A stretch of 64,000 nt of DNA from Octopus vulgaris (Eukaryota), in the NCBI GenBank assembly GCA_951406725.2, contig OX597814.1, positions 165,044,001 through 165,108,000 of the forward strand, in the 5' to 3' direction. The notes beneath the pieces were generated by a model that was given only the letters and a program-made list of their open reading frames with translations, made no database searches and was not told the origin of the DNA. Shown piece by piece: positions 1 through 64,000 of the stretch (within the stretch, counting starts at the first letter, position 1; every line of letters begins with the position of its first letter). The translations under genes and the position numbers were made by a program.

Positions 1-192
1 AAAGACGCACACACACACACATTAAGGCAATTTTACACACTCATACATTCGAGCACTCATTCATAAAATAAATCAAATATAAACACCAGTCATACAGAAT
101 ACATTCACTCACTTTAATTTTCCCATACCTTCCTTCTCCTACCTTGATTCTGCCCTTGAACTATGTCAACGGACAATTTCTCTTGCTTTCAA

Positions 193-219
193 CCAATCTG
201 GCGTCACCCCCTATAAATA
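193..219 (+). promoter_or_regulatory. Pol II promoter-like cluster of a Penelope-like pLTR (CCAAT, CRE half-site, TATA)
   Basis: CCAAT 193-197, GCGTCA 201-206 and TATAAATA 212-219, about 90 nt upstream of a hammerhead motif. Confidence 0.5.
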
Positions 220-307
220 GACATTATTTATCATTATCTTTATGGGCTCCTCGTGAGCAGTCGTCGAAAAGCTTGTTGTGCATTTTGTTGGAGAATTAAG
301 TTCCTGG

Positions 308-393
308 ATTTTCCTGAAGAGAAAGCTGCATAATGGACTCCTTATTCAATCGGAATTAGGGACTTTGCAGACTTCGAAACATATGTCGAAAAT
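308..393 (+). ncRNA. Type I hammerhead ribozyme, canonical core
   Basis: Stem I ATTTTC(308-313)/GAAAAT(388-393); CTGAAGA 314-320; long stem II GAA..CTGCA/TGCAG..TTC; GAAA 376-379; short palindromic stem III AC-ATAT-GT; GUC cleavage triplet ending at 387. Confidence 0.85.
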
Positions 394-442
394 AAAATAA
401 AGGAATTTTGTTAAATCTTCGTTCAACTCCATTCTTTCCTAT

Positions 443-495
<53 letters not shown>

Positions 496-515
496 TATGT
501 GTGCGTGTGTGTATA

Positions 516-1059
<544 letters not shown>

Positions 1060-1134
1060 CAATAAATAAAATAAAACATATGCGTATATATAAACATATA
1101 TGTACGTACCTACCTCTACATGTACATATACACG

Positions 1135-2045
1135 CATATATGAGTACAGGACACCAAAAGGACGTCGAACACAATGAGAAAGGAAAACAGACACAAACCA
1201 AAGGAACTGGATATATATTTAAAAACAACAAAAAAATAATATAGAATACAGGAGAATTAACACAAAGAAAAAAAACCCTTCTTCAGACACTAAAGCTTTC
1301 ATCTACTCTACGTTTCGAAGGATAAAAGCGAGACGTATCTTCGACAAGAAAACTTTCCTTCCTGCGAAAAGCAAATCAATAAAAGTTCTAAGATCTTTTC
1401 GCAGAGGGGTAAAAAATAGTAACAACAGGACAGTAACGACAGTGCAAATTGTAAACAGTAGAAGACAGGACAAGGAAAAACAAGATATATACATATATAT
1501 ATGAGGTTTCCAATGAAATTAAAGCAAAAGCGACCACACCTGTTTTATTCATTGAAATAGACGTAGTGCAATTGCTGGAGACTAAAGTAGTCCCCGTTAC
1601 AAGCCATGTTTTTGCGCCATCGATGAAGCAAACTTTTGAATCATTTTTGATGAAATGGTGTGTATTTTTGTATCCATCTCTTTTCATCCACCTTCATTTC
1701 GTCGGGAATCATCAAATCAGTGTTATCGAAGACTCTCCCTCATTGGAACAGGTGAAAGTTGGGTGGCAATATATCCTGGGTGTACAGTTTATGTGAGATC
1801 ACTGATCGGCTTACTTTGCCAATTGCCTGATTTGTTTACAAGATGTATATGGTCGCATATTTTCATGGTGAATGTAGATTGCTTTCTAATGCACACGAAG
1901 CTTTCGAGAAGAGGTCCGATGAAGAACTGTAATTCTATTAAGATTTATTTTCAGGTCTCTAACACGTTATGTATCCCTGGAATTTTATCCACATATTTGA
2001 AGATGCTTTCTATTGCGTCTTCAGTATCACAAACATAGAGTACAA
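1135..2045 (-). mobile_element. Penelope-like element remnant (possible decayed GIY-YIG end plus terminal repeat)
   Basis: Minus-strand frames give LRVH*KAI and PPNFHLF..KVDEKRWIQKY, which resemble a PLE GIY-YIG C-terminus. 1140-1470 is homologous to 52300-52600 and carries CTGAAGA. Confidence 0.45.
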
Positions 2046-2209
2046 AAGTTCAGAGAAAATAAAATATGTGATTTATATTTAAGTTGTCTTAATTTTTAAA
2101 ACAACCTTACCAGTTTCACGGTAAGCTTTTGTAACAATTGAAAAAGCTATTTTGTTGTGTTTGCCAAAGAAAGCACGATCATCTATATAATCCTGTTATA
2201 CGCCATTGT

Positions 2210-2530
2210 GAAGGTGCATGGTTCAGTGGATAGAGCGTCGGGCTCACAGTCATGAGGTAGTGATTTCGATTCCCGGACCGGGTTGTGTATTGTGCTCTTG
2301 AGCAAGACACTTTATTTCATGTTGTTCGAGTTCACTCATCTGTAGGAACGTGTTGTAACGTCACTGGTACTAAGATTTATTGGTCTTTGCCTTTTCCTTG
2401 AATAACATCGTTGGCTTGAAGAGAGGAGTGTAGTATGCATGGGATATTGCTGGACGTCCATAAACAACCTTTCCTGGACTTGTACCTGGAACTTTCTAGG
2501 CGCAATCCCATGGTCATTAACGATTGAAAA
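2210..2530 (+). mobile_element. tRNA-derived SINE
   Basis: A box TGGTTCAGTGG, B-box-like TTTCGATTCCC, then the cttgagcaagacacttt body motif also seen at 14697-15007. Confidence 0.7.
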
Positions 2531-3345
2531 TAAACCAGAGTTTTATGTACCATTTACAAGCAGACTGGTGACATTACGACAAAAATACTTGATGATACTT
2601 GTAATTCTACGAAGGCATTCAAATTCATTAGGCAACATATCGTCCTAAAAACTTCCCACAACACACTAGCATTCAATGAAACAAAGGCATTTATGTGGCC
2701 AATGAATCAATGGAAACGATCAAATCATTGCACAATACAGTTTCCGTGCAGGTGTCGAGCTACAAATATAATGTTATTGCTTACATCTAGAGAAAATCCC
2801 TTAGTGAGAGACGAGATTTAGAGATAACCCACAACGTTTTCAATGAGGTGGAAGATGCTACGAAAATTACCATGTTTTTTCCACATTTTCCTTTGAACAA
2901 CACTTCCTTCTCAATCTCGACGAACAGCATCCTCTTTCCCACAGAATACATGCAAGATAATGCAGATGATTCAGTATCGTATTTCTTTCTTGTTTGACCA
3001 CACCCAACGGAATGCCATCAATGTTAGGAGCTTTTTTTTATCTTTACGTTTTTGGGAAACATCTCATATTTCATTGAAATTCGGTGCACCGTCAAAAGAA
3101 TGTTTTATTAAATAAGTTCTAAAGATCAATCGAAATACAACGCGTAATTTACCAGATACCTTATATATATATGTATATATGTATTTTAAAGTCTTCGTAA
3201 AACATTACTTAATAGACTTTTTAAGCATAAAGGGAATGTTTTTATATTTTTTAAGTTATAAAGTCTTTTATCAGGATGAAGAAGTTTTCTTCCTAGTGTG
3301 TGATCATTTTCGATAAACCTTTTCAAACACACGTGCTCTTAGTTA

Positions 3346-3420
<75 letters not shown>

Positions 3421-3425
3421 ATATA

Positions 3426-3473
<48 letters not shown>

Positions 3474-3560
3474 AACGTCGTATTTATTACGATTGCTATT
3501 TTCCAGTAAATATTGGCGCCTTGTACCATTTATCTACTTTTATATATATATATATATATA

Positions 3561-3903
3561 TATTATATTAAATTAGAGACAAAACCACTATTAGGCAAAT
3601 CAAACAATGAAAAACTTAATCCAATACATAATATTATTTAATTTATATTATTTAAATATATAACAAAATTATTTAAAAAATATAATTAATATCACACTAC
3701 GATCGTTTCATGCCTGCTAACATCTTCAAATTTTTGAGTCGCAGTCATGACTGCGACTCAAAAATTAGTGTGATATTAATTATATTTTTTAATAATTTTG
3801 TTATATATTTAAATAATATAAATTAAATAATATTATGTATTGGATTAAGTTTTTCATTGTTTGATTTGCCTAATAGTGGTTTTGTCTCTTATTTAATATA
3901 ATA
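3561..3903. repeat. Long palindrome: ~138-bp arms plus a perfect 38-bp inner palindrome; PLE-like fold-back
   Basis: 3561-3699 is the near-perfect reverse complement of 3766-3903; 3729-3766 is a perfect palindrome centred on GTCA|TGAC; flanked by (TA)n. Confidence 0.9.
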
Positions 3904-3987
3904 TAATATTTTACTATAAAATTGGATTCAATCCTAAATCTGATTTTTCCCTGTAAGTTTGGATTTATTCCCTAATATTTATTATTA

Positions 3988-4023
<36 letters not shown>

Positions 4024-4025
<2 letters not shown>

Positions 4026-4775
4026 TGTGAAAATAATAAGGGTAGAAATTTAGAAATATTTTTATACCGGTGACTAGCATGCATAATAAAGTCAATAGAC
4101 AACATATTTTCACATGCTCATTAATACAGAAACTCGAGTTTGGGGTTAACTATAATTTTTTTTTTTTTTCATTCTCTTTGAAATTGCTTTTATTCGTGAT
4201 TTGGGTTTGGCTGCCCTTTCTAGTATGTAACGTGTCCTGTCAAAGGTCAACTCTTTCTTGTATGAATACTTAATTGTTTGTACACTATTATACATGAAAA
4301 TATGTTGTCTATTGACTTTATTATGCTTGCTAGCCACCGGTATGAAAAATTTTTCTAAATTTTCTACCGTTATGATTTTCACAGTAAAAGGTTCATAATT
4401 TCAAAGCGTTTCTGGTACGCAGTTTTAGTCTTATTATTATTTGCTGCTGAATGTAACAGTGCTTACGCGGTGGATTTGAAAATATAATAAGCATACAGCA
4501 CGCACCTGTGTTTTGGGGTACGTATTAGTTATATAATTATATATTAATTTTAGCGACCTTACTGATAAAGTACAGATGACAAATTAATATATTTGCTAAT
4601 TAATACAGAAATTTGAGTTTGGGGTTAAGTATAAAAATATTTTATTATTTTCATTCTCTTTGAAATTGCTTTTATTCTTGGTTTGGGTTTTGACTGCCCT
4701 TTCTAGCATGTAAGGTGTCCTGTCAAAGGTCACTTTTTTTCATGCATAACTACGTAATTGTTTGTACACAATTAT
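4024..4775 (+). mobile_element. Penelope-like pLTR remnant with direct and inverted repeats and a degenerate hammerhead
   Basis: Inverted repeat 4024-4112/4295-4385; direct repeat ~4120-4286/4599-4770; hammerhead-like GACCTTA-CTGATAA...GAAA-(C/T)T(C/T)GAG-TT-TGGGGTT at 4555-4626. Confidence 0.65.
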
Positions 4776-4781
4776 ATATAC

Positions 4782-4831
<50 letters not shown>

Positions 4832-4834
<3 letters not shown>

Positions 4835-6067
4835 GGTGCGATGGTTAAATTTTCAGCATTTTATATTTTTAATTTCGCGCATACGCATTGCTTATTTTTG
4901 ATTTTGTCGACAGTAGAGTAGAGTAGAGTCAATTGGGCACCATCTGTGAGAAAAATAGCGCCATGTCGCAATTTGCACTGCCAGACATGAAATTTGTACT
5001 GCTTGGTATTCGCGCCGGAAGCTCCAATACGAATCTGAGGCTAGCGCAGCGGATTCGGAAAGAGTTGGATGAGTCTAATGGTGATTACGAAGGTACAGCA
5101 GCTCGGAAAACTTACTCTGATCGTTCTCATAAGGAAAGAACTCCTGAATTTGTTGGTGAAATCGAGGCCAAGATTGACAACAATCCCTCCAAATCAATCA
5201 CAATCAGGTCCATCGCCAGGGACATGGGAGTGTTTGAGTTTCTTATCAGGCAGGTAGTGCATGAACACATTAAGTTTTCTTCATCCAAAATGAGAAAGGG
5301 CCAATTTTTAGCCCACGCCATCAAGGACAACAGGAAAGCCCGCGATACGAAGCTTTTGAACAGACTCAAGTATCTCTTCCAATCGAACATGCTTTGGTTT
5401 TTCTCAGACGAGAAAATGTTTTGCCAGGATCAGATGGTGGCTTGCCTTGTCCCCAAAACATGTACAGAGAGTGATAAATTCAAACATCCAGTTAACATCA
5501 TGGTGTTTGGAGTGATCACTAGTGATGGCGACGGTATTCCTCCATTCATCTTCCCACACGGAATCTTACATCAAGTACCTAGAGGAGTTAGTGCTGCCCT
5601 AGGTCAAGAGGATGGCTGCTGGAAGATCATATGTCCGACACCAGGACGCTGCAGCATGCCACACAAGGAGGAGAACCCAGACATGGCTGTCAGACAATTT
5701 CTGCGACCACATCACCCTTAACATCCGGCTACCTAACACCCCAGACTGCAGCACCACTGATTATTACCTGTGGGGCACAGTTGAGCGAAAGACCAACAAA
5801 ACCTCTTGTAACATCAAAGATGAACTGAAGGCAAGGGTTATGGCAGCATTCACCAACTTAAACAAGGACACTGACCAGAAGAGCTGCACGTGATTCCCAA
5901 GTCGACTGGAAGCCAGGTTGAAGCCAATGGCGATTTTTTATGAATAAATTTACTCTTTAGTATTTCAATATATTTTTATGTAATTTTGGTAAATATATCT
6001 GTTAAAATGAGATGTCAGTATTATTTTCCTTTTTGCATAATTTAGATGACAATTTATTCGACACACA

Positions 6068-6070
<3 letters not shown>
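4832..6070 (+). mobile_element. maT-family (DD37D) DNA transposon with frameshifted transposase
   Basis: TIR CAGGGTGCGATGGTTAAATT / ACAATTTATTCGACACACACTG in TA repeats. ORFs 4933-5721 and 5612-5893 give WFFSDEK, MVFGVITSDG and QD...PNTPDCSTTDYYLWG, with 37 residues between the second and third Asp. Confidence 0.9.
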
Positions 6071-6102
<32 letters not shown>

Positions 6103-8328
6103 CAGATAATATTTAAGGAATGTATGAAACTATATATCGGCAACTCCCGGGCCAGGTCGATTCTCATTTGATGAAGCGATCATGTCATATCTTTATTAGG
6201 GGAGAGGGTGTATCTAGATATTATTAGAACTGTCCGGTCTGCTAAAGTGTGAAGGAAAACAGCCTATCTAGAACTATAATCATTGTTAATGCACAACTAT
6301 TATGTGGTACTTATTGAATATGTTTACCTTAAGTTTGAATTTGTAGACAGTGGATATTCGGGCACATTGAAGGCATCAGAGAGGAATTTCTCTGGTGAGG
6401 ACAACTTGAGAATATTCTATTCATTACCGGATATATTCAAATCTGAAAATTTTCAGTATCTTATAATCTGCATTTTCAATTTCTTATAGTCTGCAGCTTC
6501 AAAATTCATTGAAGTCTAATGTGACAAAAAACGCATTTTATCTCAATAAACTCAAAAATTACAGAATATTCCAAAATGAAAAGTTCTAAATATGCAAGAA
6601 ATTCTCAGGTCTACATAGAGGGGGACAAGTCTCCGAAACGTTGCTTTACTTGGATTTCGGTAAATCTTTAAAATTGTTAAGATTTCGCTCGGCTTGTAGA
6701 TTATGGAATTTTTATATGATTCATTCCGTCGCTTTTCATATTTTCGTAGGTAATATGGAAAATAAATTGTATAAATGTGTACCAAACACAATACATGGTA
6801 ATGACTTCACCATGGTTAACTGAGACATCTGGAATTTTGGATGTGTCAATTGTTATTTTATTGAACTTATGTACTGCAGCTATAAGTGACATAGATTTGA
6901 AAAGGCCCTTGTGTGTGTTTTGGAGAGATAGTTTGTAGGTGGTCCGAGGAAACTAGGATTGTTTGACAAGTATTTGTTGAAATTAGAGATGGGGAAGAGA
7001 ATGTAATATATGAAAGAAAGTTATACTTAACCTGGTGGAGAAAAGGAATAAACTCATGATGCTATTTTGTTATCTCATTTTATCTGTGCTATTTGAATAC
7101 CAACTGTTGAATGCATGAGGTCACTTACACTCAGCTATATCGTTTTAACAGTCTCACAGACACAAAGATGTGTTTATTATATCAGCTCTTGATTTCCTGT
7201 ACGACACAGAAACACATTGGACTGTATCAGTCAGCTAGTCCTGAAATACAAAATGTCGCAATAATCGTACTAATCTTGTTTACGTTCATTTTGATAGAAG
7301 AGGAAGAAATTTAAGGGAGACAACTCTGATCCGTTCTTCAATCATTCATTTTTCTTGGGTAACAAAATTATTACAAGACAGGTCGTTCATTGTAAAAGAA
7401 ATATTAAGAGTTAATATTTATAATATCTGAAGTGAATTTAGTCGTACTCTCTTTCAAATCGAACGACCAAGTAGAAGCAAACTTGTTGTCCAGGTTCTGT
7501 GGAGTGGATCTATTCTTGATATTTCCTTCTTGGGGAGGCAAGCTGAAATCAGCCATCCACAATTTCCAGATGAAATGGTAAACAACTTGCGTCGACGATA
7601 TCAACTGATATGCTAATCGCCACCTAAAACAATAAGAATCGGCTCAACCTTTTCTTTGCAATTCTAAATTAAATTGTCAGAACAAGCCTACATGTACGTA
7701 ACTCTGAGTACCAAGGGAATTAATTCTTTTAATGGATATACTCCATACCATGCAATGAGTACTTTTTCTTCTTTTTATTTTTAAATAAACGCGTGTGTGT
7801 ATACATACACACACACACACACACATATATATATACATATACACATACATAAAAGCATATACATTTATAGATATAACATATATATGTAATATGTATATAT
7901 ATATGAATATATGCATATATATATATATGTGTGCATATATTTATATAATGTATATATGTTTGTATGTATACATGTATATATGAATGCATGTTTGTATGTA
8001 TGTATATGCATGTATGTATGTATGTATGCATAATTGTGGGGTGTATGTGCTTATGTGTGAGAGGGTAAAAGTGAGGTAGAAGAAATAGATACTAAAGATT
8101 GTCAATGGAAAGCAGAGAGAAACAGTGGGAATAAAGTGATAGAAAGAGAAAAGGAAACGAGAAAGTGGGAGAGAAAGAGTAAGTAAAAAATCAATAAATA
8201 GGTTAAATATGGAGATATAAAATGAGACATGGAGAACGAACGAAAAACTGACTGACAGACAGACAGAAATGCAGCAACCCGTACCACGAACAGAGGTATG
8301 TGTAGTAGTTCAAAAACAATATATATAT

Positions 8329-8437
<109 letters not shown>

Positions 8438-8740
8438 AACCTTAGTTAGTGAGTGGGTTTGGGGAGACGTGTTATCAGTTGAGCTGAAGCTGAGAAGCAA
8501 GAAGTAAAATGTATACTGCATGTTTCTGAGATAAAGTTGAATGATTGCAAATTCTGTATTTCAAGCATCTGTTGACTCACACACGCACAAATGCAAATAG
8601 TTGTACTATAAACGGGCGCAAACATGCACTCTTGTACGAGTGTATACATTCATAAAAGTATATCTAGATATGTGTGCGTCCACATATATACATACACAAA
8701 TTCTTACATCATGCTCACAGATGCTCCCGAACACACACAC

Positions 8741-8848
<108 letters not shown>

Positions 8849-8873
8849 GGATATGTATATATATATATATATC

Positions 8874-8911
<38 letters not shown>

Positions 8912-9514
8912 CGTGTGTATATGTGTATGTGTGTGTGTATATGTATATGTACGTTCATTGATATGTATATTATGTGGTAATTTACTGATAAATTATCAGT
9001 GTTATTGAAATTTGATAGCTTAAATACATAATTCCCATAATGTACTATTAGAACAGCTACTTTACGTAGAGTGTTGTATCAATACGGATGTCTGATAGCA
9101 ACAACCTTTATCTCGTAAAAAAGAAAGGCATCAAAAACTGGTTGAAAAGTAACGTCAGCTCCCTGAGTTTTTGCTTTCATACATAAATAGTTTGAGTTTG
9201 CCTCTATAAATCTACATACTTGGTTTTAGAAACCTGGCGTTATTTTATAGCCTTAAGAAAGTTGCTATTGTTATCATTGCAATATTTGCTGCCATATCTA
9301 GAAGTACCATTTTCTAGTGTTTCGAATAAACTATCAAAAAGTATAACTGAATGTTATGGCCAAGACAGAGTAAAATGACATGAGTAGTCCAATAAGACCT
9401 AGTAATTACTATATGAAGCTGTCACCCCTGAAGACGAGTCTACGAGAGAGCCTCTATTTGCTCGCTGGACTTGTTATGTGTTGTATAGATATCATCCTCA
9501 AATCACATACTGTT

Positions 9515-9824
9515 TGTTGTTCTTCGTTTGTTCCTTCTCGAGCCACGCTTGGCTCTTAGGGCCAGTTTACTGGTTTCCTTGGCGTATAGGTTCCCCACCT
9601 GGACGGGACGCCGGTCCGTCGCAGGTGAGCTGCTAGATGCAGGAGGAAAGAGTGAGAAAAAGTTGTAGCGAAATAGTCAGCAGAAGTTCGCCATTACCTT
9701 CTGCCGGAGTCGCGTGGAGCTTAGGTGTTTCGCTCATAAACACTCACATCGCCCGGTCTGAGATTCGAACCCGCGATCCCTCGACCGCGAGTCCACTGCT
9801 CTAACCACTAGGCCATGTGCTTCC
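9515..9824 (-). mobile_element. tRNA-derived SINE, near full length
   Basis: Minus strand GGAAGCACATGGCCTAGTGGTTAGAGC (A box) ... GGTTCGAATCTC (B box), central body, AAC-rich tail. Confidence 0.8.
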
Positions 9825-10519
9825 ACAAATTACACACTACCATCTTGAAAAGAAATATGTTTGTTTATTGAGCCAAGTGATGCAATGCTTGGCGAGTGAA
9901 GGACAGAAAGATTTCATTTCGAATGTCTTTTATAATATGCATTTTCTGTAATGAATCACTGGAAAATAAACAAATTTTAAGATGATGTAACAACTTTGTT
10001 GTAACTGTAGCGGCTTAATGATTCATTTATAGTCTTCTGTACCTGAATCTATGCCACTATATTTTCTGTATACAATTTGGTTAAATTCGCGGAGTTAAAA
10101 ATGTCTTATTCAGAGCAGTAACCCTGACCTGAGATCAGTTTTTAAAACTTCACCTTATTTCTATCGTTGAAGATCCTGAATATTCGTCAGTTAAGATAGA
10201 TACGTCAAGTAAAAGCCCTGGACAGAAGTACACCATAAACGAATATGTGATGAATGGTTTCCGTGGACTGCATCACATACACGCCACTAAATCTGTCTAT
10301 GGAGAAATAAAAGTTGAATCCTTGGAAAGTCATAATGATAAGCGTCTGCAAAAACAAAAAACAAAAAAAACCAGTCAAATAAAATATATTCGTATACTAT
10401 TAAAAGAGGTGAATTGTGTGTTTCCACACAGAGCCTATCTTTGAAGAAATGTTATGGTAATCTCTCTCTCTCTTTCGGAGAGGCACTGAGCAGCTATACG
10501 CACATATACACACACGGCA

Positions 10520-10661
10520 GTAACTTCCACCTACCGAATTCAATCACAAAGCTCCGGTCGGCTCGGGGCTATAGTAGAAGACACCTACCCAAAGTGCCAC
10601 GCAGTGGGACTGAACCCGAAACCATGTAGCTAGGAAGCAAGCTCCCTAACCACACAGCCAT
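10520..10661 (-). mobile_element. SINE family 2, 5' fragment
   Basis: Reverse complement of the head and body at 46366-46520. Confidence 0.8.
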
Positions 10662-10931
10662 GATCTGTCTATAACAAATATAAGCGTACTGTGGATTTTA
10701 GACTCCTTTTTTAATATCTTAGTTATACTTTCACAATCTTATGTTGTTCTCTAAGAGAAATGAACGATTTGTCGGCTGTGTTTCGCGTATAGTACTTTCC
10801 TTGCTCCATGGATTGATGTGATTCTATACATATTTGTGAGTCAGAACTTTTAATTGACTGAAATCAAATATATCATATAAATATGGCTTTATTACTTTCC
10901 AGTATATATATGTGTATGTGTGTGTGTGTGT

Positions 10932-10988
<57 letters not shown>

Positions 10989-11007
10989 GTATGTATGTAC
11001 GTATGTG

Positions 11008-11173
11008 TCGCTAGCCACTGCACATTCTTTATTTTTTTCTCCTTGTTTCTTTCTGTGGAAGAGCATAGGCTCGAAACGTTAAAGACTTTTTCACTTCCCG
11101 AGCGTTATACTAATACATCTGTTTGTTGTCTACACCACCTGTTTTCGCCTTTTGTTTTTTGTGAATTATTCCT
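11008..11173 (+). mobile_element. Short PLE-like element with minimal hammerhead-like motif (CUGUGGA core)
   Basis: TCTTT-CTGTGGA-A-GAGC-ATAG-GCTC-GAAA-CG-TT-AAAGA at 11048-11085; homologous copies at 15.5, 20.3 and 52.0 kb; ends at a TA-rich repeat. Confidence 0.7.
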
Positions 11174-11182
11174 GTATATATG

Positions 11183-11289
<107 letters not shown>

Positions 11290-14033
11290 GTAATGACAGT
11301 ATAATGGAATGTGTGTCCGTATATATCTCTGTGTATTCGACTGCATAGATTGAGCTCATACATGTCTCTCAGGAACTCATTGATTTGACTGCCATGAAAG
11401 TTTATTTCAAAGAAATATAACTGAGAAGTTCCACAGTAATAGATGTCTCCAAAATTAATATTTTTAGAAATTTAACAGGGCTAATATTAATTTTCTACAA
11501 TTTCGTGATTTATTTAACTCTTGGAGCCTTTTTTTAGGTAAACAGTAACAGAAGTATGTAAAAATGAAGCTCAATACTGTTGTCTTTTTCATTTATGAAG
11601 ACAAAGCTTTCCGCTTGTTAGAAAAGAAAATATATTAGTTCTACTTTGTTTTACTATATTTCTAACAATATGTCTAGTAGTTAGCATTTCTAACATACCA
11701 CTATTTTATATCATTTTATCAGAGAAGGTATCCTATGTCCATGACATTAACAAAACTTTCTAGACTGGCAAATTTGATGCAGTTGATGCTCAGTTTCAAC
11801 ATCCGGAGGTCGACGTCTGCAAGAAAAATTAGTGCGAAGAAATAACTATAGACTAACATCTCTGAGGAGGGAGAATGGTTTGGCAAAACATGGACTACGA
11901 TTTAGTGGGGGCTGAGAAATGAAGCATAACAGGGCTGGCGAAAGGAAGAAAGATGAGAGTGATGCCAGGCCTATAAAGAAAAACACTAATATAGCAAGAT
12001 TTGAAATCAAAATAAAGAAGGCGATGAACTAAACAATATTGAATTTTAATAGTAGAGCTTTGAACTTCGTTTGAAACCAATTAATTTCCCTTGAGTAACA
12101 TAATGTCTTTAAAAAAAGTGAAGGTCAACTCAATGTTCCACCTCTTTTCTGAAAACGTTATTCACATTCTTACATGTTTAATAGTTGTTAGCAGCTAAGA
12201 TAGGGATGTGCCCCAAGCGGGTTATCATACAATAGGTAGATGGATATTTTCAATCTTGAAAACTTGACCCAATAACACACAAAACTCTCACACACACGCA
12301 CGCACACACACACACACACAGACAGACACACACACACACACGAACACACACGCGAAAAATGTATGTATTATGTATGTATATGTTAGTGTATGTATGTATA
12401 TATGTATAGATTTTTATATATGTATAGATTTTAGAGTCCAGATTTCTACATCCTTACATTTCCTCTTTTACATCCCTACATCACACGCACGCACGCACGC
12501 ACGCGCACACACACACATACACACACACACATACATATATATATGTATGTTGGTATGTATATATTTGTTTTGGAAAGCAAAACAAAGAATATATTACAAT
12601 ATACACGACAACAACAATAGCAACAACGTAGTACAAACAGCTGATAGTAGCTCGTCGCCATTATGAACACCATTGTATCTGTGTTGTTTTAAAATATAAC
12701 TAAACAACACGAAAGAAGCTAAACATTGAATAACACTGTTTCCTCTATTTGTTTACAAACTGATTCCTCTACTTAACATTTGTAAGTTTTACAGAAGTCA
12801 GTCAATTTATACCTCCGCCTAAACATTCAACTGTTGTGTTGACTTTACATCTCTCAGCTCCGTTCAATAGTTCCCAAAGACACCTGGAAGTACTTAGCTT
12901 AGTTTTGGTTTGTTGATTCACGTCCCCAGCTCTAGCAAAACCTCATAAACCCACCAAAAAAGGACCGTTTACAATACATCTCCACTTCAGCACAACATCC
13001 ATTGAAATACAACCCCTACACTACACCGCCACAACACATCTCCATCACAAAACGACTTTTTCAAAAAATAAAAAGCTTACTATTTAAGCTACATCATACA
13101 AAACGTAAACAAATGCGTTTTCGTTTTGAAGTGGCGAGTGTGGACGTATGCTCTGTTTGCGGACCGGAGATGCGGTAACGGGACTTCAAACTTATATAGA
13201 ACCCTTTCTTTTTAACTTACTTCACTGATACCATTAAGATATTCGTGATCCTCACAATTTACGATTTCTGTCTCTTTCAAGATATGGTAGAATCTTTGAA
13301 TATTGTTGAAAATATCTCTGATCTGACTTGTACTTGTTTTTGCTTCGTAATCTTGTCTATTTTTTGCATTCTTAATTAAATAGAATGGCTTATTTTAATA
13401 GCAGTGGTTCAGATTGTTGATCAAGGATGAAAGGCTTTCCGCCTGTACATATTCATACAGAGAAACCAGGACCATATTATCCGGTATGTCTTTCTAAGAC
13501 GGCTGTGATTTGAGGGCTATTTGGCCGCTATATCTAATAATTCGGGAGACCATGTAGAAGCTTCCTCGTTTAAGAAGTATTTAATAAGTTTGTGTGACAT
13601 CCATGAGTTTGTAAAATAAATGAGTGAATTACAATCAAAACCGTGACGCAGTCTCAGTCTAGCAGGAGTTTCATTTTTAACATACAGCGCTCGCCTAGGT
13701 TCAACAACTCTATACTTTAGGGAGAGGAAATTAGAAGAGTGACAATCAATCTACATTTCCCCACAGGCTGATTTAAGTTAGATAGTTTGTGAAGCGAGGC
13801 GACTCAAATTCTGATATTACAAGCAAAAAGAGAAGGAATTTCCTTTTTCTGTTCTTTTAAAACTTTTCGTAAAAATAAAATCCTGTGCTGCTTCAGGTTA
13901 AACATTACAAGAGCAGAAGTTCACAGATTTTGATAAGTAGTAAATATCAAGTAAAATGTCTTCTATACATACATACATACATACATACATACATACATAC
14001 ATACATACATACATACTTACATACATACATACA

Positions 14034-14557
14034 TGGTGGTTGCCCCCTTGTTATCGAGCTTAATCAATGTTGTTATCGTGCAATGCCTGTGCAAGAAGAT
14101 TTTTTTTTAAAGTGAGGAAAGGCTGTGCATTGAGTCAATCCCACTCACTAAGCAACAGCAGCTATAATCCGAAAAGAAGAACAAGTCAACATCATCGGTA
14201 ACCACTAAGCCGCAGGTTTTATGTCGGAGTTATCCCATTTACCTGAGTTACCTTCTCCTAGAAGGATGCCCTAACAAAGGCTAGGAGTCCTTCACTCCCA
14301 ATGGTTTAACCACGCGATCGGGTATTTCTATGTCCCCGCGCATGATACAGCCTCAAGGCATTTATTGGATGGCCGTTGACTCTCAAGAGTTCCTCCGCCC
14401 TTTGACGGGTTTTGTTTTTCATCCCGCAGGGTGTCCAATAAACACCCTCCTCACCAAGCAAGCTTGGTGGAGTTGCCGGTTTAGTCGCCGACTACTCGAC
14501 CATGCAACAGGTTGTACTGGGTTACATGTTACCAGTAGCACTCGAAAATGACCTGAC
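14034..14557 (-). mobile_element. ~520-bp non-coding element embedded in (ACAT)n, probably an RTE-derived non-autonomous retroposon
   Basis: Higher-GC unique block with (ACAT)n on both sides; no credible ORF; agttaccttctcctag..ggctaggagtcc resembles the antisense of RTE 5' UTRs. Strand is inferred. Confidence 0.55.
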
Positions 14558-14584
14558 ATACATACATACATACATACATTCATT

Positions 14585-14616
<32 letters not shown>

Positions 14617-14617
14617 C

Positions 14618-14696
<79 letters not shown>

Positions 14697-14697
<1 letters not shown>

Positions 14698-15007
14698 AGG
14701 AGCACTCTGTCGATTACGACGACGAGAGTCCCAGCTGATACGATCATCGGAACAGTTTGCTCGTGAAATTAACTTGCAAGTGGCTAAGCACTGCACAGAC
14801 ACATGTACCCTTAACCTAGAGAGATTCAGTGTGACACAGAGTGTGACAAGGCTGGCCATTTGAAATACAGGTAGTACTCATTTTTGCCAGTTGAGTGGAC
14901 TGGAGCAATGTGAAATAAAGCGTCTTGCTGAAGAACGCAACGCGTTGCCGGGAATTGAACTCACGATCGTGATCCGAATGCCCTAACTATTAAGCCACGC
15001 GCCTTCC
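14697..15007 (-). mobile_element. tRNA-derived SINE
   Basis: Minus strand GGAAGGCGCGTGGCTTAATAGTTAG ... GAGTTCAATTCCC, then the cagcaagacgctttatttcac body. Confidence 0.75.
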
Positions 15008-15008
15008 C

Positions 15009-15041
<33 letters not shown>

Positions 15042-15049
15042 TTGTGTGT

Positions 15050-15102
<53 letters not shown>

Positions 15103-15386
15103 CATATACATGCACAAATACCAGCTCTTACAAATGTTTACAGATACACATACACACAAACGCACACATTCACACACACAGATGTAATCAGAAACACCCA
15201 AATAGAGATTTATGTATACACGCTACTCATACAATAAATATGATCAGTAATGTATCTCGACTAGGACTAATCGACGTCTTAATATATAAACACATACATA
15301 AAATAAATACGCAATACTATAAATTGTATATATACATTACACATACATTAAAAAGTTGTTTAACTTGCATACGTGTGTGTTAAGGG

Positions 15387-15476
<90 letters not shown>

Positions 15477-15489
15477 ATGTACGTAGTCG

Positions 15490-15680
15490 CCATGATAGAT
15501 CGTTAGCCACTACATACATTTATTTCTCTCCTTGTTTCTCTCCTTGTTTATTCTGTGTCCCTTTGTGTAGAAGAGTGCAGGCTCGAAACGTAAAAGACTT
15601 TTTCCATTCCTGAGCTTTATACTAATACATCTGTTTGTTTTGTACACCATCTGACTTCGTCTTTTGCTTTTTTCGTAGAC
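15490..15680 (+). mobile_element. Copy of the short hammerhead-like PLE family
   Basis: Colinear with 11008-11173; motif CTTT-GTGTAGA-A-GAGT..GCTC-GAAA-CG-TA-AAAG at 15561-15596. Confidence 0.7.
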
Positions 15681-15682
15681 TT

Positions 15683-15736
<54 letters not shown>

Positions 15737-15739
<3 letters not shown>

Positions 15740-16074
15740 CGGAGATGTACTCGCATAGCAAGTGATTTGATCTGAGATCGTGTGCTGAAACGAAAACAAT
15801 TGCAGCCTGGAAGGTGTTTGTAAGCCATTTAAGAAACACACAAAAGCCGTTCGATTCACTTCAATATTTAAGTTTAATTTGTCAACATATTTTCGTCGCT
15901 AAAATCCGCGACCTGTTCACTGACAAAAATCCGTGCTGCATCTGTCAGTGAACAGGTCGCGGATTTTAGCGACGAAAATATTTTGACAAATTAAACTTAA
16001 ATGTTGAAGTGAATCGAACGGCTTTTGTGTGTTTCTTAAATGGCTTACAAACACCTTCCACGCTGCAATTGTTT
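15737..16074. mobile_element. Fold-back PLE-like element: 132-bp inverted arms, each with a hammerhead-like fold (GUGAACA core)
   Basis: 15794-15925 is the reverse complement of 15943-16074 with few mismatches and a 17-nt spacer; (TA)n on both flanks. Confidence 0.8.
15943..15988 (+). ncRNA. Candidate minimal type I hammerhead with G3:C8 core swap
   Basis: TGTCA-GTGAACA-G-GTCGC-ggatttta-GCGAC-GAAA-ATAT-TT-TGACA: stems I and II are perfect and stem III is the palindrome AAAATATTTT. Confidence 0.6.
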
Positions 16075-16878
16075 ATATATATATATATATATATATATTG
16101 TAACGCCTTTTATTGATTTATTCTACATATGAAATAACAAAGCAGCAAACCCAGTTTATTGTGCACTCTTGTAGATTCCGATTTAAAGATGCAGTCCTAA
16201 TGCCTTTTCAGAAATAATTATGTTAAACATTCTTAGTATAGCCAAACGTGTAGTAATCGAAGCGCTATGCAGCTGAAATTCTTTGCATTAATATAAATAA
16301 TTTGAATTCCATAACGTTTCGCCGATTTTCGATACTACATAATTTTACTGTCGCTAATTCTTGTACTCGGGATAAATTAAGAGTTTCTTGTATTTCCGTT
16401 CAGCAGATATCTTTGACTTTCTGCAAAATCAACCACTTTAAAGAAATACGATCGTGTTTCGCCTGATAAAAGATATGCTTTATAATCAAATATAGATATA
16501 CATATATACAAACATATATGTGTGTACGAGGGTCAAAGAACATATATGTAGACTATTGATTAGTCTATAGGGCTTACAATTATAAGGTTGTAGATTCGAT
16601 TCATAGACCGGGTGGTGTGTTGTGTCATTCAGTAATGCAATTCATTTCATGATACTCCATTATACACTGTTAAAATGAGCATTAATCTTGCGGTTGTAGA
16701 ACTCTTTCTCTCACTCACTGTCATATCCCAGATAGATTGCGGAGTCAAAGCGTACGAGTGCCGAGAGGTTGCCTATAACTGCTTACTACTGACTACACAG
16801 ACACCTACGACAGTTACAGAAAAATCGTACTCGCTTGCAAGTGACGATTATGTGATACATAAATACATACACACACAT

Positions 16879-17760
16879 ATGTCGAGCTAAATTTGACGAT
16901 TTTTTGTTTTCTTTTTTTTCCTTCTGGAACTGCTTAATGTATTGGTAAACACTCAAGGGCGGTGGAGGGCATAAATATTAAATCGTAGTTCTGAAAAGTT
17001 AGTTGAGATGGACGAATGGAAGCCATTTGAATATTGGGAAAGAGTTACCAGATGATTCGCGCCAGGTATCAAGATGCCGGCATTATGACTACTGTTCAGT
17101 GTTCTGTTAACACTATAAAGGCTGTAAGACATGATATGGACAGCTGCAACGGCGACTAATAACTGTGTGAAGTAGGAAGGGGCGCAACAGGTGTCTAACT
17201 GCGTCTGCACGCCGAAATACTTCCAACAACTGATGAACAGAGTCTTAGAGACTGTTATGTGAAGCCGCTGGAGACTGTAGTCAAATCTTAGCTGGAAAGA
17301 GTTGCTGTTGTGAGGCCATATGTGTAGCAGCATGGTCAGTTTCCTTGCCAGTTAGAAGTGACTGTCAGAGAATTTCTACGACTTTACCAGCTCCAATTTC
17401 TGGCCTCCTAATCTTCCAATTGTAATCCCATGAATTATTATGTGTGGGGTATAGTTGAGAAAGACACCAATTGTTCTGCCTGCATCACCAAAGTCGAGCT
17501 GGTGGCCAAGATCAAAAAAGATATTCAAAGATCTTCTCGGGGGCACAGTGAGGATGGAATGCGCCGGATTCGAGAGCCGTCTGGAGGCCGTGGCGAAGCT
17601 GATTGCTGCTATTTTGAGTAAACTGGTACCTCCCAGCTATAATCTACTTGATAATTTTTGATCTTTTAAATACCTTTAATTTTGGTTGTGATATTGTGTG
17701 TGTGTGTGGGGGGGGGGGTTCTGTTTCCTGTAAACAGTCAAATTCAGCTCCCACATCCCG
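16879..17760 (+). mobile_element. Internally deleted maT-like transposon (second family)
   Basis: TIR-like gagctaaatttgac / gtcaaattcagctc; decayed coding for the N-terminus (MIRA..DSCNGD) and for FWPPN..CNPMNYYVWGIVEKDTN. Confidence 0.75.
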
Positions 17761-18071
17761 TATATATACATATATACTCGAGGAAATCAAACAGGGAGTG
17801 AGAGGGTATCAAACAGGGAGTCAGAACCACATTTGAATGTTAAATTTTCTTTAACTGTGGATTAATAATGCTACTAAAGCTTTCATGTGGAAGGAATTTC
17901 CACAATGTTCAAGCGATCCATTTACAAATGTAGATAATCGCCTCCATTTTGGATGGAAACGATTACCAACATTTTAAGTCGATCGCTTCGAATCGTTCCG
18001 CATGAAATCAATGGTAATACTGTAGATTCGCAGAGTATATATATTTGAGTGTGTGTGTGTGTGTGTATGTG

Positions 18072-18359
18072 TGTGTACATAACACATACATACATACATA
18101 CATACATACACACATACATACATACATACATACATACATACATACATACATACATACATACACACACATACATACATACACACATACATACATACATACA
18201 TACATACATACATACATACATACATACATACATACGTACACACATACATACATACATACATGCATACATACATACATACATACATACATACATACATACA
18301 TACATACATACATACATACATACATACATACATACATACATACATGCGTGCATACATAC
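18072..18359. repeat. (ACAT)n microsatellite
   Basis: Directly visible tetranucleotide repeat. Confidence 0.95.
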
Positions 18360-18552
18360 TTACCGATAATCTTGGCTAAATTCCTACCTGAAAATTCAGT
18401 TACGAAAGAACACCAACATTGCAAAGTGATTCATAGAGTATCTTAGAGATTTTAGTATATCATACCAGTATGTTATACAATATAAGTGCGTGTGTGTATA
18501 TTTATACAAATGCATACATACATGCATATGTTAGGTGTGTGTGTGTGTGTAT

Positions 18553-19411
18553 AAAGATATTATTGTTTACAATAATATCAGTGGCATAGCATGCGTAAAA
18601 AATACCACGAGGTAAAAAATTATTAATTAATAATTAAGGGTACTACAGGTAGCCTCGGCACACTAAAAATAGCAGTCAAAATGAAACTACAACCAGAAAT
18701 CTTCACTGATGCACATTAATTGAAGTCATGGGGAATGAGCATAAATTCGAAGCCCGCATAACAATAACGAAAAGAATAGTAAATTGAAAAGCCAGACATA
18801 CTCGTATCATCACGATTTCGAACTTTGTGCAAGTGCCACTTAGTTCTCATCAGCGAGTCTCACTGACCCAAAGGTCATAGAACTTGCCCATCTCAACAAA
18901 TGTGCGCGATGACCGTTTTTAATGCTGCGGGAAATATAAAAAGGTAATCGGAGTGAATAATAAATTATAAAAATGTATTTAAGGATATGATTATTTACAA
19001 TAATATCAAATGATATAGCACGCGTAAAAAAAATACCATAAGGTAAAAAAATTATTAATTAAATATTTAAGGTCACAAGTAGCACCGACACGCTAAAAAT
19101 AGCAGTCAGAAGACTACTACAACCACATATTTTCACTGATATACATTAATTGAAGTTGAGAAAATGAGGAAAAATTCTAAACCTCCGGACAAATTACGAG
19201 AATAATCGTAAATTGAAAAGCTAGACATACCCGTAGCGTCACGATTTCGAACTTTGTGGAAGTGCCACTTAGGTATATTATTGCTACGGGAGTTTGCTCA
19301 TTTCCCCGACTTCAATTAATGTGTATCAGTGAAATTGTGTGGTTGTAGTTGTCTTCTGACTGTCATTTTTAGCATGCTGGTGCTACCCCTGTAATACCCT
19401 TAACTATTAAT
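18553..19411 (-). mobile_element. Penelope-like tandem pLTRs plus an inverted copy
   Basis: Direct repeats ~18553-18843 and ~18981-19272, then an inverted partial copy at 19277-19411; hammerhead in the first unit. Confidence 0.75.
18800..18858 (-). ncRNA. Type I hammerhead ribozyme, canonical core
   Basis: Minus strand ACTCG-CTGATGA-GAACT-aagtggcacttgcacaa-AGTTC-GAAA-TC-gtgat-GA-TA-CGAGT; all three stems pair; AUA triplet. Confidence 0.85.
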
Positions 19412-19431
19412 ATGTGTATGCATACATATAT

Positions 19432-19522
<91 letters not shown>

Positions 19523-19529
<7 letters not shown>

Positions 19530-19802
19530 AAATAATTAAAAGGGCGAGCAACAGGCTGCTTCTCCGCCGTCGTATATGGAATCTCCACTTATAGAAAATG
19601 GAAAAAACAGTCTTTGACTGCCATTTCTAATTCCTTCGGTATGCGGCGAAGCAGCCTGTTGCTCGCCCTTTTAATTATTTTTACTATATACTGAACTTTA
19701 CAAAAGTTCCTGACGATGAATTTGTCATATTTACATACCGAAATTTACCGGTAAATAATTGTTGGTTATATGAAAAACCACTGAAAAATTATTTACCATT
19801 TT

Positions 19803-19808
<6 letters not shown>
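19523..19808 (+). mobile_element. PLE-like remnant: hairpin plus degenerate hammerhead
   Basis: ~42-bp inverted repeat 19523-19562/19648-19689; CTGACGA 19710-19716 ... GAAA-TTTACCGGTAAA-TA 19740-19757; flanked by (TA)n. Confidence 0.5.
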
Positions 19809-19854
<46 letters not shown>

Positions 19855-20244
19855 TGCCCCCACCCTCCGCCTAACCACATACCTCCACCTCTACCTCCAC
19901 CCTCAGTCTAATTCATACCCCACCCTTGCTTTACCCACTCTCGTCTCCCCACCTCCCAACACCATCACACCACATCACACACCACTACACCATTCACCAC
20001 CATGCCACACAACACATCACTTCACAACATACCACCACGCACACACCAGCACTGACCACTTCCCAGACCCACATTTTCCCACCTACACATACACACACGC
20101 ACACGTCAGGATCACCAGCCCTCTTCCACACGCACAAACAAACTTTCTTATACACACACACGCGCACCTTCATTTTGGAATCACCACTACTTTATTATCT
20201 CCCCTTCTACCTAGCTCTCCTGTCTGACTCTTCTGTCCGGCATT

Positions 20245-20417
20245 CGTTATGATAGATCGCTAGCCACTACACATTCTCTATTTTCTCTCCGTGTTTCTTT
20301 CTGTGTTCCTTTCTGTAGAAGAGCGTAGGCTCGAAGTCTGTTTCACTTCCCAAGCGTTATACTAATACATCTGTTTGTTGTCTACACCACCTGTCTTCGT
20401 CTTTTGTTTTTTGTAAA

Positions 20418-20420
<3 letters not shown>
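20245..20420 (+). mobile_element. Copy of the short hammerhead-like PLE family with a deletion after GAA
   Basis: CTTT-CTGTAGA-A-GAGC-GTAG-GCTC-GAA at 20309-20335; remainder colinear with 11008-11173. Confidence 0.7.
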
Positions 20421-20498
<78 letters not shown>

Positions 20499-20512
20499 CA
20501 TACATACATACA

Positions 20513-20558
<46 letters not shown>

Positions 20559-20614
20559 CATTTATATACATACGTACACATACATATATGTATTTATAAT
20601 TGATAAATAAATAA

Positions 20615-20689
<75 letters not shown>

Positions 20690-21164
20690 TTTCTGTAAAA
20701 TTAAGCATTCACAAAGTTTCGCATGCACAGAAATTACGTCTGTAATCCTTCTAATGTATTTTATGAATGGAGTTGGAAAGCCGTAAACTCTCCTCACGCA
20801 ATTGAAAATGCTGCAAGTCTGGAAAACTAAAATGTTAAACAGACGACCCGGTTAAGGTTTACATATATACGTAAATCAGAGAAACTACTGCATGTGTTTC
20901 ATAACCAAGAATTTCTCGAATTTGTATTATTTGCTTCTGTATGTACACTCGGCTGAAAATTATCCATTCATGACACGCATCTAAAAGATCCCAACGATCA
21001 CACATTCTTTACATGTAGTGAATCATTACATGATTAGCTACAAATATGCTATAGGGTCTGCCATATTTATAACTTGAGTTTTCTACTTACGTTCATTCAC
21101 ATGAATGTATCTGTGCTTGTGTATGTGTGTGCGCGCGCACACACACGCGTAGACAGACAGATAA

Positions 21165-21216
<52 letters not shown>

Positions 21217-21599
21217 TGAAGGAATGAATGGATGGATGAAGGTATAAGGTGTATATGTATATGTGTATGTATATAACACTACAGCTGTTACTAATTTTGG
21301 CATTTCACTACCAAATTTGTGAAATGCATAGATCTGCGGGGAAATAAACAATGAATGGCGTGGTAGTTTGGAAAACAGAAAAATACTCCGTTAAATATTT
21401 TACATGAAAAGCAACTGGGAAGGTTGGCACTAACACAATGTAGGAAAACAAAATGTTATGAATAATTAAAATTATTCTAATAGAGCTTATTTGGTTTCAA
21501 CCATTATGACTTCTGGTTAGGCTTGTAGAACATTTTTATATACTTTTCTATTTGAATTTTCTACCTGTATTTTGAGTCATCCTACTGAAGGAGAATGTG

Positions 21600-22100
21600 A
21601 GACAGAGAGAGGCGTATCTATGTGGTGTCTATCTTACATTTTTGATTCCTATAGGTAAAGTCATAAACCAGGGATTGTGCAATAGTATTTTTTATTTGAC
21701 TGTCAGCTGACGGGAGCTTTGGCAATTAATGCTATCTTTCCGTTATCCTTTTTATCCGATGATATATTACTAAGTTTGGTACTTTATCCTCAAGAATCTT
21801 ACAGATATAGATGACTTGCACTTTCTCTTTTTCCTTTTCTCCCTTCTCTCTCTCTCTCTGTCTCTCTCGCCTTTCTCCCCTCTCTCGGTCAGATTCTTAT
21901 GAGCAAAGCCTCAGGATTAAGTGACGCCGCTTTGATTGAAGCATCTCTGTAGTCTTACAGGCAAATATATTTTTTTAGGCTGAACAATTTTGAGTAGTAA
22001 TCTATACTGCCATTAGTCAATGTTTGCTATGATGGCAACTATACTGTTGGGTCTTTAATTGAAAATAGGCAAACACAAATCACCTTTCTCTGAATTTTTG
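21600..22100 (-). pseudogene. Decayed CR1/L2-like LINE 3' remnant
   Basis: Minus frame VIYICKILEDKVPNL resembles the IY.WKILEG.VPN motif at the C-terminus of CR1-group ORF2. Confidence 0.4.
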
Positions 22101-22259
22101 AAGCCTGTAACTTATGTAGACACAACACCTGTTCTCTTACTCCTCCTATAGAAATACTCTTCTCAATAACGACTGTCTTTCGGAGTCGGTAGAATATATT
22201 CCGCCCAAGTACTGGAACAGATTTAATCGACTAACTGCTGGGCCTATATATAAATTAGA

Positions 22260-23065
<806 letters not shown>

Positions 23066-23094
23066 TAACAATAATAATAATAATAATAATAATG

Positions 23095-23254
<160 letters not shown>

Positions 23255-23280
23255 AATAATAATAATAATAATAATAATAA

Positions 23281-23858
23281 TATGCCCTGATGCAGTATAT
23301 GCTCTGATGCCGTATATGCCCTGCTATTGTACCAGGCAGTACCATGGCTTCTGATTGTTCTGCCTGGAAGTGTCGTCATGTACATTGTTTTGTCTTGGGA
23401 TAAAAGATCAGTTACAGCAAATATTCTGCTCAATACCACAGATTTGCTTGTCAGTTGTTTGACTTTAACCAGTTGAGAATGTCCCTTCGTGTGTGACGAT
23501 ATGTGCATCTCTGATCACGAGCAGAAGTAATGGGGGAACATCATAGCCATGTGTTGAGAGGAATTCTTTGGGGTTTGAATAATTCACCTCTGGAAACATA
23601 GTTGTTTCGTTCATCATTCTTAAAGAAACCTTATTCAGGGCCTTTTTGAGCGTGATGGGCTACTCAACCTGATGAAAATTCTAACTGGGCCCCACCTGCA
23701 AGATCATGCGCTGTTTATTTTGACATGAGGTCACCATGTCGATTATATATGGTTGTGATGCGTGTTTCTGGAGTACCTTTATCAGACGGGTAGTCATGAT
23801 AGGTATATTCGGCTTTATATAATTGTACCCCAGTGTCATTTTGATGGCATGAGCTGCT
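23281..23858 (-). mobile_element. ~550-bp (AAT)n-associated non-coding retroposon, copy A (diverged)
   Basis: Colinear with 31667-32215; terminal 17-mer triplicated at 23281-23335. Confidence 0.85.
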
Positions 23859-23859
23859 T

Positions 23860-24989
23860 GGCCTAGACAACTACCTGAAAAACTCAGAGTATTGGATGTT
23901 AAAACTTGTCTCAAAGCATGAAAAAAAGAAAGCATCATACTCAGTAACAAAACAGACAAAGTAATATCTAAGTGAATTCCGAATACAACAAATTCCAGAA
24001 TTAGACGTACTAGAAACAAGCGCAGAAAAAGTTAAGCGCATGAAAACCCGTGCTAAAAATACTGCCTTAGATATTCTAACTGATAAATGGCAAGAAAAAC
24101 CTCTCAAAGAGAGCAAATAATACCGATGTTGACAAAGCCCTTACCCATCAATGGCTAATAGCTTCTGGTTTAAAATCAGAAACAGAAGGATTTATCATAG
24201 CAGCTCAAGATCAATGCCTACCAATAAGAAACTACCAGGCCAACATATAAAATCACGGCAGCTACCCAGTATGTTGTGTATGCCAACAACAAAATGAGAC
24301 CATTGATCATGTCGTTTCCATGTGCAGTTTTCTTGCGCCTATAGAGTATCTCAACACGCATGATAGAGTTGCACAATATATTCACTGGGTAATTTGCAAA
24401 AACCTGGACTTGCCCCATGATAAAAACTGGTGGGAACACAAACCACCACCAGTGCTTGAAAATGATCACATCTCACACTTCTCGAACTTCATCATTCAAA
24501 CTGACAGAAAGATAAATGCGAATAGGCCGGACATAATATTGAAAGACTTCAAACAAATATCATACCTCCTCATTAATATGACTCTCCCAATCGATATAAA
24601 CGTATCTGTCAAGACCTACCAACAACTGAGCAAATATAAAGATCTTGAAATAAAAATTAGCAAAATGTGGATCCTGAAGTCTAAAACAATACCTGTTGTC
24701 ATAGGTGCCCCAGAAATGATAGAAAAAGGGGCTGATTACTACCTAGAAACACCAAAATGGCAGAAATTCAAAAGGTACTGTTCATGGTATAAGTAAAATA
24801 TTTTCTATGTAATCTCAAATTTTTAAAACAAATACATAATTTTACTTATGGTTTCTTAAACATTCTCTAGAACAACACTATATATGGCACCCTAGGCATA
24901 ACACCAAGATGAACTTCTAACTTGTCTCTTGAGGTCTCTGGGTGAGACTTGAAGCCAACTTGTACAGCTGCAAAGCAAATGACAAACAA

Positions 24990-24990
<1 letters not shown>
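23860..24990 (+). mobile_element. 5'-truncated R4/Dong-type non-LTR retrotransposon (RLE), decayed
   Basis: LKSETEGFIIAAQDQCL, CCHC knuckle (C..C...ETIDHVVSMC), HDRVA, RPDIILKD..KYKDL..IPVVIGA restriction-like endonuclease motifs; 3' end followed by (AAT)n. Confidence 0.9.
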
Positions 24991-25052
<62 letters not shown>

Positions 25053-25077
25053 CAACAACAACAACAACAACAATAAT

Positions 25078-25819
<742 letters not shown>

Positions 25820-26020
25820 GGGGGAATAATAATAATAATAATAATAATAACAACAACAACAATAATAATAATAATAATAATAATATTAACAACAACAACA
25901 ACAACAGCAACAATAATAATAATAATATTACAAATAATAATAGTAATAATAATTGTGTCTGATGTATGTATGTGCGTGTTTGTTTGTGTGTGTGCTTGCG
26001 TGTGTGTGTGTATGTGCGTA

Positions 26021-26407
26021 TCTCTCTCTATATAAACGGCAGTTTGTCTGTGCGTGTTTCTGTGTGTCTGTTTGCTTGTACCCTCACTCTGACCACGGCT
26101 TTCAACCGATTCTGATGAAACTTGACACACACATAGCCCAATGTCATAATTCAAAACTAACGCAGCGAAAATTTTGAAAAGTTCCCCCAGTTCTGAAAAA
26201 AATCGATAAATTCGACATTGGGTCGAGAATCAAAAAAAACAAACCACAGACTGTCTAGGGGACGCAACTCAACGTTTTTTTACTCTCAAAAAAAAATTTA
26301 CCATCATTTTTTTTCCATTTTTTTGCTATTTTTGGGCTATAACTCTCTAAAAATGCTTTATAGTTATTTCCCTTACAAACCTGAGCAACGCCGGGCGATA
26401 CTGCTAG
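26021..26407 (+). mobile_element. Non-autonomous Helitron
   Basis: A|TC 5' end, subterminal hairpin CCTG-AGCAACGC-CGGG, CTAG|T 3' end; last ~70 bp shared with 55955-56466. Confidence 0.8.
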
Positions 26408-26484
26408 TGTGTCTCTAAACCTAGATATCCTTGCATGTGCTTCGTAAGAATTATTATATAGATGAACGCAAGAATACATGCATA

Positions 26485-26690
26485 TTCGTTTATTCTTTTA
26501 TTTGTTTCAGTCATTTGACTGTGGCCATGCTGGAGCACCACCTTATTCCTTGTAAGCCTAGTACTTATTCTATCGGGTTTATTACCGAACCGCTAAGTTA
26601 TGAAGGACAGGCATTGGGTGTCAAGCGATGTTGGGGTGAGGCACAAATACACACACACAAACACACACACACGCACACGCACGCACACAC

Positions 26691-26741
<51 letters not shown>

Positions 26742-26897
26742 CAACGAGCTTCTTTCAGTTTCCGTCTACCAAATCCACTCACAAGGCTTTGGTCGGGTCC
26801 AGTCTGTAGTAGAAGACACTTGCCCATGGTCCATGCAGTGGCACTGAACCCGGAACCATGTGGTTGGTAAGCAACCTACTTACCAAACAGCCATTCC
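26485..26897 (-). mobile_element. SINE family 2 with internal microsatellite
   Basis: Reverse complement of the 46366-46836 architecture. Confidence 0.75.
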
Positions 26898-26923
26898 TGC
26901 ATATGAGGATATACATATACATG

Positions 26924-26989
<66 letters not shown>

Positions 26990-26996
26990 TATACAT

Positions 26997-27208
26997 ATGT
27001 GTTTATTTGTATGTATGTCCGCCGTGTCTGTATATATATATATATATATGTATAAAAATATATATGTGTGTGTGTGTGTGTACATGTACGTATATATATA
27101 TATACATATATATATACGTACATGTACACACACACACACACATATATATTTTTATACATATATATATATATATACAGACACGGCGGACATACATACAAAT
27201 AAACACAT
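26997..27208. repeat. ~212-bp near-perfect palindrome
   Basis: atgtgtttatttgtatgtatgtccgccgtgtctg... mirrored by ...cagacacggcggacatacatacaaataaacacat; centre in (TA)n near 27103. Confidence 0.9.
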
Positions 27209-27755
27209 GCACACAATCAGAGTTAATTCATAATTCAAGTTCTGTTTTTTATAATTTCCTTTGAATGTCATATTCTTTCCCGATCTTAATCTTTCTTCTT
27301 TTATCCTCTTTCTATTGTATCTCGCGAGGGTCATTATGCCACTAAAAACACATGGACCGGTTCTATTTCACTTTCTTATTATTCGTTGATTGATTTAACT
27401 ATTTCACCAATTAACGAATTCATCCTTAGATTAATTATTCAGATATATCTATTTGTCAAAGTCTTTTCTTTACCATTCGTGACCTCTTGAATGACATTCT
27501 CTATTCCTTCTCTTTGCACGCTATATCATTTCCTCTCTTGTCCATATCTCTCTTGTTCTCCTGCCAATATCACTCTTACACTGACTCTCCTTCTCCTACT
27601 CTCTTTGTCATATATCTATTTTATTTTGATCTGTCTTCTCTTCAAATCCTTTCTGCTTCCCGTATATATTTATTACTCACTGCACCACTCTCTTTCATTA
27701 TCTCCTTCCTTCGCCTCATTCACTCAGCCATATACACACACTGATACACAAAAAT

Positions 27756-27801
<46 letters not shown>

Positions 27802-28304
27802 TCACACTGACACACAGCTCATCATATATATACATACATACATACTTACACACACACGTACACACATATGCATACATCTTAAATACACACATATAATATA
27901 TATTATATATTATATACAGAGAGAGAGAGGAAAAGAGAGAGTTGAGAACCATTGACACTGTGTATAGCTGTCATTCTTTCCCACATGATGTAACTCTCAC
28001 AAGACAAAACACAGGAAGCCTATGAAAGGTTAGGGACCCCCACCTTACTCTGCACCGAGTGAGGTGACTGCTGCTGCTGCTGTTGTTGTTGCTGCTGTTG
28101 TTTTTATTACTCCTACCACTACTATTACTCATAGGATGATGCAGAGAAAGGAGTAGATGCGGACGCCGATGACATTACACGTTTCACCATCACCATCCTC
28201 CATTAGTAACAAGTCCTCAACAAAGGAATCTTCACGTGGATACTCAACCTGTTAGAAATAGAAGCTACATTTCTTCCAGTCATACCCTAACAGGAGGAAT
28301 TACA

Positions 28305-28650
28305 ACCGTGTTTCGTGGTCTGCTACCACAACAGCTCCTTTATAGGATCCAGTTAGCTCAAGACATCATCAGGAGGAACCAAGTCCGGTTTCGGCCGCTA
28401 CTCATCTACCGTTTTGACGTCCCCCCCCCTTTCGGAGGTGTCTTCAGCTCTAGTGTTGGGTGTATGTCTTCTTTCTCCTTCTGCTTCTGTTCCTTGGCCT
28501 CTTCGATGTAGCGTCAACGAGTGTCAGCGGGGGGACTGACTGTCTTGTCAAATCTCCCTTTAAATACCTGTTGCTAGGCTCCAGCAGGCAACCCCAGCAA
28601 GTCACGTGACACTGTCTCAACTTTAACTGACCAATAGAGGGCGCGTAGTC
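28305..28650 (-). mobile_element. PLE-like pLTR remnant with promoter motifs and tandem hammerhead-like motifs
   Basis: CCAAT 28631-28635, GTCACGTGAC 28601-28610, TATTTAAA 28566-28559 (minus), then GATGAG..GGCC-GAAA-CCGG and CTGATGA(28372-28366)..long hairpin..GAAA(28314-28311). Confidence 0.55.
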
Positions 28651-28789
28651 TTAGCCCACGCATTCTCTAAACGAGACCGTCACCAGTCAATCAGCGAGGC
28701 TAATACAGTATCAGCTTGTATCACCTAGTGGTGTTATTTTCCTGCCGGCGTATTATGACTTTCAAGCCATTTTGGTCTTCCCGCTTCAG

Positions 28790-29075
28790 CCATATATAGA
28801 AGCTGGCTTTTACGACCGCCTCCTAAATTAAAGTAAAGACAGTAAAGAAGTTTCGGAGATAGCTAACAATCGACAGCAGAAAATTGACAAATATCAGGAC
28901 GTAGCCAGAGCGATAGAGATTGTAGAAGGCGAAGGTAACAAGTGTTCCTGTTGTTATTGCTGTAGCTGGCACATCACCTAAGCTGATACCTATGAGGCTA
29001 AAGGCTCTTAGAATTGAGATACGGACTGTCGACCAGCATTCTACAAAAGTCCAATGAAAACTTCTTGAAATTTAA
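28790..29075 (+). pseudogene. Old R4/Dong-type LINE 3' fragment
   Basis: Decayed KYQDVARAI..KVTSVPVVIAVAGT..RLKALRIE coding. Confidence 0.6.
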
Positions 29076-29170
29076 GATTAACTGTTACCAAAAGTAAAAG
29101 CACCATCTCTACTAAATAGCGTTAAGCATTTTACCCAGAATGCGAACGAGTCTACCAGCTCACCGCTTTA

Positions 29171-29237
<67 letters not shown>

Positions 29238-29238
<1 letters not shown>

Positions 29239-29447
29239 CCTTTCTACTGGATGTATAAGGCCTCAAATTTGGGGGAAGGGATTATGTCGATTACATCGAC
29301 CCCAGTGCGTGACTGGTACTTATTTAAATGACCCCAAAAGGGTGAAAGTCGACCTCGGCGGAATTTGAACTCAGAACGAAGCGGCTGACGAAACAACGCT
29401 AAGCATTTCGCCCAGCATGCTAACAATTCTGCCAGCTCACCGCTTTA
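29238..29447 (-). mobile_element. SINE family 1 in (AAT)n
   Basis: Reverse complement of the head and body at 47326-47490; head segment duplicated at 29113-29168. Confidence 0.85.
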
Positions 29448-29469
29448 GTAATAATAATAATAATGATAA

Positions 29470-30933
29470 TACCGGTCAACAAAAAAGGACTTTTGTCCTA
29501 CGCTTGGGTATATTTTAGATGAAATATATCATATTGAGCATGCTGATTCTGAAAATTAAAACCATTTTTACCCATCACGTCTACGTTACTTGCTTTTGAC
29601 ATTGGCATTTTTAGCCATTTTTGTAAAAATCGGCTAGTTTTTACTATTTTATGACTAATGTTTGGATAATGTTGATATTGCAAATCAATGCAATGTGTAT
29701 TTCAAATGGTCTCCAACATTATTCAAGATCGTTAGATAGATTGATGAAAATATACGTGAAGGATTCAGGATCTGTCCCAGGTCAGAGTGCCCTCATCATC
29801 GGGTAATACGGGCCGGAGTAGGGCTACCCTTGCAATTTCCCTATAGATCAAGGTCTAGGACATGTTTAATGTTCATGACAGAAACACAAATATAAGACAT
29901 TATTTAAGAAGAAAATATTAGAAAACACAATATAAGAAAATCACATTTGTCAGAAAATAACTTTTTAATAAAGAACTTCAAATCATCATAAGTCATTCCA
30001 GCAAGGAACTTGACAGCTATCGAATACATTTCCGTTTTCGGGATTGGCGTGAATGATCGGTCTCTGGGCTGTCCATTTTAATACTTCAACAGTAGTCCGC
30101 CATCATTCTAATATCCCAACGTTCTTGATATCTTTCGTTCATCACTCTGATGTCCTGATGTCTCTTTGTTCTTCACCTAAATCACCACAGTTTTCAGGAA
30201 GCCAGTCCGGATGACTGTGAAATAAGTTTACTTTAATACTCATGTTACCTCCAAGAGCATCAGAGCATGTCAGCAAATGTCCGGTGACTTCTTACTCTCC
30301 AAAAAGTTTTTAACGACAGCTGCAAATGCATTCCACGCGTTTGATTCTAGGATAGTCATACTGCTTACAAAGTTCTCATCCTGAATAAGTTTTCGTATAT
30401 CAGGTCCATCAAAAACATGTGCTTTCAGTTTCTCGATGCTGAAAGCCAATTCTTCTGAATTCGCTGTGTTTAGGCGCTCTTGTCAATGTGACAACAAACA
30501 AAATTCATAAACCACAAAAGAAAGAATTTGTTATTGTTTTGTGTGAAGACCACCTGGTGGTAATCCCATCTAAAAAATTTTGATTATACAGCTTTTAGTA
30601 TCACAATAATGGACCACCTGGGATTGTCAGGTTCATGTGTTAAAAATGGCATTACTTTTAATTTTTTCTTTGTTAAATGAGCAAACAGCCTAACGGTAAT
30701 GTTTATAGTATTTGATTCAATGCAAATTTGCATTGTTATAGCTTCAACAAATAAAAATAGAATTTAGAAATATCAGGACACTATGGAATTTTTGGTCAAA
30801 AATTGAGATTTTTTTAATACAGCCCAAACCTGACGTGATGGGAGAAAATGGAAGTCATTTTTGGATTCAGCACCCCATAGTTAGCAAAGAAAGAAAGTTT
30901 CTTGCCCCAGCAGAAAATTTATGTTGACCAGTG
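29470..30933 (-). mobile_element. Chapaev3-like (CMC superfamily) DNA transposon, internally deleted
   Basis: Termini (T)ACCGGTCAACA / TGTTGACCAGTG plus subterminal inverted repeat ccatcacgtc/gacgtgatgg; minus frames EKLKAHVFDGPDIRKLIQDENF..AWNAF and NMSIKV..HSH.D..PENCGDL.EE. Confidence 0.75.
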
Positions 30934-30937
30934 ATAA

Positions 30938-31136
30938 TCATTTCTATTATAGGCACAAGCTTGAAATTTTGGGGGAGCAGGATAGTCGATTACATCGACC
31001 CTAGTATTCAATTGGTACTTATTTCATCGACTCCGAAGGGATGGCAGACCAAGTCGACCTCGGTGGAAACTGAACTCAGAATGTAAAGATGGACTAAATA
31101 CCACTAAGCTTGCACGGCGCGCTAACGGTTCTGCCA
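30938..31136 (-). mobile_element. SINE family 1
   Basis: Same body (gtcgacctcggtggaaactgaactcagaa) and tail as the 22.4-kb copies. Confidence 0.8.
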
Positions 31137-31163
31137 AAGCGCCAACATTCATGTTATCAGCAC

Positions 31164-36898
<5,735 letters not shown>

Positions 36899-36914
36899 CC
36901 CTTTCATTGTCTTA

Positions 36915-37472
36915 TGCCCTGATGCAGTACCAGGCAGTGGCTCTCGTGGCTTCTGATATTAACTGATTGGAAGTGTCATCATGTACATTGTTTTGTCTTG
37001 GTATAAAAGATGGGCTACAGAAAATATTCTGCTCAGTACCACAAATTTGCTTGTCAGTTGTTTGATCTAAACTAGTTGAGCATGTCCCTTAGGGGCTGAC
37101 GATATGTGCATCTCTGATCACGAGCAGAAGTAGTGGGGGAGCATCATAGCCATGTGTTGAAAGGGATTCTTTGGAGTTTGAATAATTCACCCCTGGAAAC
37201 ATGGGTGTTTCGTTCAACATCCTTAAACAACCCCTATTCAAGGACCTTTTGAGCGGGATGGGCTACTCGACCTGAAGAAATTTCTAACTGGGCCCCACCT
37301 GCAAGGTCATGTGCTGTTTATCTTGATATGAGATCACCATGTCGTGCACACATGGTTGTGATGCATGTGCCTAGTGTACCCTTATCAGACGGGTAGCCAT
37401 GATGGATATACTGGGCTTCATATAATTGTACCCCAGTGTCACTTTGATGCTATGCACTGCTCTCTTTCTCTC
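36915..37472 (-). mobile_element. ~550-bp element, copy F (diverged, intact TGCCCTGATG end)
   Basis: Colinear with C but with many private substitutions. Confidence 0.9.
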
Positions 37473-37795
37473 AATAATAATAATAATAAAAAGAAACGAG
37501 GAAGAAGAAATGTCTAACTAACTTTATTTGGCATTGTACATCTAGCGGTCTTGTCATTACAGTAGCTAGATAGGAATATTCGGAGAAGATAAACAAAACA
37601 AAAAAAAATAGGAAGAAGATAATGATATCACTGGTGATACCGGGACTGTCAACGTCACAGACACTATCTTGGAACCTCTCGTGAGTTTTTATTGCCTGCT
37701 TTCAAGTAAAGAATAACCGGTAATTAAGAACTATCCGAGAGTCTTTCAGAAGAAGAAGAAGAACAACAACAACAACAACAACAACAACAAAAAAG

Positions 37796-37831
<36 letters not shown>

Positions 37832-38267
37832 AATAATAATAATGTGGTTTCAGCAACAGTAGTAGGGTTGGGGTAGTGGTAAGGGCGGTAGTTGGGCCTC
37901 AGATTCCTGTGCTATCATAATAGTAATAGTTGTAGTATTATTGTAGTATTAGTAGTATTTAGTATTAGCAGCTGCAACATATTATTATTTTTATTTTTAT
38001 CATTATCACCATCACCACCACTGCAATGGTTGGAGGAAATAGTTGGGTAGCAGTTTGGTGAATAGATCACAGGTCCATAAACAGATTCGGCAGATGGTGG
38101 GGAGGTCAGCCATAGAGACAAAAGAATCTTCGTGCATTTTGGGTTAGCAGAGATCAAATGTGTTTACTACTACCAGTGGCCACTGGGAGCGCAGCCTTGA
38201 AAAGTGGCAATTCAATCTGTTCTATTTTTAATTACTGATAGAAAAAAATCAATAATGAAGATTGTAT

Positions 38268-38348
<81 letters not shown>

Positions 38349-38362
38349 CATACATACATATA

Positions 38363-38442
<80 letters not shown>

Positions 38443-38933
38443 TATATACATACATACATATATACAGATATTCACGTCGTTGAATTTTTGAATTTCTGAA
38501 TTCAAATGTGTTGCAATAAAAGGTATGTTTACGTATTCGGGTAATATATTAAAGTTTTAAATTTATTTTGAGATGTTCGTTTGTCTGTCCAGTTGGAGAA
38601 TACAGTAGGTGTTTTGCAATGAAAAGGATGATTACATTTTCAAATACTCAGGGAGAGTCAAAAGAAAAGAAAAGAAAAGTTGTAGATAATAACGTTTTAA
38701 GATTTACTAAATGTGGTCCTTTGTATGACTGCACAGAGAGAAATGGTAGGGTTCTTAGAATAGAAAGGAGGATGATGTTTACATTTTTGAATACTCAGGG
38801 AGAAAGGAAAGGATAAGTATTCACACAGTAGTTTTAGATATTAAAGGGGTTTTTTTTAAAGCTGATCGTTTGTGTGTTCGAAAGCTGTATGTATGTAAAT
38901 TTCCTAACTTATTTTATAAAAACAATAATATCA

Positions 38934-40040
<1,107 letters not shown>

Positions 40041-40578
40041 TACAGAAATTCTCGGCATATTTTGCGCGCAGAGAGACCGCCTTACCGATTCCACCGAAAG
40101 ATATTTTGAGTAAAATATATTTCCAATTAGCACTAATATATGTTTTGCTGGATAAACAAATAATGTAACTTACCACCTTATTTCTTGGGTGTCAGAAATT
40201 TCCTAGCCACTTTATTGCCGGGATATTTAGGTTGTCCCCCTATTGTCTAACATAATTCGCTATCAGATTGAAACATGATGTTTATGATTTTGAGCAAACG
40301 CCTTTAAAGAATATATATAACGTAAGCAGTTAAAATTCAAACTACAAATACAAGAAAAAATGAAAAGAAAAGTGGTAGATCCTCTCACGGGAGTGGAACC
40401 ACGTATTTGTCAACAGATACATAACTCGACTTAGGTGAAAGTATCAGTCCAGTTATAAATGTCTTGTATATAATTTATATTCGAAATTTATGTTAAATAA
40501 ACCCACACATAAACACATTCAGGCAAATATAGACATGCATACACATGTGCGCGCACACACACATCATCGTCGTCGTCG

Positions 40579-40636
<58 letters not shown>

Positions 40637-40639
<3 letters not shown>

Positions 40640-40830
40640 TTAACATCCGTTTTCCGTGCTGGCATGAATAAGACGGTTTGACAGAGAGTCGACGAGTCTC
40701 AGGGCTCCCTCGAGCCATCTTTGGCATGGTTTCGATGCCTGTACGGCCTTCCTAATGCCAAATAATTGAAAGAACGCAGTGTACCGAGTGCTTATTTTGT
40801 GGCACCGGCACTAGTGAGATTGGCATGTAA
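40637..40830 (-). mobile_element. Short interspersed repeat fragment with (GAT)n tail
   Basis: Unique block tttaacatccgttttcc..ggcatggttt..ccttcctaatgccaa abutting (CAT)n at 40563-40638. Confidence 0.5.
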
Positions 40831-40939
40831 TTTGCAAGAATAACAAAGAAAAAGGAAAAGAAAAAGGTACTACTAATGCATGCATGCATACATACATACA
40901 TACATACATACATACATACATACATACATACATACATAC

Positions 40940-42004
40940 ATACATACATACATACGTGCATCCCTTGACCAAGTTTGCATACATGAGGCTGATAATTTCA
41001 TAAGACTTGGAAGGCAGCTCCTTCAGCAACACTTTTTGTCTGATAACCTAGAATACATGCCCAAAGAAATCGCACGACTCTACCGCAACGTATCATCTGA
41101 TGAAAGGATGAGCCTATATGAGCAGAAGACTATGCATGGATATGTCAGTAGAAAGTTCCGTGATGATTGTAACATCGATCATCAAAGCAGTTTATCATGG
41201 ACCAATAGCTGGATTACTGCCTCACACTTTTAAGGGTATGTATTTGCAATTCAGAAACAGGAAATATTAACCAAGTAACAGATGAACAAAAGGGATAGAG
41301 ATGCAGGAAAAGCCGTAAAATGTGACAACCAATGCAGACTTTGTGGAGTTCACACTGAAGATACCACCCACATCATAAGGAGTTGCCCGAAAATGTCATC
41401 ACGGTATTATCCACCGGTGAGACACGATGTAGCTAGACACTCTATAATGAAATCCGTCGGAAGGATAATCCCGAGGACAAAGAAATAAGAGCCTACAATA
41501 TGGTAGAAGCCATAGCCACTCATAATAAAAAGGAATACTGGTGGAATGTAGCAGTGAAGACCTCAATAAAATGTAAGCACAACAGACCTGATTTGGGCTA
41601 GAGAAGAGAAACTGTGCACAGTTGTGGAAATTAGCTGACCTGCAGATGTTAACACAAAGCTTAAGATCAGTTAAAAAAGAAAGCACCTATGCTGAATTAT
41701 TGAGAAATCTGCAGTTACTCTATCCAGATTACAAGTTCAGGTTCATACCTCTCATCATTGGGGCCCTGAGATATGTGACTCACTGCCTAAATACCAATCT
41801 TGAGAAATTAGGCTTCTCAAAACCAGAAAAGAGAAAGCTAATTCGAAGACTACAGATCCAATCCATCGCTGGAACTGCAAAAATTCTGAGAAACTTTCCT
41901 GAATTTTATCATTTAAATATGAGCATTTCTAGATGTACAACTAGATGTACAACTATTTGCATGAGAATATATACATAAAACATACAAATCTGCACGTACA
42001 TAAA
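40940..42004 (+). mobile_element. 5'-truncated RLE (R4-like) LINE in (ACAT)n, decayed
   Basis: CRLCGVHTEDTTHIIRSC (CCHC), RHDVA, HNRPDL, VVEIS, K..TYAELLRNLQLLYPDYKFRFIPLIIGAL; (ACAT)n on both flanks. Confidence 0.88.
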
Positions 42005-42084
42005 ACATACATACATACATACATACATACATACATACATACATACATACATACATACATACATACATACATACATACATACAA

Positions 42085-42500
42085 AACCGCTTTGCGCGGG
42101 GAGGATTGTCCTGATGGACATATCAAGAGACACACCTGAACCAGAAAGTATCCACATATTTTTAAAAAAGCATACTGGTGGACATTCCAATGACAAAATC
42201 AGGTGTAAGCACACCTGATCAGATATTGCTGTATGAGACGGAAGAAATGACATCGTATTTCCTTATTGCTCACAAGGGGCTAAACATAGAGGGGTCAAAC
42301 AAGGACAGACAAAGGGATTAAGCCTATTACATTTACCCCAGTGTGTAACTAGTACTTAATTTATCGACTCCGAAAGGATGAAAGGCAAAGTCGACCTCGG
42401 CGGTATGTCAGAAGAAATTACATCTGCAGCTGTAGAGATCAGTTGGCCGGCGGCTGTGAATATCTTGTCAAAAGATGTGGAGAACAACTATTGAGAAATA
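42085..42500 (+). mobile_element. Older RLE LINE fragment interrupted by a minus-strand SINE family 1 copy (42256-42404)
   Basis: YWW..IP..K..H..DIAV before the SINE and AVEISWPAAVNI after it. Confidence 0.6.
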
Positions 42501-43088
42501 ATAAATAATTTATAGATTTTAATTTGTATTTGTATCATACATGTACAAGGCACTAATAAAAGTTCTACATAAATATGTCCAAAAATGAACAGGACAGATT
42601 TGCGATCTCAAAATATGATCGATTAACGATTCAGCGAAAAACATTCCATGGATTCTCCATTTAAGCTCCTGGGCGAATACACGCACACAATCGCATATAC
42701 ATGTGGAATACACACACACACATACACACACACACACACACACACATACGAACATACATAAATAGCAATGAAGCACCCGTACGTACATCCACTACACGAA
42801 TGCAAGTCTATCCAAGTCAACACATATGCATTCACACACATACGCGCGCAGGCACACACACAGAGACACACGCACGCACACACGTACACAGAGTAGCCCA
42901 CTGAAATAACTTCAAATCCCAAGAGTTGTCTTGATTTAAACAAAAATTCCCTATTTTGTCAGTGGTCGGCTTGAATTCTGTAAATGAAAAAGTAATAAAT
43001 TCAATATATTCCCAAAGAAGTAAACGTCCACACACACAAGCTTAAAGTACTTACACATATACATTAAGTGCATGCACACACAAATATA

Positions 43089-43655
43089 TTTGGTTGTCCG
43101 GAAAGTTCGTGCCGATTTATAGCAGCTTACCTTTCGACTTATTTTAGAACATGGTTGAGTCCATAAAATAGGATTTGATTACACCTCCATTTAGAGCACA
43201 ATTTACGCTATCTTTTCGAGGAAGAAGGTTTATGTTTCTATAACCTGTGTTAATTCTCTAACCCTTTAAAATAGAAGATAAGAAAGTTCATTTTCGGCAC
43301 TTGATGCTTTAGGAACCAGACAAAAATTGCTGCATCTTGGCTGGGATGTGTTACCTCACCCTCCATATTCACCGGATATTGCTCCTTCGGATTTCCACTT
43401 ATTCAGGTCTCTGCAGAATGGTCTTAATGGTAAAAATTTCAATTCCTTGGATGACGTAAAAAGACACCTTGATGAATTCTTTGCCATGAAACCACCCCAA
43501 TTCTGAGAAAAGGGTATTTTCAAGTTGAAGGAAAGATGGAAACGCATTGTGCAACAAAATGGTTCATATTTGGTTGATTAGAAATGTAATGGCAAGTATT
43601 TATTCACCTTTTTTTTCCCCTTTAAAATTCGGCACGAACTTTACGGACAACCCAA
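43089..43655 (+). mobile_element. Internally deleted mariner element
   Basis: TIRs TTTGGTTGTCCGGAAAGTTCGTGCCGATTT / AAATTCGGCACGAACTTTACGGACAACCCAA flanked by TA; LGWDVLPHPPYSPDIAPSDFHLFRSLQN coding. Confidence 0.92.
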
Positions 43656-43673
43656 TAGATATATATGTGTGTA

Positions 43674-43706
<33 letters not shown>

Positions 43707-43819
43707 ATGTATGTATGTATGTATGTATGTATGTATGTATGTATGTATGTATGTATGTATGTATGCATGTATGTACGTATGTATGTGTATATATATTTTT
43801 TTTTTCAACATGTGATCTC

Positions 43820-44008
43820 TTGAGCACTACCAGCAAAAATATTTTTTTCCTCTGTCTTCCCTTCTCGGGATCTTTCCTTTTCCTTTGTTTCCGACGAAGA
43901 GCTCTGTTCGAAACGTTAAACCCGCCTTCCCTTCTTTCCTGAGCGTCAAATAATACTTTAATTGTTCCTCGCGTTGCTGTGTTTCTTTCTGTGTTTTCTT
44001 GTTTGGAT

Positions 44009-44013
<5 letters not shown>
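43820..44013 (+). mobile_element. Short PLE-like element with minimal hammerhead-like motif (CCGACGA core)
   Basis: GTTT-CCGACGA-A-GAGC-TCT-GTTC-GAAA-CG-TT-AAAC at 43887-43921; downstream cctgagcgt..aatac resembles the 11-kb family; ends at (TA)n. Confidence 0.65.
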
Positions 44014-44058
<45 letters not shown>

Positions 44059-44068
44059 TACATATATA

Positions 44069-44108
<40 letters not shown>

Positions 44109-44712
44109 ATATATAATTTTTATATAACAGGCACAAAACCTCAAATTTGAAAGAAGATTATAATCGATGATACCAACCGTAGTACTTTAATACTTCATTT
44201 TATTGATCTCGGAAGGATGAAAGATAAAACAGAATTTCAGTTAATAAAATTGGTGGATTTGAACTCAAAGCATAAAGAGACCGTACCATACATATTATAC
44301 GACAAACACAATAATAACGCTTTTCCATTTTATATCCCACGTTTTTTAAACAATGCACAATTTACTTGAGTAACGAGTTATTTTAACCTGCTTTTAGCTT
44401 CTGTAAATCACACTTTTATCTATGCTACACACTCATCTGTAAATACACATTTTTCTACACAGTTATTATCACACTTATCTGTAAGTCAAAGTTATATCTG
44501 TTATACGCAAGTATACACACTATATTTTGAACTGTTCCCTTTATATAGAACAGACATGTATCTGTGTTCAATTTATGAGACATAAGCAATCTTCACAGCA
44601 CCCTTTCTTCAACACTGTCGTCGTGTTTCTTCAGTTTTTTTTTCCCACTCTGAACTTTCTTTGATCCTTTCTGCTATAACCCACCCCTGTTCTGCCTTCA
44701 TTTCTTCGTTGA

Positions 44713-44781
<69 letters not shown>

Positions 44782-45277
44782 GTGAAATTAGTAGCAGTGT
44801 TATTAAAAGTAGCAGTAGTAGTATTATCAATATTATTTTGTTTTGTTATATTTTCCCTCTGTGAACAGGAACAAACTGTTGTAAGTAGCATTAATAATAA
44901 AATATTTGTATATTTGTAAACCGCAGGCTTCTTCATCGCTCTCTCTCTCTCTCTCTCTCTCTCGTCCGCCCTCCCTCTCTCGCCCTCCTCTCTCTTTCTC
45001 GCTCTCTCTCTCCCTCTTGCCGACCCTCTCGCTCTCTCGCCCTCTTTCTCTCTTCAACAAGTGTTGGTCGCATTTATACATACAAATTCATATTTATCTC
45101 AACAGTATCTCTGATCATCATATTTTTTTTTGCGTTTATATATGTGTGTGTATAAAGATATATATGTATGTGTATAAATTATATATATATATATGTAGGT
45201 ACACGCGCGCACACATACATACATAGATGCAAATAGACAAACACAAAAACATACACACACCACACAAACACACACAC

Positions 45278-45332
<55 letters not shown>

Positions 45333-45902
45333 TCATGACATTTGATAAGATGGACGTGTCCTACACGCCCACGTAACTTTAAATCGTGTGAACCTGAGCC
45401 AAATTGTTATTAAAAATATATGTAATTCCAGCCAAATATATTAAGGGCTAATTTCTCTCGTTTGTTCCCCCAATTGTACAAACACAAACACACACACACA
45501 CACTCACACACACGCACACATACACACACACACACACGCACGCATATACACAAAATGTTTAAATTTTGACAGAATTGCATTACCTAAACATTTACTGACT
45601 AAAACTTCGAATCTAATCGCTCCGATACACAATACTAAGTAATTGAGGCGGAACCGGTTTCTAGAAAAGGTTGATTATCCTTGATTGGTGATGAGACTCT
45701 TCATTTGCAAGTTCGAATGGTTATGGCGGAGTATGTACCTTGGAAACTGGCCAGAGTTGCTGAACGAGGAAAAGGATGACATCACGATGGAAAGGATGAC
45801 GTCACGATGGAAAAGATGACGTCACTCAGCTTTTGAGAAAAAAACGTGTCAGGAAGGAGAGAGAGAGAGAGCGACAGACAGACAGACTGAAATGAAAAAG
45901 AT

Positions 45903-46111
45903 GTGGCTGTGCGGCGAGAAGTTTGCTTTCCAACCACATATTTTCGGGTTCGGTCCCACAACGTGGCACCTTGGGCTAGTGTCTGTAATTATAGCCTCGG
46001 GCAGACCAAAGCCTTGTGAGTGAAATTGGTAAACGGTACTGAAAGAACCCGTCGCATGTGTGTGTATGTGTGTGTGCGTGTGTTTGTGTATGAGTGTGTG
46101 TATGAGTGTGT

Positions 46112-46149
<38 letters not shown>

Positions 46150-46312
46150 GTCCCACCACTGCTTGACAACTGGTGTTGTGTTTACGTCCCCGTAAGTTAG
46201 TGGTCCGGCAAAAAAGTCCTAGGGTTGATTCATTCGACTAAAAAAAAAACTTCAAGGTGGTGCTCCAGCATGGCCGCAATCTAATGACTGAAACAAGTAA
46301 AAGGTAAAAGAG
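45903..46312 (+). mobile_element. SINE family 2 (diverged)
   Basis: Colinear with 46366-46836. Confidence 0.85.
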
Positions 46313-46365
46313 AGACAAACAGGTGAATAAGAAATCTCCGTAACCGCACACTGATTTGGATTCAT

Positions 46366-46534
46366 GGCGCAGGAGTGGCTGTGTGGTAAGTAGCTTGTTT
46401 ACCAACCACATGGTTCCGGGTTCAGTCCCACTGCGCGCTACCTACCTTGGGCAAGTGTCTTCTACTATAGCCTCGGGCCGACCAAAGCCTTGTGAGTGGA
46501 TTTGGTAGATGGAAACTGAAGGAAGCCCGTCGTA

Positions 46535-46610
<76 letters not shown>

Positions 46611-46836
46611 TGTGTGTGTTTGTGTGTCTGTGTTTGTCCCCCTAGCATTGCTTGACAACCGATGCTGGTGTGTTTATGTCCCCGTTACTTAGCGGTTCGG
46701 CAAAAGAGACCGATAGAATAAGTACTGGGCTTACAAAAGAATAAGTCCCGGGGTCGAGTTGCTTGATTAAAGGCGGTGCTCCAGCATGGCCGCAGTCAAA
46801 TGACTGAAACAAGTAAAAGAGTAAAGAGTAAAAGAG
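46366..46836 (+). mobile_element. SINE family 2, full length with internal (TA)n(TG)n
   Basis: GGCGCAGGAGTGGCTGTGTGGTAAG (A box), GGTTCAGTCCC (B box), body, microsatellite, 3' module ending in (gtaaaaga)n. Confidence 0.9.
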
Positions 46837-47325
46837 ATGTGTTGCTAATTAAGTGCAGTACGTTCTTTGTGTGTGTTTGTGTGTGTAAGTGTTGTGGATA
46901 TGTATATATTTGTGTGCAGGCGTCTACATGTGTGTATGCCTATTCGCTTTTGATATTCATGCATAATCCAACGCGTAAAGCCCTGAAGCACAAACACAAC
47001 TGACACATCCGCCCCGAAGATATCGTCTCTGAGATGGATATAATTTGCACACCGGATCGTTGTGACTTATATACGAGCCTAAAGATATGGCAATGAGATA
47101 AAGAAAGAACAGTAACGAAAAACAATAGCATTAACAGCGACAGAAATATGAATGACAGATTTAATTCCAAACTCAACACCAAAGGTGAAGACAGCAACAA
47201 TAAGTTCCAGTTTATATCTTTATGCATATATGAGTTTGTTTGTGTGTGTGAGTGTGCGTGTATGTTTGTACTATATGGTTTGCGTGTATGAAATATTTCT
47301 ATGTATCAATATATTTATATATGTA

Positions 47326-47542
47326 AGGCGGCGAGCTGGCAGAGACGTTAGCACGCCGGGCGATATGCTTAGTGGTATTTCGTCTGCCGTTACATTGTGA
47401 GTTCAAATTCCGCCGAGGTCGACTTTGCCTTCCATCCTTTCGGGAGTCAATTAAATAAGTACCATTTACGCACCGGGGTCGATGTAATCGACTTAATCCC
47501 TTTGTCTGTCCTTGTTTGTCCCCTCTGTGTTTAGCCCCCTGT
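47326..47542 (+). mobile_element. SINE family 1
   Basis: GGCGGCGAGCTGGCAGAGACGTTAGC head, GAGTTCAAATTCC B box, gccttccatcctttcgg..agtacca central domain. Confidence 0.9.
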
Positions 47543-47651
47543 AAATATAAATATATTTATATATATGTGTATGTTTAGGTATGTGTGTAAAATATTTAAA
47601 TACATATATATTTGTTTATTTATATACATGCATTTATGCTGGTGTGTGTAT

Positions 47652-47687
<36 letters not shown>

Positions 47688-48756
47688 TCACTCACATACG
47701 TACATATATGCATGCATACACAAAAATCAAACCAGACTCTAAAAAATATGGCAGTAGGAAGTCTCCTCTTACATTAAGACAATATCTCACAAAGCATACA
47801 TAATTTTGTTTTGAGTTCTGCTGTATTGTACATAAAATATTGTTTAATTAATGACGAGTTGTCGAAAGCACAAATATACAAATAATCCATTACGGTACTA
47901 GTCTAATTTATGACTGCTTTATAAAACAGCTGATTTATGGTGTTGTCTCGGGAAGGGGGCCGAGAAAGTTTTCTTGCTCAACAGACCGGTAAGTAGACCT
48001 CCAGAAGACACCCACCTGCTTGCTTTGCCCGTACATTGATAACATAGGAAAAAAGCGCTTGCATTATTTCACCCGAGTGAGTCTTTGTAATATCTAAATT
48101 TATTTCAGCTCCTTTGATTAACGATGTGTTGCACGCTACATATATGTGAGTTTGCATATGTGTATGTATGAGGCGTAAGTGTATGTATAAGTGCGTGCGA
48201 GTGTGTGTGTGTTGTATATGTGTGTGTGCGTGCGTGTGTGTGTGTGTATTAACTCAATATTACACACACGCATACATATACAATTATATTAAACACTTAT
48301 AATAGAAAATTGTATTATCTGTAATGCAATATGTAAAGAATATTGACATAATGCATGATTCACATTCTCTTTAATCGGTGCTTGGGTGTAGCAGAAGATC
48401 ACTTCTTTGATACGATCAGTGATTGTGTAGAACAAGTCTAGATTGTTATCAACCGATCGGACGATATTTAGAAAGTTTCTGATTACAGAGGTGGTGCCAA
48501 TTTGACGTGATGAGTCAAACATTTTTTGTATGACACCTGCATGCGAAAGGTTAAGACTGATGCGCTACGGTATCACTATTAGAAGTGACAGCAAGTTAAT
48601 TTCCGAAAGAACAGCCAGTAAGACATAAATAAGTAATCGCTATAACAGCGTATGTAATGGTACGGTACACACACGCACTATCACATTTGTTATTCAATTA
48701 TGCATCACTGACTGCCCCACTCCTAAATTAACGACAAGCTCACTGTCACCTCTAAC

Positions 48757-48819
<63 letters not shown>

Positions 48820-48861
48820 GTAGATGACCCCTCTACTCATCATACTTAACCTTCCGCATAT

Positions 48862-49058
48862 TCTTTCTGCTATTATGCACAAGGCTTAAAGTTTTGGGAG
48901 AAAGAGTTAGGCGATTACCCCGACCCCAGTGCTCAACTGGTACTTATTTCATCTACCGACGAAACGATGAAAAGCAAAGTCAACCTCGGTGGGATTTGAA
49001 CTTAGACGAGATGCCTTTGAGCATTTTGTCCAGCGTGCTAACGATTCTGCCGACTCAT
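48862..49058 (-). mobile_element. SINE family 1 (diverged)
   Basis: Reverse-complement match to the family 1 body and tail. Confidence 0.75.
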
Positions 49059-50394
49059 CATACAGGTGTCATATACATGGCTGTTTGATTGATCACGTCG
49101 AATAGACACCAACTCTGAAATCAAAATATCAAGGGAACATTATCTAGTCTCTTTCAATAGCAAATATTCATAGTCACATACATACACACAGAGGGAGAGA
49201 GTGAGAGACATAAGGTTGCGAACCAAACCAGAAGTTATGTTATAGACAGACAGATTTTACACAAATTATGATACTGATTACCCTGGAGCCCAACTTGGCT
49301 ATCGTTGCCAGTTTCTTAAGCCTCTACACATAAAATTAATACAAAATTAATACAAATGTTGAGGACCAGAATTTATTGATGCTTCTTGTCAGTCTCATGT
49401 ATACATTGGAGGTATAGAGGATGTCATAATGATGCCTCTACGATTCCATTAAAAGTTGAGGGCAAAAGTAAGCAAGCATGCAAAGACTGAGACATTTGTA
49501 CAACTCTTTATAATACTTCTTCTCCATCTCTCTCTCCCTCTCTTGCTCTCTCCTTCTCCAGTTCCCTCACTATTACCCCTTTCTCTCTCTCCCTCTTTCT
49601 CTCTCTTTCTTCCGCCTCTCTCAGCACAAACACTGCTTTCTCCTCCCTTATACCTATAGCATCAGAGAAAAGGAAACGAATAAACAAAAAGAAAAAAGAG
49701 GCACGTGACGTGGCATTTTATAACATTGATTGTTAGTTATGGTTGAACGCTGAATACATGTTTACATTTCAAACAAAGCAAAACGTGCATACATAGTTTA
49801 TATGTGGGAGAAAATGGAAATGTAAATACTTGGTGGCGCTTCTTGCTGACATCTGGCTTTGTTTAAAATGTAAACATGTATTTGTGATACAATCTCACGT
49901 CAGGCAACAATAAATGGGATTTAATTAGAGATTTTGTGATGCTTCTCGATCTTAATAACCATCATTACCTTCATAGACGCTAACTTCCGAAACTATCTTC
50001 TTACCAACCTCATCACTACCACAACCGATACCGCCGCCTCAACAATGCATTCTAAGGGCCAACTGGGGAATCTTTACGTAACAACTCAAACTGCTAGAAA
50101 TAGTAATCAAATCTCCTTCAAATCATAAGTCATAGTGATTTGGGCGATATAGTTCTTAATAAGAAGAAAAAACAAAACAAAACAAAACAAAGTATCACAG
50201 GATAATCACGTCCAAAACAACACCTTTGATCAAATGTCTGCTCAACCAGGATTGACCTGGGGTTAAACAACAGTGCATTCTTAACATTATCTTAATGGAC
50301 ACTTCCACGACTACCTTTACCGTGAATACTAACCCCCACCTACACTAGCGCCACCTTCATTCATGCAGCAACACTATCATATTCGCGGTCAGTA

Positions 50395-51350
50395 ACTCCA
50401 CCACCACCACCACCACCATCATCACCACAATCACCACCGCCGCCGCTACCGCCACCACCATCACCACAACCACCACCGCCGCCGTTACCGCCACCACCAC
50501 CCACCACCACCACAACCGCCACTACTAACAGACACTACATTCCAGCGCTACCTCAATTTCCCATTGCCAACAACAAAACACCATCACCACTACTACCATT
50601 ACAACCAGCGCCACCACTACCATCACCGCCACCACCATCACCACCACCACCACCACTACCACCACACCACTATCATCACAACACCCACCACCACCACTAC
50701 CATAACAATCACCACCATTTCCGCACCATCACCACCATCACCACCACCACCACCACTACAAACACCACTACGACTACTACCTCCACCACCACTACTACCG
50801 CACCATCACCACTACCACTAGCACCACTATCAACACCACCATCACCACCACCACCACCACAAACACCAATACGACTACTAGCACCACCACCACTACCATA
50901 AGCATTACCACCACTACCGTACCATTACCACCATCATTATTAGCATTACTGATTGCGACCACCACCACTAACACCACCATCCCTACAATAGCACCACTAT
51001 CACCACCGCCATCACCAACACCATTACAATACCACTACAACTACTACTACTACCACCACCACCACCACCACCATAACCGTCACCACCACTACTGCACCAT
51101 CACCACTACGACAGTACAACTATCCCCACAACCATCACCACCACCATTACAGATTACGACCACCACTACCACTAACACCATCACCATCACCACCACCACT
51201 ACGACTACGACGACGACCACCACCACCACAACCACCACCATGCCTTTTCCAAACAAACCCTACGGAGTCTACCACTGTCATCACTACCATCTCAATTACC
51301 CTCAGCAAAGTTCCCCACTATACCATTCCACCACCACCACCGCCAGCGAT
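50395..51350. repeat. Degenerate (ACC)n/(ACT)n low-complexity tract
   Basis: Visible imperfect trinucleotide repeats. Confidence 0.9.
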
Positions 51351-51885
51351 TCCGCGTAACGACCCTACCACCGCCCGTCAGTGGTAAATCAGTTCCTTTC
51401 AGCTAGTTCTCTAAATAGTACTTCATTGTTCATTCGTTATTAACCGAAGTTATCTATTTCTTGTCATAGACGGTCCCTTATCAGTATGGGGGGGTACGGG
51501 TGAGGACCACTGACAACTTGTGTTCCCCTTCCTCCAACCACCTTACCTTACACTAGCCCCTACCAACGCACATTCCCATACTCGCTTCTGTAACGGACAA
51601 ATTAAGAAGTGAGCCGTGCAAACATCAGATAAATTATGCCATAGTCCTTTATTTTTTTCTAGTTAAAAGAAAAACGTGACACATAAACATATTAGTATAT
51701 TCACACACACACGCACACACACATATGTATACACACATGACACTGACACACACACGCACACACGCACACACTTATACAGGGACTTTACCCATAAAATGTG
51801 TACGTATGCATATATATGTATGTATGTATTTGTGCCCATGTGTGTGTGTATGTATATATGTATGTGTATATATATATACACATAC

Positions 51886-51945
<60 letters not shown>

Positions 51946-51948
<3 letters not shown>

Positions 51949-52123
51949 GAGAATTCACACAAAAAAAAAAACAAAAGCCGAAGACAGGTGGTGTAGACAA
52001 CAAGCAGATGTATTAGTTTAACGATCGGGAAGTGAAGAAGTCTTTAACGTTTCGAGCCAACGCTCTTCCACAGAAAAGAACACAGAAAGAAACAAGGAGA
52101 GAAAATAAAGAATGTGTAGTGGC
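51946..52123 (-). mobile_element. Copy of the short hammerhead-like PLE family
   Basis: Minus strand TTT-CTGTGGA-A-GAGC-GTTG-GCTC-GAAA-CG-TT-AAAG at 52042-52076; ends at (TA)n. Confidence 0.75.
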
Positions 52124-52159
52124 TGAATAACAAGAAGTTGATTGTTATTACCGTAAGGT

Positions 52160-52600
52160 GAGATGCGATTGGTCGAGGACGATCACGCAGTGACGCGGTT
52201 TGATATTGGTATATGGGTAACAGTTAGTTGGAAAATACCGCATGGTAAATAGGAAATCAACCGTGTGGTGGAGAGGAAATCTGTCGGGTTGTTAGCAGCT
52301 CTTCTTGTTTGTTCTCGTTGTCCTGTTTGTGTTACCAATTTTGACCCTCCGCAAAATCCCAAGTTTTATTTGATTTGCTTGGCGGGAGCAACTGTTTTAC
52401 AGAAAGCGTATATTGTTGTTAAATTCTCGCAATACGAGAGTATAAAAACAGCCAACAACTGATGAAGGGTCGTTCTTTATGATGTCTTGTTTTCCATTTG
52501 TGTCTTTCGTTGTTCTAAAAATTAGTTAATATTCCATGTACTCGTACTTCGTATTTTTTTTGTTGTACACGTTTGATGACGTCCTATGCCCACATATGCA
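52160..52600 (+). mobile_element. PLE-like terminal repeat homologous to 1140-1470
   Basis: Shared blocks gtcctgtt..ttac..accc.c.gc.aaa..ttttatt.gatttgctt and ctga.gaagggt..gtcct..ca.atatgc; two upstream ATTGG boxes; ends at (TA)n. Confidence 0.6.
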
Positions 52601-52687
52601 TATATATATATATATGTATGTATGTATGTGTGTGTGTGTGTATAATGTACGTCTAGATGTCAGTATGTACATGTACGTATGTATATA

Positions 52688-52790
<103 letters not shown>

Positions 52791-52824
52791 TGAACGCCAC
52801 ACATCCATTTCCAAGTAAATATAT

Positions 52825-52988
52825 ATACGACAGGCTTCTTTCAGTTTCTGCCTACCAAATCCATTCACAAAGCTTTAGTCGGCCCGAGGCTAAAACAGAA
52901 GACACTTACCCAAGGTGCCACGCAGTGGGACTGAACTCGGAACCATGTGGTTGAGAAGTAAGCTTCTTACCACACACCCACTCCTGCG
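52825..52988 (-). mobile_element. SINE family 2, 5' module
   Basis: Reverse complement of 46366-46535. Confidence 0.85.
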
Positions 52989-53479
52989 ACTATATATATG
53001 TGGTTGTGTGTATGTATGTATATAAAGTCGTGACTATGTGGTTAAAAGATTTCTTCCCAGTCATATGATTCCAGGTTCGGTCCCACTGCGTGGCACTTCA
53101 TATATATATATATATAATAAACATTTGAAAAGCCCCGTAGACACAAATAGATATAAGCTTAGATTTACTTAGATTTATATTAATACCGAAAAAGATATTG
53201 AAGAGACTCTAAAGTAAAAGACTGAAGGCGGAGTCAGTTGCCGGAAATATATAATGTATTATGTTTCGTTTAACACGTTTTATAATGCGAAACATAATGT
53301 ACAATTTCAATATATTCCCAAACAGTCTTAGAAATAACGTACACACACACATATAAATATAATACATATATATGTGACTGTGTGTGTAAATGTTTGTGAG
53401 TCTATGTGCGTGTATTTGTTTGTGCGTGTGTGTGTGTACAAGTGTGTGTGTGATAATTTTATAGTGAAACGCAGACACA

Positions 53480-53890
53480 CTCGTAGAATCGGATTAGTAA
53501 TTAGCTGCGACTAATAGATCAAACGTGCTGTCTGTTGATGTTTAAGTGCATTTGTGAATCGATTGTCCTTCAATATGTGCGGTAAAAGTTGTTGAGGTGT
53601 TGCGCGTTACTCCTTAATATTTCTGTCTCCTATGTAGATAGTGAACTAGGCAGCTGCTACTTCCCGTCTGTCATTTTGCGGTCTGTTTTGTAGATGATTG
53701 ATGCATGATTGGAGTAGTTGCACAGTTTTGTCTGGAGAATGATGAAAGATATGTCTATGACACCATCTGCTGACGAAGAAGTCCATATAGTTATCAGGAG
53801 TATGAAAAGTTGGTTCAGATATAGTTTTAAAAATGTGGACGAGAGTGTGGATCCTGGGGCATTCCATTTCAGAAATCACAGGTTCTGAAT
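53480..53890 (-). pseudogene. Decayed LINE reverse transcriptase fragment
   Basis: Frameshifted GMPQ/GSTLSSTFLKLYLNQL...SSADG matches the GVPQGS.LSP.LF.LY...YADD motifs. Confidence 0.6.
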
Positions 53891-54238
53891 GTGTTGATGC
53901 AAATCATTTATACTTCAAAGCATGACAGCCACTTCGTTATTCATCGTCTTGAATTACTTAAGGAAATGTTTAGTATTTTGTTTATAAATAGTGCATGAAG
54001 TTATTGACCATTTGTTCGCTATTTTGTTACTTTTATTGGTGTCAAACATTCTATATAAGTTTCTTAGGTACCATTTTGGTTGAGTATAATGACCTAAGTC
54101 AGTGTATCAGTGATCCGTTTTTTGTTAGGTTTTAACATTTATGCCACTTTACAAACTCCTCAGATTTGGCGGTAGCAGTATCGTTAGTCGAAGATATTGA
54201 TGAATGCAATAATTCAGGCTCTATGCATTTAAACTTTA

Positions 54239-54426
54239 CCGTATTTCATGGATTGTAAAATACGCTATGAAAAAGATCTCAGTCTATGAAAAATATCTGT
54301 TTTGATAGCACATTTTTGAAACATCACTTACCAGTAACCCAAACCCTAATCTTGTTTTTATAAGTCATACGCAAACTTCCTGGGACCATTTTTGGAAAAA
54401 GTGCGCTTTATAATCTGTAAAATGTT
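54239..54426. mobile_element. Small Tc1/mariner-superfamily MITE
   Basis: TA-CCGTATTTCATGGATTGTAAAATACGC ... GCGCTTTATAATCTGTAAAAT degenerate TIRs. Confidence 0.55.
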
Positions 54427-55049
54427 AATTTTAATCAGTCCCTGGTGCTTTGAAGCATTACAGTTCCCTATCGCTTTTAAAGTATAACGAGAGGTTGAAG
54501 TCAAAGTTTGTATCTACGTGTCGTCTGTAAAGAACATTTTATATGTATGTGGGATAAAATTTTGTATTTATGCGGGCATAAAATTATGAGAGCAGCACTT
54601 CAACATAATTAAATTCATATCTAGTTACCTACAACGCTATCAAACACAATCATATTCATAATATATACACGTATTCGTACAGTGGACATCATAAATTCAT
54701 GCTTGAAATATAGATATTTTCTAAGAGCTCAAATATGAGCGATAATTAAAATACAGTAAGATAAAAAGAAAATTAATAAGTGTTTAAAATAGGTGATAAA
54801 AATTCGTTTGGTATTACATTTATTTTTTTCAAAAAATTTTCTGTAGTTTTAATTTTAATGACCCTAATGTTTAATACTACAAATAAATAATTGCAAAATT
54901 CTGCTCAGATTCATTTTCATCCAGGCGAGATCAATATATTTTTGATAGTATTACGCCAGTCACGATATTACAGAGGGAAAGTGATCGAGATCGAGTTTAT
55001 CACTTTTTAAGATGGGCTTACATTGCTCAGTTACACGAGTTGGGCGTTC

Positions 55050-55560
55050 GCTACATGAATGTTTCTTAGCGATGTCTATGCAGCGAAGTATGATGATTCT
55101 TCTTGTATGAAGATTGTTGCAACTTACAACTATGCTAGCAGTTATTATGGCCACTCAAGGATGGCCGAACTAAGAATATCTCCTCAGAAGACAGAAAATT
55201 TCCAGACCATCAGAGACCAGCCGCAACCAAGTCTATTGGATATGCACAACAGATTCAAACTATTGGCGATGCGAGTTCGCAGATGGTTTAACCGATCTGG
55301 AATAAGTAGGTACTTCGATCGTAAAAAGGCTTATCATTCGTTAAAAAGTACACCTTGAGATCGTTTAGGTCTGGCACCGACTGGAATTATGTGGAATGGA
55401 CGGATGAATTCAAATTGACCCGATTCAGATTTGATTATATAAGTGCGTGAAACTTTGTGCAGGCAATAAATTTGTTCTCACGTATAGAGTATCGTAAAGG
55501 GAGGCAAGGCAGTGCTATGGTCTGGGATGTTGTTTTTTTTCTGTTAAGGTTGTAATTCCT
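55050..55560 (+). pseudogene. Decayed Tc1-like transposase
   Basis: WNYVEWTDEFKL and KGRQGSAMVWD match the Tc1 W..V.WTDESKF and GGGSVMVWG motifs. Confidence 0.65.
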
Positions 55561-55954
55561 AGTCATTGCATCACCAGCACCACAAATAAAAAAAGTGGTG
55601 CATCACTAGAGACGTCCATTTTCTTTATTCTAATCCTTATTTGCCGTTCAAATATATTCAACACCTCCGAATTTCAACAATCTTTGTTGTATATCAAAGA
55701 ACCCTGAAAACAATCTGCTGTTTCTTGTTACCAGAACCTGATTGATTTTTCAGTTTTATAGACGATAAAGAGAATCATACTTGATATTGACATGTGATTA
55801 TATTTTGCTCACTAGGTGACGTTTTGTTCGTAATGTTTTCACTTCTAGTTCTAAGTATATGACATTTGATACTTTAACATAACTAATAAAGAGATTTTAA
55901 TAAAATTCTTAATGGAGAACTAAATAATCAAGTCTAGTTCATCCACTCTATTCA

Positions 55955-56466
55955 TCTATATATATAAAACTGTAGTTGTGTGAGTGTCTGTCCCCTTCGA
56001 TTTAGATTCCTAACTACTCCCACATTTTGCGGTGCAGTTTAACCAAATTCGGGTATCTTATAGTCGTAATTCATATCGAGCCCGTTTGAGTATTAGCGCG
56101 CGTCTACGATGAGTCTACGATTTTAAAAATAATTTAACATCATTTTTTATTCCATTTTAATGCATAATTTTTCGTGTGTCGATGGCGGCGGAGTTGGCGT
56201 CCACGGTCACACCTGCACCTGTTTGCTTCTCCCCTTCTTCCCTCCCTCGTGAAGCTGTGGGGAAGGGTGTGTAAGGAAATCAACGTCGTAAAGCGTTGTC
56301 AAGGAGACCAGCGTTCTTTTAGAACAACGACTTCATGGCTTGAAGACACCAAAACAGAAATGGCTAAGAAAGCCCGAATTGGCATATATAAGGGAAGTAA
56401 CTCTCTAAAAATGCTTATATAGTTATTTCCCTTACAAACCCGAGCAACGCCGGGCGATACTGCTAG
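55955..56466 (+). mobile_element. Non-autonomous Helitron
   Basis: A|TCTATATATATAAAA start; CCCG-AGCAACGC-CGGG hairpin; CTAG|T end. Confidence 0.85.
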
Positions 56467-56560
56467 TAAATTATGAAATTATTCAAGTTTAAAAATTCAG
56501 CCCTATAGTTTTAAACGAATGGCGGACATTGTAATGTTTATTATTATTATTATCATCATT

Positions 56561-57250
56561 AAGGCAGTGATCTGGCAAAATCGTTAGCGCGCCGGGGAAA
56601 ATTATTCTTTTCTACTCTAGGCACAAGGCCCGAAATTTTGGGGGAGGGTCCATTCGATTAGATTGACCCCAATTCGCAACTGGTACTTAATTTATCGATA
56701 CCGAAAGGATGAAAGGCATAGTCGACATCGGTGGAATTTGAACTCAGAACGTTAAGACAAGCGAAATACCGCAAAGCATTGCACTTGGCATGCTAACCTT
56801 TCTGCCAGCTCACCGGGTAAAATGATTAGCAGCATTTCGTCCGTCCTTGCGGTCTGAGTTCAAATTCCACCGAGGTCGACTTTGCCTTTCATCCTTTGGA
56901 GGTCGATAAATTAAGTACCAGTTGAGTACCAGGGTCGATATAATCGACTACTTCCCTCTCATCAACTTTCAGGCCTTGTGCCTTTATTAGAAATAATTAT
57001 TATAATTATTAAAGGGACAGTATATATTTCTTTACTGCCCACAAGGGGCTAAACAAAGAGGGGACAAACAAGGACAGACAGAGGGATTAAGTTGATTACA
57101 TCAACCCCACTGCGTAACTGGTACTTAATTTATCGACCCCGAAAGGATGAAAGGCAAAGTCGACCTTGGCGGAATTTGAACTCAGAACGTAACAACAGAC
57201 GAAATACCGCTAAGCATTTCGCCCAGCGCGCTAACGCTTCTGCCAGCTCC
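56561..57250. mobile_element. Nested SINE family 1 cluster (3 copies)
   Basis: Plus copy 56561-56995 interrupted by a minus copy at ~56606-56813; a further minus copy at 57026-57250. Confidence 0.85.
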
Positions 57251-57989
57251 AGTATAACCGATTCAATTGGCTTTACACCTCCTTTTCGACAACTATGTGT
57301 ATGTTATGAATAAATGTTATGAATAAATGGAGCTATAATATATTTAAAATACCACAGCCGTAGTTGTAACTGCCACTGCTGGTTGTTATTCCTGCCTGAA
57401 AATTAATTTTACGTCTGATTACAAAATAGATTCGGTTGTGATTCAACAAAACTTTTAAAATGAAATGGTTTTCTATATTTTTAGCTTAATATATATTGTT
57501 GGTGTTTAATACGCTTTGAAAGTAATGCGCTTTGTGAAAGAATATCTGTAAGATTCTCGCCCCGCTAGACATCATTACAACTACTGTCCGAACATTATTT
57601 TGCAGCTGATTCCTTTATTATACAAATTTAGTCTAGTGAGAGAAGGTGGAGGGGGGGTAGGATTTTTCTTTTAAATATTTTTTTACACTAATCAAGAAAA
57701 CCGTTTATCATGTTTCAGAAAATGGTTTTGAAATCAAAGAAGAAAATGTTTGTGATTATTTTCAAAAAGAAGAAAATAATTGCTGAGATTCCAGTCTTGA
57801 GGACATGAGGAATTTATTGAAAAACAAAATTTTCTTTTAATGATTTTTTTTTTAATCTTCGTAGTAAATTGTTTGTTTACGTCTTACGTTGTTGACTTGT
57901 TCCATATGTAAACGATGCTTAGCCTTGATATTATTATTGTTGTTGTTATTATCATTACCATTATTGTTATTACCTTTATTATTATTGAT

Positions 57990-58798
57990 AAAGCGGTGAG
58001 CAAGCAAAATAATTGCCACGCTAGACAAAACGCTAAGCGGGCATTTTGCCCGTCATTACGTCCTGAGTTCAAATTCCGACTTTGCCTTTCATAATTTTAG
58101 ATCGATGAAATAAGTACCAGTTCAACACTGGGGTCGGTTTAATCGATTAGTCTCCTCCTCCTAAAATGTCAGGCGTTCTACCTAAAATAGAAAGAATTAT
58201 TAATAATGGTTTCAAATTTTGTCACAAGGGCAGCAATTACATCGACCCCAGTGTTCAACTGGTACTTATTTTATCGACTCCGAAAGGATGGAAGGTAAAG
58301 TCGACCGCGGCTGAATTTGAACTCAGAACGTAATGACAGGCAAAATACCTATTTCTTTACTACCCACAAGAGGCTACACACAGAGAGGACATTTAAGGAC
58401 AGACAAACGGATTAAGTCGATTATATCGACTCCAGTTCGTATCTGGTACTTATTTAATCGACCCCGAAAGGATGAAAGGCAAAGTCGACCTCGGCGAAAT
58501 TTGAACTCAGAACGTAGTGGCAGACGAAATACCGCTAAGCATTTCGTCCGGCGTACTAACGATTCTGCCGGCTCGCCAAGGCAGTGAGCTGATAAGATCG
58601 TGAGCACACCAGACAAAATGCTTAGCAGCATTTCATCCATTTTTACATTCTGAGTTCAATTTCCACCGAAGTTGACATCGCCTTTTGATCTCTTCGAGTC
58701 GACGAAAGAAGTACCAGTTGAGAAGTGGGAACGATGTTATCAACTAATCCCATCCCTCCCGCCCTCAAAATATCAGGCCTTGTGCCTATAACAGAAAG
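57990..58798. mobile_element. SINE family 1 cluster (plus, minus dimer, plus)
   Basis: 57990-58195 (+), 58205-58577 (- dimer), 58579-58798 (+). Confidence 0.85.
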
Positions 58799-58837
58799 GC
58801 TCATCAATACTACTACTGCTATTATTACCACTACGAT

Positions 58838-58913
<76 letters not shown>

Positions 58914-58959
58914 ACTGCTACTACTACTATCAATATTATTACGCTAGTGCAAGCTAATT

Positions 58960-59672
58960 TAATTAGGTATTTTATCTTGATATTTGGTGACAAGTCTTCT
59001 CAAATTTCAAGAATCTTCTTTCGGGTTCTTGTAGAATATAGGATGTTCTTTTTCTGCAGTTCGACAATGCAAGTTTCAATTCGAATCTATTTCAGGCTTT
59101 TATGTAGAATTTTGAGTAATGTGCCGAGTGCACAATAATTGTTGTCTTGCACAATAATTACTGTCTTGGTCTTCCACAGTTTCCTCACCTATCTGGCTAA
59201 ATCCTGATATTTCTCAGTTTCTTTCAATTTTTTTTTTTTTAGTATCGACTCTGCTATCATAACAATTGCAAAATCTATGAGCATACGTTGTCCTGTATAA
59301 TCATATCTTCTTGCTTCAATTGTATGGTCAGTCTTTATGGAGAAAGATTTACAAGATCTTGTAATTCTCCATTTCTGTCACAGAATTTGGTTTGTGTTCT
59401 TACCACTTTTCTGATGGTTTGAAGTCACATTCTCAGCTACCATCTAACATCTCAATGCACTTTTTTTACCTATACAGTCATGTCTGCGCTTATACTCCTT
59501 TTGTGCTAGTATACTGCACTCATTCAAAAGGGGATCAATCATTTTGTCTTCTTTCCTGCAGATTCTAAATTTGCTGTCTGACTTAGTTTTGTCCACCTTT
59601 AGGTTAATCGGATTTGTGCATTTTCCTGAGTGCTATAATTAGCGTTTCTGTCTGTCGCTTCAAGTTCCCGTC
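58960..59672 (-). pseudogene. Old R4/Dong-type LINE 3' fragment
   Basis: Minus frames GNLKRQTETLII, RICRKED..ECSILAQKEYKRRHD, KTDHTIEARR, EKYQDLAR..RKLWK. Confidence 0.8.
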
Positions 59673-60563
59673 TGATGAAAGTGAAATGAGAGTATTCTAA
59701 TTCGTATGTTTCGCGTTATTTTGAATGTCTTTATACTTTCGAAGATATCTATGTATCTCTCTTTCTTTTTCTATCATTCCTTGTGCTTCTAACTCTTTTC
59801 CCCCTCTCTGAATGTACGTATATCAATATATACTTATGTGTATGCGTTACATGTATACGTGTGTACGCGTCTTTTTTTAAATGCATACGTACAAACACAA
59901 ATATGTATTATGTATTCATATAAAATGATAGCTGATTTGGGTCCTATCACAGGAATTCTCTATGTCCCTTGTAACCGATATAAAACATTCAATGCCATAG
60001 TCTATCTATTTCTCAGTATATACACTCATGAGCTACATTTCAGTGTCATAGGCAAAAATAAACCCTAACACAGATAAGTGAGGCGTTAGCTTTCTTTCAA
60101 GACTGAGTTGAAATCCTCCAGCGGATAAACGATTTGATTTACTAGAATGCTTATCAAAATAAGAATATATTTTGCAAATTATTAACTTTGGGAAGAAAGA
60201 AAGAAAAAAAGAAAGAAAAGAAAAGGAAGAAAGAAAGAAAGAAATTATATTTTATCCGATTTTTACTTTGGACTCTTCTCAAACAACAAGCAGTTACAAG
60301 TATACATATAAATATCTTCTCAAATTAAAATCAGTCAGTAGTCCAACGCAATATCCAAATCCAGCTTTACCCCCATCGTTAGCACCGACTTTGCCCACTA
60401 AATATTTTGATCAAATCTCTGTTTTTACCAACTGTTTCTTCCCTCAAAAGGCTATTTGTGTCCAAGGCTATCTGACGACTCTATTTTTGCACTCCTTTTA
60501 GCCTACACTTATTCCTCAAACCCATTTATTCTACTAAGTATCTTAATATTTATTCCACAGGCA

Positions 60564-60745
60564 AAGGCGGCAATCGAGCAGAATTATTAGCACGTCGGAC
60601 AAAATACTTAGCGGCATTACGTCCGTCTTTACGTTCTGAGTTCAAATTCCACCAAGCTCTATTTTGCTTTCAATGGGAAAAGACTAGGGCTGGTATAATC
60701 GTACACCTTCCCCGAACTTGCTGGCCTTGTGCCAAAATTTGAACC
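60564..60745 (+). mobile_element. SINE family 1 (internally deleted)
   Basis: Head, B box GAGTTCAAATTCC and tail ggccttgtgccaaaatttgaa. Confidence 0.75.
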
Positions 60746-61696
60746 CAATATGTATTTCACAGACTAGAAATGCTCTTTACTTTATTTCTTGGCGTTCCCC
60801 AAATATGTGACTCCCCAGGCGATAACCCGAGGTGATTGGCATGTTAAAACATGCGTTGTTGTTTTCTTTAAAAAAAATATTAACACCAGCTGAATTCTAA
60901 GTATTTTCATTTTTTTAATGAACATATAGTGGGATGGAACGTTCACAAATATCTTCTGAATCATTTCCGCGTGTAATAAGTTTCCTTTGTTTTGGTTTGA
61001 TGTAAAACTTTAAAAAGTACGAGATCTTTTATGCAACAAGCACAACAGAAGCATGGCGACTAAGTCACATTATCCAATATATCCTCTTTAAAAGAGTAAG
61101 GTGTAATTTGAAGTACATTTAGCTGCTTTTTCCAGCGGGTCGAACTACCACACAGTGGATGGCTCACTGGCACGTACATTCATTAATCTTACCAACATGT
61201 GTTCCGAAAACAATCTACGTATGGCTTTTGTCAAAAGTTCTTTTCTTGTTGCTTGTGAAGTACTTATCTTCGTATCAATGAAACTCAATCATGCCGTTAA
61301 AACCAGACCTATGGCAATAACTCAGTCAAGTGTATTGTATACGAAATATAAATACGCCAGGGCTTCACATAAATAATATTGAGTTGAAAAGTTTCGATTA
61401 ACTGACAATTAGCACTGCAAAAAACTTCCTCTGAGAGTATGTAAAATCTAAAAGCAATAAATAAAGAAGATACAGGGGGTAGCTCTGATAAAATTGTTTA
61501 AGATTCATTATCAGCGTCACTACTTGTATTGCCATATACATTATAGTATTATAAAATAATATAGTCAATGCTATATACACAGGGAAGGCCATCAAACCAA
61601 TAATAAACACGCGCGTTGGTTTTATTCCTTTATTTTAATTTATCAATTGGTTAACCATCTGACAAATTAACTAATCAAGCATTTGATTGGTTAAAC

Positions 61697-64000
61697 CAGT
61701 GGTTCTTAACCATTTTACTACCACGCCTCTCCTAGGAATTTGTCCTTCTCTCCACGCCCCCTTGCATCTATAAATAAAATCCACTCCCAGATTTTAAATA
61801 AAATCTAAAATAGGTTTTTAGCTCTTTTATTGAATATGAATTAGCCACATTGAACAAAATATGTATAATTTTATATACAATCACATTATACAAAAAGTGA
61901 GATACTTGACACTGCTTCTTAGCTACAAGATCTTGAATGCGTGATTGAATACCAGAGAGTGACAACGTAAGTTCCTTTCAACGTTCAGCCTGTTTCTGTA
62001 CCTGGTCATGACAGCAACGAGCGTGGAAAATGCAGCTTCACAAAGAGACGTGGATCCAAACATAGCTAAAATCCGAAGAGCCTGATGTGAGATCAGAGGG
62101 TAAATAGAAAGGTACTTGATCCAGAACGTTTCAGGATTCAGTTCTTTGAAGTCTTCCTTAGCTGGGGAAACTCCCTTTCTACTTCATCCAAAACATCAAT
62201 CACTTGACATTGAAACGGTATTCTGATGAATTTACTGGAAAGTATATAATGAATTCTGTTTTCAAGTCGGTTAGTTGAGTGATTATTTGTTTCTTTAACT
62301 CAGAATCAAGGTTACCGCGAGTGAGAGCAGAATCCAAGTAATTAAAACTGGCTGTATTTCCCTGCTGAATTCGACATTTCAAGAGGCCGAGTTTGGCCAC
62401 GAAGGCTCCAATGGTGTGGTGCGTGAGAATGTTGATGTTTTTCCCTTTTAGTTTAAGGCTGAGTGCATCAACCTTTCGAAGATGTCCACCAGGTATGCTA
62501 GAGATACTGGAACTTGTCATGGAGATCTGCCTTCTGCTGCAAATCTAGAAATATTGCTTCTTATTCTCGTAGCTCATAAAGCCGTCCAAGCATGTTTTCT
62601 TTTGATAGCCATCGTACGTTCGTGCGAAAAAGCAATGCTTCATGTTCGGATTCCATATCTTTACACAACAGTTTGAAAAGACGACTGTTTAAGCTCCGTC
62701 TTTAACACAGTTGACAACCTTGATAGCTACGTTCAGGACATTTCTCATTTCAGTAGGGAAGGTTCTGGATGCTAAGGCTTCACGATAAAGTATGCAGTGT
62801 GTAGCTACAAAAGATGGATTTTTTCCTTCACCCTAGTAATGAATCCAGACTGCAGACCAAGCATGGCTGGAGCTTCATCAGTGCACATCCCTACCAGCGA
62901 ATCCCACAAAAGTTGATTTTCCTGAAAGAAGTTTGATACATCACGAAACATAGCTGCTGCTGTTGTACAACTATCCATAGGGTGACAGAACAACATTTCC
63001 TCTTTTACACAATTGCCTGAAACAAAAAGAGCATACACCAGTAGCTGAGCAATGTCAGTCGCTTCGTCTGAGTAATGTCAGTAGCTTCGTCACACTGGAA
63101 TGGTAAAAGCAGGAGAATCTCTTACTTGGTCGGGAATTTGATCTTTTGATGTCTTGAGACAAGTCGTCGATCCTCGCCTTGACTCTATCATTTGATAGTG
63201 AAATCTGGGAAAAAGCTTGTTCGGTCTATCTTCCCCCAGAACGAGTTCTGCTGCACGGAGTAGACTTGGTTTCATGAGAGTCTCTCCGATGTTATGGTTC
63301 TTCTTGCTCTTTGCAATCAACATGGCAATCTCATAGAAAGCCTGAACAACCATTGAAGTTTGTTGCCGAAATGGCCCACTACCGTCCAACTTAGCTTGCT
63401 TCAAGGAATGTCTTTTTGTTTCGAAGACTGGGTTTGTCTGCAAGAGCACGACGTGTTGTCCTCAAGTGGCATTCCAAGCGTGAGGTTTGCATTCCATCAT
63501 TGCTCAAAGTTTTGTAACATATCACAAACTGGGGGACTTCTATGTCACCCTTTTGGGGGGACACAAATCCAAATCGAATATATTCGTCAAGATACTTCCG
63601 ATTTTTAGCACTCATTGCGAAATATTTGATGCGCAGTGGACGACACAAATATGTGAAAAAAAGATAAGACACGTGTAAGGTAATATCAAGACCCAAATTA
63701 GAACGCTTGGAGTAAAAAATTAAAACAAAAAAAAATTGGAATAAAAGTTAAATTAAAAGAAAAGTTATACGAAAAATTTATACAATATTGTATTTATTTG
63801 TTCGAAAATATAAAAAAAAAGTTTCTTTAAAAAGGAAAAGATTTTGCATAGCTTTTAGTTTTACCTAGTACTTTCTGTAATATTTGAATTTGAATTTTAG
63901 TTTAACATTTGGCTTTATATCTAATTTCTTTTCTTACAAAAAATTTACTATATATTTAGCATAAACATTTAATACTAAAAGTTTTGGTTGTAATGTTATA
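61697..64000 (-). mobile_element. hAT (Charlie/Buster group) transposon with frameshifted transposase; other end lies outside the window or is lost
   Basis: TIR CAGTGGTTCTTAACC at 61697; minus ORF pieces RKYLDEYIRFGF..P..VIC..TLSN..M..S.L..HL, EIAMLIAKSKKNHNIGETL, CTDEAPAMLG, HCILYREALAS, FGSTSLCEAAFS, RIQDLVAKKQCQVSH. Confidence 0.92.

Follow-up and report, generated by a model that had tools for sequence, protein, structure and literature searches.

Hammerheads of Penelope-like elements

The closest described relatives of the motif reported here are the minimal hammerhead ribozymes (min-HHRs) of Penelope-like elements, which lack helix III, have a short helix I and carry an extra nucleotide after position 9 and before 10.1 (PMC4209133). 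As presented in that paper, their positions 15.2-16.2 are palindromic, they show low activity as dimers, with canonical min-HHRs cutting poorly in vitro, and most are solitary copies from truncated elements. Dimer cleavage of small Penelope hammerheads is credited to Lunse et al., as cited in PMC6765202. What the hammerhead does for Penelope-like elements has been called unclear (PMC8557442); the same account describes whole Penelope clades without the motif and Naiads without canonical hammerheads, as well as a bias of Neptune toward microsatellite targets, microsatellite targeting fitting both Neptune and Naiad. Work on a purified Penelope system in vitro found insertion to be normal when the hammerhead was mutated, with uncut RNA as the main template; reverse transcription began internally, at sites downstream of the hammerhead, and cleavage depended on the protein of the element (PMC11167929).

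For a natural change of core position 6 there is a precedent in the hammerhead of phage Bcep176, an A6C variant of low activity, below 0.1 per min (PMC3088659), which recovers and cuts well with Mn2+ (PMC7151607). A deep scan of another hammerhead reports low activity for mutants of the CUGA turn except the C3/G8 swap (PMC9901934).

Copies in the window

The window, by which we mean the whole 64,000-nucleotide stretch analysed, is AT-rich (30-45% GC except in one long pure triplet tract) and dense in microsatellites and transposon remnants, as befits an animal-like genome. An earlier note had recorded four dispersed copies of a hammerhead-like motif with U6 and an extra A after A9, and all four are where it placed them: the pattern has four matches at no more than 3 mismatches, and none of 100 shuffles gave any match. 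The one adjustment to its positions is that its 52042 marks the low end of stem I in copy 4. The copies, together with a diverged sister, are as follows.

11008..11172, + strand: repeat copy 1, a 5'-truncated end piece, then a (TA)/(TG) microsatellite
11049..11084, + strand: motif copy 1, min-hammerhead-like; stem I 11049-52/11081-84, stem II 11061-64/11069-72; C3 at 11053, U6 at 11056, extra A at 11060, G12 at 11073, H17 at 11080
15492..15680, + strand: repeat copy 2, the most diverged (76-78% to the others), then (TC)n(TA)n
15561..15596, + strand: motif copy 2, with a private C3G (15565), U6, A7, A17 and a U-G wobble at 10.4
19856..20242, + strand: 5' extension of copy 3, C/A-rich, no evident ORF
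20243..20417, + strand: repeat copy 3, then (TCTA)n(TA)n
20309..20340, + strand: motif copy 3, intact in its 5' half and in stem II; C3 at 20313
43800..44012, + strand: diverged sister repeat, ~72% over the motif region, with a (TA)n end; boundaries approximate
43887..43921, + strand: sister motif, A6 kept, C4, 3-nt loop II
51950..52128, - strand: repeat copy 4, (TA)n at its 3' end
52042..52077, - strand: motif copy 4; stem II 52065-62/52057-54; C3 at 52073, U6 at 52070, N7 at 52069, extra A at 52066, G12 at 52053, H17 at 52046

U6 and the extra A are common to all four family copies, three of which have the CUGUNGA box, the other (copy 2) reading GUGUAGA. The motif is the middle part of a dispersed repeat of 160-190 bp, whose copies are 76-89% identical to each other and stand singly, 4.5-32 kb apart. 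Every window copy of the repeat has a microsatellite at its 3' end, which lies about 90 nt downstream of H17, while the 5' starts of the four family copies lie 45, 55, 73 and ~457 nt upstream of C3. Including the sister, a fixed 3' end at a microsatellite is thus combined with a variable 5' end in 5/5 copies. The same five copies all start at least 72 nt upstream of H17, contrary to the idea that element 5' ends might collect at the predicted cleavage site. No such pile-up is listed in the contigs of four public sequencing runs either, although contigs cannot show RNA ends.

Copy 3 lacks the sequence following GAA, as had been noticed, but it is not cut off there: an 8-nt internal deletion after G12-A13-A14 has removed stem III, the cleavage site and most of the 3' side of stem I, and the repeat then carries on. 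The C/A-rich 5' extension of this copy is probably the 3' UTR of the element; the loose ends of other copies echo only its proximal ~25 nt. The stems pair in 32/32 stem cells with one two-sided change, the outer stem I pair of the sister motif being swapped from C-G to G-C with pairing compensated, but covariation is no stronger than in shuffles (131/500). Where window copies differ in loop II, this is mostly decay private to single copies. With a covariance model made from four copies, none turned up in the window beyond the five, the best extra match (1307-1349) being weak (E 2.2). The region of this match, 1230-1420 on the - strand, has a degenerate GAAACGU motif followed by a CUGAAGA box and a 3' end like that of the U6 family.

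Relationship to minimal hammerheads

The motif shares with the min-HHRs of PMC4209133 a type I layout without helix III, a G10.1-C11.1 pair, palindromic positions 15.2-16.2, a short helix I, an extra nucleotide after A9, a U-rich 5' flank and genomic copies that are mostly solitary. U at position 17, seen in the window family, is common in the published set. The view that this is a hammerhead-derived motif of the dimer type is supported. The 'ultra-minimal' design with its extra A and ACGU stem III, which the earlier note had pointed out, is that of the min-HHRs already in print (PMC4209133). The difference lies at position 6, which is U in the window family and A in 56/56 of the representatives in Fig. 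S3 of that paper, where U3-A8 is the only core variant reported.

Set against the search descriptor of PMC4209133, the window family departs from the first catalytic box, CUGANGA, at position 6 only. The second box, GAAA-N-N-U-H with palindromic 15.2-16.2, is present in 3/4 copies and in the sister, and deleted in copy 3; stem I (3-7 bp), stem II (3-7 bp with G10.1-C11.1), the loop (3-10 nt) and the extra nucleotide are all within the descriptor. We accordingly treat the motif as a min-HHR derivative rather than a consensus member, since it lacks A6, and because CUGANGA was demanded in PMC4209133 such a family would have been missed by design. The minimal architecture is known; we have not found the family-wide A6U core in print. 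No A6U hammerhead came to light in the literature searched, although the alignments of Lunse et al. or the repeat library of PMC13282606 may contain the family.

Exact-pattern scans of viral, genome and metagenome contig collections returned no copies of the U6 family. A relaxed scan gave two loci. One, inside a 692-aa reading frame, was dismissed as a chance match. The other, metagenome locus L001, is without an ORF and has an inverted pair of canonical min-hammerheads (5997-6064); its canonical core matches copy 4 at 21/22 constrained positions from C3 to U16.1, differing at position 6. In the inverted second copy, stem II and its loop equal those of a Neptune-associated min-HHR of the coral Acropora digitifera as given in PMC4209133. 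These two have in common with the window motif a 4-bp stem II, a 4-nt loop and GAAA-CG-U, but have the canonical A6 and other letters in the loop and stem I, and the likeness is known for the motif alone. Taken with the insertion anatomy, the motif makes it likely that the repeat is a Penelope-type element, and its likeness to the Neptune motif together with the microsatellite target indicates that the clade is probably Neptune. The supplement of PMC8557442 does not contain the motif strings. Within the window, Pfam searches gave no matches to reverse transcriptase or GIY-YIG families in 150 of the 266 listed open frames, Rfam hammerhead models are not among the best 150 of 223 matches, which are microsatellite-driven or otherwise sub-threshold, and no tandem or inverted pLTR arrangement is seen for the U6 family.

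The repeat also invites comparison with the non-LTR retrozymes described in bioRxiv 10.64898/2026.07.22.740005, likewise non-coding hammerhead repeats related to Penelope pLTRs. Those are, however, tandem units each with a complete hammerhead, whereas the window copies are solitary with ragged 5' ends; the head-to-tail units with complete type I hammerheads that define a retrozyme do not occur among them.

Abundance and fixation of U6

The copy-4 stretch, or part of it, is present in 22/24 listed public runs, from four organisms and 10 studies. Contigs of four runs were aligned to copy 4 at 80% likeness, giving 8,414, 9,626, 10,195 and 2,242 contigs from organisms A, B, D and B, respectively; the runs are X1, X2, X6 and X15, the last of which may be of RNA. 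Dividing summed depth by the depth of a single long piece gives 2x10^4 to 8x10^4 copies, an estimate to be read as an order of magnitude only (10^4-10^5).

The earlier note's proposal that U6 characterizes the family as a whole is borne out by these contigs. No variant at position 6 appears among the 40 of 51 variant rows listed. For X15, every variant of at least 2% is listed, so that A6 is below 2% there; in X1, X2 and X6, C6 and G6 are each below 2%, and A6 is at most 2.8%, 6.0% and 3.1%, respectively, if the rows are ranked by depth (1, 2 and 2 unlisted A>T rows). U6 is thus essentially fixed in three organisms, 'fixed' referring to the copy-4 family only, as the 80% filter leaves out sister families, the A6 copy at 43887 among them. 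A subfamily in organism A combines two core changes, U4A (window position 52072) on top of A6U; U4A accounts for 8.5% of depth in that organism and 0.1-0.2% elsewhere.

Conservation of core and stems

In the same alignments the core and stems are more conserved than the flanks, in line with what the earlier note had proposed as a check. Leaving out 10 CpG positions, 5 positions at which copy 4 is in the minority and the extra A, variation of at least 2% is seen at 1/23 positions in the core and stems, versus 19/57 in the flanks (Fisher one-sided p=0.0045). The contrast holds at thresholds of 5% and 10% (p=0.01 and 0.005) and against the 3' flank alone (11/39 variable, p=0.02). These figures treat linked positions as independent, rest on 40 of 51 variant rows, carry a reference bias toward copy 4, include a slippage-prone 5' flank and draw on uneven depth, lower over part of the 3' flank. 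A flank stretch of 9 nt (52009-52017) is invariant too. We also considered whether the core might form a helix with the U-rich tract downstream, and dropped this helix when its variants showed no covariation.

The single varying constrained position outside CpG is U4A. Of the free positions, 2/4 vary at 2% or more. Position 7 varies as had been suggested, and at family level (G to U 2.6-21.6%, G to A 2.5-13.6%), and position 17 changes from U to A (1.3-15.6%) with C and G below 2% in all four runs. Loop II, by contrast, is not freely variable, as the earlier note had it, but mostly constant in the family: L2.2 and L2.4 have no variants among the 40 of 51 rows listed, L2.3 is one letter in 85-99% of depth, and L2.1 has a CpG change at 4-28%. 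CpG transitions also occur at G12 (1.4-14.5%) and C11.1 (1.2-7.4%), as expected from decay after insertion. At the CpG shared by 10.4 and L2.1, changes on the loop side outnumber those on the stem side by a factor of 1.5-5 in each of the four runs. Overall, the pattern of variation suggests that the fold of the motif is likely to be kept by selection.

Position 6 and folding

Folding of the 36-nt monomer predicts a U6-A15.1 pair in 3/3 intact copies (P 0.75-0.81), which extends U4-G16.2 and G5-C15.2 into a closed hairpin. Forcing position 6 to be unpaired costs ~1.1 kcal/mol, and the hairpin helix is then largely lost. The prediction is a weak one, worth ~1 kcal/mol, and stems I and II mostly fail to appear when longer contexts are folded; moreover, the pairing is an automatic consequence of A6U and so does not speak for selection. 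When a copy is co-folded freely with itself, an unrelated duplex results, not a dimeric hammerhead, and the ACGU helix alone is predicted to contribute only -1.7 kcal/mol.

Like the Bcep176 ribozyme (PMC3088659, PMC7151607), the window family is a natural substitution at position 6. That case is C6, in a single monomeric phage ribozyme whose measured activity is low in Mg2+ and good in Mn2+, while ours is U6, fixed in a dimer-type motif of a high-copy animal repeat.

Origin and function of the U6 family

Our preferred explanation, to which we give a probability of roughly 0.55, is that the motif is a min-HHR homologue in an abundant, likely Neptune-type family with U6, that it likely cuts poorly or not at all and that its fold is likely under selection. 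The element's endonuclease would nick (TA)n-type microsatellites, and the fixed 3' end would reflect a start of reverse transcription ~90 nt downstream of the motif; the enzyme would then copy uncut RNA through the motif and dissociate at points 45-450 nt upstream of C3, so that solitary stubs remain. Both the constant 3' end and the copying through the cut site agree with the system described in PMC11167929. A6U may have appeared in the source element either before amplification or in its course, and earlier than the separation of organisms A, B and D. It removes a core adenine at which substitution lowers activity, and U4-G5-U6 is predicted to pair with A15.1-C15.2-G16.2 in one molecule; this would compete with the ACGU helix III that two molecules must form for dimer cleavage. 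Selection would most likely act on the motif as a folded, protein-bound element that cuts at most slowly and with the help of protein. In its fullest form, in which A6U closes the RNA of a Penelope family on itself, cutting is lost, the family still reaches tens of thousands of copies in several species with purifying selection on the rest of the core, and the fold is kept for a non-catalytic job such as binding of the element's own protein, we advance this only tentatively.

Between the active dimeric ribozyme and the reverse transcriptase-recognition relic that the earlier note had offered as alternatives, the evidence leans toward weak or lost catalysis, strong attenuation being favoured by the position-6 literature, the U6-A15.1 folding and the U4A subfamily together. 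The near-invariance of C3, G5, G8, A9, A13 and A14 calls for caution, being what continued catalysis would predict, and so do the lack of a reverse transcriptase or GIY-YIG match in the 150 of 266 frames scanned and of any tandem or inverted arrangement of the family in the window. Next in our ranking, and possible though clearly less probable, is a working non-canonical ribozyme that tolerates U6 and, as a pair in tandem transcripts with protein or Mn2+, cuts after H17 at a relevant rate. Besides that near-invariance, while 7 and 17 vary and 17 only from U to A, this could appeal to the activity of the Mn2+-selective A6C variant (PMC3088659, PMC7151607) and to a Penelope hammerhead that cut only with its protein present (PMC11167929). 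Against this stand the frequency of U4A on top of A6U in organism A, the predicted self-pairing of U6, the poor in vitro cutting even of canonical min-HHRs (PMC4209133) and the fact that every genomic copy seen was copied through the uncut site.

At the other extreme the motif might be a dead relic, passively carried, whose apparent conservation is an artefact of alignment or depth or reflects an overlapping DNA signal such as a pLTR promoter. The U-rich, slippage-prone flanks, the variants known from 40 of 51 rows and the invariant flank stretch give this some room, as do the dispensability of hammerhead activity for insertion in vitro (PMC11167929) and the absence of the motif from whole Penelope clades (PMC8557442). 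Yet the conservation contrast survives with the 3' flank alone and at both higher thresholds, the variable motif sites are those that a hammerhead model leaves free (7, 17 and L2.1), and the loop side of the 10.4/L2.1 CpG changes more often than its stem side in every run, so that we think passive carriage improbable. Least probable of all, and very unlikely, is a short SINE- or retrozyme-like element that is non-autonomous, is mobilised in trans and has a 5' end of its own ~70 nt upstream of C3, instead of stubs truncated from an autonomous element. The very high copy number with no ORF seen would suit it, and loose ends at 52124 agree for ~20 nt before becoming mixed (median lengths 18-45 nt), but the window copies have four different starts, tandem units of the retrozyme kind are absent and the loose-end consensus of one run continues like the extension of copy 3.

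Where a core change that is normally harmful has become fixed and the rest is still conserved, 'cuts' can be told apart from 'folds and binds'. Were the non-catalytic reading true, it would be natural evidence that a Penelope hammerhead fold can be kept under purifying selection without cutting; were U6 just slow-cutting, it would add one more tolerated core variant. The family also shows that searches built on CUGANGA miss whole high-copy families. The sister motif at 43887-43921 offers a natural comparison for the U6 family.

Neighbouring elements

Directly after copy 2, at 15739-16075 and between (TA)n tracts, lies a palindromic element, an inverted arrangement in one insertion. A min-hammerhead-like motif is present in each arm; its core pair is exchanged for G3-C8 (G3 at 15948, + strand), stems I and II are 5 bp long each, and stem III is AAUAUU. 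The left arm is longer by ~55 bp that resemble a Penelope 'tail'. The G3-C8 swap is a known engineered rescue, and we found no natural G3-C8 hammerhead in a retrotransposon in the literature searched. The window alone holds three natural core variants: U6, C4 with A6 (the sister motif) and G3-C8.

Two further pieces adjoin family copies. One, at 52129-52600, abuts the 5' end of copy 4 in the opposite orientation and has a canonical CUGAUGA half-core at 52459 with no matching second half; it is probably a terminus from a different Penelope-like family. The other (19520-19810), immediately upstream of copy 3, has an inverted repeat (19520-19690), then a CUGACGA half-core at 19710 and (TA)n, and might be a further Penelope-like end that has suffered a deletion.

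Transposon remnants at 4927-5890, 23684-24793, 39280-41975 and 61926-63747 are mariner-like, two LINE-like and hAT. Among the 150 of 266 frames searched, Pfam gave Dimer_Tnp_hAT in the hAT element and two sub-cut-off zf-RVT matches in the LINE remnants; the first remnant has no Pfam match and is presumed to be mariner-like by resemblance. About 3 kb of pure (AAT)n at 33090-36140, which may be an assembly artefact, lies within an array of ~880-bp units (31165-37495), and these units recur at 23062 and 24990.
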